The position numbers and the translations under genes were made by a program. From a virus: 64,000 nucleotides of DNA. The notes under the pieces are model-generated. The model worked only from the letters and a program-made list of their open reading frames with translations. It did not search any database and was not told the DNA's origin. Of this stretch, positions 1-64,000 are shown piece by piece (within the stretch, counting starts at the first letter, position 1; each line of letters starts with the position of its first letter). The stretch is taken from the IMG/VR virus record IMGVR_UViG_3300029985_000036, positions 1 to 64,000 of that record. One strand, 5' to 3'.

Positions 1-2
1 CC

Positions 3-233
3 TATTATGGCGTTCTACAGCACAATCGCAATACCAAATCTGTTGGGCAGATCATTGCTGCACAGTTGGGTCTACATCGCGCTAACTATGACTTCGCAGT
101 TCCTGCCTCAGTGGGTATTGATTCCAATATCTCTGATATGGGTCTAGAAGCACAGTCACCTATTGATCAAGCGGCATTCCTCTCGCTAGATGATACAGCG
201 GTGAGTGAAGTTGGTTCGACACAGGTAGCATAA
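3..233 (+). CDS. 3' end of a gene cut by the window edge, possibly the tail tube protein
   Basis: Frame 3 is open (YYGVLQHNRNTKSVGQIIAAQLGLHRANYDF...QVA) to TAA at 231-233, followed by a hairpin. The tail-tube call is only a weak recollection of phiKZ-like tube C-termini. Confidence 0.4.
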   Translation, partial: YYGVLQHNRNTKSVGQIIAAQLGLHRANYDFAVPASVGIDSNISDMGLEAQSPIDQAAFLSLDDTAVSEVGSTQVA

Positions 234-247
234 TCTACCTAACGACA

Positions 248-283
248 ATAGAGAGATGATGGCATATGCCATCATCTCTCTAT
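248..283. terminator. 36-bp perfect palindrome between convergent genes (GGCATATGCC core)
   Basis: ATAGAGAGATGATGGCAT|ATGCCATCATCTCTCTAT. Confidence 0.8.
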
Positions 284-297
284 CTACTATCTGTTGT

Positions 298-2799
298 TTA
301 GAAGGGTTGTGCGCCGGGTGATGCAGCAGGGTCTGCTGGCTGTGTTACTTCATCTGTTTTCTTCAAGCCTGCTGCAAGATTAGAGATGTTAAGTCTTGAG
401 TCCATCAAACGTTTGATGAAGACAGGATCTGCTAAATCAGGAATGAGAACATCACGAGAGACACCAATCTTTGTCATGTAATCTCGTACAATTTCAGATG
501 CTACTAGACTGCGAATATGAGCAATTGGATTGTCATCTTTAGAACCAAGATCATTGTCAAACAATGCACCAAGAGCTGTGGTAATAGAACCGATGATGAC
601 ATTAAGTTCTTCAAATTCTGTTTTATTGGGAGCGAGGTTTGGAGCAGGAAGTGTTGCTTTGATATTTTTGATAATATCAATGAATTTCTCTTCAATTGTA
701 TATTTATGATCGGTGGTACCTGATTCTTCTTTTGGAGCATTTTTATTAGGGGCACCAGCAGATAGAATTTTACGAATTGCTTCTTTGAGAGGCTGTGACA
801 TCTGTGTATAGATTTGTACATGTCGAGCAACGTGTTCACATACCGGAACCTGATAAGCAGCAATTCGACGTGAGAAGAATAGATTGTTGGTGGCAACCGA
901 TCGACTGAACTCATTTTCATTCAGTTGATTGTAAGCTGATGGTGGCACATCAAGACCAAGAATCATCATGTTATTGAGATCATCCATCAGACCATCATCA
1001 GGTTTAATATCATTTGATTGATTTGGTTCGGTAGAAACTTCGAAATTCTCAATTCCTGGAATACCCTTAGGAACCACGGTTAATGCACGCTGTGCAATGG
1101 TACGGGTGATTTCCACAGGGTCATACGTGAAGTTGGTCATCCCTTTGTCGATGACCTCTTTCTCCACCATTTGCATATACTGAATGGGATCACCCATTTG
1201 TTCAGTGAAATTAATATTGATCTTTTTACGATTAATCGCACTATTCATCGAGGTCATCACACGACAGATCAAAATCGTGATCTTGAGTGATAGAATGAAT
1301 TTAATATCTTCAATCTTACTCCGACCGGTACCATCTTCATTGTACCGGAAACAGAGATATGACATCAGATCACGAGGAACGAACAACATCTTTGTTTTAC
1401 GTTGAGATAGATATCGAGCAAACATGCACCGATAAATACTAGAAGTGGCACCAATATAGATATTACTGAGACCACTGTTTTTCAACCGGGCTTTAAGATG
1501 TGCTTCAACAATTGTTTGATAAGCACTAGACATCAGTATTGTTTGTTCGTTAGTAGCACGTGTTCCTTTGAGTGCATTATTATCATCGAACCCAAAGGAT
1601 TTATAAAGTGCAGCTGGTGTTCCCTGACGATTGTCATTCAGATCAATAGCAGGACCTTCATCTGTAACTCGTAATGGATTACCAAATTCATCTAGTAGAA
1701 TAAAATAACCAATGTGATCAGATGGAGTACCTGGTGTGAAAATTGGAATGACACATTCCGGTGGCAGTTCAATTACAATCGGATCATCAACTGATTTTTT
1801 AGTTTCTGGATTAACAGTGATAAGGGTAGCTGTCTTATAGACATTCACCATTCTCTGTGTCATCTCAGCCGACTTGGTTACTTTTTTAGCTTTGTCTATT
1901 TTGAGAACATCAGAATTGTCAACAATATTTAATTGTTCCAAAACACCAACAGCAAATTGTTGAATCTTAGAGGTGACCTCTGCCGTTTTCAGCTTGCCAC
2001 GATCATATGAATGTACTACGTCTTTTTTTGGTGTGGTGATCTCTTTGAGATATGTTTCAACTGCCGCTTCAAAAGCAGGTTGGAGAGCTTCAAGCGAAAT
2101 TCTGTCCGTACCAATCGACGATGAATTCTTTTGATCTCCGATACCGAGGATGGTCGCAGATTCAATTCTTGCAATGACATCACCAAGTCCGTCAACAAGA
2201 CCACTTCCTAATGCTTCACTACCATTGTACATTTTGGTTTTAGATAGAATTGCAGTGGGGTCATTGATAATTGTATCAATTTCAGTTACTGGAAGTACTA
2301 GAATGGGCATCGCTCCTGCACCATAAAGACCCTCATGAATCCAATTGGGTAATTTGGTGGAGAGTTTCATCGTGCCATTAAAATGGGCTTCAAGTAGTTC
2401 TGTAACTCTCTTATTTTCATCTTCAGTAACAAGTGGCGATGTGGATGTAATTGCAATTTGACCATCCCTCATATCTGAAGGAGACATGATTGAAGGAATA
2501 ACAATTTCTTTAGCTGTTTTAACTTCAGGTGCCAGTGCCTCAATGGCTTTTGCATCTAAGCGTTTTGCTGCAATCTGTCGTGCCATCGGTTGAATATATT
2601 TAGAATATGCATTACCGTTCTGGCGAACAGGACCTTGTGTTGCTGTAACAATTCGAGCAATTAAGGTATCGCGTTCACGAGAGCTAATTGATTGTTCTGC
2701 ATCAGTTCCAAGAGTTGATGGCGTAATAGGTGTTGTCTCACCAACAATCCCTCGCAGAATTGAGAGAAGTCGTCCTGGTGCACGGGGTTTCTTAGCCAA
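298..2799 (-). CDS. Portal protein (phiKZ gp129-like)
   Basis: Motifs LPPECVIPIFTPGTPSDHIGYFILLDEFGNPL and GTGRSKIEDIK, size about 830 aa, divergent from gp128/127-like genes. Start moved to TTG at 2799, which has GGAG upstream. Confidence 0.7.
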   Translation of the reverse strand: MAKKPRAPGRLLSILRGIVGETTPITPSTLGTDAEQSISSRERDTLIARIVTATQGPVRQNGNAYSKYIQPMARQIAAKRLDAKAIEALAPEVKTAKEIVIPSIMSPSDMRDGQIAITSTSPLVTEDENKRVTELLEAHFNGTMKLSTKLPNWIHEGLYGAGAMPILVLPVTEIDTIINDPTAILSKTKMYNGSEALGSGLVDGLGDVIARIESATILGIGDQKNSSSIGTDRISLEALQPAFEAAVETYLKEITTPKKDVVHSYDRGKLKTAEVTSKIQQFAVGVLEQLNIVDNSDVLKIDKAKKVTKSAEMTQRMVNVYKTATLITVNPETKKSVDDPIVIELPPECVIPIFTPGTPSDHIGYFILLDEFGNPLRVTDEGPAIDLNDNRQGTPAALYKSFGFDDNNALKGTRATNEQTILMSSAYQTIVEAHLKARLKNSGLSNIYIGATSSIYRCMFARYLSQRKTKMLFVPRDLMSYLCFRYNEDGTGRSKIEDIKFILSLKITILICRVMTSMNSAINRKKININFTEQMGDPIQYMQMVEKEVIDKGMTNFTYDPVEITRTIAQRALTVVPKGIPGIENFEVSTEPNQSNDIKPDDGLMDDLNNMMILGLDVPPSAYNQLNENEFSRSVATNNLFFSRRIAAYQVPVCEHVARHVQIYTQMSQPLKEAIRKILSAGAPNKNAPKEESGTTDHKYTIEEKFIDIIKNIKATLPAPNLAPNKTEFEELNVIIGSITTALGALFDNDLGSKDDNPIAHIRSLVASEIVRDYMTKIGVSRDVLIPDLADPVFIKRLMDSRLNISNLAAGLKKTDEVTQPADPAASPGAQPF

Positions 2800-2884
2800 A
2801 GTGATTACTCCAATACAAAAAATATAGTCCAACACAAACGAAGATGGGAACATTTTCCCAATCAGATGAGGCTAGGAGGTTAGC

Positions 2885-5107
2885 TTGTCAGCAAATCTAC
2901 AACTCTATGAACAGAGTGTTATTCAATTTCTACAGAGTTGCACTATTGTGTTCTCTCCACTTGCCAATCAGATCAACAACAACCTTCTGGCACAGGGTAT
3001 TGAAATTGATCAAACACAACCTGATACTTGGAAGTATTATCTGAATCTATCAGGTCAATATTTTATTGGTCCGAATTCATCTGCTCCTGTTGATACGATG
3101 ATGACAATTTTGTCACTCGATACTAAACAGCCGATGAACTATACGGTAGCCAATTTGGCCATCAGTCCTAAAACAACTGCTGCTTATGTCATCGGTTCGT
3201 CGTATTATACTGCATTGTGTCAGACCTATCCTACCCAAACAGACTTAATCAAATCCATAAGATATCCGGTTGACCTTAATACGGCCTTAGATGCTTCTGA
3301 TTTTACCCTTGTAGGCTGGGGTGATGGATATCTTGAATCCACTGAACAAGAAGCCATTCTCTATGAATTGAATATCTTTTTAACATATGCAACTACAAGA
3401 TGGTATTTTTCATTTTTAAATTATGAAGTTTATTATGCTTGGGCATTTTGGGCTTGTTTGTGGCAGTCACTACCGAATGCAATTTTTGCAGCCAGGTTAA
3501 AATATCTTCATACGGCCTCTGCACATTCTTTTCATATTTGGTCATATTTACAGAGTCGTGGTATCGGTGATTATTCAGACATCTTGACGAGTCAACAAGC
3601 TCTGTTTTTGTATCGTAATCTGAACTATCTGATTCAGAACAAAGGTAAACAATCAACTCTGGTTCTGTTGGTTAACGAACTTCTTGATTCTGTCAATGTT
3701 GGATTGGTTGGTAAAACTATTTACATGAATACAGCAACCAATGCTGATATTTGTGCATGGACTCCTGAATTTGTTTCAACAATTGTTCCGACCAACAATG
3801 CTCAGAGTTTGGAACTTGTTGCTCCAGAATCAATGACAATGATCAACACTGAGTTGGTTTCAGCGGGCCTTGATAATAACAGTACAACTGCCTATATTGC
3901 AGCACAGCAGACACAAATTGGACTAACACCACTGAATATTCTCCCCACTAAATTGGTGGAGATTCAGAAAGTTGGTGTCGATCAGAAATATGGATCTTTA
4001 CTAAATACCTTCATCCTAGATACTTTGGTATGGGCCATTACCTCTGGATTATATACACCAAGTATTGTAATAACAGATCCAACAACCAACATCACGTTGT
4101 CACTTTCTGGTAAAGATGCATTGGCTCTTTATTATTATGCGGTTCATCGCAGTGGTCATGAACAGCCTGTAAATCTGCCAAGTGTTTATTCTCCAACCTG
4201 TGCCTTTCTTCCGAATATCACAGCAGCATCTTTTCCAAAGATGTTTTCCTATAATGGGAAAACATATCCTACCCAATCATATCTTTCAATTGATGCATTA
4301 GTAGCTGGTCTCGGGTATCCACCTATTCCAACTGCTGATCCAGAAACATTCGCAACAATGGTTGCTGATTTGTTTTTAGTATTAATAAAACATGTACGGT
4401 ATTCTCGGACTGAAGATAATAAAATTGCACTTGAGATGTTTCTGCACTATTGCAAAACAATTATGCTTCAGACAACACCGTATAATATCTCATTGACAAC
4501 GGCTTCTAATTATACGACATGGGCAGCTATGCCTAATGTACATGCAACATCTTTGTTTACACAGTTGGAGGCTCAGAGTGATTATGTAGATGCCTACATA
4601 GCTCTGGCAACAACAATCATGTCTTCTTTACTACCAGAAGACAATCCTATCTATACATTCTTTGCTTATACCACAGCATCAACGGATAATCTGTATGATC
4701 GTCTACGATCTCTGTTTGTACAGCTGTGTAGCTACAATATCTGTTTTCTTGATACCAATCGGGTTAATGCCTGGTGGTTTCTCAATGACAAAGTTATTTA
4801 TGAGATTGCGAGTTCAACTCATTCTCAATCACTAGCCATTACTGTAGTTACTGATGCAGAAATGGGAGTACAAACCGATGTTCTTTCCATTCCTGGTATT
4901 GAGTTGTCATCCGAGATTGCTCTTGGATCTATTGATATTGTTCCTATTATAATTTCAGAACAAGATACAGTGTCAATTTCTACTATAGATACATGTAAGA
5001 TTGAAGTTCCTCTAACTGTGATGGATACAAAACCGTATATCACAGATACTATACATATTGCATTCCACACCGGTCTCGGTGCAACCGTTATTGCCCCAAC
5101 GTCTTAA
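2885..5107 (+). CDS. Virion structural/baseplate protein (phiKZ gp128-like)
   Basis: TWKYYLNLSGQY and QALFLYRNLNYL motifs typical of this phiKZ-like family. AGGAGG precedes the TTG start. Confidence 0.65.
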   Translation: MSANLQLYEQSVIQFLQSCTIVFSPLANQINNNLLAQGIEIDQTQPDTWKYYLNLSGQYFIGPNSSAPVDTMMTILSLDTKQPMNYTVANLAISPKTTAAYVIGSSYYTALCQTYPTQTDLIKSIRYPVDLNTALDASDFTLVGWGDGYLESTEQEAILYELNIFLTYATTRWYFSFLNYEVYYAWAFWACLWQSLPNAIFAARLKYLHTASAHSFHIWSYLQSRGIGDYSDILTSQQALFLYRNLNYLIQNKGKQSTLVLLVNELLDSVNVGLVGKTIYMNTATNADICAWTPEFVSTIVPTNNAQSLELVAPESMTMINTELVSAGLDNNSTTAYIAAQQTQIGLTPLNILPTKLVEIQKVGVDQKYGSLLNTFILDTLVWAITSGLYTPSIVITDPTTNITLSLSGKDALALYYYAVHRSGHEQPVNLPSVYSPTCAFLPNITAASFPKMFSYNGKTYPTQSYLSIDALVAGLGYPPIPTADPETFATMVADLFLVLIKHVRYSRTEDNKIALEMFLHYCKTIMLQTTPYNISLTTASNYTTWAAMPNVHATSLFTQLEAQSDYVDAYIALATTIMSSLLPEDNPIYTFFAYTTASTDNLYDRLRSLFVQLCSYNICFLDTNRVNAWWFLNDKVIYEIASSTHSQSLAITVVTDAEMGVQTDVLSIPGIELSSEIALGSIDIVPIIISEQDTVSISTIDTCKIEVPLTVMDTKPYITDTIHIAFHTGLGATVIAPTS

Positions 5108-5122
5108 GGAGATTGCTTAATT

Positions 5123-5950
5123 ATGACGACCACCACAACTTCAATTACTCCGATCTCACAGATCGGTAAGACGATTCTTGGTATTACCCGAGAATTGTAT
5201 GCATATTCAGGGTTGAATCCAGTCTATGACTTGGCTTCATCGCTTAATGCCAAATATCAAATTGGTCAGACACTGGCACCAACGGCATTGCCTGCGATTG
5301 GTTACTTTGGTATCGGGATCGGGGGTTGTTACAATGTTGATAGTGGCAATCTGTCGCAACCATATCCTGTGTTGACAACCAACATGGATCTCTATACACC
5401 GATTCCCTTCCGGTGTGTTCCGATTGAACAGGATCTTACGCCACTTGAACGTGCTTCCTATCGGATGCGAGTCCAAAAGACTATCAATGGATCAGCATAT
5501 TTTCTCTACTATCTTAAGACAATTACCTACAACCAGACAACTGTGCAGCTGAAAGAAACTAATCCCGTTACTGCACTGCAATCTCCTTACACACTGGACT
5601 ATACCAACCTCAATCCAACCCAGCCAACAGTTAGTACCTCGGGAACCATTACGTCAACTGCTACGGAGGTGAATGCCTCAGTTACTAGCACCTTGTTGTT
5701 AACTGGTGCAGAAGTGACTGAAGTCATCAATGTTCTTTATGCGGGTGATTTACGGTATGCTAAGATCAGTGAGATTGGTCTTTATTCAGGACAAGATCAA
5801 TCATTCACTAATGGTAGTGTTACCTACACTGAAGCAATGCTTGCACAATTGAATATGCAATACACAGGACTGGGGGATAATTATAGCAATCCAGCCAGAA
5901 GTTCTTCATATCAGATAGTCCAAGGATCAGGCGCATTGCTTCTAATTTGA
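5123..5950 (+). CDS. Virion structural/baseplate protein (phiKZ gp127-like)
   Basis: YFGIGIGG, LYTPIPFR, YYLK and ISEIGLYSG motifs. AGGAG RBS. Confidence 0.65.
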   Translation: MTTTTTSITPISQIGKTILGITRELYAYSGLNPVYDLASSLNAKYQIGQTLAPTALPAIGYFGIGIGGCYNVDSGNLSQPYPVLTTNMDLYTPIPFRCVPIEQDLTPLERASYRMRVQKTINGSAYFLYYLKTITYNQTTVQLKETNPVTALQSPYTLDYTNLNPTQPTVSTSGTITSTATEVNASVTSTLLLTGAEVTEVINVLYAGDLRYAKISEIGLYSGQDQSFTNGSVTYTEAMLAQLNMQYTGLGDNYSNPARSSSYQIVQGSGALLLI

Positions 5951-5968
5951 AGTAAAAATAATAGGTTA

Positions 5969-5999
5969 AGTGATGGTGTTCCTCAGGAACACCATCACT
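5969..5999. terminator. Palindromic hairpin between convergent genes
   Basis: AGTGATGGTGTTCCT-C-AGGAACACCATCACT. Confidence 0.75.
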
Positions 6000-6012
6000 G
6001 CCTAACATTATT

Positions 6013-6327
6013 CTAGAAAGTTAGTGGATGTATTTTTCGAAATGGAGATAGAATACTATCGCCCCCAATGGGAGCACCGGCTTCGGGTACATATATAGAA
6101 TCTTTATAATCTGTTAGGGATTCTACTTCATCACACATAATGTAAGTCAATAACAATTCATGTGCCTGATTAGCTTTCATGGGATCGACCAGTAGAGATT
6201 GCTCGAGTGTAGAATCAAAATAGTGGAGTAATATCAGAACATCAGACAACATCAAGCATATATCGTCTTGCTCACCCTCGGCAATAAGCTTTTGTATTTT
6301 AAGTTTATTCATTACTGGTGTCTTCAT
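6013..6327 (-). CDS. Hypothetical protein
   Basis: 104-aa ORF, AGGA RBS, overlaps the upstream ORF. Confidence 0.55.
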   Translation of the reverse strand: MKTPVMNKLKIQKLIAEGEQDDICLMLSDVLILLHYFDSTLEQSLLVDPMKANQAHELLLTYIMCDEVESLTDYKDSIYVPEAGAPIGGDSILSPFRKIHPLTF

Positions 6328-6640
6328 ATGTTCCTAAATGACAGTCTCCATTCAATTCGAATCTAATAGAAATTTTACCATGGATTTTGTAGACACTGTT
6401 ATTCCAACGTTTATATGCAGCTTCTCTAATTTCCATGTATTGATTATCAAGTTTTTGAGAATTTATATAATCTCCATTAGCCCGAAATAATTCGCTTTTA
6501 ATATGACGTTCGTGAGCTATTGCTCTGAATTTTAGATATATTTTCCAGGAGGCATTTAGATCCATGACAATTTCCTTTATTATAATGTTAGTTTGACTCA
6601 CCTTTTCATAGGGGTATTCTCTGATAATTTGGTAGAACAA
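6305..6640 (-). CDS. Hypothetical protein
   Basis: 111-aa ORF. The real start may be the internal Met (MDLNAS), which follows AAGGA. Confidence 0.5.
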   Translation of the reverse strand: MFYQIIREYPYEKVSQTNIIIKEIVMDLNASWKIYLKFRAIAHERHIKSELFRANGDYINSQKLDNQYMEIREAAYKRWNNSVYKIHGKISIRFELNGDCHLGTYEDTSNE

Positions 6641-6674
6641 CTAACCTCAGTATAGTGTGAGAACTAAAAACTGA

Positions 6675-6708
6675 ACAAGGGACAGGGCTTTCGCCCCATC
6701 TCCTGTTA
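6675..6708 (-). terminator. Probable terminator hairpin
   Basis: Imperfect GC-rich stem (GGGC-TTTC-GCCC core) just downstream of the 495-aa gene, with a minus-strand T-run beyond it. Confidence 0.5.
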
Positions 6709-6720
6709 CAATTTCAAGAA

Positions 6721-8208
6721 TTATGCAAGAAGGAGAAGATCGTGATCAAGTGATCGGCCGATGCTGATCACATCATACGTCTGCACACCATTCACATGTT
6801 GCATACAGACGACACGTTCCACATCACCACGTTTTGGATATTCCAACTTGTTAATCAGTGCCGTTCCAACAGAATTGATGGTATGCAACAACACTTGTTC
6901 TGCAGAACGGAGACTCTTTACTCGAGACACTAACCGAGCATCAAGTGCATTGGTGAGAATAGCAGCTCGAGAGATCCGGATCACGGTATTCTTCGCCATC
7001 ATCTTGTCAATGAAAGCTCGTCGATCAATCGCTTCCTTGAAAACCCCATAGTCATATTTACTATGGCCATTCTCGTAGTAATTCACGGCATTGCAACTAA
7101 TGAAGTCACCAAAGTTTTCATCCTCGGGACCAATTCGATTGTCGGGATTGAAGAGAGCCTCGATTGCCGTATTGACAATGTTGTTGAATGTTGACCAATA
7201 TTCCTTATGTTTGACCACAGAGAAATCTGCGTTGCGATCATCCAACGTGACAAGATCTTCAACACTCTCAATGCCCGTGATGCTAACACCAGGTTGAGTT
7301 GCTCGAAGTTTGCGATAAATCAGGTCATTTAGCAATCGGCATAGAACCCGATTCATAATGTCCCACTCGCCCTTCGTTCGAGCATTCAGCACCTGCATTG
7401 CAGCACGCCAGTTGTTATGGGCAAACGCTTCCCATACTGCATCAGCAACTGTAGAAAATTCAACAAAGCCGACTGGCACATGAAACAATTCACTATAGAA
7501 GATCACATCAGCAAAAGTACCACGGATCACTTCTTGTGGTGCATTGCAGAACACCAGTCGTCCTGCATCAATTGCAGTATTTTGTGTTGTTCGTACTGTA
7601 ACTTCAGCTGTCAACATTCGTGCGTTATCATATTCGCCTGTGGCATATTCTGAGATCTTCAGAATGCCATTAACAGGTTGTTGAAATTCGGCATTTGATG
7701 CTTTGTACAGCTCAAACATGACGGGGGTTCCAAGTTCATAGTCAGTTGACTGTCCTGGTACTTGTGCCTGTGGAATAGAAAAGTTAACTGGGGCTGAAAA
7801 GACCGGAGGAGGTTGTTGAGTGCCAACAGGAGTGCTATCATAGATACCGTTGGTGGGACTCATCACATGTGAGGATCCATAACCCTGTTGTCCACCATAT
7901 TGCGGATTAGGTTGTCCGTATCCTTGTTGTCCCTGAAGTGAACGGGCCACATGATCCAATGCTCGAACTGTCCAGGGTCGCAAGAGGCCAAAGAGATTCT
8001 CCTGGGAGATACCATTTCTCCAGGTATTATTGGTTTGACTGTCTAGGGTTTGAATCAGATCAGATAGAAGAGGAGAACCTGAGGGATTGAACAGATTGCT
8101 CATGAGAGCTTGGTAGACTTGTGGGGATTGTGCACTCGTGTTACTGCGATCCACCAATGCCTTCACAGCATTACGTGCAATCTCAATGAAATAGACTGTA
8201 TTGGACAT
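6721..8208 (-). CDS. Conserved jumbo-phage hypothetical protein downstream of the nvRNAP beta gene
   Basis: 495-aa ORF, GGAG RBS, Q/G/P/Y-rich low-complexity segment near the N-terminus. Confidence 0.7.
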   Translation of the reverse strand: MSNTVYFIEIARNAVKALVDRSNTSAQSPQVYQALMSNLFNPSGSPLLSDLIQTLDSQTNNTWRNGISQENLFGLLRPWTVRALDHVARSLQGQQGYGQPNPQYGGQQGYGSSHVMSPTNGIYDSTPVGTQQPPPVFSAPVNFSIPQAQVPGQSTDYELGTPVMFELYKASNAEFQQPVNGILKISEYATGEYDNARMLTAEVTVRTTQNTAIDAGRLVFCNAPQEVIRGTFADVIFYSELFHVPVGFVEFSTVADAVWEAFAHNNWRAAMQVLNARTKGEWDIMNRVLCRLLNDLIYRKLRATQPGVSITGIESVEDLVTLDDRNADFSVVKHKEYWSTFNNIVNTAIEALFNPDNRIGPEDENFGDFISCNAVNYYENGHSKYDYGVFKEAIDRRAFIDKMMAKNTVIRISRAAILTNALDARLVSRVKSLRSAEQVLLHTINSVGTALINKLEYPKRGDVERVVCMQHVNGVQTYDVISIGRSLDHDLLLLA

Positions 8209-8233
8209 GATAAGACTCCATAGATATCAGGAA

Positions 8234-9805
8234 TTATGGCAGATACTTTTTGAGTTCATCAATCTCGTCAGCATAATCAGATCGAATTACACCACCTGTT
8301 GATGAAATCTGAAGATAGGGATTGATAGATCCAGCTGCACCAGGATTCGTCTTAGAGAAAGCGATCACCGATTCAACAACCAAGATACTTGGATCAAACT
8401 GATGATCTGGTGATCCAATAACCTTTCCTGATTTTGATTGGCTGCTCTGACGCATCTTCGGAATCAACCATCCGACCATGGCATTATCCCCATAGGCAGG
8501 AGGACTTTTCTGCACGATCTTACTGTCATAGATTCGAGTAATCAAATCATCACGAATTCGAAGAATCCGTTGAATTTCCTTTTCATTCAGTTTGCGTGGA
8601 TCGATATCAGTGCCACCCAGACGACGCACAGCATCGTACCAGGAAAGATAGACAGATTTGACAATGGTTTCAACCAAAAGTTCTTCGAGATAATCTACCC
8701 GAGAAGCATAGAGATTTGTATGTGAAATACGAGCAAGTTGTTCTATCTCGCAGAAGACATACTTAAGCAACTCGTAGATGTTTGTGACGTTGATACCATA
8801 ACTTTGCAATCGAGCTTGTGTGATGGGATCGAGATACGTGTCGACACTGGAAATGTGTGTGTCGATTTTGTTCTTGTTCTGGACTTCATTCGTAACATTG
8901 CTGTAGATAATTTTCCCGAGCAAGATACGGTAGACTGTGCCAGAGGGATCATAAAGATTCTCCACGGTATGCTTATTAAAACCAGTGAGGGTATAAAGAA
9001 TACTGGCTACAAGTTTGACAATAGTAGGATCGACAAGTTTATCTTTTCGGATCTTAAGGAACAGATCCATTGGTGGGTTTTTCTTTGCTGTTTTATTCCC
9101 TGATGATTTAGCAGCAAAATATCGAAAGGTGTCGACATCACTTCCAATCTCAGTGACGAAGACACAATCTTCTGGTGTCAATTCAAACTGAGCAAGAGTT
9201 TCTACAAATCCAAATTTGCAGAGAAGATAATGGATGATAGTTTCAGTAGGCAGTCTAGAAGACTTTGTACGCTTGCGATTATAGATCGTTGTTGTTGGAA
9301 TTAACTCATTGCTGGACCAGGCATCAGACAACGATTCTAGACGGAATGGTTTGTTGATATAGAAGGGAATCGGTTGACGGATTACCTTCATGGTAACCCC
9401 TTGGGAAATCCGAGAGAATGCCTGTTCTTTGATCGATCTCTGTAACACATACGTGGTATCTTCAATCAATACCACATCATTCCGAAGATACGGAATATAA
9501 AGTGGCACTGGCCATTCTCGACCATCCCATGCGAAAACATATTCAACCAATAACAGATCAGAACTGGTGATTCGACAACCACTTCGAGCTTTGAGTTCAT
9601 ACTCAGCCCGACGTTCTGGTGTCATTGTTCGATAGTGAAGATATGTAATTTTTCCTCCAAAGAGTTTGATTGCTTCTCGAAACATGGTGTCAACAAAAGC
9701 TGCAGCACCAGCGAGCTGTTCTGCCATAAACCCACGCAACAAATAGTCATTGTATCGGGGTACTTTTGTATCAAGAGCATCAAGAATCTTTTTTAATTGT
9801 TGCAT
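8234..9805 (-). CDS. Non-virion RNA polymerase beta subunit, N-terminal part (phiKZ gp123-like)
   Basis: Collinear with remembered gp123 motifs: VPRYN, TPERRAE, HYLLCKFG, YRILLGKII, INVTNIYELL, NPGAAGSINPY. 523 aa. Confidence 0.85.
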   Translation of the reverse strand: MQQLKKILDALDTKVPRYNDYLLRGFMAEQLAGAAAFVDTMFREAIKLFGGKITYLHYRTMTPERRAEYELKARSGCRITSSDLLLVEYVFAWDGREWPVPLYIPYLRNDVVLIEDTTYVLQRSIKEQAFSRISQGVTMKVIRQPIPFYINKPFRLESLSDAWSSNELIPTTTIYNRKRTKSSRLPTETIIHYLLCKFGFVETLAQFELTPEDCVFVTEIGSDVDTFRYFAAKSSGNKTAKKNPPMDLFLKIRKDKLVDPTIVKLVASILYTLTGFNKHTVENLYDPSGTVYRILLGKIIYSNVTNEVQNKNKIDTHISSVDTYLDPITQARLQSYGINVTNIYELLKYVFCEIEQLARISHTNLYASRVDYLEELLVETIVKSVYLSWYDAVRRLGGTDIDPRKLNEKEIQRILRIRDDLITRIYDSKIVQKSPPAYGDNAMVGWLIPKMRQSSQSKSGKVIGSPDHQFDPSILVVESVIAFSKTNPGAAGSINPYLQISSTGGVIRSDYADEIDELKKYLP

Positions 9806-9821
9806 ACTGTTAGTCCTTGTT

Positions 9822-10982
9822 CTAGGCGGTTTTAGCAGCTTTTATTATTTTGTAAATTCCGATACCGAGCGGAAGTACAACTGCAACCGTCTTTGCAACG
9901 ATACCAAGTGTGGTAATCAACTCCTTATGGAATTTCATTCGTTCTCCCGTTATAGCCAGAACTGATTCTTTTTCAGCTTGTTGTAGTTTGATCTTTTCCA
10001 CTTCTAGTTTCTGTTGTGCAAGGTCAGCAGCACGATCGTGATAATCACCACTGACCAATGCATTATATTTAGATTCAAGTGCCTTAAACCGTTGAGTGAG
10101 TTCTTTCTTTTCTTCTATTAAGGCATTGATTTTAGCAGTGTCTTCCAAGCGTGCTTGTTTAAGCATACTACCAACTGCTCCGGCTTCGATCATATCTGGC
10201 TTTTGGTTCTTTTCAATCTCCAAAACATTTACCAACCAAGCACGACTTGTTGACATTCGCAATCCACCAAGTGTCCATACCCGAGGATCTTGTGTCAACA
10301 ATTCAGTGAAGGTTGAACGATATCGTGTAAACTCATCTGGCGAATGTTCTTTGTCTCGAAAGGCCAGAAGAACATCGTCGGGTTCATCCACGATATGTGT
10401 GACACGTACAGCACAGATACGACCTTCAACCACAACAAATAATGAATTGATTTTATTGGTAGGATCGTTTGCAACCAATACAAAAGGAGTATCGGCTCTT
10501 CCTTTATTCACTTCAAGACGAATCTGTTGAACCCGTTCTACAATCGCTTCTTTTGAATGTGGATGCTTAGCAAATGGGATCTGGTCATAGAAGCATAAGA
10601 CTGCATTAATCTCTTCTACAAAATGGGGAGATTCTCGTAGATCCTCATAGGTAATCCGCATGCTCTTATGGTTGGTCGGGGTGTTCTCAATACCCATTGA
10701 ATTAAATGTACGTTTTATAGATTGTTGTCCAAGACAAGCACGACTGCGAATTTCAACATATCGATTGTGGTGTGATAGATGTCCTGAATTTTGTTCAATT
10801 AATACTGGTCGATTATCATATCCGATGGCATATAACTTGTCGCACAGATTGTTAACGATGATGATTTCGTTATAGAAACTACCTCTATTATGGGGCAATG
10901 CGCCAGATGAAAATGAATCGATTTCTCTTACAACCGTGCAGGATTGCTCGGCGATGATCATGTTACAGAGCTCCTCCAACAA
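9822..10982 (-). CDS. Hypothetical protein with C-terminal coiled coil and membrane anchor
   Basis: 386 aa, charged heptad region followed by a hydrophobic tail (LGIVAKTVAVVLPLGIGIY). Lies upstream of the nvRNAP beta gene. Confidence 0.7.
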   Translation of the reverse strand: MLEELCNMIIAEQSCTVVREIDSFSSGALPHNRGSFYNEIIIVNNLCDKLYAIGYDNRPVLIEQNSGHLSHHNRYVEIRSRACLGQQSIKRTFNSMGIENTPTNHKSMRITYEDLRESPHFVEEINAVLCFYDQIPFAKHPHSKEAIVERVQQIRLEVNKGRADTPFVLVANDPTNKINSLFVVVEGRICAVRVTHIVDEPDDVLLAFRDKEHSPDEFTRYRSTFTELLTQDPRVWTLGGLRMSTSRAWLVNVLEIEKNQKPDMIEAGAVGSMLKQARLEDTAKINALIEEKKELTQRFKALESKYNALVSGDYHDRAADLAQQKLEVEKIKLQQAEKESVLAITGERMKFHKELITTLGIVAKTVAVVLPLGIGIYKIIKAAKTA

Positions 10983-11006
10983 GATTATAGCTACAACTCA
11001 AAGGAA

Positions 11007-11032
11007 TAATATATATTCATTATTCCGACGAA
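11007..11032 (-). promoter_or_regulatory. Bipartite phage promoter-like motif
   Basis: Minus strand TTCG-N12-ATATATATTA, about 25 nt upstream of the 386-aa gene. Confidence 0.6.
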
Positions 11033-11137
11033 TTGTTGACTTGTTAGAGAAACTTTTAGTCAAAGGACACCATGAGTATAAGATCGTAATTCAAAGTAGT
11101 GAATAACCTAGGAATGTAGTAAAAAAATATAGAGACG

Positions 11138-11169
11138 AAGAAGGGATGGGCATATGCCCATCCCTTCTT
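11138..11169. terminator. 32-bp perfect palindrome (GGCATATGCC core)
   Basis: AAGAAGGGATGGGCAT|ATGCCCATCCCTTCTT. Confidence 0.8.
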
Positions 11170-11193
11170 TATCGCATGTGATAGTTCCTCCTA

Positions 11194-11310
11194 TTAAACA
11201 GGAGTATTTGTCATTGCCAGACGGACCAGCTCCTTGTGGCGGCGATAGGCAGTGATTGCACCGAAGATCGAGAATCCATAGACGATCGAGATACCAACAA
11301 TTTTGAACAT
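11194..11310 (-). CDS. 38-aa small membrane peptide (not in the ORF track)
   Basis: MFKIVGISIVYGFSIFGAITAYRRHKELVRLAMTNTPV, AGGA RBS, located between a promoter motif and a terminator. Confidence 0.65.
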   Translation of the reverse strand: MFKIVGISIVYGFSIFGAITAYRRHKELVRLAMTNTPV

Positions 11311-11366
11311 GACACAGTCCTGTGAGTGAGAAAAGAATACATTATTGTATCTGTCTTACACCTCAA

Positions 11367-11391
11367 TGATATATATTTGAATTCCAATGAA
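11367..11391 (-). promoter_or_regulatory. Bipartite phage promoter-like motif
   Basis: Minus strand TTCA-N11-ATATATATCA. Confidence 0.65.
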
Positions 11392-11399
11392 ACGCAAGA

Positions 11400-12734
11400 T
11401 CAGAACATATATGCCATTTCAACAACAGAAGAACTTAATAGTTCTGTAAGAATTGTTTGATTGATCTTTCGCATCATTGCAACATTTAATAATGGAAGAC
11501 TACAAAAAATACTGTTACATGTATTCTGACTGCACAGAGTATTGATTGTAGTCCCAATCTGTGTCAACATAGAATTAATATATGTTATTAATTGAGATGT
11601 GGTATAAGTTGGCGTTGCCGTAGCTAAAACAATACCGCTTGATACGACAGTAGGACTTTTTCCAGTCGTTGTCTGATCACTTGGTTGAAGATTGGTTAAC
11701 AAGTTGGTTAATATACCGGGTGCATCTGGAATATTATTTACACCTAGAATTGTAAACATAACACTCAGGGTTAATGCATCCCCCCGTTGAGAGACACTTG
11801 CCAATCGATTTTTAATCACTTGACGAGTTACATCAGTTACCATGGACGATCCCATGAGAGAAGTAAGGGTTCCACTTAGGCCGTGATCGATTGCCAATGC
11901 AGTAACTAAATTAAATTGATTTTGTTGAAATGAATAGTCGACAATGGTAACTGGAGCAAGACCAGACACTAACCCACCTGCAGCCGTGATAATGTCACCA
12001 TATGATCCAGTTGAAATTGTAGATGGAATACCTAAAATATCAACACCACTTGCGTCTACTGCAACACCAAGACCGCCTACCCAGATACTGGCAGCTACTC
12101 CTGCAATTCCCACTACATTTGGAAAAGAGATAGCAACCTGCGTGATAAAATCTGACAATGCTGTCATATCAGGAGAAGCTGTTAATGGAAGAATCGTTAT
12201 AGTTGTATCTACAATGGGTATCGTGGCATATGGTATTGGTGTAAAAGATGCAGAATTTGTTAGATCAATAGAAAATGCTAATTTAAAATTGGCTTGTGTC
12301 TGACTGAACACGACGGCCATTGCAATAGCCAAATCGGCATCTGTAAGAAGAGTGATTCCAGTTTGTGCTGCCAGTGCAACTTGTTGTGCCAAAGACAACA
12401 GAGATAGTGCTTGTGTTGTAGCATTCAGAGACTGACTAAAATTAACAGGTGTAAGTTGGGTAACAGTTGGGGAGGTAATAAAAGTACCACCATACGGCTG
12501 CCCTGTTGAAAATGAAGTTCCAATTGGATCTTTAATTGGTGTTGTTAGAATGGACAGAGCAGCATTTGCAGTATTAACAAATTGAATAGCACTACCAGCT
12601 GCGGCTAAAATATCTCCAACGGCAGCATTGGTTGCACCACCAGGAGACAACAAACTAACAACACGAGCACCTGCTACTAATGTGGATAATGCCTGCTGTT
12701 CAACAGTGGTGATACTCGAAGGTTGTACAGGCAT
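11400..12734 (-). CDS. Probable virion structural protein (T/S/A/G-rich)
   Basis: 444 aa, composition like the other baseplate/tail proteins. A TATGA late-type motif lies upstream. Confidence 0.55.
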   Translation of the reverse strand: MPVQPSSITTVEQQALSTLVAGARVVSLLSPGGATNAAVGDILAAAGSAIQFVNTANAALSILTTPIKDPIGTSFSTGQPYGGTFITSPTVTQLTPVNFSQSLNATTQALSLLSLAQQVALAAQTGITLLTDADLAIAMAVVFSQTQANFKLAFSIDLTNSASFTPIPYATIPIVDTTITILPLTASPDMTALSDFITQVAISFPNVVGIAGVAASIWVGGLGVAVDASGVDILGIPSTISTGSYGDIITAAGGLVSGLAPVTIVDYSFQQNQFNLVTALAIDHGLSGTLTSLMGSSMVTDVTRQVIKNRLASVSQRGDALTLSVMFTILGVNNIPDAPGILTNLLTNLQPSDQTTTGKSPTVVSSGIVLATATPTYTTSQLITYINSMLTQIGTTINTLCSQNTCNSIFCSLPLLNVAMMRKINQTILTELLSSSVVEMAYMF

Positions 12735-12906
12735 GTTACTGTGTTACCTTCCGATCATAATCGTTATTGCAAAACATGATGAAAGAGGGTTGTCTGTCAT
12801 CAAGAATAATACCAACATCAGAGTCAAGGTTATCGATAGGAAGTTCTTTTAAAGATACTTCTTCAGATGGAGACTGGAGTTCTAAAACCATTTTCCCACC
12901 CCAACA

Positions 12907-13632
12907 CTAGATGTTGTTATCAATGTGTGCTGCTCGAAAATAGGTTCCGAGAATTACCGAACTCCGTGCTCGTGAATCAGAGCCAATCGAGTTAAGTGAC
13001 ACCGCTCCAGTTTCTTCCAACTGCGCTCGGAATGTAGCATATGCTGGAAGATCGCCTCCTCGAACTCGAATCAATTCAGAGATCGAGACTTTAAGTCCTT
13101 TAGACAAAATTGTTTGCATTTCAACTGATGAAATTGACGAACCTTTATCTGGTTTTACAACCTGCCCACTAAAGGCATCGATCTTTGTGTCACTGCTTGG
13201 AACTGAGATCTTTGACATCAAAAATTGCTTGAGTCGACGTACGGGTAACATCAAAACAGGATACGCCTGGGGTGTCAAATAATAGCGTTGCGTCGTACTA
13301 TCCCAAAGACGTAATCTTTCAAACAAATTAAGTTTGAGATCACGTGCAGCTTTGAAAATATTCACAGGTTTAAGATTGAGTTTCATGTTAGGAACATACA
13401 GAGTTAGTTTTATCTTTCCTTCTTTTATACCTACCATAAAACTATGAAATTGAATGTCTGACCATGCATTAAATTGGTCTTGATATCGTTTGGTATTACT
13501 ACCACTAGGATCAAGCGTACTAATTGTTTTAAGGATCAGTGCTTCTGCTGCTTTTCTCTTAGTATCTTGAGATGTACCAGCTTCCATGGCTGATTTGAGT
13601 GTACTGAACACTACCAAATATCCTTCTGTCAA
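12907..13632 (-). CDS. Virion RNA polymerase beta subunit, C-terminal fragment (phiKZ gp149-like)
   Basis: LDPSGSNTKRY; RRLKQFLMSKISV...IDAFSGQV...KGSSISSVE matches the degenerate RpoB C-terminal motif region. The start may be the internal MEAG. Confidence 0.8.
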   Translation of the reverse strand: MTEGYLVVFSTLKSAMEAGTSQDTKRKAAEALILKTISTLDPSGSNTKRYQDQFNAWSDIQFHSFMVGIKEGKIKLTLYVPNMKLNLKPVNIFKAARDLKLNLFERLRLWDSTTQRYYLTPQAYPVLMLPVRRLKQFLMSKISVPSSDTKIDAFSGQVVKPDKGSSISSVEMQTILSKGLKVSISELIRVRGGDLPAYATFRAQLEETGAVSLNSIGSDSRARSSVILGTYFRAAHIDNNI

Positions 13633-13985
13633 ACCAGATCTATAGCATGTTTGCCCTTCGAAATTATTTAAATTCCTTTTGTAAACTATAAAACAAAAAA
13701 TAAATCCAGACCATCTTTCAATGATCTAGATCTATGATACAAAAGATAATTATCGTCGACACCCAATATAAAGTAGAATGAGAAGTAGACATTGTGTCGG
13801 CCATAGCAGTTTCCAAGACAGATACTGTGTAATCCAAATGCCAATAGAATCCAATAATACAAATGATTTATAGGACGCAATAAAGAATTCCATAGAGTAT
13901 TGTTGCTTGAGTTGATGAGGATCTGTCCACATGTAATCATTCCAATTCAACATAAAAATAAAACAGACATCAAAAGAGAAGATGG

Positions 13986-14021
13986 CCCACGACGATCGTT
14001 ATTAGCTACGATCGTCGTGGG
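13986..14021 (-). terminator. Terminator hairpin
   Basis: CCCACGACGATCGT-N8-ACGATCGTCGTGGG right after the stop of the small membrane gene, with a pyrimidine tract on the minus strand. Confidence 0.75.
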
Positions 14022-14033
14022 AGCAGTGGGGAG

Positions 14034-14300
14034 TTACGCGGTAGCACCGGCGAGAGCCGCATCAACAACATCTTTCGCAGTCGGCAGTTCTGCGGCCTTC
14101 TTGGCAGCATTCCGACGAGAGGACATGCCGATGCCGAGCATGGTGACGACGGCGAGTGCGGCGCCGACAGCGACGACCGTTCCAATGGTGCCCATGGAGA
14201 TTCCAGTCTTGGCAACATCGCCGACGGTTTCGACCACGGTGGTAACAACTTCGCCAGCAGTTTCGGTAACAGTAGCGGTGACTTCAGTGACGGTATCCAT
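14034..14300 (-). CDS. Small single-TM protein (88 aa)
   Basis: GGAG RBS, acidic T/V/E N-terminus, hydrophobic helix, basic RRNAAKK after it. Locally GC-rich. Confidence 0.75.
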   Translation of the reverse strand: MDTVTEVTATVTETAGEVVTTVVETVGDVAKTGISMGTIGTVVAVGAALAVVTMLGIGMSSRRNAAKKAAELPTAKDVVDAALAGATA

Positions 14301-14357
14301 GATAATACAGCTCCAAATGAGATAAGACATTTGATTATGTCTGTATCTTCACTAAAA

Positions 14358-14382
14358 TGATATATATCTGAAATAAGATGAA
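14358..14382 (-). promoter_or_regulatory. Bipartite phage promoter-like motif
   Basis: Minus strand TTCA-N11-ATATATATCA. Confidence 0.65.
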
Positions 14383-14484
14383 ACTCACTAAATCAATATT
14401 ATTGCTTGGGTTTTAAACGAAGGAATTGTAAGTTGTCCTATTGTTCCTTTTGTAACCCGAGCCTCCATATCACTACTTTATCAA

Positions 14485-15102
14485 TCACCCCACATTACCC
14501 TTAGGAGTTGATGATACTTTATATTTTGAAACAGTAATATCTGGTGTTGGAAAATGTTCTTCTTTATATGTCTTCAACCAAGTCGCAGCACGAAGAGCTT
14601 GTTCTTTCCATTTGGGTGTCCAAAAATCAATCATCTCTTGTGTAAAATTTGGAGACACAACTGTCTTTGGATGATAGTCAGCTAAATATGCAATAACTTC
14701 ATCAAGAGTCATACCAAACCGAAACATAGCATCAATCATACCTGCTTCCTGTTTACTAAGTCCTTCGATGGTATTAATGCCTAACATAGATTCAGCATGA
14801 CATTTCTCACATGATGTTGGAACACAGATACAATCTCCGGCATGAGAACCAAGTAATTCTTTTGTAAACTCTTTAATTTGTTTGGTTCCACGAGCAGTAA
14901 GCCGTTCTTTAAAATTAGCAGGATGTAATTCTGCATATGCCTTGGTTCGATCAAAATGGGTACCTTCTTTAAGATACAATCTTGCTATAGTTACATGACT
15001 TTTGAATGCTTGAAGAATTACCTTTAAACGTAAGATTTCTTTATCATGATCATTAAGTTCAATAGTAGTTTGCAATGGATTGGGTGCATATATGATTTTC
15101 AT
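14485..15102 (-). CDS. Hypothetical protein with a His/Cys cluster
   Basis: HAGDCICVPTSCEKCH putative metal-binding motif. Confidence 0.7.
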   Translation of the reverse strand: MKIIYAPNPLQTTIELNDHDKEILRLKVILQAFKSHVTIARLYLKEGTHFDRTKAYAELHPANFKERLTARGTKQIKEFTKELLGSHAGDCICVPTSCEKCHAESMLGINTIEGLSKQEAGMIDAMFRFGMTLDEVIAYLADYHPKTVVSPNFTQEMIDFWTPKWKEQALRAATWLKTYKEEHFPTPDITVSKYKVSSTPKGNVG

Positions 15103-15174
15103 AGTGGTACCTTTCTATCATACGGTTTTATATTACTATCCTTATAATTTAATAAGTCATTATTAAAAATTAAT

Positions 15175-15208
15175 AGATGTAGATCTGTCATCTGACAGAT
15201 CTACATCT
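15175..15208. terminator. Palindromic hairpin (16-bp arms)
   Basis: AGATGTAGATCTGTCA-TC-TGACAGATCTACATCT. Confidence 0.75.
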
Positions 15209-15232
15209 TTCTGTTATGAAAATGTTATGACT

Positions 15233-15496
15233 TTAAATAGATTTTTCAGTTTCTGTTATCTTTTCTGCAGGGGGAATTTTGCGGGTATATGGTTTACGTC
15301 CAAGACATCCACAACTAAGTGCATCTCCGGCTGTTAGATATTTACCAAGTTTAACAACACGGCTACCACATTTGCACTTACAATTCCAGGTAGCTCGACT
15401 CCGAGAATCCAGACTGTGAAATGACATCACTGTCAAGTTACCAAAAACTGACCCAACCAGACTAGCACAGCGAGTAGTTTGCATGTTTATCTCCAA
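15233..15496 (-). CDS. Stand-alone Cys-rich domain of the type found N-terminal in HNH/AP2 homing endonucleases
   Basis: LVGSVFGNLTV...WNCKCKCG...L.AG...SCGC. No nuclease domain follows. Confidence 0.7.
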   Translation of the reverse strand: MEINMQTTRCASLVGSVFGNLTVMSFHSLDSRSRATWNCKCKCGSRVVKLGKYLTAGDALSCGCLGRKPYTRKIPPAEKITETEKSI

Positions 15497-15538
15497 GTAT
15501 AGATTGTTGTATCTTCGTATGATTCGTGTCTTATTAAC

Positions 15539-16039
15539 CTACATATTCCTAATCCACTGAGTAGAAGGATATACACCATCAAATCCTTCCTCAACAGTAG
15601 GATTTACAAATGTAGTTCGCATGCGATCATCTGCTTCCACTGGAATTATTTTACCAGGACGATTCAAAAGACGCAGTTGTCTTTCTTCTTCATCCACGCG
15701 GCATACCATAGCTATCTTTCGATAGTAATCTGGTACATCAAAAATACTACGAGAACGACTCGCAAGAGTAAGATGTGTGGCATCGTGGATAATATTTTTA
15801 TTACCCAAAAGAGCTTTCTTTCGAGCAGTCTGAACAATACCTTTGGCAGTTTCGATATAAGAAGAAAAGACTTCTGTATAAGTTGTTCCTTCTTGTTTGG
15901 CATATCGTTCAATTTCATCATCTAAACTGAGTACAATGAGTTCATCGGGGTTCAATCGCGCACATACCGTATTACGAAATGTTGTTTTTCCAGATCCTGG
16001 AAGCCCCACCAAGACAATATAAAGGGAAGCCTGATGCAT
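15539..16039 (-). CDS. P-loop kinase (AAA_33 / polynucleotide kinase-like)
   Basis: Walker A GLPGSGKTT, LSLDD, IIHDATH, RxxxR lid, P...EGFD. Confidence 0.85.
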   Translation of the reverse strand: MHQASLYIVLVGLPGSGKTTFRNTVCARLNPDELIVLSLDDEIERYAKQEGTTYTEVFSSYIETAKGIVQTARKKALLGNKNIIHDATHLTLASRSRSIFDVPDYYRKIAMVCRVDEEERQLRLLNRPGKIIPVEADDRMRTTFVNPTVEEGFDGVYPSTQWIRNM

Positions 16040-16068
16040 CGATGATCTTCCTTTTTGTTATTTGTTTG

Positions 16069-16656
16069 CTAATAATAAAACAGGGGAGCAACTTCATGCC
16101 AGGTACTAGGAACCGGATGTCCCCTCCATGCATTATACATTTGAGTTGCAGCACTAGCTATTGATAGAAGTTCGTCTCCTGTTCCCATACCAGGACAGAC
16201 AAAACGAGACGTCTGTGGACGTAGTCGCAGTGCTGCCGACATGGCCATAAACACATTGAGAGTGCCCCGAATATCACCGTGCATAACCATTGTCGGAGCA
16301 TAAACAAGGACAACGCCTGGGGTAAGATCAACAGCGATTGCTGCTCCAACAGGAAGACCGGCTGGCCAATTCTCTTGAATCTTAGTTTGTACTTTCTCTT
16401 GTATATCAGGCCACCGATTTACAATAGACAGAGCAACTCCACTGTCCATAATACCAAATGAATTACCTGGAACAATTAGAGTATCACCATAACACAGCTG
16501 GTCTTCAATCTTAGAAATAGTATAAAGATAATCAGGACCAAATCTTTTTTTCAATACTCGAATGACATCAGAACTCTGATCAACAAAATGCAAACGCGGA
16601 GCATCGTCCATTGTAAACATCCTAACAAGTGAGATTAGATGGCCAGTTCCATACAA
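16069..16656 (-). CDS. Macro-domain (ADP-ribose binding/hydrolase) protein
   Basis: VPGNSFGIMDSGV, YAPTM and PGMGTG motifs. Confidence 0.85.
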   Translation of the reverse strand: MYGTGHLISLVRMFTMDDAPRLHFVDQSSDVIRVLKKRFGPDYLYTISKIEDQLCYGDTLIVPGNSFGIMDSGVALSIVNRWPDIQEKVQTKIQENWPAGLPVGAAIAVDLTPGVVLVYAPTMVMHGDIRGTLNVFMAMSAALRLRPQTSRFVCPGMGTGDELLSIASAATQMYNAWRGHPVPSTWHEVAPLFYY

Positions 16657-17078
16657 GGAAGATACTTCATTAGATATATAAAGAGGTTTTCAAATCCTTC
16701 AGTCATCAGTGTATTATTGTCAGACACTGATTCGAATATCTGCCATACTGGAATGTCTTTTCTGGATGTAATGAGAATAACATTTCCAACTGTAACATCA
16801 CAGGATGAATTGAGATTACGAACATCAAGAGAAGTTGGAACATCTGCATCCGTCATCGAAACGAAAACATAAACTTGATCAGATAAAAGTGTACGAACTG
16901 CAAGATCCGCATGATGTTTTGTAACTGTAAAGATTTCAGTCCAATGTTTTTTCTCAAGAAGTTGTAATTTTGTGATACCATATCGGTCTGCATACGCAAC
17001 AATAACTGAGGCTTGCGACATGGATATATCCTTGGTGTTAATGCAGGGTTTCAATATTATTACAAGTCCATTTAACAA
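16635..17078 (-). CDS. Hypothetical protein
   Basis: ORF within the operon. Likely start is MSQASV after AAGGA. Confidence 0.55.
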   Translation of the reverse strand: MLNGLVIILKPCINTKDISMSQASVIVAYADRYGITKLQLLEKKHWTEIFTVTKHHADLAVRTLLSDQVYVFVSMTDADVPTSLDVRNLNSSCDVTVGNVILITSRKDIPVWQIFESVSDNNTLMTEGFENLFIYLMKYLPCMELAI

Positions 17079-17238
17079 GACAGCTATTGTCTCGAATCAT
17101 AAAAGTTCCAGTCATAATACCATCTTCAACCAGGTCATGAATATCATAAACCTGAGCAAGGATTTCATTCGTATCGGATTGAGTCCACACAGTAATTTCA
17201 CCAGTATCAAACGTAAGATCTCGTTTATCAGGAATCAT
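17038..17238 (-). CDS. Small hypothetical protein
   Basis: 66 aa, AAGGAG RBS. Confidence 0.65.
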   Translation of the reverse strand: MIPDKRDLTFDTGEITVWTQSDTNEILAQVYDIHDLVEDGIMTGTFMIRDNSCLVKWTCNNIETLH

Positions 17239-17265
17239 AACAAACTCCTTTAATAAATAATGTTT

Positions 17266-17739
17266 TTATTTGCGGATTGCAATACCATTATCATCCAAGA
17301 TCCATAGATCTGGTCGAATCAATACGCGAAGATCATCAATGAGTCCTTCAACCTGATCATCTGATAATGCAGGACCGTTCTGTATATTCACAGCACGTTC
17401 TTCTAATGAAGGAACATCACACTCCACTAGATTATCTGGATCAATACCGAAAACACACCTCTCATGCAACAAGTTATTGTTGAATTCAGCTAATACATTA
17501 ACTCGCATGGTGATGCTGTTATCGTCTTCTTTATCAAACACGGCAAGTGTTACGTTGTGATTAGTGGTTGTCAATCGATATAATTTCCACGGTTGAAATT
17601 TTCTCGCGACTCGTTGTACAATTTTTGGACGTTCTGCAACCCAGGCACCCCATTCGAGCATGTGGGCTTCTGTCGGATTAAACCAGTTTCCCACGGTAGC
17701 AATTCCTTTATGTTGAAGAAATGTGATAGGTGTTAACAC
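17266..17739 (-). CDS. Hypothetical protein
   Basis: 157 aa, GAGG RBS, GTG start, co-oriented in the operon. Confidence 0.7.
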   Translation of the reverse strand: MLTPITFLQHKGIATVGNWFNPTEAHMLEWGAWVAERPKIVQRVARKFQPWKLYRLTTTNHNVTLAVFDKEDDNSITMRVNVLAEFNNNLLHERCVFGIDPDNLVECDVPSLEERAVNIQNGPALSDDQVEGLIDDLRVLIRPDLWILDDNGIAIRK

Positions 17740-17757
17740 CTATCACATCCTCAGTTG

Positions 17758-19959
17758 TTACAAGAGTCGAATGTATCGATTTTTCTTTACCTCAGCAGTA
17801 GCAATATCAATCCGAGCATGATCACTGGTACCAAGAAGAGATTCCAGATCAAGAAACTCGGCTACACGAACAGAACTTCTATTTAGATATTCTGGGGGGA
17901 TATTCAAAAAGAAGTGTTTATCGAGACTGTGTACCAACAGAACAGAACCAGTTGGATTGATTGCGATCTTTGCTTTCTCTGGCGAGACGCGCTGGATTGC
18001 AATTACATTTGGAGTATTGCTGTTCAATGCCAATACATAATGCACACATTTTGGCTCGGGATATGTGTAGATTATATCTGTCATGCTACCACGACAGATG
18101 GTCTTTCGTAACGAGATTTCTTTTACCACTTCAATCGTATCGATAGTTCCATTGCGTCGAATTGCTTTGGAGATTGGAGTAGTGTAGAAATACCCTTCTT
18201 TTCGCAATCCTGGAATAAATCCTTTGACACAACAAGCTACCCCGTCAAGGATGTTGACCGTGATTACTTTATCTGATTTAGGAGTAGCATCGAGATCAAT
18301 CTTAATCCCGTAGATGTCCCCAGTGGTAATCTTTGGAATATAACCAGTTTCCAATTTACCAGTCTCACTCACTCTACACTGAAAAGGACCGTCGTAGATA
18401 TAGATTTCCAATGTTTCTTTAGGGAAAGATTCGATGATGGCTGGAATCTCATCAAGGGAATCAAATTGGATACACCCTCCTCCAATCCGAATATATCCGA
18501 TATAGGCAGGAATTTTAGTTCTGCGTGGAGTCGGATATCGCTTCTTAATGACCTGGGCTTCAGTGGCCATTTCATCAGAGATTCTTCCAAAGGAATCTAG
18601 TAATTCTCGAAGTGATTTTTCAAGATCGAATTTACGTTTTTCTTGTTCTGTTCGGGAAGTGGTTGTCAGAATACGCAATCGTGTATTAACGACATAGTTG
18701 GATTGAAACAGAGTCAGGTTATATTGATCTTGTAACAACCGGATACTGTTTTCTTCTGTGTTGACACGGAGCAATGCCACCACAGCATCAAGATTATCGC
18801 AGACAACCATCAGGGCCTCAACCTGACGAAGCTGTGTCGTCAAAGTTCCAATCTTTAATTTCTTTGAAGAAACTAAGATATTGTATCGTGCATCATACCA
18901 AATTCGCAGTAGATTCGGTTGTGATACTTGAATCACATAACCACCATCGTTGTAGTTTGGAATAGGAGATACAGATCCGGAAAATGAAATCTTCTTGGAG
19001 ATCAATTCCCAAGCTTCAAAAACGTTAACACCTCGCTTGAGTTTAATGCAGATGTTTCCAATCAATGGATTGGCAATACCTGCACTATTTTTTCCAGTAA
19101 GATCCTTAACCCACATAATATTTTTATCAAACCAGCTATTCTTTTCCTTCATCAAGTCTTCGATAACAATATCGAGTCCTTTGAAAGGAGTACCATATGG
19201 TAATGTATTGATGTGGATGGCATCCGACAGTAAGACAACTTCACCATCCATCTTTATCTTCTGTGTAAATTTACCTTGTTTGTAAGCAGCAAGAAGTTCC
19301 CGATGATTGGTCAATGTGCAAATGCTCGGAAAATCGGGGAGGAATTTCTCTACATGTTTCACATAGTCAAATGGTTCCAATGGGGAGTGCTTCATATGTT
19401 TACAGAAGTCAACTACAAGATCACACACATCTGCAAGATTGTGAGGAACCGTATAGCTGCTCATACCATAGCCAATTGAACTATTGGCATATAACAAAGC
19501 AGTAGGAATTGCTGGGATCAAATGGATGGGTTCGTATCCATTCAGTCCTTCATTCTGTTCTTTTGGGAGTGCTCGATATTCAATTCCTTCAAAGAACACA
19601 TCCCGTGAGAATTCCGAAAGTCTTTCATTGGTATATTTGCTGGCAGCAGGCCGAGGATCTGCATATGTTCCACATGCACTATCAAAGATCAGTGGAAGTG
19701 GATTATATTCATGACTCTGTCCCAGTCGAGCAGCCGCATGATAGATACTATCTTCACCATGCGGATGATTTTCATTCGTCAGTGCAATTAACTTTGCACT
19801 TTTAATAACACCATTGGTGTCTCGAACCGCATCTACGATTCTACGAAGAACTGGTTTCAATCCATCGACAGCATTTGGATGAGCAGCCTTGATCATCGAC
19901 AAGGCAAATTGTGTTAGATTTTGGTCGATGATTACCGATGCAGAAATTTCATCTGTCAT
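17758..19959 (-). CDS. gyrA: Type IIA topoisomerase, GyrA/ParC-like subunit
   Basis: DGLKPVLRR, HPHGEDSIY, AASKYT (catalytic Tyr), PHNLADV, LPDFPS, RRTKI. Confidence 0.9.
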   Translation of the reverse strand: MTDEISASVIIDQNLTQFALSMIKAAHPNAVDGLKPVLRRIVDAVRDTNGVIKSAKLIALTNENHPHGEDSIYHAAARLGQSHEYNPLPLIFDSACGTYADPRPAASKYTNERLSEFSRDVFFEGIEYRALPKEQNEGLNGYEPIHLIPAIPTALLYANSSIGYGMSSYTVPHNLADVCDLVVDFCKHMKHSPLEPFDYVKHVEKFLPDFPSICTLTNHRELLAAYKQGKFTQKIKMDGEVVLLSDAIHINTLPYGTPFKGLDIVIEDLMKEKNSWFDKNIMWVKDLTGKNSAGIANPLIGNICIKLKRGVNVFEAWELISKKISFSGSVSPIPNYNDGGYVIQVSQPNLLRIWYDARYNILVSSKKLKIGTLTTQLRQVEALMVVCDNLDAVVALLRVNTEENSIRLLQDQYNLTLFQSNYVVNTRLRILTTTSRTEQEKRKFDLEKSLRELLDSFGRISDEMATEAQVIKKRYPTPRRTKIPAYIGYIRIGGGCIQFDSLDEIPAIIESFPKETLEIYIYDGPFQCRVSETGKLETGYIPKITTGDIYGIKIDLDATPKSDKVITVNILDGVACCVKGFIPGLRKEGYFYTTPISKAIRRNGTIDTIEVVKEISLRKTICRGSMTDIIYTYPEPKCVHYVLALNSNTPNVIAIQRVSPEKAKIAINPTGSVLLVHSLDKHFFLNIPPEYLNRSSVRVAEFLDLESLLGTSDHARIDIATAEVKKNRYIRLL

Positions 19960-19983
19960 TATCTATATCCTCATTTGCATTGT

Positions 19984-20520
19984 TTAATCTTCCTCATTGT
20001 AGGATGGTGTTCCGATTGGTAGGATCGGCGAGGTTACACGCGCATCTTCTACTTGAAGTACTCCTGGAGTTGGGGTAGATACCATCAATTTTGTAGGATC
20101 AGAACGAGACTTGGGTTTTTGTGTCAATGAAGGACCATCAGCAGCATCCTTACTTCCAACTTCAATTAAATCACCTGTCTTTGTTCGGATGACAAATCGA
20201 ACTTCTACAATATTCAGTCGTAGAATATTAAGTAGTATGAAATAAAAGAGTCTCCAGGTAATTTCATCTTTGAGTAAAGCTTTTCGTAAATTACCACGAT
20301 CAGTGTTGATCCCAGAAGGTGAGCTCCCAATTCGTCGACCATATTCACCACACAGCGCAGAGAACTGATCCATGGTGATTTTGTTACGATAAAAGATCAG
20401 CCGAAGCAGACGCACTAGGGGAGATCCCACTGCGTTTACATCATCTTTGCTAAACATGAGTGCCATGGAATATCTTCCTGAAGTTGTTATGTTGATGTGG
20501 ATTATTCTCCCAGGATCCAC
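19984..20520 (-). CDS. Putative HTH-like DNA-binding protein between the topoisomerase subunits
   Basis: Helical pattern RGNLRKALLKDEITWRLF resembling an Xre-type HTH. Disordered C-terminal tail. Confidence 0.55.
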   Translation of the reverse strand: MDPGRIIHINITTSGRYSMALMFSKDDVNAVGSPLVRLLRLIFYRNKITMDQFSALCGEYGRRIGSSPSGINTDRGNLRKALLKDEITWRLFYFILLNILRLNIVEVRFVIRTKTGDLIEVGSKDAADGPSLTQKPKSRSDPTKLMVSTPTPGVLQVEDARVTSPILPIGTPSYNEED

Positions 20521-20539
20521 ATCAACATTTCAAGTGACG

Positions 20540-23023
20540 TTATGTACGACTGAGGAGTTGTTTTCGTGCTGCCGTATTTTTACCAAGAAGTGCAAAGATC
20601 CGCTGTACATCACCAACCTCAGTGATCTTGTACATATTGCGATATTGAGGATCCATACACACACGGCCCATGTCAGCAGGTTTCATACTACCAAGACCTT
20701 TGTATCGTTCGATAGAAAATTGTTTGTCAAGAGTCGTTAACATGTCATTAAGTTTCATAATCGAAACTTCACGATCTCGGAACTCGGAGCTATTCTTTGT
20801 AGTAATATATATCTGTTTTTTCCGCCATTGAATTCGGTTCATCAGAGGCAACACCGTATCAATCAGTCTTTTCCACACATTCTTAAGTGGAATGATATGG
20901 TCCTCGCTTCCGATTGTCAGAATGAGAATATTGCCATTCTGTTCATATGTAACGCGATCAACATCAGGCACCAGCTGTTTGATACGGGCAACATCAATCT
21001 TTTCTAATGAAGGATCAAGTGCTGCCGTGATATAGGTCAGTCTTTCTACAACTGGCGGATCCACCAATAGTTCTCGAGACAGGTTGTCAATAGCTTCACC
21101 AATTTCCAATACATTCCGTAATGTTCGAATACACTCATCATGTTCTAATAGACGAGTTTTGTCTTTAGAGTGCTTAACTCTTTCACCGAATGTAAATGTT
21201 TTCATATACACATTTTCAATTAACCAATCTCGCAATGCCAGTTCATCACGAAAATAGATATTGGGAAGATTCATCTTTTTGGCTGTATATGCCAAACTGT
21301 AAAGTGGTGGGGTAATGATATTGAGCATACCCGAGGTAATTATTTCCGGACACAATGCATAAAAGTTACCAACTAAAATTGCAGTGATATGTTGGCCATG
21401 AGAATCAGCATCTGTCAACACATTCAGACTTCGAAAATTCAAAGTATTAGGATTAAATTTGTTTGGATTAATGCCCGTAATTGTAATAATATTTTGATAG
21501 ATATCGTTATAACGGATATCAACTGCAGTCTGTCGAATATTGTCAATTGTCGTAATGCCGTTGAATGGTTTTCCTCGCAGTTTATAAAGAGCTTGGAATT
21601 CACTATTGCGACCTTCAATAACACTACTTCCGGCGCTGTCTCCTTCAACTAAGAACAATTCAGCAGTACTACGGTTTGTTGTCCAGCAATCCTTAAACAA
21701 TTCACTGAGACCCTTAACCTCTTCAAATAGACGATTGAAGTTTTTAACTTTGACAACACCAAGTACTTCGTTAGTATATTTGTCTTCGATATCAGCAGCC
21801 AACTGTTGATAAAGCGCTGCAATAAATGCAACACTTTCTGGCATTGCTAATTGTTTCTTGATGGAAGGTTCATATACATTGCGAAATTCTCGAGAAAGAA
21901 ATGCACTCTTTGTTGTACTTGCAAATTCTGCACCTGGATATTTAACATCGACTGCCAAATAGATAGGAACTCGATATTGATCCAGAAAGAATTTTCGAAG
22001 TGGAGCTTCCTTAATATAGACACTAATGGCCTGTTTAAGAGCATCCATAACAGTCAAGAAATGGGTACTTTTCAGGTCATCAATAGCAACATTGTTTACC
22101 ATACCAAATCGTCCTCCCAATTCGGAGAATTTGACATAGTAAAAACGTACTTCATATCGAACCATCACTTCACGAACTTCTGGTTTCGTAATGGTTGTCA
22201 GGAACGAATCATGAATGGTATTCTGCAACATAAATGGACGAGTGATGCCAAGATAACTACGGATCCAGGCATTTCGATCAAATGTTGCTTCATTGAAAAC
22301 AACTGTAGCTTCTTCTACATACTTAGCAACAATAGCTTCGGCTTCTGGAATATTGCTCAACCAAATTTTCTCTGGAAGTCCAAGAGAATGAATACGTAAC
22401 TCAATATTCATCTTTCGAAAGAAACAATACTTTTGAATAAGAATAAGAAGTTGGTCTCGTCCCACTTCATAGAAAGTATCGATCCCACTTGTCATAATGA
22501 TGGGATCTGGTTCAAAGATAACGGTGACACCAGTTTGTACTGGAGGAGTGTTGATCAGTTCAACCACTTCATCTGTTTTACCTTCATTGACATAAATGGC
22601 AGCTGATGCTTCCGCACAGTGGGTAATGGCTTTGAAGTGACGAGATGTACCGGCAGTTGCTTTACCACCCTGACCAAATAATCCACCACTATGTTCATAT
22701 GCATTGGTATTGAATTTACCACTGGTATGCATCTTTGTATACGAGTCTAGTAGCTTACCAATTGGCAGTCCACGACCATTATCCGTTACAACAACTTGAT
22801 AGGTATTTTTCTCAGCATCAAAACACAACATGACAAGAAGTTTACCAACCATCTCAGCCATAAGAGCAATCTCATCAATACCATTCGTGATGATTTCGAT
22901 TGCTTGGTGAACAAGTCCTTCGATGCCAGTGGAGGGAAGTAATGCGGTGGGACGCATTCTCACGTACTCTAGTCTCTCAGGACTCCAAATCGAATTTTCG
23001 TTGTATTGACCATATTCACTCAT
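20540..23023 (-). CDS. gyrB: Type IIA topoisomerase, GyrB/ParE-like subunit
   Basis: VRMRP, EIITNGIDE, DNGRG, HTSGKF, LFLVEGDSAG, LRGK, DADSHG, RYKGLG. Confidence 0.92.
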   Translation of the reverse strand: MSEYGQYNENSIWSPERLEYVRMRPTALLPSTGIEGLVHQAIEIITNGIDEIALMAEMVGKLLVMLCFDAEKNTYQVVVTDNGRGLPIGKLLDSYTKMHTSGKFNTNAYEHSGGLFGQGGKATAGTSRHFKAITHCAEASAAIYVNEGKTDEVVELINTPPVQTGVTVIFEPDPIIMTSGIDTFYEVGRDQLLILIQKYCFFRKMNIELRIHSLGLPEKIWLSNIPEAEAIVAKYVEEATVVFNEATFDRNAWIRSYLGITRPFMLQNTIHDSFLTTITKPEVREVMVRYEVRFYYVKFSELGGRFGMVNNVAIDDLKSTHFLTVMDALKQAISVYIKEAPLRKFFLDQYRVPIYLAVDVKYPGAEFASTTKSAFLSREFRNVYEPSIKKQLAMPESVAFIAALYQQLAADIEDKYTNEVLGVVKVKNFNRLFEEVKGLSELFKDCWTTNRSTAELFLVEGDSAGSSVIEGRNSEFQALYKLRGKPFNGITTIDNIRQTAVDIRYNDIYQNIITITGINPNKFNPNTLNFRSLNVLTDADSHGQHITAILVGNFYALCPEIITSGMLNIITPPLYSLAYTAKKMNLPNIYFRDELALRDWLIENVYMKTFTFGERVKHSKDKTRLLEHDECIRTLRNVLEIGEAIDNLSRELLVDPPVVERLTYITAALDPSLEKIDVARIKQLVPDVDRVTYEQNGNILILTIGSEDHIIPLKNVWKRLIDTVLPLMNRIQWRKKQIYITTKNSSEFRDREVSIMKLNDMLTTLDKQFSIERYKGLGSMKPADMGRVCMDPQYRNMYKITEVGDVQRIFALLGKNTAARKQLLSRT

Positions 23024-23227
23024 GGTAGTCTTTCTCCAACTGGTAGTGCATGGGGGTTTATTAAATAAGAATTATTCTCAGAGACTCACTCCACAACAGG
23101 ATGCGTTGTGTAGCGGTGCTGTTAGATTATACATAGAATGACTCCACGAAATAAAGGATTATTTGTCTGTATTTAGCTGCATTCTATATCAGATGTATAG
23201 TGGTGCGTCAGGTGTTATTCAATCTAA

Positions 23228-23253
23228 TAATATATATCTAAAATACAGGTGAA
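23228..23253 (-). promoter_or_regulatory. Bipartite phage promoter-like motif heading the topoisomerase operon
   Basis: Minus strand TTCA-N12-ATATATATTA. Confidence 0.6.
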
Positions 23254-23355
23254 TTGTCTCATCAAATTCATGATCCTTGTGTGACAAGCATTATGATATA
23301 ATATAGAAGGAACCACACGGATTCTTAAATTTTAACACCGAAAGGCGCGAAGATT

Positions 23356-23823
23356 ATGAGTGATACAACTTCTGAAATGGTCGCGCCAACAGGTGTGACT
23401 GCTGATCTTGTCCAACTGGATCAAATTTTTGATGATGCCCGTGCAAAACGGAATGCTGTCGTCGACTTGCTAACGCCCATTATCCATAAACTGACGATTA
23501 ATACAACAGAAGCTCGACAGACTGAAGTACAGATGCAATTGATCAATACGTATCTGTCAACAATCAGTGCCAATGAAGCAGCTGCCAGTCGTCGTGTTGG
23601 TAGTAAACTGAAACAGGTTGAAGCAAACACTGCCAATAAACATAGTGCAGCAGTTGCCGAATTGTTGGCAAAGATTACAGTTGGATCTATTCAAATTGGA
23701 ACAGCTTCTGTTCAGCCGAGTCCAGAACAATCAGAAGCTGATTTGGAACGAGCATTTTTAGAAAATGAGCTTGATCCTATTTCTGAGACTGAACTCAAAA
23801 CAGATCATCGAGATATTGAATAA
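23356..23823 (+). CDS. Hypothetical helical protein
   Basis: 155-aa ORF ending at a bidirectional hairpin. Confidence 0.75.
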   Translation: MSDTTSEMVAPTGVTADLVQLDQIFDDARAKRNAVVDLLTPIIHKLTINTTEARQTEVQMQLINTYLSTISANEAAASRRVGSKLKQVEANTANKHSAAVAELLAKITVGSIQIGTASVQPSPEQSEADLERAFLENELDPISETELKTDHRDIE

Positions 23824-23833
23824 TACGACAGAA

Positions 23834-23867
23834 TAGTTAGCTTCAGCCCTGGGGCTGAAGCTAACTA
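23834..23867. terminator. Palindromic hairpin between convergent genes
   Basis: TAGTTAGCTTCAGCCC-TG-GGGCTGAAGCTAACTA. Confidence 0.8.
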
Positions 23868-23871
23868 CATG

Positions 23872-25122
23872 TTAAATTTTAGTTGAAAGAATAGTAATAC
23901 CAATATCCGAAAGAGTTGCATCTTGTGACGCCGGTGCTACAAGTTGAAAGACATCTCCTGCAGCAAATGTTACTGCAGTAGTGCAAAAAAGAGTATTGGC
24001 CGTATGACTGCTGGCAGATAACAATATCCCAGCAATCGCAGTAGTTGTTCCACCTGAAATTTTATTAATAACAAAAAGTGAAGATCCTGCTGAAACCACT
24101 CCTGCATATGAGAAAGTTCCGGTTAAACCAATAGGAATCGTTATTGCCATTCCCATAACAAGGTTATATGTCTGAGCGGCATTAGGTTTTCCTTGAATAA
24201 TAAACGATAGAGGAAAATCTAAAACCTCTGTAGGTAGCTCAGCATAAGTTAAAGTTTTATTAACCCAGTCAGTTCCGTTGTAAACCAATGCCTGATGATT
24301 GGTAGGTGAAGTAATAGCAGCATCTGTTGCACCGGAAATTGTGCTAGTGCCTGATGGTCCTTGAGGACCAACAACGTTACCAACATCGAAAATACCTGTA
24401 ACAACTCCATTAACAGTTGCACTTAAAAGAAGATGTCCAGATACATTGATAGTAGCTCCAGTATAACCGTTACCGGTCAACCCAATTGAGCCATTCGTTC
24501 CATTAATACCATTTGTGCCATTGGTACCAACAACATTGCCCAAATCAATGGGACCAAGTGTAGAACCGCCAGCCGAGGTTGCTGTCAGTATCAGATGTCC
24601 TGATGAGTTGATCGTCGCACCACTGAACCCAGGTCCGATTAATCCGGTCTCACCGTTTGTTCCGTTGGTACCGACAACTGCACCCAGATCAAGTGCTCCG
24701 ACAACCGATCCAGCAATTGTCTGGGTTAAAAGAAGATGCCCTGATGAATTGATAGAGGCATCACTAAATCCTGAACCACCGATTCCTGGGGACCCTGGCT
24801 CACCAATAACACTTCCGAGATCGTGGGTTCCCGCTGTACTAGTACCATCAACTCCAGTTAATACCAAGTGACCAGATGAGTTAATAACTGCGGCACTATA
24901 GCCAGGACCCGTGTCGCCAGTAATGGTTCCTGTAATAGAAACGGTGGTGTCATTGCTTAGATTAAAACTAAGTATTCCACCTGTTGAAATGCTTCCACCA
25001 ACAATCGTTACCTGGGGTGGAATACCTAGATTGGAAATTGCGGCTGCTTGTGCCAAAGGACCAACGGCTGCAATTTCAGAAAAACAATTTTCAATAAGTA
25101 GGGGTTCATATCGTGCTGTCAT
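23872..25122 (-). CDS. Tail/head fibre protein with Gly-rich repeats
   Basis: Four repeats GF/YS.A.INSSGHL.LT...DLG.VVG with short collagen-like linkers, then a beta-rich C-terminal domain. Confidence 0.75.
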   Translation of the reverse strand: MTARYEPLLIENCFSEIAAVGPLAQAAAISNLGIPPQVTIVGGSISTGGILSFNLSNDTTVSITGTITGDTGPGYSAAVINSSGHLVLTGVDGTSTAGTHDLGSVIGEPGSPGIGGSGFSDASINSSGHLLLTQTIAGSVVGALDLGAVVGTNGTNGETGLIGPGFSGATINSSGHLILTATSAGGSTLGPIDLGNVVGTNGTNGINGTNGSIGLTGNGYTGATINVSGHLLLSATVNGVVTGIFDVGNVVGPQGPSGTSTISGATDAAITSPTNHQALVYNGTDWVNKTLTYAELPTEVLDFPLSFIIQGKPNAAQTYNLVMGMAITIPIGLTGTFSYAGVVSAGSSLFVINKISGGTTTAIAGILLSASSHTANTLFCTTAVTFAAGDVFQLVAPASQDATLSDIGITILSTKI

Positions 25123-25171
25123 GATGTTGCATCCTAGTTCTTATTATTCAATTACAGGTGCATACTACACT

Positions 25172-27385
25172 TTATGCTGGGACAAAATTGACTGTCGGAA
25201 CACTGGTGTATGTAATAGATACCTGATCTCCAGAAACGACATTAATCCCACCTGATGTCTGTCCAGTTGGTACAGCAGTTGTCCCACGTTTAATTGTGAT
25301 TGATGTTACCGCGCCACCGTTTACAAAGAGGACACCACGCGCCAAGGCCGTATTAACATAAGGTGAACCTGAAGGCACAATGGTTACAATCGCGCCACCG
25401 GCTGTAGCTGCACCAGATGTGAGTACTGCATTACTGCCTACCGTGAGACTACCAACGATCGTAGCGTTACCTGCGCCATCATCAAGTAAGTTTTCTGCAC
25501 CCGATAGAATGTGGCCTTTGAGGCTAACCGAGAACGTGGTGGCCTGATTGAGCACTGGAATTTGTCCCCAGGTCACACCTGCGCTACCGACACTGGTGTT
25601 GAGGTAAAGTTGTGGGATAGATGGAATGCCCTGATTGGTGTTGATGTAAACTGAACCTGGATTGGCCGATGAGGTCGGTATACCAACACCAGTCGTGATC
25701 GTAGGACCCCCAGTTCCTCCTACAATTATAGATGGTATCATAAAAATACCAGTGTTATCTATATACCATTTTGCAGTTAATGCTGTAGCTGCAGAATAAA
25801 TATCATAGGCAGCAGTTGCACTATCTTTAATAAAGATACCAGATTGAAAACGACCAGTGCCACCTGAAATTTGTAACCCATATGTTACTTTATTTGATCC
25901 CGTGCTAACGGCAAGAAAAGATCCTTTTGATGTAGCAGACAGTTGAATACTATCATCTGTTCCCGTATTGTTAGTGACATCGGATTCAATTGCCACACCG
26001 TATCCCTGAGTACCTGACGGATAGATTAAGTTAGGATTAAGTCCATACAGAGTTGAAGTCATACTGTTGGCTAAACCAACAAAATAACCAGCACTAATAC
26101 CATACGATGCATTTGTTGCATCGTTGCGTACTTGCACAAATAAAGCTTGGTTGTTGCCACCTATTCCAGTCGGTGCATTGATCGCTTGAATACCAATAAG
26201 AGTGTGGCCGGTTGAATCTGTAAATCGTTGTTGAAAACCAAATCCTACAGTTGTTCCAACGTATTGTGATGAAATTCCAGGAAATGTATAAAGACTTGGC
26301 ATTGAAAATGGGCCAAGTGCCAGAGATGCTACTTGTGATCCTTCATTAAGGACTCCACTAAAATTATAGCTACCTGGTGGAATGATATATGAAACGCCAT
26401 ATCCCATGGTTGCATTAAACGCCAGATCATCGTGTGCAATCCCATCACCAACCGCACCGTTGTCTTTAACTGTTGGTAAGGTAGCAAATCGATCGGCAAG
26501 GGTACGAGGTGTTATCCCGTGCGTACTAACCACACTTCCACTTAGTGTCGTAAATGCACCAGATGATGGGGTAGTAGATCCAATCGGCGTGTTGTCGACA
26601 GTACCTCCGGTAATATTACTACTGGATGGTCCTGTTGGACCTTGAGGTCCAACCACACTTCCAAGATCTACTGTTCCGGTTACTACTCCAGCTGTCACTT
26701 GTCCCAGAATCAAATGACCAAAACTGTTGACAGCAGCTGAAATGTAACCAGATCCCGGTGTCCCATTTGTTCCATTGGTACCAACAACATTACCCAGATC
26801 AGTTGTTCCAGTAACGGTACCACCAACAGCTGTATTGGTTACAATTAAGTGCCCCAATCCGTTGATCGTAGCACTACTGAACCCGGGTCCAACTTGACCT
26901 GTAGTGCCGGATGTACCAACAACATTTCCAAGATCAACAGTTCCACTAGTAATACCACCTACAGAAGTTGTTGTTACAATTAGGTGGCCTGAACTGTTGA
27001 TACTAATATCACTAAATCCAGGACCCTGCTGTCCGGCAGATCCATTACTTCCTGGTGCGCCAACAACATTACCGAGATCTGTTGTACCAGAAACAACACC
27101 AGCTGTCGTCTCAGTCAAAATTAAATGACCAGATGAGTTAATACTGGCTGCACTGAATCCTGGGCCAATTTGTCCGGGAGCACCTATAATGTTACCTGTA
27201 ACTGTAACTGTGGTTCCATTGCTCAACACCAGAGCAAGAGATCCAGTTGGCGTTATATGACTAGATTGAATAACAATAGGTGTTCCAATGCCAAGATTGG
27301 TTTGTGCGGACAGTTGAGCGGCAGGGCCAGCTGCAGCAATTTCACCAAGACAATTTTCTGCAAGTAAGGGTTCAAATGTAATCAT
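25172..27385 (-). CDS. Tail fibre/tailspike with probable beta-helix domain
   Basis: Same N-terminus and repeats as the neighbour, then TVKDNGAVGDGIAHDDLAFN...IPPGSY, the pectate-lyase-3/tailspike entry motif. Confidence 0.8.
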   Translation of the reverse strand: MITFEPLLAENCLGEIAAAGPAAQLSAQTNLGIGTPIVIQSSHITPTGSLALVLSNGTTVTVTGNIIGAPGQIGPGFSAASINSSGHLILTETTAGVVSGTTDLGNVVGAPGSNGSAGQQGPGFSDISINSSGHLIVTTTSVGGITSGTVDLGNVVGTSGTTGQVGPGFSSATINGLGHLIVTNTAVGGTVTGTTDLGNVVGTNGTNGTPGSGYISAAVNSFGHLILGQVTAGVVTGTVDLGSVVGPQGPTGPSSSNITGGTVDNTPIGSTTPSSGAFTTLSGSVVSTHGITPRTLADRFATLPTVKDNGAVGDGIAHDDLAFNATMGYGVSYIIPPGSYNFSGVLNEGSQVASLALGPFSMPSLYTFPGISSQYVGTTVGFGFQQRFTDSTGHTLIGIQAINAPTGIGGNNQALFVQVRNDATNASYGISAGYFVGLANSMTSTLYGLNPNLIYPSGTQGYGVAIESDVTNNTGTDDSIQLSATSKGSFLAVSTGSNKVTYGLQISGGTGRFQSGIFIKDSATAAYDIYSAATALTAKWYIDNTGIFMIPSIIVGGTGGPTITTGVGIPTSSANPGSVYINTNQGIPSIPQLYLNTSVGSAGVTWGQIPVLNQATTFSVSLKGHILSGAENLLDDGAGNATIVGSLTVGSNAVLTSGAATAGGAIVTIVPSGSPYVNTALARGVLFVNGGAVTSITIKRGTTAVPTGQTSGGINVVSGDQVSITYTSVPTVNFVPA

Positions 27386-27463
27386 TTTATCAGATTCCTT
27401 CTATATCGGATCCTCATAAAATGATAAAGTTAATCATCATGTAAACAAAATTATAGAAGAAGA

Positions 27464-27496
27464 AGAAGGAGAGGGGACATAGTCCCCTCTCCTTCT
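27464..27496 (-). terminator. Terminator hairpin
   Basis: AGAAGGAGAGGGGAC-ATA-GTCCCCTCTCCTTCT with a TTC tract on the minus strand. Confidence 0.8.
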
Positions 27497-27513
27497 CTTT
27501 CAATGAGTATTTA

Positions 27514-28260
27514 TTAAACAGTTGGCTTCTGAAGATTCACAATCCGTGCCTGTTCCTGCAGGAACATTACAAGTGGGGCACACTTCAAACGGGACTGCAA
27601 AATATCTGGACGGATCTTTGAAGCATCTCCGATGTCTACACCATTCACGGCATGGCGAAACAGGGTATAGACAATCTCAGTGCGAAATCGAGATTGCATA
27701 TCAAGTGCTGCAATCCCCTGAAGTGCAGCACCTTCCTGCATTACATCATTTTTGTGTTTAACAAAGAAGTCCCAGACTACCTGAAATACTTCAGGCGTTG
27801 GTGTTGCCAACAGACGAGCAACGATGTTGCCAAGCGTTTTTGCGGCATCTGAGAAATCTGCTTTTGCTCCACCACGACTGGTCAGATATCCTCTGTAGTT
27901 ATCAAGCAACTCAACCAGGATACTCACCGCCTGAGACACAGGAGCTGTCGTAGGAGCCGGTGTTGGTTCGACAACAGGTGCTTCAGTGGAAACCGGCTCG
28001 ACCACTGGAGCAGTGGTGGGTGCTGGGGTAGGAGCTGGAGTGGGCGCGAGGGTGGGAACGGGAGTTGTGGTAGGAGCAGGAGTCTGTATTACTGGAGCAT
28101 CGGTGGGGGCAGGAGTAGGCGCTAGCGTAGGTGCCGGAGTCGGAGCAGGCGTTACCACAACGGGGGCTACCGTAGGTTCCGGAGTTGGTATAACTGTAGG
28201 AACTGGAGCATCCGTCAGCACTGGTGTCGGATCGACCGGCGTAGATGGTTGGTCACTCAT
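27514..28260 (-). CDS. Protein with a long Pro/Thr/Ala-rich N-terminal tract and a helical C-terminal domain
   Basis: Repeated PTPAPT units over about 110 aa. Start MSDQ follows AAGGA. Confidence 0.75.
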
Positions 28261-28360
28261 TATAGTTTTCCTTGTACTGTATAGATTAAAACACAAAGAT
28301 CCCGCAGGGCACGGTCATATCATGGTAGATTGTCGATATTCTTAATTAAAAAATCTACCT

Positions 28361-29716
28361 TTATATTGCAAATCTATTTAACGAGGTAATCTCAATCGAT
28401 TTCGCTAAATTGAAATGCTTTGACTTTAATGCTGTTTTGGTGAAAACGCTGGTAACCGCCACCGAGACCATCGTAATCATTTCTTGATCAATCGATCTAA
28501 ACAATTCTCCCATGCAGGTAAAACAGTACCCTGCCTGTGTATGGCAATAGAGAGGCGACCGCATTTGTACCGTCTGTCCAATATACTCAGTAATGTTATT
28601 AGCATCTAAGGTAATCAGTTTTCCATTAATCAAGATGTTGCGATAATAATAGTTTTTTGCCATATCTTTTGTCAGATTGACATGAAGATATTTAGTACTG
28701 CCACAATCATCACAGATAATCTTAGTATTTTGAAAAACACGAATGATGAATTTGGTTTCTTCACCACCCTTGGCCGTTTGAACCGCACTGGCAAAAGATC
28801 CGCGACGGATTTCATTACAGATGACTGGGAAGTCTTTAACTTTCCACCCTTCTTCAAGAGAGGTACCGATGAAGTTAAACCCCTTGCCACCAAACTCTGG
28901 AATCATACCACCAGAAATGAGCATCATCTTACGATGAATGGAATAGGATTTATCATCTCTGTCATAAAACAAAGTACTGACATCGCCTTTTAAGGAGGCT
29001 TTATCCATGGCAGTTAATTCAGTCTCAATTTGATTCATGACAATAGCATTACCAGCAGCAAGTTCTACGGCATGCTCTTTGAGAAGTTCATTTCGCCGTT
29101 TGATAATTTTAGGATCTACTGTAAGAGATCGTTCGGTTAAACTAGGAACAGACAATTCTGTGAAGTGTCCGATAAAATGAAGATTCCGAGAATAATGTTT
29201 AAGATTTTCAACACTGATCTTACCAGTACGAAGATTCTCAAAGATAAAGTTGTCTTCAATGCGCTGAATATCCCAAGTGGTATTGATATATGGAATAAGA
29301 TCACCAAAGGAATCAGCTAAGATAGCATAGTTAAGAAGAAGTCGACCAATCGTTGTTTCTAGCTCGACATCACCAGTATAGTTGATGATATCTTTAGGCT
29401 GTAGCATAATTTTACTGTTACGCTGACAGAGCTGTGGTGCAGTCTCAATACCAAGAGGAACCACTGTTAGCTCACGGTCTCCTTTATTGGAATAAATACC
29501 ATCAACTCCAGTTACACTGTAGAGCTGATTGTTAATATTTAACAATTTCCCAGTATATATCCAGCACTGATCATTGGGAATTGCATGACCCTCTACTGTT
29601 AAATGAGCTGTTGTCTTTTCAGTTTCAGTAAACAGATCAAGAAGCTGATCCCGAATAAGAAGAGCTGGGAGATTGTCCAGTATGTGTCGAAGAATCTGTG
29701 GAGCAAGTGTGTTCAT
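28361..29716 (-). CDS. Virion RNA polymerase beta' subunit, C-terminal part (phiKZ gp80-like)
   Basis: ETTIGRLLLN, bridge-helix-like RRGS...TAKGG, DCGS...RSPLYC...CFTCMG zinc site. 451 aa. Confidence 0.88.
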   Translation of the reverse strand: MNTLAPQILRHILDNLPALLIRDQLLDLFTETEKTTAHLTVEGHAIPNDQCWIYTGKLLNINNQLYSVTGVDGIYSNKGDRELTVVPLGIETAPQLCQRNSKIMLQPKDIINYTGDVELETTIGRLLLNYAILADSFGDLIPYINTTWDIQRIEDNFIFENLRTGKISVENLKHYSRNLHFIGHFTELSVPSLTERSLTVDPKIIKRRNELLKEHAVELAAGNAIVMNQIETELTAMDKASLKGDVSTLFYDRDDKSYSIHRKMMLISGGMIPEFGGKGFNFIGTSLEEGWKVKDFPVICNEIRRGSFASAVQTAKGGEETKFIIRVFQNTKIICDDCGSTKYLHVNLTKDMAKNYYYRNILINGKLITLDANNITEYIGQTVQMRSPLYCHTQAGYCFTCMGELFRSIDQEMITMVSVAVTSVFTKTALKSKHFNLAKSIEITSLNRFAI

Positions 29717-30756
29717 TTATAAAACTCCCGTGCCAATTCAAGACATCTTCCCGTAATGAATAACTGAAGAGAAGTGTCATCTGTTGTAAGCAGATCTTTG
29801 AGACGCTGAAATGTTGCATCTACATTAGCTGTAAAACTTTCTTTTGTAGAATCTTCTTTCATACATCCCAGCATCAGAGACAAGATATCTGCCTGAGATA
29901 AATATGTTCCACGCAGTCGAAAATACTCTTCATACAGAGGAGTATTTGATTCAAACTCACGGGTAAATCTAATGACAAGAGCTTGTTCAACCGGATTGAT
30001 AGATTCGGTCGGGGATTGCTGTTGTTGAAACATCCAAGCATAATTTGCTAATGTATCTGCAGTTGTTGCATTGTTTTTATAAATACTAAGTCGATTATAT
30101 TGCAATTGAATGTCTGCATGCAATCCCGTATAACTTGAATTTGCATATGTATAATCAACTGCTTTCAATAACCAACTTGTATGTTTTTGTACATAATCAA
30201 GATATGATTGTAACATTTCTGAATCAACGGGGGCTTCAAATGGAATAGTGTCAGTTGCAAGAATTGACAATACATAAGCATCAAACACTGGGGTTGATGT
30301 CAGTTTGTCGTGTAAAAATACATAGGTATCATAAAACGTATTATTGACATCTGGATAATCTAGTGCAAGATACTCCAGTATATTCTGAATAGTAGTATTG
30401 TCAGGATCCCCACCTCCATCCTGTACTGTAGCCGTTATCCAGAGTTTAAATCCCTCGGTTTCAGAAATACTCCGATACAATGGAGTTGGATATACAGCTT
30501 CAAATAACAGCAGTGTCAAATCAAGATGATACATATTGTCACATAAATCAGATCTTGCACAAAAGAACTCTAAGCCAATTTCATAAGACTCATCGATAAG
30601 AACAGAAAAGCATTCAAGAACCAAAGTTTGAGATGATATTTCATCTTCACTAATCTGTTGCTGCCAGAGTTCACCACCCAAATGAGCTCGTACTCCAGGA
30701 GAAACCGAGGCCATGCGTTCAAGAAGTGATGCATGTAGAGTCATGCTAATATCCAT
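29713..30756 (-). CDS. Hypothetical acidic protein
   Basis: 347 aa, 4-nt overlap with the RNAP gene. Confidence 0.75.
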   Translation of the reverse strand: MDISMTLHASLLERMASVSPGVRAHLGGELWQQQISEDEISSQTLVLECFSVLIDESYEIGLEFFCARSDLCDNMYHLDLTLLLFEAVYPTPLYRSISETEGFKLWITATVQDGGGDPDNTTIQNILEYLALDYPDVNNTFYDTYVFLHDKLTSTPVFDAYVLSILATDTIPFEAPVDSEMLQSYLDYVQKHTSWLLKAVDYTYANSSYTGLHADIQLQYNRLSIYKNNATTADTLANYAWMFQQQQSPTESINPVEQALVIRFTREFESNTPLYEEYFRLRGTYLSQADILSLMLGCMKEDSTKESFTANVDATFQRLKDLLTTDDTSLQLFITGRCLELAREFYK

Positions 30757-30782
30757 TTCATGGGTTATCTAGGTATCTAGAA

Positions 30783-30814
30783 GATGGTACTTGTCCGATC
30801 GGACAAGTACCATC
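30783..30814. terminator. 32-bp perfect palindrome
   Basis: GATGGTACTTGTCCGA|TCGGACAAGTACCATC. Confidence 0.75.
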
Positions 30815-30829
30815 GACTTCGATTTATCG

Positions 30830-31195
30830 TCATTTGGTACTAATCATCAAACAGATCAATTCAACATCCTCTGTGTATTCAAACACACGGAGGTAATACC
30901 CAATTGTTATCAAACATGTACCAATTTTGAGTGATGTTAATATGGTGTTTTGAAAACTATAAGCAATCAATACTCCACAAGCTGCAGAAAGTATACTATT
31001 CAATATCCCTGTAGCCACCATTAAGACGCGATGGACTCGAAACACAATGGTGCAGTCGGTAGCAGACAAGACATATTTCAATACCATAACTGTCTGCTTA
31101 GAATCAAAATAACTGTAATCTGGTGAGATTTGATAATGCCGAAAGAACCAAATCAATGTGCCAATGCAGAGTCGATGGCACCGGGCAAGAAACAT
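30830..31195 (-). CDS. Possible small membrane protein
   Basis: Hydrophobic stretches fill the gap between the polymerase gene and the hairpin. Start uncertain. Confidence 0.4.
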   Translation of the reverse strand: MFLARCHRLCIGTLIWFFRHYQISPDYSYFDSKQTVMVLKYVLSATDCTIVFRVHRVLMVATGILNSILSAACGVLIAYSFQNTILTSLKIGTCLITIGYYLRVFEYTEDVELICLMISTK

Positions 31196-33312
31196 CCAAA
31201 CTCGTCCTTTGTGTATATATCACTGAGCAATGTCTGATCCTTACTATCAGTATATGCAATACCAAGTGATCTCATCGTGACTATGAAGGGAGTCGAATTC
31301 GCATAGGTGATACCACGAATGTCAATGATCGGACGTAGAATTGCAGGAACCTGTTTAAGTGTCATTGGTATCACCAATCGGGTAATCGCTCTTGGATTTT
31401 TGTCCATAAATCCAACAAGCCGTTCATACAATGGTGAATCGAATGCCTTAACTAATGCTAGATATCTAGGGTCTTTTAAGACCTTTCCATCTTGCAACAA
31501 CGGAAGAACATATCCCTTCGATGGAATAACAAATTCACCAAACTTCGATCTAAAGACTTCTTCCCACAACCTCCAATAATAGTGACTTGAAACTGCTGCA
31601 TCCTTGTAGTCAGTCTCATTGCGAATGGGTGTTGTAGTCAGAAAAAGACGTTCCCCCGCTTCGAGTGATTTGATTACTTTGTTTTCATGATCCAGAACAC
31701 GTGTTAAACAATCTGCAACTTCAATTGTACCTTTTTCCATAACGGTATCAAAGATCCAATTTACAAAATCCTTTCCAGCTTTCACTGTTTCTTTACACAT
31801 TGCGCTAGATCGATAAGACAGTCCTTTAATATCTTCCTTTGATTTTGGAAGAACAAATCCTTCTTGGACTGCAACACGTCCAGCATATTGTTTAGGAAGT
31901 GGAGTGCGAAGCATGAGAGGATAGAGGAACTCATTCTTCATTGCAATCCGATATCGATCTTCTCCTTCTGCTCCAAAGTTAGTACTCAATCGAGCAAATA
32001 CTTGTTCTAGTGTCATTGTAATCAAAAATACTACAAATCCATTAATAGCATATGCATCTGGACCAAAGGATACATGTCCAACATACCATTCAATCCAAGA
32101 TTGTGTAGAAAAAATCACACTATCTGTATCTGAGATGATAACAGCTTTACGAATCATATTTGGATGTGACATTGCATCTGCCACATCACAATCGACACGC
32201 AAGAATGTTGAAATCAGAGGTCCAATACCATTCAGTTTATTTTGCATGTGATTGCCAATAGCAATCAAATGTCTGACCCCATCTGGTTCTTCTATCAGTG
32301 CATCAGATACTGGTTTTCGACCAATCAGATCTGCATTTAACCCAGATACCATGGCCAAGAGATCGCCATTACAATTGAAGATATCTGTTGGCTTTGCAGT
32401 AGGATCAATTGTTACATCAGTTCTAAAGAATTCTTTTAAGTATGGACGAAATACATGTTCATTTCGAATAAGAAGAGTCTTTAAACAATATGCATAATAA
32501 ACAAATGTGCGTTCGTTCATAGAAAGAGATGCAATAAATTTAGTGAGAGCATTTCGAAGTTTTTCTGTAATACGTTGATATAAACACAGACTGTGAATAA
32601 AGTGTTCAACTACATCACTGATGGTTGGAATAATAATTCCATATTGGGCTACAACAGATGCTAAGTCTAGAGGACATATCCGTACCAGTTGCATGCAATA
32701 ATTAATACAGTGATCTGGTGTTGGAAAGTAGAAATTTCCTTCAAGCATCTTTTCAACATGAGCATAACCACACATAATGCTATGCCGTGCTAGACTTGTA
32801 ACAGCATTATATCCAGGTTTGTCATATAGAGGATTGTGGGCTGAACCAAAAGCTCCAGGAATGGAGTTATTTTCAATCTTAGTTGAAGCTTGTAGATAGT
32901 TATATCGTTGTTCTAAACCACGGTCTCCGACAGAAGCCGCTTTTAACATTTTCTTCTTTAGAACTTTACGAGTACCTATGTTATCTAGAATTTTTCGTTT
33001 AAGAAAACTTTCTTTGACTGAGGGTGGCATATAAATTACACCAGCTGGTGTAATGATGTTCTTTCGCAAGGTATCTGTATAAGTTAAAAGATCTGTTGTT
33101 TCAATTTTACCATTGCCGTATGATGGATAATTGATCATCTTTAGAGTCGGACGTCTTAACGATTTGGTTACTTCATTGTTGATGAATGTTTGAATTTGAG
33201 CGACTGGAACATGAGGATATTGTCTACATAGAAATGCAGACATATTCTCACCATATGCCCGCAATAAGGAAACGGGATCTCTCTCATACGAATTGAATTT
33301 AAAGTAATCCAT
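31153..33312 (-). CDS. Family B DNA polymerase, polymerase-domain half (split phiKZ-type PolB)
   Basis: R...KKKM, motif B KIENNSIPG, motif C SDTDS, MKNE, KQYA, IKG. No exonuclease motifs or motif A seen. Confidence 0.85.
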   Translation of the reverse strand: MDYFKFNSYERDPVSLLRAYGENMSAFLCRQYPHVPVAQIQTFINNEVTKSLRRPTLKMINYPSYGNGKIETTDLLTYTDTLRKNIITPAGVIYMPPSVKESFLKRKILDNIGTRKVLKKKMLKAASVGDRGLEQRYNYLQASTKIENNSIPGAFGSAHNPLYDKPGYNAVTSLARHSIMCGYAHVEKMLEGNFYFPTPDHCINYCMQLVRICPLDLASVVAQYGIIIPTISDVVEHFIHSLCLYQRITEKLRNALTKFIASLSMNERTFVYYAYCLKTLLIRNEHVFRPYLKEFFRTDVTIDPTAKPTDIFNCNGDLLAMVSGLNADLIGRKPVSDALIEEPDGVRHLIAIGNHMQNKLNGIGPLISTFLRVDCDVADAMSHPNMIRKAVIISDTDSVIFSTQSWIEWYVGHVSFGPDAYAINGFVVFLITMTLEQVFARLSTNFGAEGEDRYRIAMKNEFLYPLMLRTPLPKQYAGRVAVQEGFVLPKSKEDIKGLSYRSSAMCKETVKAGKDFVNWIFDTVMEKGTIEVADCLTRVLDHENKVIKSLEAGERLFLTTTPIRNETDYKDAAVSSHYYWRLWEEVFRSKFGEFVIPSKGYVLPLLQDGKVLKDPRYLALVKAFDSPLYERLVGFMDKNPRAITRLVIPMTLKQVPAILRPIIDIRGITYANSTPFIVTMRSLGIAYTDSKDQTLLSDIYTKDEFGCFLPGAIDSALAH

Positions 33313-33466
33313 GGATCAATCCCATCAAAGTGTGTTGTGGATTCTATTAGATGTCCATCCCAAGTATGAAATAACGGTTCTTTAAATATATGTAATTTTG
33401 AATTTGGGTAAACCATTGCATGAGGCGAATAACCTTTTTTATTCATAGTTATACAGGAGCAATTTT

Positions 33467-33751
33467 ATGTCAGATGATATCCGCCAAGAATTGGATGAAC
33501 ACAAGAAAAATCTTCTTGAATTGAGGAAGCAGATTGTTATTTATCGTGAACAAAAAAGTGGTGATCGTCAATATACATCTCAAGATGGTGTATTGGTTGT
33601 TGCTATTGATGGGTTACTAACAACCCTCGGTACAACAGATCCAACTAAGATTACACTTGAATCTATTGTCAAGTTAGATGATGACATTCAAGAAGTGGTT
33701 CGGTCATCAGAAGTATTTCTCCAGAGGCATGCCCCGAATCCTGTTGTGTAA
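33467..33751 (+). CDS. Hypothetical protein
   Basis: 94 aa, AGGAG RBS. Confidence 0.75.
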   Translation: MSDDIRQELDEHKKNLLELRKQIVIYREQKSGDRQYTSQDGVLVVAIDGLLTTLGTTDPTKITLESIVKLDDDIQEVVRSSEVFLQRHAPNPVV

Positions 33752-33812
33752 TATTCTTCTTCCGGTGTCTAGGTTTAATATACTGGAAGAACTTACAGAA
33801 AGATAATCAATA

Positions 33813-34637
33813 ATGTCAGTTCTTCCAGAGGTCATGAACATAGAGATACTCTCTGATAAATTTGTTGGTAATTATTGTAGAGATATATTTTATCGTCCCT
33901 ATTTACGTAAGCTTCGCTACTTATATTTTGGTCTTGAACACAGTAACGATTTCTTTGTGTTCAGTGATACAGAAGACCTTAAATTTAAGTATTGTGAAGC
34001 ACTCCAAACAACAGGTATTGTTAAAATAACCAATGATCTACATCTTAGAGCAATCAACAATTGGTTTGCACGTCGTGGGATCGATCGTTCTGTTCCGATG
34101 TTGGTATATTTTGGCACTTTAATGACATTGTTAAGTAAAATATCCTGGGAATCTCCAGACATTAAAGTTAGACAAACCCCAGAAGGAGTTGTTCTATTTT
34201 CAGTAGGAGAAGAAATTGATGTTATGATTGCTAGACCCTGTGATACATATTTCACGTTAACCAAATTACAAGCTTATGTAGACAAATATAATACCATATT
34301 TTTCAATCCTACTCAACCAAGTCATCGGATATCTGTACCAGAAACAACAACTCCCAACAAACTGCAGCGTTTGTCGGTATCGTGTCAAGAGCTTTATGAC
34401 AACGGTTTTCTTGATAAAGATTGTTTTGATGTTAATCTTATGCTTCTTGCAGGACGAGATGTATTGTTAATCAAATCGCTATTACAAAAAAATACATCAT
34501 ACTCAAGTGGAATTCGTATCTGGTCAGATACCAGTCAACGATGTTTAAATTATGGCGGATACTATACGGATGCGAATGTTTCACTATGTGGTATTCGCGA
34601 TAATGTTTTCCTTTTTCCCAGAATCAAACCGGAGTAA
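33813..34637 (+). CDS. Hypothetical protein
   Basis: 274-aa ORF in the operon. Confidence 0.7.
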   Translation: MSVLPEVMNIEILSDKFVGNYCRDIFYRPYLRKLRYLYFGLEHSNDFFVFSDTEDLKFKYCEALQTTGIVKITNDLHLRAINNWFARRGIDRSVPMLVYFGTLMTLLSKISWESPDIKVRQTPEGVVLFSVGEEIDVMIARPCDTYFTLTKLQAYVDKYNTIFFNPTQPSHRISVPETTTPNKLQRLSVSCQELYDNGFLDKDCFDVNLMLLAGRDVLLIKSLLQKNTSYSSGIRIWSDTSQRCLNYGGYYTDANVSLCGIRDNVFLFPRIKPE

Positions 34638-34642
34638 AATAT

Positions 34643-36085
34643 ATGTCAATCGATGATGATAATGAAGTTGTCCCAGTTGAAGATACAATTGTTCCACCAG
34701 AAGTGACTATCGTTCCAGTAGAAGATGAAGATTCGGAAGTAACTGAAGAGACGTCTGAAGAAGTAACACCGGCACCTGTTATTGCCAAGATTCGTTTATT
34801 TCTAGAATCCCTAGACACCGAAGAATTATCTGCTTTGGTAGAGGCACGCCGTCGTCGTCTAGGAGATGATGCTTTTATTGTTTCCGCAACATCTCCGGGT
34901 AATTATGACTATTTATTGTCTGAACTCAGTGGTGCTCATAGCATCGAAGCAGATCGGTCACGTGCTTCTATTTCTTCTATCAAAGACTCTTCTTTGTTCA
35001 ATACCAAATTGGTTCGGGGCGGAAAGACCATTCTTGGTACCATGAAGCCACATCGTGCGGCTGGAAATGGTGCGATGTTGACAGGTGCCGACGCATTGGC
35101 AGCACTTGCAATTCGTGATAAATGGATGAAACGTGTTCCACTTTATAACAGTGGATTTTCTGTTGATATCATTGCACCAACATTGTCTGCGTTGAATACT
35201 TTCTTTAATAAAGCCCATGATGTTACCAATTCGTATGGTCGACAGTTTGGTGGATTGTTCTTCTATTTCCACGACTTGATGATTAAAGAAGCCATTGTAG
35301 AATTGGTACTTCCATTGATCATCAATTCTACTCTACGCAATGCAAAACGTGGTGACACCCTAGTTCGCAATATCAAACTTGTTGATCTCAAACTGATTCT
35401 GAATGCCATTGGCGCATTGATGTTTCCTGATGGTTTTAATTTTACGCATGTATGTTCGAACCCAGATGGTTCCTGTACCCATCATGAAGAGGTGTTGATT
35501 GACATCAACAAACTTGCACGATATGATTTTAGCAAGTTGACTGATGACTGTATTCATCACATGACTCGTCTGACAGATATTACACCAACCCAATTGAACA
35601 TCTATCAGGCACAGTTGGGCTTCAATGAAGTTGAGATTCGATACAAGCAGTATGGGTTCACCATGCAAATGCCAAGTCTGAATGACTATTTAGACTACGG
35701 TCGTAGCTACAATAGTGAACTTCTTAGTAATGTATTTGTTTCAAATCCAGATGCTGTTGTTCGGGCTGTTATGTTCTCGTATTATCAGATCTATACTCCC
35801 TTTATAGCAAAACTTACCTTGTATAATGAGGATGATTCTGTTGATTTTTGGACACTAGACAAAGATACTATCACTCATATGCTCCTGCGTCTCCAATCAG
35901 AAGACACAGAAGGCACATTGATCAAAAACTTCGATGACTTCATTGCCAATTCTGAAATCGGTCGTATCTGTTATCCTGCAGTTGCATGTCCTGCTTGTAA
36001 CTATGTACCAGGGAGTGGCTATTATACAGTCGATCCGACCTTGGCTTTTTTTATTCAATCGCTAATGAAATTAGACCAGACCTGA
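34643..36085 (+). CDS. Tail/baseplate assembly protein (T4 gp26-like or tail assembly chaperone)
   Basis: C-x6-C and CPAC motifs, ends DP..AFF on a T7 slippery run. GGAG RBS. Confidence 0.6.
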   Translation: MSIDDDNEVVPVEDTIVPPEVTIVPVEDEDSEVTEETSEEVTPAPVIAKIRLFLESLDTEELSALVEARRRRLGDDAFIVSATSPGNYDYLLSELSGAHSIEADRSRASISSIKDSSLFNTKLVRGGKTILGTMKPHRAAGNGAMLTGADALAALAIRDKWMKRVPLYNSGFSVDIIAPTLSALNTFFNKAHDVTNSYGRQFGGLFFYFHDLMIKEAIVELVLPLIINSTLRNAKRGDTLVRNIKLVDLKLILNAIGALMFPDGFNFTHVCSNPDGSCTHHEEVLIDINKLARYDFSKLTDDCIHHMTRLTDITPTQLNIYQAQLGFNEVEIRYKQYGFTMQMPSLNDYLDYGRSYNSELLSNVFVSNPDAVVRAVMFSYYQIYTPFIAKLTLYNEDDSVDFWTLDKDTITHMLLRLQSEDTEGTLIKNFDDFIANSEIGRICYPAVACPACNYVPGSGYYTVDPTLAFFIQSLMKLDQT

Positions 36086-36447
36086 TTTCAGATGTAAAAT
36101 ATCAAGACTATATCACACGGCTACGATATATTCAAGATACCGTTTTATCTGGAGTTAAAAATGGTATCGATCGGTTCTCTGCAATCATTGCTTTCAATGA
36201 ATCATTTTATCAACTGCGCACAACTGCACCTTCAATGTTAAATGATGTTGCATATGTTTCAAGAACTGGATATCACAATACCATTTGTGAAATTGATCCA
36301 CTTGCAAAACTAGTTGCACAATATCTCGTTACCACAGATTGGGTAGAACGATATGGTCTTTCCTATGAGGCCACTCTGCAGTTAACTTATGCAGAGTGGA
36401 TTCGTATGCAAAATGCTCTCAATTCTCGATCAACCGTACCAAGTTAA
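36052..36447 (+). CDS. -1 frame extension of the 480-aa protein (gpGT/gp51-like C-terminal part)
   Basis: Frame is open 36001-36447 with no ATG/GTG/TTG until 36235. C-terminal YGLSYEATLQLTYAEW motif. Confidence 0.65.
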   Translation, partial: YSIANEIRPDLISDVKYQDYITRLRYIQDTVLSGVKNGIDRFSAIIAFNESFYQLRTTAPSMLNDVAYVSRTGYHNTICEIDPLAKLVAQYLVTTDWVERYGLSYEATLQLTYAEWIRMQNALNSRSTVPS

Positions 36448-36476
36448 ATCTTATTAAAAGTATAGGGATAAAATAT

Positions 36477-38357
36477 ATGCTCGACGGCCAACAAACGATT
36501 ACTGGAAATCACAACGTTACCAACACCTTGAGTGGTACAGAGTTCTACACTCACGTGATTTCAACATGTCAACAGATTTATGATGTGTTGGTAGCACATT
36601 GTGGTCCCCATGCGACAGATGCACTTATCATTCAACCGAATGATGGACGAAATCTCAAAGATCCAATCTATGCCATCTTCACCAAAGATGGCATTAACAT
36701 TGTTCGATCTATCGAATTTGTAAGTCCCATTCAAAAACACATCCAAAACTTGGTTGCTTATGTTGGTAGTCGCGTTGATGCAAAAAGTCATGACGGCACA
36801 ACAACTGCTATGTTGTTCTTTACCTCGTTGGTTATGGAGTATTACACCAACATTAACGATTGTTTGGTAGCAGGACAATTACCAGACTATCGGCTGATGA
36901 AAAAAGAGTTACATACCACCTTTCAGTTGCTGATTGATGGGTTAGAAGAGGCAGTTGTCACTGTTGATAGTTTTGCTAAAGACAAACAGCTTACACGAAA
37001 AGAAGCTGTTCGTTATGTCGCATATCATCAAGCCATGCTGTCTAGCAAAGGTGATACCGAACTATCTGATGCTATTGTAGAGGTGGTTGAAACTCTACCT
37101 GTCGAGTTGTATGGATTGTTTTCTGTTTCTCAATCAAAGATTGAAACGGATCATCGATTCACAGTAACTCATGATGATTTTGATTTCACGATGAATGTCA
37201 TCAGCAATCTTGATGATATGAATCATCGAATGGGAACTGAGTATCTGGCCGAGTCGTGTGATCTGATTGTCTCTGAAGATGATCTGGTCCGTGGCAACCC
37301 AGCACTTACGTTGATCGAAGATCATCTTACAAATGCACATGCAGGAAATCGTACTTGTGATTTAGTTATTGTCACTAAATCCATGGATGCAACTCTCATC
37401 GGTATGATTTCAACGTATAATCGTAGCAACAAATACAAAATCATTGTATTTCCTTTCAGCACACACAAACCCTATAGTAGTCGTGTTACTTTGTTAAGTG
37501 CCGTTGCTGCAGTAGCAAGTGTCTCTTCCTTGGTAGAACACGTCATTGATCCAACCCTTCCCTACCTCATTCAGAATGCCAAAGTGCATTATCACAATCG
37601 TCGATTGTTCCTAAGCAATCTCTATCAGAAAGATGGTTCTCCTTATCATCCCTCATTTCAGGATAAACATCGTTTTCTACCATATACCCTAATGGTAGCA
37701 GATATTCGAACTGAACTTGAAGGATTCACATCTGGTCGTCGTCGTATTGAAACTGCGGCCGATAGTGCCATGTATGAAGACTATGTTGACATCTATCGTC
37801 GAATGATTAGTTCGGATATTCGCAATCTTCAGATTTCTGGAATGCGTCATGATACCCTTGCAGATCATGATGTTCTGCAAGATGCATTTGGTGCTGTGTT
37901 ATCTTCGCTTGAACATGGTTTTGTATTCGATGGATATCTCAAACTTCAGATTGCACTCGATCTAGAAGGGATTAGTAGTGATTCCGAGATGATCGTTAGT
38001 CGAACTGTTTGGAATGTTTTGAAAACTGTGCATAAGCGGGATGCACAAACCATAATTAAAATTGGACTTCAGCCAGTCCAGGAGCTTTCACAATTTGCTG
38101 ACCGAATGGATATGGTTGCTTATCAAGTCAAAGCTAATCATAACTCATATCTTTACTATCCAGTGGATAGTGATCCTACTAAGCGACTTGATGAAACACA
38201 ACCAGTTGGTAATGGGTTGATTCCAGAAGTAACGCCTGTTCTTCAACCAGCCGATAGCTATCGTGAATTGTTCAAGCGCGTAGAAGATCTACTGCCAAAG
38301 TTGATCAACACAAGCCGTGCTATTATTCCGAATACGGTTAATGCAACAACGACCTGA
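36477..38357 (+). CDS. Divergent GroEL-like phage chaperonin
   Basis: CGP, TKDGINIVRSI, DGTTTA, VLQDAFGAV, VLQPA. Start moved to ATG 36477. Confidence 0.8.
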   Translation: MLDGQQTITGNHNVTNTLSGTEFYTHVISTCQQIYDVLVAHCGPHATDALIIQPNDGRNLKDPIYAIFTKDGINIVRSIEFVSPIQKHIQNLVAYVGSRVDAKSHDGTTTAMLFFTSLVMEYYTNINDCLVAGQLPDYRLMKKELHTTFQLLIDGLEEAVVTVDSFAKDKQLTRKEAVRYVAYHQAMLSSKGDTELSDAIVEVVETLPVELYGLFSVSQSKIETDHRFTVTHDDFDFTMNVISNLDDMNHRMGTEYLAESCDLIVSEDDLVRGNPALTLIEDHLTNAHAGNRTCDLVIVTKSMDATLIGMISTYNRSNKYKIIVFPFSTHKPYSSRVTLLSAVAAVASVSSLVEHVIDPTLPYLIQNAKVHYHNRRLFLSNLYQKDGSPYHPSFQDKHRFLPYTLMVADIRTELEGFTSGRRRIETAADSAMYEDYVDIYRRMISSDIRNLQISGMRHDTLADHDVLQDAFGAVLSSLEHGFVFDGYLKLQIALDLEGISSDSEMIVSRTVWNVLKTVHKRDAQTIIKIGLQPVQELSQFADRMDMVAYQVKANHNSYLYYPVDSDPTKRLDETQPVGNGLIPEVTPVLQPADSYRELFKRVEDLLPKLINTSRAIIPNTVNATTT

Positions 38358-38390
38358 TTGTGATACTATGAGTTTTATGAGGAGTAGGTT

Positions 38391-38852
38391 ATGAGTGGTT
38401 CGACATTATTGGTAAATCAAGCTGTCATCGGAGAGACAGTTACATTTACGTCTAAAAATCCAGTCGATCCGACTGTGTATAAAGGCATTATCACAGGTAT
38501 CATTACACCTGCTCTTGCCACCACCTTCGGTTTCGATTCTGTTTCTTACAATGCTGGAGTACAGCGAGCGGATCCTACCGTAGGTTCTATTTCTGTACTC
38601 AACTATTTTGTTATTACACTCACCAACAACCAGCCTGCTCCAGCTAATCGTTTGTTTGCAAATGAATGGATCGCAGCTGGTTCTTTCTCAGTCATCCAGA
38701 GCGCCACTGTTTACAATATCAATGTGTATGATATTCCAGCAACTGGTCTCAATGCGATTATAACTGTTCTTCGTTCCGCTGGATTTAATGCGGTTCCTGT
38801 AACCGCCCCATCGGGAGCAGCCTTGAGTCAGGGTTCTACCACTACTCCGTAA
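38391..38852 (+). CDS. Small beta-rich probable virion protein
   Basis: 153 aa, GAGGAG RBS, TATGA motif upstream. Confidence 0.65.
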   Translation: MSGSTLLVNQAVIGETVTFTSKNPVDPTVYKGIITGIITPALATTFGFDSVSYNAGVQRADPTVGSISVLNYFVITLTNNQPAPANRLFANEWIAAGSFSVIQSATVYNINVYDIPATGLNAIITVLRSAGFNAVPVTAPSGAALSQGSTTTP

Positions 38853-38947
38853 CATGGCACAGTGCATTTATATCACCACAAACAACAACCGGTAATAAGC
38901 TGTTGTGGTTGATATATTTGTGTTGTTAATAAAAAAAGAAGAAGAAG

Positions 38948-38983
38948 AAGAGTAGGATGTGGCATATGCCACATCCTACTCTT
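38948..38983. terminator. 36-bp perfect palindrome between convergent genes (GGCATATGCC core)
   Basis: AAGAGTAGGATGTGGCAT|ATGCCACATCCTACTCTT. Confidence 0.8.
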
Positions 38984-38987
38984 TCTC

Positions 38988-39341
38988 TCATTGTACTGAA
39001 CGACCGGTCCATCCCTCGATCTTCATTGCTTCAGCCACATGTGGATCGAGAGTTGCATATGGTGCGCAACAATACCAATCGAAGTAATCCCCACGCCCAA
39101 TAATCGCGGCAATCAAATCCCCAGCAGAACGAAAGCTATAACCCGCAGTATCACCGTTGGTGTGTGTCCACTCCATATTGGCGAGAGATCCCCACACGGC
39201 TTTGCAGAGATCATCATCATTCAGCATGTGCTCACCAAGAGCGCGATTGACAGCGACTTCAAACGTATCCTGTAGATCTAAAGCTCGACCTCCAGGAACA
39301 CCACCAACACCACCAAAGCTCTTTGGTACATAATCTGACAT
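38988..39341 (-). CDS. Conserved phage hypothetical protein
   Basis: SFRSAGDLIA...GDYFDWYC motif. Start MSDYV follows AAGGA. Confidence 0.75.
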   Translation of the reverse strand: MSDYVPKSFGGVGGVPGGRALDLQDTFEVAVNRALGEHMLNDDDLCKAVWGSLANMEWTHTNGDTAGYSFRSAGDLIAAIIGRGDYFDWYCCAPYATLDPHVAEAMKIEGWTGRSVQ

Positions 39342-39448
39342 ATTCAACGTCCTTCTGTTTAGAGACAACCAAACGTGGGTTTACATTCCCAGTAGAATCG
39401 CGATCAACATAATTACCTCCTAAAATACCGGTATCCTAAAAGTCGATA

Positions 39449-39955
39449 TTAGCCTTGAATGACTACAGTTTCAAGTGCCAACCTAATACGTTTGCCGAAT
39501 CTTGGTGTTTTACAAACATTGGCAACCTCACCAAAGGATTCCCAGAAACGAGGAGCCACTTCTTTGATCAGAATGTCATATTCAATGTCTTCAGCTACCG
39601 GTTTATTCAAGACGGCATATTGGGCGGTTACCATGGCTCCCATATGCCGAATGGTAATAACACCAGACCCATTATCAAAACGATCCATAACTGTTACAAT
39701 TTCAGATGGATCAATTTCACCGTGTTCATGTAGAAGAAATTTCTGTTGTGCCTCATTCAGATTCGATTCGAGCTCCAGTGTATATACAACTGGTGCATAG
39801 ATCGAACTGAATACCGGAGGTTCCACTGGAAGTTCTTCTGCTTCCTTTTTGATCGAAGCTGATTTTGTTTTTGAAGAACAGGAAGCAACAATTCCGATTC
39901 CACCAAGAACCAGCAGAGCAGTAGCAGAGATTCCAGCAACGAGTAGTTTTGACAT
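39449..39955 (-). CDS. Membrane-anchored protein or lipoprotein
   Basis: N-terminal hydrophobic helix ending VASC, lipobox-like. Confidence 0.7.
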   Translation of the reverse strand: MSKLLVAGISATALLVLGGIGIVASCSSKTKSASIKKEAEELPVEPPVFSSIYAPVVYTLELESNLNEAQQKFLLHEHGEIDPSEIVTVMDRFDNGSGVITIRHMGAMVTAQYAVLNKPVAEDIEYDILIKEVAPRFWESFGEVANVCKTPRFGKRIRLALETVVIQG

Positions 39956-39997
39956 GATGCACCTTTTGTGTTGAGTTTGGGTATAGCAGAAAGATCA

Positions 39998-40183
39998 TTA
40001 CGCCATTGGGTATCGAGTGGATCTCCATACTGTCTTATTACAAATATCACCAAGATGCCATAATTGCATATCGGTGATATCATCACAAGAAGATTTGTGA
40101 ATCTGAGGATATAGTTCATCCTCAAGAATCTGCACTGGGGAATACAGAAGGGGAGGATTATTGATCGGAATCTCAATGGGCAT
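39998..40183 (-). CDS. Small hypothetical protein
   Basis: 61 aa, AAGGAG RBS, first gene after a promoter motif. Confidence 0.65.
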   Translation of the reverse strand: MPIEIPINNPPLLYSPVQILEDELYPQIHKSSCDDITDMQLWHLGDICNKTVWRSTRYPMA

Positions 40184-40229
40184 GAGAAAACTCCTTTGAG
40201 TAAATACAGAGTTGTATTACTTCAAATAA

Positions 40230-40255
40230 GTAATATATATTTCAATGAGAATGAA
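40230..40255 (-). promoter_or_regulatory. Bipartite phage promoter-like motif containing exact TATATTAC
   Basis: Minus strand TTCA-N11-ATATATATTAC. TATATTAC is the known phiKZ early promoter core. Confidence 0.7.
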
Positions 40256-40261
40256 CTCCAG

Positions 40262-40293
40262 GTAGAACAGGATCCTAATGGATCCTGTTCTAC
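40262..40293. terminator. Palindromic hairpin
   Basis: GTAGAACAGGATCC-TAAT-GGATCCTGTTCTAC. Confidence 0.75.
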
Positions 40294-40303
40294 TTATGGG
40301 ATC

Positions 40304-41797
40304 TCAGAGATTTTTAAGTCGAGCGGCATGGTAGAACAGTGGGTTCTTAATTAGGTTATTAGATAGTTGTTGTAAGATGTCATAATCTGAAGAAAGGGAG
40401 GCTGTGCGCAGTCCATCGAGAACCGATCCTCGAGACAATATACGCATGATTGTTCCCCAGAATAGCTGGCGTATTTTAAATCCATTTGTCTTTTTTATGT
40501 CACTGATAGTTTTTAAAAGATCTTTTGTATCATTGACAAAATATACTCGAAGTTCATCACTCAAGGAATCATCTTTGAAAACAACCATATTGTTATGAAG
40601 AATATGTTCGAGGCGTAGTAATATTGGATCATATACATTGTTGTTAATGTAGAAAAGCATGCCAAATGTAGATATAAGGAATCCAAGTGATCCAAGAATA
40701 ACTTTAATTGTAGTATGGGCATTAATCGCATCTGTTATAACAGACCGTGCTGCACCAATTGTATCTAATTTTTTTAAAGCAGAGGCTAAAGCTGCACCAA
40801 GACCATGTCTAGAAACAAACTCATCTGCAATACGTTCATTATAACCAGCATTGGATTCTGTTATTACGAGATCTGAAGACTTATGAGAACTGCTATTAAT
40901 AGTTCCAAATCGACCAGCTTCCATCAATCGGGAAACAAATGCTGAGGCCAATGATCCTAAAAAGTTTAAGGCAATACTAAATATAACTGGATTCAGACTC
41001 TTATTTTGTGCAGGAGTATTTTTTATATCAACAATGATCGTATCGAATGCTTTAGACCATTCGGTATTTGGGTGTTGTTTGACTGCAGTTTCTAATGTTG
41101 AAAGAGTAGTTATAGCTGTGGTATCATCAGCATTTTCACTAAGATATCGAATACTATTACCTGCTATATCTGCTCGATGATATACATCAGCCATGTGTTC
41201 ATATATACTAATAGCATGACCACATTCATGTAGAATGACAGCAGCATGTTCTTCTGCTGTCCATGGAACAATAGTAATATTAGTTTCGTTTCCAAGATAC
41301 GTGCATACAAATAAATGTAATTGCATCAAATAGTTTGATGGTTTTGCAGTAAATGCACCTTTAGTTAAATCGATTGTTGTATCGAGAGAATCAAATAATG
41401 TTGGATTAAATTCTGTATTGCTATACGAAGAAGTTCCAGAAAAGAAATCTTGTCCGATTTCTGATTCCATCCAATCTGCATTTTTAAACATAGGAACCAT
41501 CATACAATTAAATATCCTGGCATCATGGCACATCACCATAGTGTTCATATTTAATTCTGTGGTTAAAAGTTGTTGTACTTTTGGACCAAATACATCATTG
41601 CCATATTTTTTGGCTGCTTTTAATCGTGCACTCGTTGCAATTGGAATCTTACCATCTGGTAATATAATTCTTGTTGTTTCTATCCAAGTAAGAAATTCAT
41701 TACAAATGCTCACTAATTTCTTAGCAAGTGAACTTTCTGTCTGAAAAGCAATTCGTTCAAAAGAAGCAATGGATTCAAACATAACACCAATCCCCAA
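40304..41797 (-). CDS. Zincin-like (M48-type) metallopeptidase-domain protein, probably virion head
   Basis: AVILHECGH plus a downstream ERIADEF..RHGLG..LASAL motif. Two hydrophobic segments. Confidence 0.75.
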   Translation of the reverse strand: MGIGVMFESIASFERIAFQTESSLAKKLVSICNEFLTWIETTRIILPDGKIPIATSARLKAAKKYGNDVFGPKVQQLLTTELNMNTMVMCHDARIFNCMMVPMFKNADWMESEIGQDFFSGTSSYSNTEFNPTLFDSLDTTIDLTKGAFTAKPSNYLMQLHLFVCTYLGNETNITIVPWTAEEHAAVILHECGHAISIYEHMADVYHRADIAGNSIRYLSENADDTTAITTLSTLETAVKQHPNTEWSKAFDTIIVDIKNTPAQNKSLNPVIFSIALNFLGSLASAFVSRLMEAGRFGTINSSSHKSSDLVITESNAGYNERIADEFVSRHGLGAALASALKKLDTIGAARSVITDAINAHTTIKVILGSLGFLISTFGMLFYINNNVYDPILLRLEHILHNNMVVFKDDSLSDELRVYFVNDTKDLLKTISDIKKTNGFKIRQLFWGTIMRILSRGSVLDGLRTASLSSDYDILQQLSNNLIKNPLFYHAARLKNL

Positions 41798-41872
41798 AAC
41801 CTACTATGTTGTATGCGACGGTCGGCTATAATAAGACCACTGCATACAACACAGTGGGGAAACTTATCAAAT

Positions 41873-42274
41873 TCAACTATGGGCCATTGGCTTGTGGCGA
41901 GAAGCAGCTGTTCTAAGAGGAAGTTGTGGCATAATCTGACGAATACGATCCGTTGCATATGCAACCATACGTGCAGTATGACGATAGAGTAGTATTCCAA
42001 CTGTAAGGTAAAGTAATTGTGCTATAATGGTAGTAAACATATCCCAGGATACCGGAACTGTAGGTATGCTTGTATAAAAGTTATACACAAGTAATATCAC
42101 AGAAATCAAAATGGTTACATACGGAGACTGAATCTCTACATCATACCAAGCAACGGTTCGTTTGACCCGTTGAAGATAATGAATATTATCAGCAATTATG
42201 CAAGTAAAGAGTGCCAGTGTAACGAGCATCAATCCTACATTTGTCATTGAAATAATTACTGCGAGCATACTCAT
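41873..42274 (-). CDS. Three-TM small membrane protein
   Basis: Three hydrophobic helices and a basic C-terminus. Confidence 0.7.
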   Translation of the reverse strand: MSMLAVIISMTNVGLMLVTLALFTCIIADNIHYLQRVKRTVAWYDVEIQSPYVTILISVILLVYNFYTSIPTVPVSWDMFTTIIAQLLYLTVGILLYRHTARMVAYATDRIRQIMPQLPLRTAASRHKPMAHS

Positions 42275-42657
42275 TATTCCTTACAATCGGTTAGTGTTCC
42301 CAAGGATATCGTATCTGTTTGTAGCCCATCTAAAGCAGCAAGTCGCTGTTGTAGATGCTCGATAATGTGGTGTAAGGCATCTATCGTTTGCTGTAATTCT
42401 ATATTGTTTACAGTAAGAATATTCTTCTCATTGACATGAACATTAACTGTTTCATGTGCAAGGTCTTTAAGCCGATTGGCTTCAGCAAGATCTTCAGTAA
42501 GTCGGATAATATAATCATTCTTCTGTAATTCCCGACGATCGTCGCGTTGGTCTGCAATAAACCGTCGATAATAGGAATATACAAAACCGATCACAACAGC
42601 AGCATACCGAATAACGTCGAGATGTTGCTGTACCCACTGAATGAGAAGGGCTTCCAT
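42274..42657 (-). CDS. N-terminal TM plus coiled-coil protein
   Basis: YAAVVIGFVYSYY helix followed by heptad repeats. AGGAG RBS. Confidence 0.7.
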   Translation of the reverse strand: MEALLIQWVQQHLDVIRYAAVVIGFVYSYYRRFIADQRDDRRELQKNDYIIRLTEDLAEANRLKDLAHETVNVHVNEKNILTVNNIELQQTIDALHHIIEHLQQRLAALDGLQTDTISLGTLTDCKE

Positions 42658-42712
42658 TCATTCATACTCCTATCCTTATGTCATATTAAACCCTCGGTAT
42701 CATAATAACAAG

Positions 42713-42753
42713 CATCAGATAGAACACGTCATAGCAACGTGTTCTATCTGATG
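42713..42753. terminator. Hairpin with 17-bp arms
   Basis: CATCAGATAGAACACGT-N7-ACGTGTTCTATCTGATG. Confidence 0.75.
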
Positions 42754-42779
42754 GCCTTAAATATCAAGTAACAAGAAGA

Positions 42780-43934
42780 TCAAGCAGCTTCTGGTTCTGG
42801 ACCAGTTGAATCTCCACCGATGCATCCCATAACAGTCAATGTATTATGAACTGCATTGAGAGACATGTTCAAAGCAGCCGACATACAACAGAGGTTCGAG
42901 GATACTTGACAATGGACCATATCGGCCTGTGTCGTCATACCACAAGAAAGTGCTTCTTCAGCATCGACCACATCGTCAGCAATCGCATCATCAATTGCTG
43001 GTGGAACATCGTTGTCGATTGATGTGACAAAAATAGCGGCATCCCGCAACTTAGAAACGATATCGTCCTTGCGAGCGAGCAAGTCCTTGACAGCTCCGAT
43101 AAGAGATTTGGTAGTTTCCAACAGATCTCCAAGATTCTCACTGGTATAACCATGACCAGTAAGAGAATTCTCTGTTGGTTCCATCTGAGATGGAACATCA
43201 CTCAACTGAAGCTGATGTGGATTGGTCGGATTGATGAACAATCCAGTGTGGTTACCAAGTTGCTCGACGATTGCTTCCAACTTCTCTTTGTAAACATCCA
43301 TCGCATCCCGATCGGTCGGATCAGAAACAACAATGTCAATTTCTGGCAATGCTGCAATCAATGCTTCAATGCAGTTGTTGACATCAGAATAATGTACTGC
43401 TTCTGCAGATCCTGCCAACACAGAATCATCTGTGAATCCGTTGGAGAACACAGCAAGATAATGCCCAACTTCAGCATCGAGATCTTCAATCTGTTCAGAG
43501 GTGGTATCAAACAGAGTGTCAACCGTATCTGCACTACTGTTGATCCAATTTCCAATCACACCAGGTTCCGTATCCAGAGCCTCATCAAGGCCACCGAGTG
43601 CATTCTGGGTCCGGGGATCTGTCTGTCCTGTCGCAATCATATCGAGAGTTTCGGTGCTTGGAAGATTTGAGATAATATTGCTGATCCGATTTTTCGGATT
43701 AACAAATTCCATCAACGCACGATTGATCCCAAATGCCCGAACAACAGCTCGAAATTGTCGCATGTCGGTGTAATCATGAATACGATGATTCATGGATTCA
43801 ATACCAACAGTAAGTGCCGTTGCTATTTTGGTATAACGTACACCAGCCAGAAGCTTCTGTCGTGCACCTTGAATCTGCATGATGTCATCCCGTGGCTGGG
43901 GGATGGTAGTGATGAGTGAAAGACCGTTAAACAT
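42780..43934 (-). CDS. Acidic internal head protein with S/A/G-X-E processing sites
   Basis: VGIES and PSTE motifs near the N-terminus. Start MFNGL follows AAGGAG. Confidence 0.65.
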   Translation of the reverse strand: MFNGLSLITTIPQPRDDIMQIQGARQKLLAGVRYTKIATALTVGIESMNHRIHDYTDMRQFRAVVRAFGINRALMEFVNPKNRISNIISNLPSTETLDMIATGQTDPRTQNALGGLDEALDTEPGVIGNWINSSADTVDTLFDTTSEQIEDLDAEVGHYLAVFSNGFTDDSVLAGSAEAVHYSDVNNCIEALIAALPEIDIVVSDPTDRDAMDVYKEKLEAIVEQLGNHTGLFINPTNPHQLQLSDVPSQMEPTENSLTGHGYTSENLGDLLETTKSLIGAVKDLLARKDDIVSKLRDAAIFVTSIDNDVPPAIDDAIADDVVDAEEALSCGMTTQADMVHCQVSSNLCCMSAALNMSLNAVHNTLTVMGCIGGDSTGPEPEAA

Positions 43935-44823
43935 TATCGACTCCTTTATTTCCATTCGCTTCGACGGTAAACGTAGCGGCATATCGAACGCCACCAAAGT
44001 AGAGAAGAACGGCATCGAGACTTTGAACGTACTCGATACCCCATCGTGAGATGGCCATAGTTTCATCAGAACAAGCCTGAATTAACATGGGATCAAATGG
44101 TATCGCTGCGAGTGTGAAATCAGTAATGTTCAATGTCCGATCATAAGACCGGTTAATGATTTCGTCACTGAACCGCAAAAGATTGAGATGATAATACCGA
44201 CATCCGATATAAAAGACAATCTTCAAAGCATTAAGCAGACGCTTGCGTTCTGGTAATCGGAACATCTCATCGAGTACTGCAATAGTACGAATGATAGCTT
44301 CTGATGATGACACACCACCACGCGGATATGTGGCATTATAATGACACGTCTCAACTACAGCTTCCATACTGTCATGCCGCTGAACGCGTGAGTTGTCAGT
44401 ACGGTTTTGCATTTTTGCAAAATGGTTGAGAGCGTGTACCACTTCACTCGTAAGACATTTGTCATCTCCAAATGCCTTAACAAGATCACGGGACATCGTG
44501 TCTGTGATCAATTTGTAAAGCACTTGAATGTTATACACAATTGAACTATTGGCAAAAGTCTGCAACTGGTTCTGTTGAAGACGACTGGTGGAAAGAGTTG
44601 CACCATATGCCTGTTCCAACACTGAAGTATCAAGATCCAGAGTGCCCATACGATGGCTGTAGAGCTTTACCAGACCTGGACTGGGAAATGCAGATTCAGG
44701 GACATGACTGAGAAGTTGAATATAGGCATGAACCAGATGAAAAACATCATGGAAATAGCCAGGTTTCGGAGGATTAATATCCTCTGGCAATTCAAGATAT
44801 GGAGCCGTAGTTCCCGTTGTCAT
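43927..44823 (-). CDS. Probable virion head protein
   Basis: 298 aa in the head-protein cluster, contains SME and SSE motifs. Confidence 0.6.
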   Translation of the reverse strand: MTTGTTAPYLELPEDINPPKPGYFHDVFHLVHAYIQLLSHVPESAFPSPGLVKLYSHRMGTLDLDTSVLEQAYGATLSTSRLQQNQLQTFANSSIVYNIQVLYKLITDTMSRDLVKAFGDDKCLTSEVVHALNHFAKMQNRTDNSRVQRHDSMEAVVETCHYNATYPRGGVSSSEAIIRTIAVLDEMFRLPERKRLLNALKIVFYIGCRYYHLNLLRFSDEIINRSYDRTLNITDFTLAAIPFDPMLIQACSDETMAISRWGIEYVQSLDAVLLYFGGVRYAATFTVEANGNKGVDNV

Positions 44824-44830
44824 GGTGTTC

Positions 44831-45814
44831 TCACATCTGCTCGTAGCGGTCGATCAGTGCATCCAGTTTGGACAACTCGTCACTGTACTTCTGCAAAATC
44901 TCTTGTTTGCGAAGATATTCAGTAGACTGAGGATCCATCCGATCTGCATCCATCTGCAATACAACCAGTTTTGCCTGTACCCATTCACGCATTGCAATAT
45001 TGCGCTTATACTTGGCACGAGAAAAATATCCAAAGGCTTCTCGTAAAAAGAGGATGGGCTGAAAAGCAGAGAATCCCTGCATGAGGTAACGGACACCAGG
45101 ATAGTCATTAATATTGGCATAACTATCCAAGGTAGCGGCATCTGTATAAATTGAAACATCTCCGGTCTTGCGTACATTTTGCACGAGATACACAATCCCT
45201 CGAGTCGCACCACGGGAGAGAACATCTGTAACAAAATCAGCAACCGTCTTGCTTGAATTTTGAATAACAGCCATGCGATATGCAGGAGTTCGAATTGGAT
45301 TATCTGGATTGTTATCCATCTGACCCAAGAAGAAACAGAACCAATCTGCTAGCAGACTTGAAAGATTAATAAATCCAAAGATAGCAGCATGCGACAATTT
45401 CATCTGATCAAGTGCAATTTCACCATCATCCGTGCCGCCCTTGAATAACAAATCGAAATTGCTACGCATGGTTTCATGATCTGCTAACACGATCTTTGTT
45501 GCAGCATAAATGCTACTGAAGAATTTAGAAGTTTCCTGTTGACGAGCACTTGAACTGAGTGATTTCACATAGAGATCATAGCATTCTCGAGCCACAGTAT
45601 TGCTTGTAGCACCACGTGTGGATAAAAGTTCTTTCTTGATATATTCAAACAATGCAGGATTGTGCTCATACGAGGAGATCACCAATCGCAAAGTGATGAG
45701 ATTGTTATCAATCAGATCCAGAACATTGTTCTTATTGACGGGGTCGGCATCCTTGTGACGTTTAAACATATCAGCAAACATAGTGCTGATACTGCGAAAA
45801 ATATCCATTGACAA
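44831..45814 (-). CDS. Virion head protein (phiKZ gp84-86 cluster-like)
   Basis: Helical, C-terminal coiled coil, syntenic position. Confidence 0.6.
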   Translation of the reverse strand: MSMDIFRSISTMFADMFKRHKDADPVNKNNVLDLIDNNLITLRLVISSYEHNPALFEYIKKELLSTRGATSNTVARECYDLYVKSLSSSARQQETSKFFSSIYAATKIVLADHETMRSNFDLLFKGGTDDGEIALDQMKLSHAAIFGFINLSSLLADWFCFFLGQMDNNPDNPIRTPAYRMAVIQNSSKTVADFVTDVLSRGATRGIVYLVQNVRKTGDVSIYTDAATLDSYANINDYPGVRYLMQGFSAFQPILFLREAFGYFSRAKYKRNIAMREWVQAKLVVLQMDADRMDPQSTEYLRKQEILQKYSDELSKLDALIDRYEQM

Positions 45815-45822
45815 TGTCCTTC

Positions 45823-47268
45823 TTAGAATTTAGGCGACCGGCCCTGGCCGAGGGCATTCATGACGGCCACAAGGTCGAGACCGCTATCGCCCTTGTTCTT
45901 CAGTTTCATCTGATCGAAGGAAAAAGTCGCTTCGTCATCAAGACCGTTGTAATAAAAAGTAACCCGATCATAGAGAGTGTCAACAACAACCAAGATCATT
46001 GCAAATGAGGTATTGAAAAAACTCTGACGAGATTGTGGGTTGGTAATATCAATACCACTTTCGACTTTTGCTCGCTGAACTGTTTCACGACTAAAGATCA
46101 ATACCGAGTTGGCAATGTTGCGTGAACGAGCTGCCTGATCTTTCGTCAAGTTCATAAGAGCACGTCCGCGACTTGATGTCTGCTTATTAATAGCAGCATC
46201 AAGCACTCCCGTTGGATCCATGCGACGAAGCCGTTCCCGCCGAGTGGTAATGTCGCTGAGAGCAACAAGATCTTTCCAAAATGAAATCTCACCGGTACGC
46301 CACTGCATTACACGTTGAGAAAAAGAAGGAATAATATCTTTACTGATAAAATGAACAGCCAATGCAGATGGAATTAGGTATGGCGCTAGTTGAATGAGTA
46401 AATTCATTGTTACATTTGATAGAGGATTGTCAGGATTGGTAAGGGTGACTTCAATTACCTTACCTGCAGGAACATGATTATTACCATCAAGTTCAACTAC
46501 TTTACCAGTGGCACTTGCTGAAGAAATAGTTCCTGCTGCAATCCCGACATTACGTTTTGCCAGTTTATCAGCGATTTCCTTTTCAATATCTGCTTTAGCA
46601 GCTTCTCGCTTATCTTTAGCAGCTTCTCGTACCGCACGCGCTTCATCAAATTTTGTACGAATGGCATCGCGGTCGGCCTCTCGGGTTGCACGAGCCAAAT
46701 CAGCTGCTTCTCGAATCTCATCTCGTTTTTCGTCAGCTAACTTTTTAGCCTCTTCACGAGCGTTCTCACGGGTAATACGATCGAGATCTGCTTGTCTTTT
46801 TTCCTGATCCTTGATAATATCACGGGCAGTTTTATCTATATCCCGTTGTTCACGATTGCGTTCACGCGTTTCCCGATCATGACTAGCGATTTGTCGTTCA
46901 AATTCATCATCCGCTGCACTGAATGTAGCAGCCACCGACTCGTGGGGTAGCATAGATTCAGTTGCTACCACTCGCAACATCGACTGAACGTCACGATCTT
47001 TTGTAACAAATCGATTCATCTGCAATGCGGTTAATACAAATGCAGCATATTGAGTATGAACTGTCTTGATGACATCAGTAACAATGGGATCTGCATACAC
47101 AGCTTCGTCAATATAAACTCGACTGGTTATGCACAAAGGTTTAACGTATGACGTCAAACTGACTTGACCGGCATCCGCGATATCTTTACCACTATCCATT
47201 AGAGTATTTACTGTATTGTAGATCGTGGCAACGGAGGCGGCCGTTGCAGCAACTGAAATGGGATCCAT
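45823..47268 (-). CDS. Virion head protein (phiKZ gp84-86 cluster-like)
   Basis: SLTSYVKP..I.SRVYID, GKVIEV and WRTGEISFWKDLV motifs. ATE site. Confidence 0.7.
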   Translation of the reverse strand: MDPISVAATAASVATIYNTVNTLMDSGKDIADAGQVSLTSYVKPLCITSRVYIDEAVYADPIVTDVIKTVHTQYAAFVLTALQMNRFVTKDRDVQSMLRVVATESMLPHESVAATFSAADDEFERQIASHDRETRERNREQRDIDKTARDIIKDQEKRQADLDRITRENAREEAKKLADEKRDEIREAADLARATREADRDAIRTKFDEARAVREAAKDKREAAKADIEKEIADKLAKRNVGIAAGTISSASATGKVVELDGNNHVPAGKVIEVTLTNPDNPLSNVTMNLLIQLAPYLIPSALAVHFISKDIIPSFSQRVMQWRTGEISFWKDLVALSDITTRRERLRRMDPTGVLDAAINKQTSSRGRALMNLTKDQAARSRNIANSVLIFSRETVQRAKVESGIDITNPQSRQSFFNTSFAMILVVVDTLYDRVTFYYNGLDDEATFSFDQMKLKNKGDSGLDLVAVMNALGQGRSPKF

Positions 47269-47450
47269 GAACTACCACCTTTCTTTTTCTACTAATATAT
47301 CACTGAAAATAATACTAACGATAGACCATTATCGATGGAATACTATTTTCTTCATGTGAGTATGCCCAAAACTAATAGGCATCTAAACCATATTATGATT
47401 TGGCGCTAGTCTGCGCACTTATTGTCGATGCCACAAAATGGAATGGTAAT

Positions 47451-48599
47451 ATGGCCAATATCCCAACGGCGACACCTGCTCCAAGTTTAACCGCAGGTGC
47501 GGCTGCAATAACAAATTCTTTGTTGGATGCTCAGAGTGCAGCACTGGAGGAATTGTTTTCTCAGGCCACTCAACAAACATTCCGTGCAGCAGGTACAGGA
47601 AGTTATCTTCAGCAATATCAAACTCTACTATCTCAATTTGATAGGTTTGGCATTAATGCCATGCTACCAAATCATGAGGTCGTTGGCTTTACATTTATTA
47701 CCAGACCCAAATTAAATTTCTCAACAACATCCCTTCGACAAGATCGTATTTTGATGATGTTGGATACTCCAGATCCTGGAACTTTGCAATTTGCAATGCG
47801 TTGTTATTTGGACACGTATTATTCAAGTCGGTCTGATGTTCTACAAGTGGCTGCGAAATGTCCATTCTTCAATTCACAATCTCCTTTTTTAATTCCACTG
47901 TCAAACAATCTACTTTCTGTATCGGGATGGCCAGATCCAGTCATCGAAACTGAAACGACTGATGGTGGATTTTTCAGTGAAGATATGACCATGGCTAAAG
48001 GTTCAGATCGACTGAATAAAACCTATGATATCACGTTGACATTTCGTGATATTCAAGGTGGATTTATTATATCCATGTTGTGGATGTGGATCCATTATAT
48101 CGAGTTAGTTGTTCGTGGTGATACCACTGCGTATCCTGAAGATATTGCTGCACGTCGGATAAATTATACGTGTTCAATCTATCGTTTTGTAATGGATCCA
48201 TCTCGTCAATTTATTACGAAATGGTCAAAAGCAACTGGTTGTTTTCCACGATCTGTGCCTATCGGTAATATCTTTAATTTCGGTGAACGAGAAAACTTTA
48301 TCAAAAGTGCTGAACAATATTCAGTTCCATTCACTGTAAATAAAGTTGAAATCATGGATCCCATTATCTTTCGGGATTTTAACACAATTGTTAAACGATA
48401 TTATCCGTTTGCTGGTAATCCAACTTCAGTTATAGCAGGAATGCAGGCACAAGACAATTTCATGGGTATTCCTTATATCGATACATTAGGCGGTTTTAAT
48501 AAATTGAATTTCTTGTTGGATCCAGGTACCACAGTAAAGGATCCCTTTATGGAAACACTGAAGCAGCTGAATGCTGCATATTTGGCAACACAGGCTTAG
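47451..48599 (+). CDS. Tail tube-like baseplate protein (phiKZ gp88-like)
   Basis: GFTFITRPKLN, LSNNLLSVSGWPD, YTCSIYRFVMD, GCFP. Confidence 0.7.
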   Translation: MANIPTATPAPSLTAGAAAITNSLLDAQSAALEELFSQATQQTFRAAGTGSYLQQYQTLLSQFDRFGINAMLPNHEVVGFTFITRPKLNFSTTSLRQDRILMMLDTPDPGTLQFAMRCYLDTYYSSRSDVLQVAAKCPFFNSQSPFLIPLSNNLLSVSGWPDPVIETETTDGGFFSEDMTMAKGSDRLNKTYDITLTFRDIQGGFIISMLWMWIHYIELVVRGDTTAYPEDIAARRINYTCSIYRFVMDPSRQFITKWSKATGCFPRSVPIGNIFNFGERENFIKSAEQYSVPFTVNKVEIMDPIIFRDFNTIVKRYYPFAGNPTSVIAGMQAQDNFMGIPYIDTLGGFNKLNFLLDPGTTVKDPFMETLKQLNAAYLATQA

Positions 48600-48624
48600 A
48601 ACTTGATCAGGAGAATAAGTTTCC

Positions 48625-51588
48625 ATGTTTGAAGATACAACACTCGCCTCATCAATTCTAGTAAATCCCGCTTCTGTGCAGAGTTTAGTGTTAACTGAAT
48701 TTCAGAATCGCCTTGGTGGCACATATTCAGTTGCAGATCCAAACAATAGTTTCAATCTGTTACTGGAAGCCAGTTCTTCTATGAATGCACAATCTGTGCG
48801 ATGGATGGAATCACAGTTTGATGCCCAATATGCAGTTCGTGCCACAACAAGTGCAGAACTTTACAACAACATGTCAGATTTTGACTATCTGAGTATGGTA
48901 GCAGGACCTTCTATTACAACACTGAATCTTACCTTCAATGTAGATTATTTAATTGCAAATGCTGCAAATTATAATACATTCTACAATCGAGTTACTATTC
49001 CTGTATGGACACAATTCACAGTTGGTCCGCTAACATTTGGTATCTATTATCCAATCAACATCGATATTAACATCATTACCAATAGCATCAATGTTTTATG
49101 GGATACAACGACCAATAATCCTCTCAAACCACTAACTACCAATATGGTTCCATTTGTACAGTATAGTAGTGGCGGACTTAATCTTATTACTTTGACAATT
49201 CCAGTGGCTCAGTTTGCCACAGCAACCCAGACGTATCCTGTGGTGGCACAACAAGGATTCATTAAATCCATTAGTTATGCCAATCAGTTCTATGCAGCCC
49301 GGGTATTTACCAATCTACCTTCTGGTACTTGGACTGAACTGGCATATACCTTATCTGAGACAGTTTATGATCCTACAAATCCAACCGCAAAATTTGTTAT
49401 TCAAAATGATACCAATATTCTTACTGTAAGTATTCCTCAGATTTACTTTACCAATGGTCAAATTGGTAACCAAGTTCAAGTGGTTATTTATACTACGATG
49501 GGTGCTATTTCTATTGATTTGACAAGTGTCGAAGTATCCAGTTGTAACTGTGACTTTGGTCTAGGTAATATGGGAGTTAGTCCCAATGCTTTGATTCTGT
49601 CAAATCTAGCAACTATCGATTTGACACCAGCCGAAGTTACTATCACAGGTGGCTCTAGCGCATTAAGTTTTGCAGAGTTGCGAAATCTCGTTGTTAATGG
49701 GGGTCTGTACACATCAGTTCCTGTGACACCAGCTGAACTTACAGCTTATGCAGCCAAGCAGGGATTTTCAATTACCAAATATATTGACAATGTGACTGAT
49801 CGTATTTACTATGCATCCAACACTATCAGTGGTGGACAAAATGGTTACATCATGGTAACGACAGCTACAATTTCAGTACAACTTCCTTCAACAAATGGAT
49901 TGTCTTCAAATTCTACTCTTCCTTCAACGGTCCTCAATTCGACACTACCTTCAACTATTCTTAATTTTTCATCTGAAAATGCTGTTACAATATTACCCAC
50001 AACAATCTATTCGTATAATGCTCTGACCAATATCTGTACACCCCTAACAGATACTGCAGTGTCGGTTTTAACTGGAATGGCAAAACCTGCATTTGCGACA
50101 GAAGTCAATACCAATACTTATACACAATGTCCATTTCATATTGTTACTTATACCGGATCACAATATCCACTGACCAAAAGTTTTGATTTAATGAATCCTA
50201 CAGCAAGTACAATTCGGTACATTGCAGACAATGTCAATCTGACACCACAAATGTCAATTGTTTCCGCTGCTGTAATTCATAATGGTAATGGAACTCTTGG
50301 ATACACATTACGTCTTGGTGTTACCAAAACAACAACCATGGCAACCATTGCAGAAAGTAACATCACAGTTTATCTGTCTGCAAATGACATAAATGGTGAT
50401 ACTTTTTATGGCGTAGCCACACTGAGCGGAACGGCTTCAACCAGTAACTTATATGTGTATGAACTTGCCATTCCAACTACGTATTATATTTCACAACAAG
50501 ATACCTTCCGTTCTTCGATGTTGACCTTTACAGGAAATGGGCTGACAACAATCGATATTTCATTGGCCACTACATTTACAATCACATGTTTGATTGCACC
50601 CACTCTGTATCCAACAGTTCCTCAAAATATGAATTTGATGAATAACATTGCCGCACCTTATAATCAATTGTTGGGGGTATGTCAACAACAACTTGATGTT
50701 GTATTTGGTATGGATCTTTCCTCTCATCTGTACAATACTACAAATGCACTCTGGTCTTCAACGACATATGCCGCATGGCCAACAAATGTTTATCAGACAT
50801 ATCCAGAAGATGTCTATGCCAAAGATCCCACAACTGGAGGGTTGGTGTATACTATTTCAGGAACACCACCTGCTGTACATCTGACAAAACTACATAGTCA
50901 AGGAGATCAGATTCTTGATAGTAGTAACAATCCAATTTTATTATATGCAGCAGGAACACCTAAACTTGATTCTTTAGGTAATCCTATTGTTTTAAACAAC
51001 ACAGCTCGTCAGTTAAACTATTATGTTTCTAGCATGATGTTTGACATGCGATTGTTTTACAGCAGTAACACAGCAGATGTTGCATTTGTTAAAAATCTGA
51101 CCAATCAACTTCTGTCTTATTTTACAACATTAACGACAGTTCAAGGAAATCTCCTGGAACAAACGAGTCTGTATTATAAACCCAATAACACCATGGGCGT
51201 GGCAACATTCAGTTCAGGTAACAATACTCCACTTTCTCTGAATCTTGGATTTAGTTTTTCCTTTGTGGCTTATGTTTCTCAAGCAACCATAGACAATCCT
51301 GCATTGACAGCTGCGATTGTTGCTGACATCACGAGTATCACACAAACAGAAATGACAAAATCTATTATTTCACTAACAGAAATTGCAGATACCATTCGGT
51401 CACAACTGGTTGATACAATTATTAGCATTGACATTGAAGGTATTGATAATACCATGTCTTTACAAACTGTGATTGTTCCGGCTGGAACAACAAATCCAAT
51501 TGTTGGTCAACAACTTGTTTATAGTAGTGCGACAGATTCTCTTACTCTAGGATCGAATATAACGATCCGATTTGAATTGGCAGCATAA
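48625..51588 (+). CDS. Baseplate wedge-like protein (phiKZ gp87-like)
   Basis: DPNNSFNLLLE, LYNNMSDFDY, YTTMG, TGGS...SFAELR, IDNVTDR. 987 aa. Confidence 0.75.
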   Translation: MFEDTTLASSILVNPASVQSLVLTEFQNRLGGTYSVADPNNSFNLLLEASSSMNAQSVRWMESQFDAQYAVRATTSAELYNNMSDFDYLSMVAGPSITTLNLTFNVDYLIANAANYNTFYNRVTIPVWTQFTVGPLTFGIYYPINIDINIITNSINVLWDTTTNNPLKPLTTNMVPFVQYSSGGLNLITLTIPVAQFATATQTYPVVAQQGFIKSISYANQFYAARVFTNLPSGTWTELAYTLSETVYDPTNPTAKFVIQNDTNILTVSIPQIYFTNGQIGNQVQVVIYTTMGAISIDLTSVEVSSCNCDFGLGNMGVSPNALILSNLATIDLTPAEVTITGGSSALSFAELRNLVVNGGLYTSVPVTPAELTAYAAKQGFSITKYIDNVTDRIYYASNTISGGQNGYIMVTTATISVQLPSTNGLSSNSTLPSTVLNSTLPSTILNFSSENAVTILPTTIYSYNALTNICTPLTDTAVSVLTGMAKPAFATEVNTNTYTQCPFHIVTYTGSQYPLTKSFDLMNPTASTIRYIADNVNLTPQMSIVSAAVIHNGNGTLGYTLRLGVTKTTTMATIAESNITVYLSANDINGDTFYGVATLSGTASTSNLYVYELAIPTTYYISQQDTFRSSMLTFTGNGLTTIDISLATTFTITCLIAPTLYPTVPQNMNLMNNIAAPYNQLLGVCQQQLDVVFGMDLSSHLYNTTNALWSSTTYAAWPTNVYQTYPEDVYAKDPTTGGLVYTISGTPPAVHLTKLHSQGDQILDSSNNPILLYAAGTPKLDSLGNPIVLNNTARQLNYYVSSMMFDMRLFYSSNTADVAFVKNLTNQLLSYFTTLTTVQGNLLEQTSLYYKPNNTMGVATFSSGNNTPLSLNLGFSFSFVAYVSQATIDNPALTAAIVADITSITQTEMTKSIISLTEIADTIRSQLVDTIISIDIEGIDNTMSLQTVIVPAGTTNPIVGQQLVYSSATDSLTLGSNITIRFELAA

Positions 51589-51595
51589 CAATACC

Positions 51596-51629
51596 CTAAG
51601 ATGCTTCCCTGTGAGGGGAAGCATCTTAG
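51596..51629. terminator. Hairpin between convergent genes
   Basis: CTAAGATGCTTCCC-TGTGAG-GGGAAGCATCTTAG. Confidence 0.8.
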
Positions 51630-51643
51630 TAATATGTCGTTTA

Positions 51644-53194
51644 TCAAGCAGCAAGTTTGGTGGCAAATCGTTTGGTTAACATAGTCAATACGGTATCTAC
51701 AACAGCAGCACAAGTTGCCTGCGCCACTTCAACTTTACCGATATCGGTATGTTGTTTTACCGCCACTGTAAGTTCTGCATTGACTGCTTTGAAGAGAGTT
51801 TTGGTCATCGGATTGTCACGCATGGCAACCAGATATTCCAATGCAACATCTTCAAGGGGTTTCTGTGGCAACAGAACAAGTGAGCGCTGACGTTGCGCTT
51901 CGTGAGTATCTGTATTGTATTTTGCAGCATGCTTCCCACTCTTCAGCATCGTCTCATTATACTGATCGAGATGATGTACAAGTGTGTTCTGCAAGGCAGT
52001 TGCACGACTTGCGGCCGCTCGTTCCTGTAAAAGTGCAGATTTCTCACGTACCATTTTTTCAGTTCGAGGATGCATACTGCGAATCGTTTCAGCAGACTGT
52101 CCTGTTGGTGGAATAGTGATGTGATCATTTAACTGAATATAGGAAAGATAATCATGGATCATATTTTCCGTCCCACCATCGAGTACGAATTGATCCAAAA
52201 CAGATTTCTGAACAACACGTGGCGTCAGCAAGAGACGATCTGCCAGAGCTTTGTCTTTTGGCCAAATCATGGCCGCCCGCAACAGTTTAATGTTAGCCGA
52301 GACAGTTTCAATGTTGTGCAGAATGTTATCAGCAACAGTTGAACTATCGGCCCCAACGTTCGTTAGCATCGATGCACTTACCGTCTGCAATAAATTTTCG
52401 ATTGCATCAATCTGAGTCGTCACGGCAACCACAGAGGTACCAAGATTCTTCTCAGTAAGTGTAGCTCGTGCAGTAAGTGCCCATTTACGATAGGCAATCG
52501 GAGACAGAATGATATCTGCAACTAGAGCATGTTGATTGTTCTCTGGAGACGCTGTTTCCAGAGCAGTTACCAACAACGGTCGAATCGTAGCATCATTTGG
52601 AATAGCTTTGTTATCTCCAAAGGGCAACGCATGCAGAATCTTATCAGTATCATACGACTGTGTAGTATCCTTTTTGAAGCAATGTAGGCGATCTTGTGCA
52701 AACAACATCGCGGTAGAACGTACTGACTCTGAGTTCAGTTTGCCCCAAGAGAATTGTTGTAGTTCTGCTGCAGGACTGAAAGCAATTGCTTCTGGTATAC
52801 GACTGGTGATAGTAGCAGCCATCTCATTGGCTTCTTTTGGAAGTGCTATGCGAAGATCGTACAGCGGAGTGGTGAGCTGTGCACTAATCCCACTGGCCAT
52901 CTGATTCATCAGTTCCACCACCATTTCATCATCCTGACATAGAACAGGATACTGATCATGGAGTGCCGTAGCATCCATCTTTGGAGTATCACAGGCCGAG
53001 AGAAGTCGTTCTACACACAAACCCAAATCGTTGTTTGCCATGTAGCGAAATTTCGGATGTTGTGCTAATCGTTCTGTGACAAGATCACTGATCTGAGTGG
53101 TTGAAAGAGGCTTCGACGCGCTGGACAACAGCGTGACGATCCGGGTTAATAGGTCATGTGTAACATTTATCGTCATCGAGTTGCGCAATGTCAT
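51644..53194 (-). CDS. Hypothetical helical protein, possibly virion
   Basis: 516 aa, GAGGT RBS, TATGA upstream. Confidence 0.7.
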   Translation of the reverse strand: MTLRNSMTINVTHDLLTRIVTLLSSASKPLSTTQISDLVTERLAQHPKFRYMANNDLGLCVERLLSACDTPKMDATALHDQYPVLCQDDEMVVELMNQMASGISAQLTTPLYDLRIALPKEANEMAATITSRIPEAIAFSPAAELQQFSWGKLNSESVRSTAMLFAQDRLHCFKKDTTQSYDTDKILHALPFGDNKAIPNDATIRPLLVTALETASPENNQHALVADIILSPIAYRKWALTARATLTEKNLGTSVVAVTTQIDAIENLLQTVSASMLTNVGADSSTVADNILHNIETVSANIKLLRAAMIWPKDKALADRLLLTPRVVQKSVLDQFVLDGGTENMIHDYLSYIQLNDHITIPPTGQSAETIRSMHPRTEKMVREKSALLQERAAASRATALQNTLVHHLDQYNETMLKSGKHAAKYNTDTHEAQRQRSLVLLPQKPLEDVALEYLVAMRDNPMTKTLFKAVNAELTVAVKQHTDIGKVEVAQATCAAVVDTVLTMLTKRFATKLAA

Positions 53195-53236
53195 ATCTAC
53201 CTCGTGTAGGTCATAAAATGGGGTTCCATAGAATGA

Positions 53237-53273
53237 CCACAGGGAACCACTTGTTATCTGAGGTTCCCTGTGG
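53237..53273 (-). terminator. Hairpin after the tail operon
   Basis: CCACAGGGAACC-N13-GGTTCCCTGTGG. Confidence 0.65.
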
Positions 53274-53281
53274 AATAAAGA

Positions 53282-55291
53282 TCACTTCTTGTTAGGAAGT
53301 CTGATACTTGGAACGAATCGTGACAACATTCTTGCAGGAAATGTATTACCCAACTGAGTTCCCCAGTAAGCACTACTAAACTTAGTTTCCATAAGTTGAC
53401 CCAGTAGATAATTAGCTTTTCGTTTCAACTGACGATACCCTGTTAAACGATCTGCAATTCCCATACCGGATAACGTCAGAAGATATTCTTGAAAATTACT
53501 GTTGGCACCAAATGCCTCATTAATTGCCGATTTTGTATCCCCGGTTCCAATTGCAGTATACATAACAGGAGATAAATCTTTAATCTCAAAACTGATGTCA
53601 ATACAAGTGGGTAGAAAACCAGACGTCCACCCAAACTGATCAGCACCTCGTTTGACTGATATACTGGTAATCATACCAAGTGGAACTGCAAACATACCTT
53701 TACAATATGCTCTACATATAAAAGGCGAGGTATATGCAGCAGCGCCAATGCCACGCGGTAACCCACCGGCGAGTATCAGTGCCAGTGGAATATACTGGCA
53801 CTGAAGAATCGAATAAGGATCTCCGTATGGAGGTCTGAGGCTCATGTTAAAATGATAACTTTTACTGAAACTACTGCTTTTCCAAACTTCTGGAAAATCG
53901 AGATTTCCGTTACCGGCTAACACTGTTGCAAGAGAAGCCGTTTCTGTTGAAAAGGCCGTAGCACTTTTAAGCGCCGCACCAATTGCTCCAATGATGCTAT
54001 CAATACCAGCAATACCAGTTTGACCATTTGCAGTACCAAATTTTCTATCTTGAGCCGACTGTGCCGTTTGATTTGCAGCAGATGCAATACTGGATTCACC
54101 CGTTTCGTTTGAAAAAGATTCTGATGTATCAACCCCCTTTTCAACACGAAATCCTACAAAAAGTGAAGCATCATACAACTGATTTTCAAATTCTGTAATA
54201 AAGTTTTTTAGAAACCCACCATTTTCATCGATAACGGTAGCATCTGCAGTTTGTTTAAGGAGTGCATCATCGCTACTCTCAGCAGTTTTCGGATCAAAGC
54301 CTGTCATATACTGATATTTTTTGAGAAAAATTCGATATATATCAAACCCATATTTTTGAAAAATGTCAGGTAGTCCCGCGGTACTGGTGCCATTATTTGT
54401 CTGGATTGCACGAGCCAGCTGTTCTGCAGGCGTTAAATTCGAAATAGTCCCACCTGCTGACTGTGATGAATTTGAATCTAAATAACCGTCTTTGGATAAA
54501 CCCATATTAATTGTTAAGTGGAGAACAATCGAATTGACACATCTATAATAGAGAGGCATTGTCGATTTGAATTCATAATATTTGGTAATTTTAGTATCTG
54601 TAATTTTATTACCAAGATCAGTAAGAAAAGCCAGTGGAACTGGTGGTATGCTAATAAATGCACCAACCACGGATCCTACTAATGATCCGATGGCAGTTGA
54701 TGAAATTCCACTGTTCATCAGAGTTGCCAAATTTTGTTCAATGGCTGTACCATAAAAAGTAGTAAGATTATTATACTTCGGTACTCCGAATGTAAGGTAC
54801 AGAATTTGCTGTTGGTCATCATACATTTCACTGTATACACGACCCATACCCGAGTGTTCCGTATTACCCTGGCCATTAACAACTAAAAAAGGATGTTCTG
54901 CAACATCATCGGTTTCATTGAATTGGGGATAACAATTAATAGCATCGTTTCCACCAATGGACGTATCACGACATTTTCCTTTGGTGTAATAAATAGGAAG
55001 TGTTGATTCTGGACTACTAGCGGGTCCGATATTGTTAAGAATGTTTATCATTGCTGGATCAAGGGCGGGCGCAGCCATAGTTCCAACTGCACTTGCCTTT
55101 CCAGTATGATCCCCAGGATCATCGTTTTGAGCCATATATGCCATAATTGCAGCATAACTAACGAAGTCACCGTTTATATCAGTGACTCCATTAGCAAGAC
55201 TTGGTGCCAATGTTACTGTAAAAATGTTCTTAATAAATGTAGCATCATCAAGAACATTTGGTGAATTTCCAGTGATGGTACCTGTGGTCAT
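53282..55291 (-). CDS. Tail/baseplate structural protein (phiKZ gp182-like)
   Basis: DTSIGGNDAINCYPQF, GMGRVYSE, FGVPKYN, SESFSN, FPEVW, SPFIC. Lies downstream of the gp181-like gene. Confidence 0.8.
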   Translation of the reverse strand: MTTGTITGNSPNVLDDATFIKNIFTVTLAPSLANGVTDINGDFVSYAAIMAYMAQNDDPGDHTGKASAVGTMAAPALDPAMINILNNIGPASSPESTLPIYYTKGKCRDTSIGGNDAINCYPQFNETDDVAEHPFLVVNGQGNTEHSGMGRVYSEMYDDQQQILYLTFGVPKYNNLTTFYGTAIEQNLATLMNSGISSTAIGSLVGSVVGAFISIPPVPLAFLTDLGNKITDTKITKYYEFKSTMPLYYRCVNSIVLHLTINMGLSKDGYLDSNSSQSAGGTISNLTPAEQLARAIQTNNGTSTAGLPDIFQKYGFDIYRIFLKKYQYMTGFDPKTAESSDDALLKQTADATVIDENGGFLKNFITEFENQLYDASLFVGFRVEKGVDTSESFSNETGESSIASAANQTAQSAQDRKFGTANGQTGIAGIDSIIGAIGAALKSATAFSTETASLATVLAGNGNLDFPEVWKSSSFSKSYHFNMSLRPPYGDPYSILQCQYIPLALILAGGLPRGIGAAAYTSPFICRAYCKGMFAVPLGMITSISVKRGADQFGWTSGFLPTCIDISFEIKDLSPVMYTAIGTGDTKSAINEAFGANSNFQEYLLTLSGMGIADRLTGYRQLKRKANYLLGQLMETKFSSAYWGTQLGNTFPARMLSRFVPSIRLPNKK

Positions 55292-55312
55292 AAAACAACT
55301 CCAATGTCAAAA

Positions 55313-58300
55313 TCATGCGGCATAACGAGGTTCCCGTTTCTTACTGACATCGAGTCCGTCATCAGAACCATTTTTATTAGAAATCTGATTGGTAAGGTTA
55401 TTGATAGTTGGTGCAATAACGGTAGGTGTTGCCTTTGATTGATTATTCATTTCAGCAAACACGCCTTTGTCGCCATATGCATCTTGTGTTGTTTTATGAA
55501 GATCCTTTAGAGTCTCATGAATGTTGCCACTCATAGATACCATTTTTTGCATAAGATCAGCCGTAGATCGGCTACTTGCAACTAGATCAGGATGCGTACT
55601 TGAAGTAGCAGCTGGTGTAGTCTGAGAAGGTACGGGTGCTGCTGGTATAGGTTGGCGTTGTGTTTGTGCTGAAGCCACGGCACTCCGAGTCGGTGCCATC
55701 ACATTTTGAGAAGGTCCTGCATTACTACTTGCTATGTTAGCAGACGGAGTTGATGCCGCCGCACTAGGTCCAGCAGAAATACTGGTATTAGCAGAAGGTG
55801 GTGGGGTTATAGATGGCGAAGAGGAAGCTGAAGTATCTGCAATTTCAGTAGTGGGTCCTGCTGCAGAAGGAGAATCTCCACTTCCTGTCATCGTTGCAGA
55901 TGTAGCTGTCGTATTATCAGCGGGTGCTGCACCTGGTGCTGCAGAGGCTACTGCGGTACCAGCAGTATCCCCTTGGAAAGCTTTTGCAACTGCACCATCT
56001 TTATTCTCAGGTGTAGTAACAATTTTGTAATTATTAGCACTATCACATGCAAGTTTGCTATTCGGACGAATGTCTCTTTCATGAGCAGGTTGTCCACTCC
56101 ATTGATCATAAACCCGAATGCCACCTGGAAATTTCGTGCTTGGTCCTAAGTAAATTGCAGCATGGGAAGAACCGTCGGTATGGTTGCCATATGCACCACT
56201 CTGATCAAATGTTGCAATAGCTGTTCCTGGTTTAAGATTAGGATTACCAACAACCGATTGTCCTGCTGACCAGGATGACGTGTGTCCAATTCCAGCAGCA
56301 CTTTTAACAAGATCCACACATTGACCAGAACCGATGGTACCACTCGGAAGACAAGCTGCTCCGCCTCCAAGAGTTCCAGAAGCACCGGGTTGTTGTGCAG
56401 ATGCAGTCATAACTCCAGGAGATCCGGGAGCACCTGCTTTATTTTCATTAGCAGCACCCATAGAAGCAGCTGCTGCTTGTGGCGAAGATGCAGCAGAGGC
56501 AACGGTAGTTCCAGAAGCGGAATTAAACATTGCAATTTCTTGTTTGCGTCTATCTACCAAACCAGGAAGTTCATTACCTCCAGCATGTGTGAATTGACTT
56601 AACAATCCTGGAATTTTAGTAGCATCACCTTGTGCTTGTGAAATAACACTGGATCCACGACCCGTGTTGTAATCAAAAGAGGTTAAGGCATCTCGTTGAT
56701 TAGCAGTTAGTGTAATGCCAGATTTTTTAGCAGCAGCATCGATTCGTGTTGCACTTTTAGAGAGTTCATCATTAAGTCGTTGTTCAGCTATTTCCGGAGT
56801 GATGATTTCGTTTGGACCTGACGCTTTGGTTCCATAACCAGAAGTCCATTGTTTATAATCCCAGAAAGGTTTTGCAGTAAACTTGCCTTCTAGTTTCTTT
56901 ACCATTCCAATTAAGGTGGGAGAAGAAGATCCATTATCATTGGAAGATGTAGTAGATGGAGATCCTGGTGCTTTCAATCCAGAATCAAAATGAAGATTCG
57001 AGATAGTAGCTGTATGTGCTGCGCGATTTGCAGCAGGCATCGCTGAATAATGTCCACCTCTTGGTGATGCTGGTACTGGTACATTTCTATAATCTGCATG
57101 CGGCGCAGAATCCATTCGTGGTGAAGGAACTGAATTATATCCAGGAGAGGACTGTGTCTTCGATGGAGTATAATCATTGGCAGGGCTTTGTGGTGCTGTA
57201 TAAGTAACAGGAGAAACCGTAGTTGAACCTGTGAGAGAAGCAGCTGCTGCTTGTGGATTAGCTGCGGGTGGGTTGGTATCACTTGGAATAGGGCTTACAG
57301 AATTAGCATGTTGAATAGCAGTAAGTGCAGCTGCCGCTCCTACCCCTTTGGATGTATCAACCGACGATATTTTGGATGCAGAAAGAAATGCTTCTGGTGT
57401 GGGAACTTGGTTTTTATATGTGTCAATTAGAATAGAACTAAACTTGTTAAATTCATCTAAAATCATTGTGACATCAGAAGGTAGGATTTTAGATTCGTCA
57501 CCCAATTGGTATTTATGATCTTGTAAAGTATTACGAAAGATTTTAAGAGTTGCGATGAACCTTCCCGTGACCCATGATTTGAAATAGTCCATTGCAGCTG
57601 CATTTTTAGGATCAAACCCAAATAATTTAGCAAACTCTTGCAACTCTTCGGGCTGAAGTCTTGGTTCCGAGGTGTTGTTAAGAATTTTAATAACTCGGAG
57701 TTCGAGTGAAGCAACTGCCAATTGTTGTGAAGAGGTTACCCCATATGTCTTCATACGAGCTTTGAGAAAGATACCCTTGTTTCCAGTTGTAGCATCAATT
57801 AATGCATCTGTTTTTGATCGAGCTCGTTCAGCTAAGTAAATGCCCCCAACCAGTGCAGTGCCTATAGCAACAGTTGCTAGAATTCCTGCACCTGCAGCTG
57901 CAATTCCTGCACCTGCAGCTGCAGCTTCACCCACTCCTACAATAGCGCTACCGATTCCTCGTATCGCGTTAACAGCACGTATACCATATCGGACACCGGT
58001 AGCAATACCAACTCCAGTAGAAACAACTTTTTTAATGGTACCGCTAAGAGATCCACCACCAGAGTCTTTATTATTATCCTGAGGTTCTTTCTGATTCTGA
58101 TCAGGAGAAGTTTTTGGTTTATCTTTACCCCATCCCAAACGAGGAAGTCCAAATCTAAACCCGCCTCCACCGGTACGTCGTGATGCCCCTGCTGCATCTG
58201 GGCCAAACTGTTCCCGCTCTCGTTCATTGTGATCATCAAAACCATTTTCACGAACCGGGGCGGAAAGTCGTTCATCGAGTAGTTTATAGATTTTTTCTAG

Positions 58301-59572
58301 TTGTGCAGTAATCCGCTCACAGCATTCATCTTTACCCGTACGTTTGTGTTCTGTTTCCTCCATAGGAGGAGCTCGAGATCCCTCTGTAGCAGCAGCTGTC
58401 TCTTGTTTGTGAATCGGGTCTGTAGCAGGACCGTCTTGCGGTTTGGGTGCATTTTGTCCAGCAATAGAACGTAGCAATTTGACAATTATGTTACGTTGAG
58501 AAGAACTCTTATCCCACAGTGTATCGGGATTCAGATTTTCCCTCAGATTATTTCGTTCTGCAAACGAAGCCGCCCCAGTTTTTACTGCGGTAAAGAGAGC
58601 ATCTCTAACATCAGGTTTAGTACGAGTTGGCCAAATTGATGCAATATTTCCTCGTTCACGAAAGGAGTCCTTTGCAGATTTAACACCTTCATAAACAGCA
58701 TTGCCAAATTTTGTTTTACGTACAGCATCGGTTGCATAACTGGCAGCAGCTGCCGCTTTTTCTTTGATTCCTAGATCCGGACGATGATCATTGCTAAAAT
58801 AATCAGCGGCTGCTGGTGCCACTTTATTAACAGCAAAATCTTTTGCTTTACTAACAATAGCGGCACCAGCCTGATTTACTGCAGTATTAACAGCAGCAGT
58901 ACGAATACGTCTGAGAATACCAACTGGTTTTACTATATCTGGAAGTTTGGTATTAATCTTAATCGCTTCAAGTTTGTTCTCCACCATATCGGCGAAGGCT
59001 TTGGTCAAAGTTACCAGATGATTTGTGGCATATAACTGTCTATAATTAAGCGCCAAACTTTGGCGCATATAAGTAGTGCCAATAGTAGTCTGAAATTTAA
59101 GTATATTTTTAGAGGTAGTAAGTTGCTCTGCCTGTCCAGTAGTAACAGCTTGAAATCTAGAATTGAGAGTACGTTCTAGAATCAATGATGTTACTGCGGC
59201 ACGACGATCTGCTGCTGTTTTAATAGATGGATCTTGTCGACTTAACAACGGCCCGAGCGAACGAGCAATCGTCCCTCGTGCAGTTAAATATGGAGTTGCA
59301 TTCAACATCACATCGTTTCGAAGTTGTGATGTTAGACTCAATACAGCTGGTGGTTTTATTACAATGGGTTTAAACTTGAGTGCCGCAGCAACTCCAGCAT
59401 CTATCATCTCGTTGTATTGTGCACTATTGATATTAAGCTGATCAATAGTTCCTAATACAACTCCACCAACAACTTCTTTGTCTGATTTAATAGGAGATAC
59501 ATGAACATGAATATGACTTGGGTCTTTATTTGCTTCTGCATTAGGACCAGACAGTTCTGGAATATCAGTCAT
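55313..59572 (-). CDS. Large tail protein with peptidoglycan hydrolase domains (phiKZ gp181 position)
   Basis: SLALNYRQ motif. GH24 lysozyme (LEG...WD...GYGT...QRDALTSFDYNTG...GLVDRR..E). Cys/His amidase (GQCVDLV...GTAIATF...HAAIY...VYDQW). Confidence 0.85.
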   Translation of the reverse strand: MTDIPELSGPNAEANKDPSHIHVHVSPIKSDKEVVGGVVLGTIDQLNINSAQYNEMIDAGVAAALKFKPIVIKPPAVLSLTSQLRNDVMLNATPYLTARGTIARSLGPLLSRQDPSIKTAADRRAAVTSLILERTLNSRFQAVTTGQAEQLTTSKNILKFQTTIGTTYMRQSLALNYRQLYATNHLVTLTKAFADMVENKLEAIKINTKLPDIVKPVGILRRIRTAAVNTAVNQAGAAIVSKAKDFAVNKVAPAAADYFSNDHRPDLGIKEKAAAAASYATDAVRKTKFGNAVYEGVKSAKDSFRERGNIASIWPTRTKPDVRDALFTAVKTGAASFAERNNLRENLNPDTLWDKSSSQRNIIVKLLRSIAGQNAPKPQDGPATDPIHKQETAAATEGSRAPPMEETEHKRTGKDECCERITAQLEKIYKLLDERLSAPVRENGFDDHNEREREQFGPDAAGASRRTGGGGFRFGLPRLGWGKDKPKTSPDQNQKEPQDNNKDSGGGSLSGTIKKVVSTGVGIATGVRYGIRAVNAIRGIGSAIVGVGEAAAAGAGIAAAGAGILATVAIGTALVGGIYLAERARSKTDALIDATTGNKGIFLKARMKTYGVTSSQQLAVASLELRVIKILNNTSEPRLQPEELQEFAKLFGFDPKNAAAMDYFKSWVTGRFIATLKIFRNTLQDHKYQLGDESKILPSDVTMILDEFNKFSSILIDTYKNQVPTPEAFLSASKISSVDTSKGVGAAAALTAIQHANSVSPIPSDTNPPAANPQAAAASLTGSTTVSPVTYTAPQSPANDYTPSKTQSSPGYNSVPSPRMDSAPHADYRNVPVPASPRGGHYSAMPAANRAAHTATISNLHFDSGLKAPGSPSTTSSNDNGSSSPTLIGMVKKLEGKFTAKPFWDYKQWTSGYGTKASGPNEIITPEIAEQRLNDELSKSATRIDAAAKKSGITLTANQRDALTSFDYNTGRGSSVISQAQGDATKIPGLLSQFTHAGGNELPGLVDRRKQEIAMFNSASGTTVASAASSPQAAAASMGAANENKAGAPGSPGVMTASAQQPGASGTLGGGAACLPSGTIGSGQCVDLVKSAAGIGHTSSWSAGQSVVGNPNLKPGTAIATFDQSGAYGNHTDGSSHAAIYLGPSTKFPGGIRVYDQWSGQPAHERDIRPNSKLACDSANNYKIVTTPENKDGAVAKAFQGDTAGTAVASAAPGAAPADNTTATSATMTGSGDSPSAAGPTTEIADTSASSSPSITPPPSANTSISAGPSAAASTPSANIASSNAGPSQNVMAPTRSAVASAQTQRQPIPAAPVPSQTTPAATSSTHPDLVASSRSTADLMQKMVSMSGNIHETLKDLHKTTQDAYGDKGVFAEMNNQSKATPTVIAPTINNLTNQISNKNGSDDGLDVSKKREPRYAA

Positions 59573-59609
59573 CGATAAGATTCCTCTAAATTAAAATATT
59601 GTAATAACC

Positions 59610-60488
59610 TTACTTAGCACTTTTAGGGACTCTATCTTGTTCTGGGGATAGAGCAGAACAGAGTTTTGTTTGGATAAATGTAAATATCGTTAAAATATCA
59701 CATCGTGTTCTAATAAGGTGTTCTTGTTTTTCTACATGAACACGAGGATCTATCTCATTCCCAAAAATAGTTGGAGCAAATAGACGTTTACGTAAAAACT
59801 TAAGCGTTGTATATCCCTCACGAATATCTTCATGATCAAATAAAAGATTCAAATAATAGGTATAGATTTCATCATATTTCACAACTGAATCAAATGTCAT
59901 TTTTGTAAAATCAATATAGTCGACAGTTACAACGACTTTCAATAGTTGTGAAAAATACAATCCTACAATATTTCGATCCATACGATTAAGTTGAAGCGGA
60001 TATGTATTTATGATAAGTTGAATTGGATCTCGTTTGCTAATAACAGCAGAGTGATTGATATTAACAGCAATTTGGGCTTGAAGTGTTACTATAAATTGAG
60101 TAACGGGTGAACTATGAAGAATCTTACTTGACCACAATGGATCAGCAATACGTGTCCGAATTTCAGCATTGCTTAATTTAAAGGCTGGGAAATAATGAGC
60201 AATATCATTGAATTTACGGATTTGATATTCTGGTAATTTATCAATAATCGATCGATATAAAGCAAGATGTTCTTCTGGGGTTGATGTGTCTTTTCGTTCA
60301 TCTCGAAAAGTCATCAATGCACCAATGTTGAAATCTTTAACCAATGCAAGATCCACATAAATCTGATCGGGAGTAATCAGATCCGATATAAGCATCTCTG
60401 CATTGAACCGTTTTAATTCCTCTTCATCGATCTGTAATGGTTTTTTATCTTTCTGTTGTGAGGTATCAGAGAATGAGCTATCACTCAT
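59610..60488 (-). CDS. Hypothetical protein
   Basis: 292-aa ORF, AGGA RBS. Confidence 0.75.
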   Translation of the reverse strand: MSDSSFSDTSQQKDKKPLQIDEEELKRFNAEMLISDLITPDQIYVDLALVKDFNIGALMTFRDERKDTSTPEEHLALYRSIIDKLPEYQIRKFNDIAHYFPAFKLSNAEIRTRIADPLWSSKILHSSPVTQFIVTLQAQIAVNINHSAVISKRDPIQLIINTYPLQLNRMDRNIVGLYFSQLLKVVVTVDYIDFTKMTFDSVVKYDEIYTYYLNLLFDHEDIREGYTTLKFLRKRLFAPTIFGNEIDPRVHVEKQEHLIRTRCDILTIFTFIQTKLCSALSPEQDRVPKSAK

Positions 60489-60558
60489 ATTAAAGATCCT
60501 AAAACAATATCATTGCGAGTCATACTATGACAATCGCGTCTTTGGAGAATAACATATT

Positions 60559-61047
60559 GTGCCTGTAACCGTAACAAAAATCTTATCCTCTACAGAGTTT
60601 TTAGCTCTTAATAATGACGCAATGGCAAAAGGATATTATAATACAGATCCTCGAATCTTTACGCCGGGTATGGCCTGGGAAGAAGATTGGATCTATGATC
60701 CTTTTGGTGTTCGTAAGGTAGCTGGTGGACACGTTATGATAAAATCTCCAACTGCCCCCAACAAAGAGTATCTATCCATCCACTATTGGAAGGATTGGGC
60801 TCACATTAGACCACCCATCACAGTCGTGTGTCCTAACGGTGCCCACTGGGGTTGGGATCACAAATCTAGTAATGGTGATGGCTGGATTGTTACCAGTACA
60901 AACTCAGTGTTTTCATGTCACCCTTCCATTGTGGTTCCAGGATATCATGGATGGTTTAAGAATGGAACCTTTTCATCTGACCTAGAAGGTCGGGGTCCTA
61001 CCGGTATTTCTAAACCTCTTCCAGAAGGATTGTTACCATGCAAGTAG
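60559..61047 (+). CDS. Hypothetical protein with a DUF6527-like metal-binding C-terminus
   Basis: CP...W...W....PSI....HGW..NG pattern. GGAG RBS. Overlaps the RNAP start. Confidence 0.6.
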   Translation: MPVTVTKILSSTEFLALNNDAMAKGYYNTDPRIFTPGMAWEEDWIYDPFGVRKVAGGHVMIKSPTAPNKEYLSIHYWKDWAHIRPPITVVCPNGAHWGWDHKSSNGDGWIVTSTNSVFSCHPSIVVPGYHGWFKNGTFSSDLEGRGPTGISKPLPEGLLPCK

Positions 61048-62522
61048 ACGCTCCATTTAATGTAAAGCTTTTGGATGTTAATGCCTACATTCGATCTTGG
61101 TTTGTACATCCTGTTGTCGATCTTTCTTTTTATGCCCCCTCCTCAGGGAATGCCTTCTCTCAAACAGGATTATTCTCAGAAACCATCTTTGGCACTCTGG
61201 GTTCAACAGAACGCATGGTAACCTTTGGTTATATTGCACTGAATACATCCGTTCTTCAGCCACTGATCTACAAGAATCTCATTAAACTTGCAGCGCTTTA
61301 TGAAGAGATTATAACGGGTAATGCATATGCCCGATTCAATGATGAGACACATGATTTTGTGCGATGTCCAGATCCTGAAAAGTTTAATGATGCAGGTACT
61401 GGATATACCTTCTTTATGAATCGGTTTAATGACATTCAATTTGCACGAAATGATTCAAGAATCAGATCTGATCGAATTGATATCATTGAGAAATTCCGAG
61501 ACATTCTATTTTGTGATAAATTCTTGGTACTCCCTGCAGGTCTTCGTGATCTTGCAGAAGATCAAGGTGCTGTTACAACAGATGATATCAACAAACTTTA
61601 TCAAACATTGTTGTCCTATAGTTTTGCTCTTCCTCCTCATTCCAATAGTACAATCTATGATGGAGTACGAACTTCTATTCAAAAGAAAGTCGTAGAAATA
61701 TATGATTATATTGAAAATATTTTAACAGGTAAAAAGGGCTTTATTCAGGGGGTTTGGGGACACCGACATGTAGCTCTTGGTACCCGGAATGTGATCACTG
61801 CAGCTTCATATGCGACCATGACGCCCAATGACCCACAGACCCTTCAACCAGATGAAACCAAGCTCGGATTGTTTCAGACAGCAAAGGCTTTACAACCCAT
61901 TGTTGTTCATCATATCAGAACCAGTTTCTTAGCACCAGTATTTGGAGAAGGCTCCAATCTGGTTCCTCTTACAGATCCAAAAACATATGAACTTGCCTAT
62001 CGATCTCTCAGTAATAAAGAACTATCAAGATTTGATAATCCAGAGGCCATTGAAGATTGGATCTCTCGATTTCAAAATGTTGATATCAGAAATCAACCCG
62101 TCACCATTTATGATGTCGAAGGTAAACCTTTTTATCTTTTAATGGTTTATGATGAGGGTGACGAGATCGCTCTCTTTCGAAGTCTGAATGAATTTCAGAA
62201 TGTATTTCTTCGTGAAATTGATCATTCTAAAATTCGTCCCTTAACTTGGGCTGAGTTGATCTACATGGCTGCTTATAATGCATCTAATGGAAAACATGTA
62301 TTCATCACACGGTATCCCGTTATTCAAGATGAATCTTGTTATCCGACGAAGATTCATCTGAGTTCTACTCAACCGGCTCGTGTTGTCAGGTTGATGAACA
62401 CAGTTATTGATCAGGTTGTTTATACCTATCCTGAATATCCAATTCTGGGAAGACCCTTCCTCGATAGTATCCAATTGGCGACATCTCGGCTAAGTGGTCT
62501 GGATGCAGACTACGATGGAGAT
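61038..62522 (+). CDS. Virion RNA polymerase beta' subunit, N-terminal/catalytic part (phiKZ gp180-like), exon 1
   Basis: GLFSETIFG, VLPAGLRD, GKKGFIQ, RNVIT, TRYP and catalytic DADYDGD. The ORF stops 11 codons later, at 62558. Confidence 0.9.
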
Positions 62523-64000
62523 TCAACTACTTATTGTTTTCTGACAGAAAACCCATAGCAATTCCTACATAGTCACTTGCTTATGGACTTTTTAATTCTG
62601 ACACTATATTATAGAATTTAAAAGAGTAACTATAATGTCAGAAGAAGAGTTTGTAAAAATTCCTCATTTTTCTAGATACTCCATTTCAAAAAATGGAACT
62701 GTCATAGAAGATGTAAAACACCAAATTGTTGTACCGACATACAACAGATATGGACTTCCAATCGTTGCCCTAAAAAATGAACGCAATAATTTGTGCAATA
62801 TGTCTATTGCCAAACTTGTATTACTTACTTACAACCCACTTGTAAATAATAATTATCCTTATGTAACTATTTCATATGTAGATAAAAATATAAAAAATAT
62901 TGTCTTAGACAATCTTGAATGGAATTTTGTCATATATAAACCTCAATTTATTCCAGGTATTAATATACGAAATGATGAATTTGTAACTGTTTATGGAACA
63001 ACAGATTACATGATTAATGCATTTGGTATTCTACTTAATAAAAAAGGTAAACAACTAACGGGACACACTGATAGCAGTGGGTATATTAAAACAGAAATTG
63101 ATGGTGCCGGAACTACAAGTATCCATCGATTAGTTGCGCTTACATTTTTAGAACATCCGATTGATACAACTGATCTGATTATAAATCACAAAGATGGAAA
63201 CACCAGTAATAACTATTATAAAAATCTTGAATGGTGTAGTTATACCAATAACATTGATCATGCGTATGATAACAAAATGAGAAGTCAAAATATTCCGATT
63301 TTAGCTATGGATATTGAAACTCGTGAGATTGTGAGTCATTATAGTTTACGTGATTTTTGTTATAATGTTGAGATTCCCCACATTGCGATTTGGTGGAGGT
63401 TGCGAAATAATAGAAATATAACTCCGTATCATGGATTTTATATCAAATATACTACAGATTTAAGGCCGTGGCCTAAAAAAGATGGTGTTGTCAATGTGTA
63501 TGAAAAGAAAAAAATATTAATTAAAAATATGTCAAGTGGAGATGTAACTATTTTCACAAGCTATAATGAAATAACACGACAATATAAATTTCAAAAGAAT
63601 TCTATTTTATATCAACTGAATAAACCAGAGCCGGAACCATATCACGGACTTCTTATTAAATTTGAAAATGATAAACCTTGGCCACTATACAGCGAACAAG
63701 ATCTTCATAAATATTCACTTAAAAAAATGCCACAGAGTAAGCCCATTTCAGTCTATAATACACAAACTCAAGAAACAAAAACCTATGAGGGAATTCGAGA
63801 GTTTTGTCGAGACATTAACTATAAAGCTGAGATGTTTATACGAGAAAAAGTCAAATCAAACAAACCCTTTAAACACTATGAAATAAATTATCTGTAACAA
63901 TAGCGATTATGTCGGTAATCCTTATTGTAAATTGTTAATATGTTCCTGTCAGAAACAATAGTATACAGTCCATCTTGATGGTAACATCAAGAATGAATTC
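62523..64000 (+). mobile_element. Probable group I intron (5' part; runs off the window)
   Basis: Starts after the U of the last catalytic Asp codon. 62528-62547 pairs with 63946-63963, followed by a GUAA-tetraloop hairpin at 63973-63992. Contains an HNH gene. The catalytic core is not visible. Confidence 0.7.
62635..63897 (+). CDS. HNH homing endonuclease (NUMOD4/HNH_3 type)
   Basis: IHRLVALTF...INHKDGNTSNN..KNLEW, a degenerate N-terminal copy, three C-terminal repeats (PYHGF, PYHGL, PFKHY). Strongly AT-rich. Confidence 0.92.
   Translation: MSEEEFVKIPHFSRYSISKNGTVIEDVKHQIVVPTYNRYGLPIVALKNERNNLCNMSIAKLVLLTYNPLVNNNYPYVTISYVDKNIKNIVLDNLEWNFVIYKPQFIPGINIRNDEFVTVYGTTDYMINAFGILLNKKGKQLTGHTDSSGYIKTEIDGAGTTSIHRLVALTFLEHPIDTTDLIINHKDGNTSNNYYKNLEWCSYTNNIDHAYDNKMRSQNIPILAMDIETREIVSHYSLRDFCYNVEIPHIAIWWRLRNNRNITPYHGFYIKYTTDLRPWPKKDGVVNVYEKKKILIKNMSSGDVTIFTSYNEITRQYKFQKNSILYQLNKPEPEPYHGLLIKFENDKPWPLYSEQDLHKYSLKKMPQSKPISVYNTQTQETKTYEGIREFCRDINYKAEMFIREKVKSNKPFKHYEINYL

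Follow-up and report, generated by a model that had tools for sequence, protein, structure and literature searches.

We analyzed a window of 64,000 nucleotides, bases 1 to 64000 of an 86.6-kb viral record assigned to a phiKZ-like jumbo phage from peat. The right end of the window holds exon 1 of the beta'-N gene for the virion RNA polymerase, an ORF for an HNH homing endonuclease and the beginning of a ribozyme core. The element runs past the end of the window and was read there in record coordinates (Table 1). The exon 1 protein matches PHROG 2986 ("RNA polymerase beta subunit"; E = 1.2e-135) and retrieves 313 phage records by tblastn, the best being Xoo-sp14 (37.9%) and PhiPA3 gene 212 (34.2%). 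Pseudomonas phiKZ-like phages among the matches listed (PhiPA3 gp212 and others, with phiKZ not listed) share 33.5–34.2% protein identity with this gene. An alignment with PhiPA3 gp212 and Xoo-sp14_173 shows that similarity breaks off exactly at position 62522, after ...GAT GGA GAT, which is where the original prediction had seen it stop. Without splicing, the exon 1 frame continues for 11 codons to a stop at 62556–62558, and gene callers predict a 506-aa protein (P0001). The same motif is the end point in 45 of the best 120 homologue clusters, and databases and gene callers list such interrupted genes as truncated proteins of ~495 aa. Among these clusters, 18 others end after DxDGD and 26 after GLxxD. 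In one cluster besides these 45, DFDGN is followed by an insert that looks like an intein; since no Pfam family was found for the 251-aa in-frame insert of L072, the label "intein" is still a guess.

Table 1. Features of the interrupted beta'-N gene and its intron, in order of position
Feature	Position	Strand	Details
Exon 1, virion RNA polymerase beta'-N subunit gene	61038..62522	+	495 codons, C-terminus DADYDGD
Last three exon 1 nucleotides, GAU	62520..62522	+	Paired with GUC guide; U-G wobble at splice site
Group I intron	62523-64349 (record coordinates; window holds 62523..64000)	+	1827 nt, after U62522, last base G64349
P1 extension (clamp), 5' strand	62528..62563	+	
Free-standing HNH homing-endonuclease ORF	62635..63897	+	420 aa, other frame than exon 1
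Intact HNH motif	63184-63264	+	~aa 184-210 of 420-aa ORF
P1 extension (clamp), 3' strand	63930..63963	+	
Rfam RF00028 Intron_gpI match	63953-64276 (record coordinates; window holds 63953..64000)	+	Covers P2, P3-P8, P7, P9
Internal guide sequence GUC (3' strand of P1)	63968..63970	+	Read from sequence; alignment A3 columns 42-44
P2 hairpin TCTTGATG-GTAA-CATCAAGA	63973..63992	+	8 bp, GUAA loop; aligned as P2 by Rfam model
P7 strands	64153-64158 and 64250-64256 (record coordinates, beyond window)		
3' peripheral hairpins of intron	64277-64349 (record coordinates, beyond window)		
Exon 2	64350-64508 (record coordinates, beyond window)	+	52 codons, TVSANAML..., plus stop codon
Terminator-like hairpin	64525-64557 (record coordinates, beyond window)		

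The interruption is an intron, and its insertion point immediately follows the final Asp codon of DYDGD, the motif that binds Mg. Its 3' part matches the Rfam group I model with 63.9 bits (cut-off, 50; E = 5.5e-16), a match that was obtained with a 506-nt slice and again in a separate genome search and that supplies the P3–P9 core which the original prediction had suggested looking for past position 64000. Rfam scans of 62000–64000 and of the 4-kb locus missed the intron, i.e., a routine scan over a few kilobases overlooked it. In a core alignment of eight related introns, 92.3% of the cells are paired versus 37–42% after sliding the partners, and compensatory changes on both sides are found at 53 of 76 core pairs, three of them in the P7 pseudoknot. 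The GTAA hairpin previously described as P2-like is indeed P2 in the Rfam alignment and shows compensatory changes at all eight of its pairs among the seven relatives that have P2. Subgroup IA is distinguished by extra hairpins, P7.1 and P7.2, between P7 and P3'. The corresponding insert here is ~47 nt long and harbors two hairpins, the second of which covaries at 6/6 pairs; the intron is tentatively described as IA-like. A DNA pattern derived from the conserved core matched 0 stretches in viral contigs.

At the 5' splice site, U62522 pairs in silico with G63968 within GAU/GUC, in agreement with the wobble proposed earlier. The exon pairing with the guide sequence comprises three nucleotides only, and the guide triplet covaries with the exon triplet in relatives, as AAU/GUU in phiKZ gp55 and GGU/GCC in Yaphecito. 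In seven of eight aligned relatives, this triplet stands in the matching alignment columns, immediately ahead of P2; PS119XW, which is without P2, has a P1 of GGAGAU/GUCUCC. Inspection by eye revealed no convincing P10 between the first exon 2 bases and the bases 5' of GUC. At the 3' end, the in-frame exon 2 anticipated after a terminal G is present immediately downstream of G64349, and ligation in frame yields a 547-aa beta'-N subunit in which the joined DYDGD↓TVSAN (the arrow marks the insertion point here and below) matches uninterrupted homologues, exon 2 being aligned with "ADFDGD-TVSFNAVYSKEA" of PhiPA3 gp212. A 46-codon ATG ORF overlaps exon 2, and the TVSAN continuation itself has no start codon. 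As to signals for transcription, one terminator-like site was found against a shuffle average of 1.1. A promoter specific to the HNH ORF was considered and dropped, in that the motif upstream of the ORF does not recur (four matches against 1.21 expected, a number reached by three of 100 shuffles) and sigma-70-like sites occur at chance level (11 versus 10.7).

We conclude, with a probability of about 0.9, that the locus harbors a mobile 1827-nt IA-like group I intron in the virion RNAP beta'-N gene, with the HNH gene in the P1 loop. The primary transcript would fold such that the exon GAU sits on the guide GUC just 5' of P2, with a ~29-bp stem closing the P1 loop and bringing the 5' splice site to the core 1.4 kb away. 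Guanosine would attack after U62522, and the terminal G64349 would then dock, leading to ligation of the exons (62522 to 64350) and to the 547-aa subunit. The HNH enzyme, for its part, would nick or cut intron-less alleles at the conserved site and thereby promote homing.

This arrangement is already known from phiKZ, and the present intron is a further example rather than a new kind. PMC11512511, citing Ceyssens 2014 and Mesyanzhinov 2002, names the introns of gp55 and gp180 in phiKZ as well as three endonucleases, gp56, gp72, and gp179, and the accessible part of 10.1101/2023.10.13.562163 makes no mention that we found of the phiKZ RNAP introns. The closest precedent is phiKZ gp180/gp179, located in the same beta'-N gene, which shares with the present locus the order of exon 1, HNH ORF, ribozyme core, and short exon 2, the guide GUC just before P2, and a long-range clamp across the ORF. 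The homology of gp179 to the present HNH protein spans aa 6–342 (24% identity; E = 3e-22) and takes in the degenerate module at the N-terminus. The two differ in insertion site, which in phiKZ gp180 is AD↓FDGD, 12 nt upstream of the present DYDGD↓T, and in where the ORF ends: that of phiKZ extends through the guide sequence into P2, and the present one terminates 33 nt short of the clamp. In OMKO1, a derivative of the gp180/gp179 intron is found without the ORF, with ~150 nt of AT-rich filler at the place of gp179. The precedent originally named, PhiPA3 gp210, stands as an intron-encoded HNH but not as the closest case: it resides in the beta gene gp211/209, the phiKZ gp178 homologue, with the PhiPA3 beta'-N gene gp212 uninterrupted, and the homologues of our host gene are PhiPA3 gene 212 and phiKZ gp180 rather than gene 211. 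gp210 does resemble the present case in combining a group I intron with an HNH enzyme at conserved Asp codons of a chimallivirus virion RNAP gene, and its ORF likewise follows the 5' splice site and precedes the core; as reported by Birkholz et al. (2024, PMC11620839), it nicks the intron-less phiKZ gene and gives PhiPA3 a competitive advantage. A related core (~74% identity over P3–P6) is found in phiKZ gp55/gp56 and PS119XW gp055, where the host is a paralogue, the nonvirion RNAP beta'-N gene. In phiKZ, the HNH protein gp56 (26% identity; E = 6e-26) is encoded at the same 5' location, with the intron at N↓ADFDGD, unlike the present one; the PS119XW intron occupies the equivalent site, DFDGD↓Q, and has no ORF.

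Further relatives were retrieved in a profile search with alignment A2, which gave six loci in viral contigs and six in metagenome contigs. The exon 1 protein alone as query found no related locus in viral contigs, and a search with the HNH protein returned 54 distant loci (24–56% over the best-matching segment), which were set aside. Two environmental contigs without annotation, L078 (Ga0302326_10007757) and L079 (Ga0209698_10021347), carry ORF-less introns of 384 and 379 nt, respectively, which share with the present intron the site DxDGD↓T, the guide GUC, and a homologous 3' end, in host genes that are 69% identical at the protein level. The P2 of L078 is homologous to, and covaries with, that of the present intron. 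Both differ from it in having a short P1 hairpin in place of the clamp and the ORF; in L079, there is an 8-bp P1 extension with a small cap.

The HNH protein itself matches phrog_59 (E = 4.7e-34) and, over 80 residues, PDB 1u3e ("HNH homing endonuclease"; E = 6.5e-7), with H185, N197, and H209 aligned; its C-terminal part, a putative DNA-binding region, aligns with phiKZ gp56. We take 1u3e to be I-HmuI, from the DNA polymerase intron of SPO1. It is similar to the present protein in its HNH core and in being intron-encoded in a phage, but at 174 aa it has a single module, and host gene, intron, and ORF position are all different. The SPO1 endonuclease is a nickase according to PMC12908238. Residues 1–105 of the present protein form an additional, degenerate HNH-like module in which the catalytic His is missing, and its likeness to the intact module emerges only in profile comparison (hhalign probability, 97.9%), a direct BLASTP of aa 1–105 against aa 106–220 being not significant (E = 4.7). 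The enzyme would drive homing by introducing nicks or cuts at the conserved site in related phages whose alleles lack the intron. The intron may confer a competitive benefit on its phage, and one might speculate that the HNH enzyme attacks competing phages.

An alternative to be taken seriously, although we think it unlikely, is that the intron is real but the HNH protein is an inactive passenger, the element being inherited vertically with neither homing nor a role in competition. The defective first module would be expected in this case, as would Pfam scores at or below the cut-offs (HNH_3, 24.1 bits for the whole protein and 25.3 bits for the 115-aa piece aa 106–220, against a cut-off of 24.8; NUMOD1, 17.7–19.8 bits against 22.8), and the ORF-less L078 and L079 together with the filler in OMKO1 indicate that such ORFs are frequently lost. 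Against this, the 420-codon frame stays open, part of it is covered by an RNA contig (L001 1943-2194), the second module retains the H...N...H arrangement aligned with 1u3e, and the tandem of pseudo-HNH and HNH modules is common to phiKZ gp179 at 24% identity, a conservation that argues for selection.

Ligated exons are found in environmental RNA. In the peat metatranscriptome run X15, one 151-nt contig (depth 4, 0 mismatches) joins 62522 to 64350 and skips exactly 1827 nt (L001 1023->2851; ends TC..GG; both=0). Uncovered parts of the stretch in the RNA runs, and the small word shares of runs X15–X20, carry no weight in this assessment. Because an RNA library can contain DNA, and because there is a single joint contig from one run, the source of the joint might be an allele of this strain that lacks the intron, through DNA carry-over or as a transcript, with the intron allele perhaps poorly spliced. 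We regard this origin as very improbable: the joint lies precisely where group I rules had placed the U↓...G↓ boundaries in advance, the contig matches this strain over 151 nt with no mismatch, compared with 11 differences in 60 positions around the site for the closest intron-less alleles known, and the DNA run X13 (1 of 14 DNA runs with at least half of the sampled words) crosses the intron/exon 2 boundary in a contig and shows no exon–exon joint. In this fully delimited example, a mobile ribozyme sits at the catalytic Asp triad in the gene for a multisubunit RNA polymerase, and environmental RNA supports the exact exon junction; existing knowledge of group I intron and HNH homing endonuclease mechanisms is unchanged by this finding.

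With the 5' splice site upstream of it and the guide GUC downstream, the HNH ORF falls inside the P1 loop. The complementarity between 62528–62547 and 63946–63963 on which this placement was first based is confirmed: it forms 18 bp, interrupted by a single bulged U at 62532 and another at 62540, and it proves longer than noted, with a further 3 bp (62550–62552 with 63942–63944) and 8 bp (62556–62563 with 63930–63937). The clamp duplex has an energy of −27.2 kcal/mol, a value reached by 0/1000 dinucleotide shuffles (mean, −11.2; SD, 2.7; best, −21.6), and the pairing is present in the minimum-energy fold of the whole intron. The intron 5' region can also pair with the P8 extension, and more strongly than in the clamp: of 380 sliding 56-nt segments, one (start 64185, P8 region) gives a duplex of −33.0 kcal/mol with the first 53 nt of the intron. 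When clamp analogues were compared with 500 shuffles each, those of phiKZ gp180/gp179, OMKO1, and phiKZ gp55/56 were reached by 1, 6, and 13, respectively, and that of Serratia phage 2050HW was no better than shuffles (230/500). A model in which the ORF sits in a long P1–P2 linker, P1 is formed by a local guide upstream, and the long-range complementarity is incidental strikes us as marginally less probable again than the allelic origin of the RNA joint. A suitable triplet does exist (GUC, 62572–62574), and the exon pairing is 3 bp in both models; however, the local hairpin has no stem to support it, the shuffles come nowhere near the clamp, and the guide just 5' of P2 recurs in the relatives and is used by the ORF-less L078 and L079. 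Of the self-splicing intron with an endonuclease looped out of P1 that was originally proposed, the intron, the junction, and the ORF position hold, and protein-independent self-splicing would be predicted. In the literature searched, neither an ORF placed in the P1 loop nor a hot spot for introns at DFDGD was described for jumbo phages; in PMC2248736, the ORF of a Bacillus nrdF intron is carried in P6.1. Finally, a gene split by a free-standing endonuclease with no intron at all, giving a 506-aa truncated subunit and a small peptide that assemble post-translationally, would suit the gene-caller protein and the 46-codon ATG ORF over exon 2 but is scarcely credible in view of the covarying group I core, the terminal G, the in-frame TVSAN without a start codon, and the spliced RNA contig.

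Insertions into the polymerase motif are found at no fewer than four positions, N↓A, AD↓F, DFDG↓D, and DFDGD↓, with guide pairs GAU/GUC, AAU/GUU, and GGU/GCC, which suggests that related introns shift between adjacent motif sites. It is conceivable, and we offer it tentatively as a rather doubtful extension of the main reading, that the NADFDGD-coding 18 nt in jumbo-phage RNAP beta' genes act as a multi-site landing strip on which one family of IA-like introns hops between neighboring positions by retuning the 3-nt guide. If so, the present intron would be of the phiKZ gp180/gp179 type, moved by a hop of 12 nt from one ...GAU↓ site to another, and the pseudo-HNH and HNH enzyme would be its weapon against L075–L077, peat phages that occur alongside it and lack the intron. 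With the intron-less alleles of these relatives, one site offers natural intron-plus-ORF, intron-minus-ORF, and intron-less alleles, a set suited to tests of homing and interference in the style of PhiPA3 gp210. L076 and L077 share 26/30 nt upstream and 23/30 nt downstream of the junction.

The ORF at 61038–62558 of this viral record (86,569 nt, estimated to be ≈38% complete, the window being its bases 1–64,000) encodes a phiKZ-type RNA polymerase (RNAP) subunit (PHROG 2986 match, E = 1.2e-135), whose product matches 313 phage records by tblastn, all at <60% identity, with Xoo-sp14 (37.9%) and PhiPA3 gene 212 (34.2%) as the best matches. As first noted from the sequence, RNAP similarity in the alignment to PhiPA3 gp212 and Xoo-sp14_173 breaks off precisely at ...DADYDGD (62522), and the 11 codons preceding the stop are unrelated to either protein. 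A G+C-rich, ORF-free stretch lies beyond the 420-aa HNH ORF that follows (62635–63897), and it is here, running past 64,000, that a covariance model finds the anticipated group I core: Rfam Intron_gpI matches window 63953–64276 (2454–2777 of L001, record 61500–65500) with 63.9 bits against a cut-off of 50 (E = 5.5e-16) and places the GTAA hairpin, originally called P2-like, as P2. A whole-record search recovers the identical match and no second group I intron with this model. The 3′ end of the intron reads ...CUGGACAAGGG, and the intron boundaries follow from the alignment of the next codons, TVSANAMLSDEANAEV..., with 'ADFDGD-TVSFNAVYSKEA' of PhiPA3 gp212; the intron begins after U and ends in G, and the exon 2 expected in frame after a terminal G is found there.

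Features of the interrupted RNAP gene and introns in public records
Feature	Position	Strand	Basis or length
Intron	62523–64349	+	1827 nt; Rfam match and exon alignment
Exon 2	64350–64508	+	PhiPA3 gp212 alignment
Terminator-like hairpin	3′ of exon 2		predicted
Public-record introns	L005 3450–3854; L061 2449–2853; L063 2316–2796; L064 2479–2840; L068 from 2467		

Rfam cmscan in 'evalue' mode missed this 63.9-bit intron in 2-kb (62000–64000) and 4-kb (L001 1–4001) slices and recovered it from a 506-nt slice and the whole record; negative Rfam scans of kb-sized slices are therefore not to be trusted for ORF-bearing introns. Exon 2 is followed by minus-strand ORFs of 89 aa and 210 aa, the latter containing HEIGH (record 64567–65492; L001 3068–3993), and not by the beta-subunit gene, so that gene order differs from that of phiKZ-like relatives: beta directly follows beta′-N in phiKZ, PhiPA3, Xoo-sp14, and OMKO1, with one extra ORF between them in RTH11 and LucasX.

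At least half of the sampled words of the stretch occur in 14 DNA runs, of which 13 carry the label peat and one the label marine, and six metatranscriptomes contain small shares of them. We compared reads from four of these runs, three of RNA and one of DNA, with the stretch. In RNA run X15, a contig of 151 nt, at depth 4 and free of mismatches, connects L001 1023 straight to 2851, omitting 1827 nt (ends TC..GG) with no positional ambiguity; this joint is the predicted exon–exon junction. No such joint is found in the one DNA run examined, where a contig spans the intron/exon-2 border. The RNA support for splicing is thin, consisting of one contig in one run, and RNA libraries may contain DNA.

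The core of this intron was aligned with those of seven relatives, namely the introns of metagenome contigs L078 and L079 (host gene 69% identical), Xanthomonas phages RTH11 and LucasX, Pseudomonas phage OMKO1, phiKZ gp55, and PS119XW gp055. RNAalifold recovers P2, P3, P4, P5, P5a/b, P6, a P7.2-like hairpin, P8, P9, and P9.1 from these eight introns; when P7 is included as a pseudoknot, pairing holds in 92.3% of the 599 cells versus 37 to 42% with the partners slid. Changes on both sides occur in 53 of the 76 pairs, and 0 of 500 shuffles match any of the five measures. P7 is CGAUCA/UGAUC(U)G in this intron and L078, and L079 has CGGUCA/UGACC(U)G. Four of the five other relatives share CGACUA/UAGUC(U)G, and PS119XW has C for the last G.

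The 5′ splice site is at 62522|62523, and the guide triplet GUC (63968–63970) lies three bases 5′ of P2. Exon/guide pairing varies among relatives with the insertion site, being GAU/GUC in RTH11, LucasX, OMKO1, and phiKZ gp180, AAU/GUU in phiKZ gp55, GGU/GCC in Yaphecito, and GGAGAU/GUCUCC in PS119XW. The twice-bulged complementarity proposed between 62528–62547 and 63946–63963 comprises 18 bp and leaves U62532 and U62540 as bulges, and this clamp extends through 62550–62552/63942–63944 and 62556–62563/63930–63937. Its duplex energy is −27.2 kcal/mol, reached by none of 1000 dinucleotide shuffles (mean −11.2, best −21.6), and the stem is also present when the entire intron is folded to minimum energy. 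Among 380 sliding windows, a single one, located in the P8 region, gives a stronger duplex with the first 53 nt of the intron (−33.0 kcal/mol). The clamp 5′ strand (62526–62569) can alternatively pair with a P8 extension (record 64185–64240) missing in ORF-less relatives; such modeled pairing could switch the RNA from splicing to expression of the ORF and back, or be due to chance. In other phages, clamps that span an ORF or what remains of one were compared with 500 shuffles each, of which 1 reaches the observed energy for phiKZ gp180/gp179, 6 for OMKO1, 13 for phiKZ gp55/56, and 230 for 2050HW, the last no better than chance.

The introns of L078 (384 nt) and L079 (379 nt) lack the ORF, lie at exactly the site of this intron (DxDGD|T), and share the guide GUC and a homologous 3′ end. 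P2 of L078 differs from that of this intron by a compensatory pair. P1 of L078 forms only a short hairpin (GAU|G...C GUC), that of L079 is extended by 8 bp and closed by a small cap, and what this intron adds at P1 is the clamp and the ORF. Placement of the endonuclease gene inside the P1 loop, as originally predicted, is thus well supported by the fixed splice site, GUC before P2, these ORF-less relatives, the exon/guide co-change, and the clamp shuffles.

The HNH ORF is in a frame other than that of exon 1 and stops 33 nt 5′ of the clamp 3′ strand. It matches phrog_59 (E = 4.7e-34), Pfam HNH_3 (at cut-off), and PDB 1u3e (E = 6.5e-7), aligns over residues 6 to 342 with phiKZ gp179 (24% identity, E = 3e-22), and shows 26% identity both to phiKZ gp56 and to 2050HW_00101. 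Residues 1 to 105 (62635–62949) and the first 110 residues of gp179 form a second, degenerate HNH-like module (hhalign probability 97.9%, E = 3.3e-13) that has lost the catalytic His of NH(K)DGN to other residues (SY/IY); the enzyme is therefore a pseudo-HNH + HNH tandem, and such a conserved tandem may matter for DNA binding or strand choice. Activity and target of the protein are inferred only. In the whole-intron fold, the start codon (62635) falls within a local hairpin (62596–62643), and in phiKZ gp180/gp179 it pairs with the 3′ end of the ORF; such predicted pairing may limit endonuclease translation.

The original finding is real and was correctly interpreted; it is ordinary in kind and well documented here. 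The arrangement is already known in kind, since phiKZ gp180/gp179 shares gene and layout: gp180 (490 aa) ends in ...GAD, and after it come gp179, an Rfam-positive core, and exon 2 starting FDGDTVSFNAVY; the phiKZ site lies 12 nt upstream of the one here. The feature distinguishing this intron is its site immediately 3′ of the Asp triad. For phiKZ, introns have been listed both at gp56, gp72, and gp179 and within the RNAP subunits gp55 and gp180 (PMC11512511), and PhiPA3 gp210 has been shown to nick phiKZ gp178 and to help in competition (PMC11620839). PhiPA3 gp210 resides in the beta gene, and the PhiPA3 beta′-N gene is intact, unlike the one interrupted here. Public records of RTH11, LucasX, OMKO1, PS119XW, and Yaphecito also contain beta′-N group I introns; there the exons stand as individual CDSs labelled 'hypothetical' or 'RNA polymerase', and none of the annotated features returned is an intron.

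We classed the best 120 clusters homologous to exon 1 (61038–62522) by protein ends. Seventy-four are uninterrupted, and 45 stop within the catalytic motif or directly behind it: 19, this phage included, <45 aa after DxDGD, the site of this intron, and 26 just before xDGD, after GLxxD, mostly the phiKZ gp180 site. We infer that each truncation is an intron from five cases that were read, three at DxDGD| (this phage, L078, and L079) and two at AD|FDGD (RTH11 and LucasX), plus OMKO1 and phiKZ gp180, and these protein ends fit a picture in which introns at two main sites are widespread but unannotated. Intron-less alleles occur in three relatives (L075–L077; 77–78% protein identity), and L076 matches 26 of the 30 nt upstream of the junction and 23 of the 30 nt downstream.

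The remaining cluster, P0084 (IMGVR_UViG_3300045988_163688; L072/L074 5974–6560; 43% identity), carries an ≈200-aa in-frame insert that begins CLIGST immediately after DFDGN, the host sequence resuming ...SSNGVLSKQANQ. No Pfam family is found in the insert, which by sequence looks intein-like, at the codon boundary of this intron. In phiKZ, an ≈85-nt 3′ part spanning J8/7, P9, and beyond is almost identical by eye between the gp55 (L004 3720–3825) and gp180 (L081 4850–4930, minus strand) introns, although host genes and sites differ; this similarity suggests exchange between introns inside one genome.
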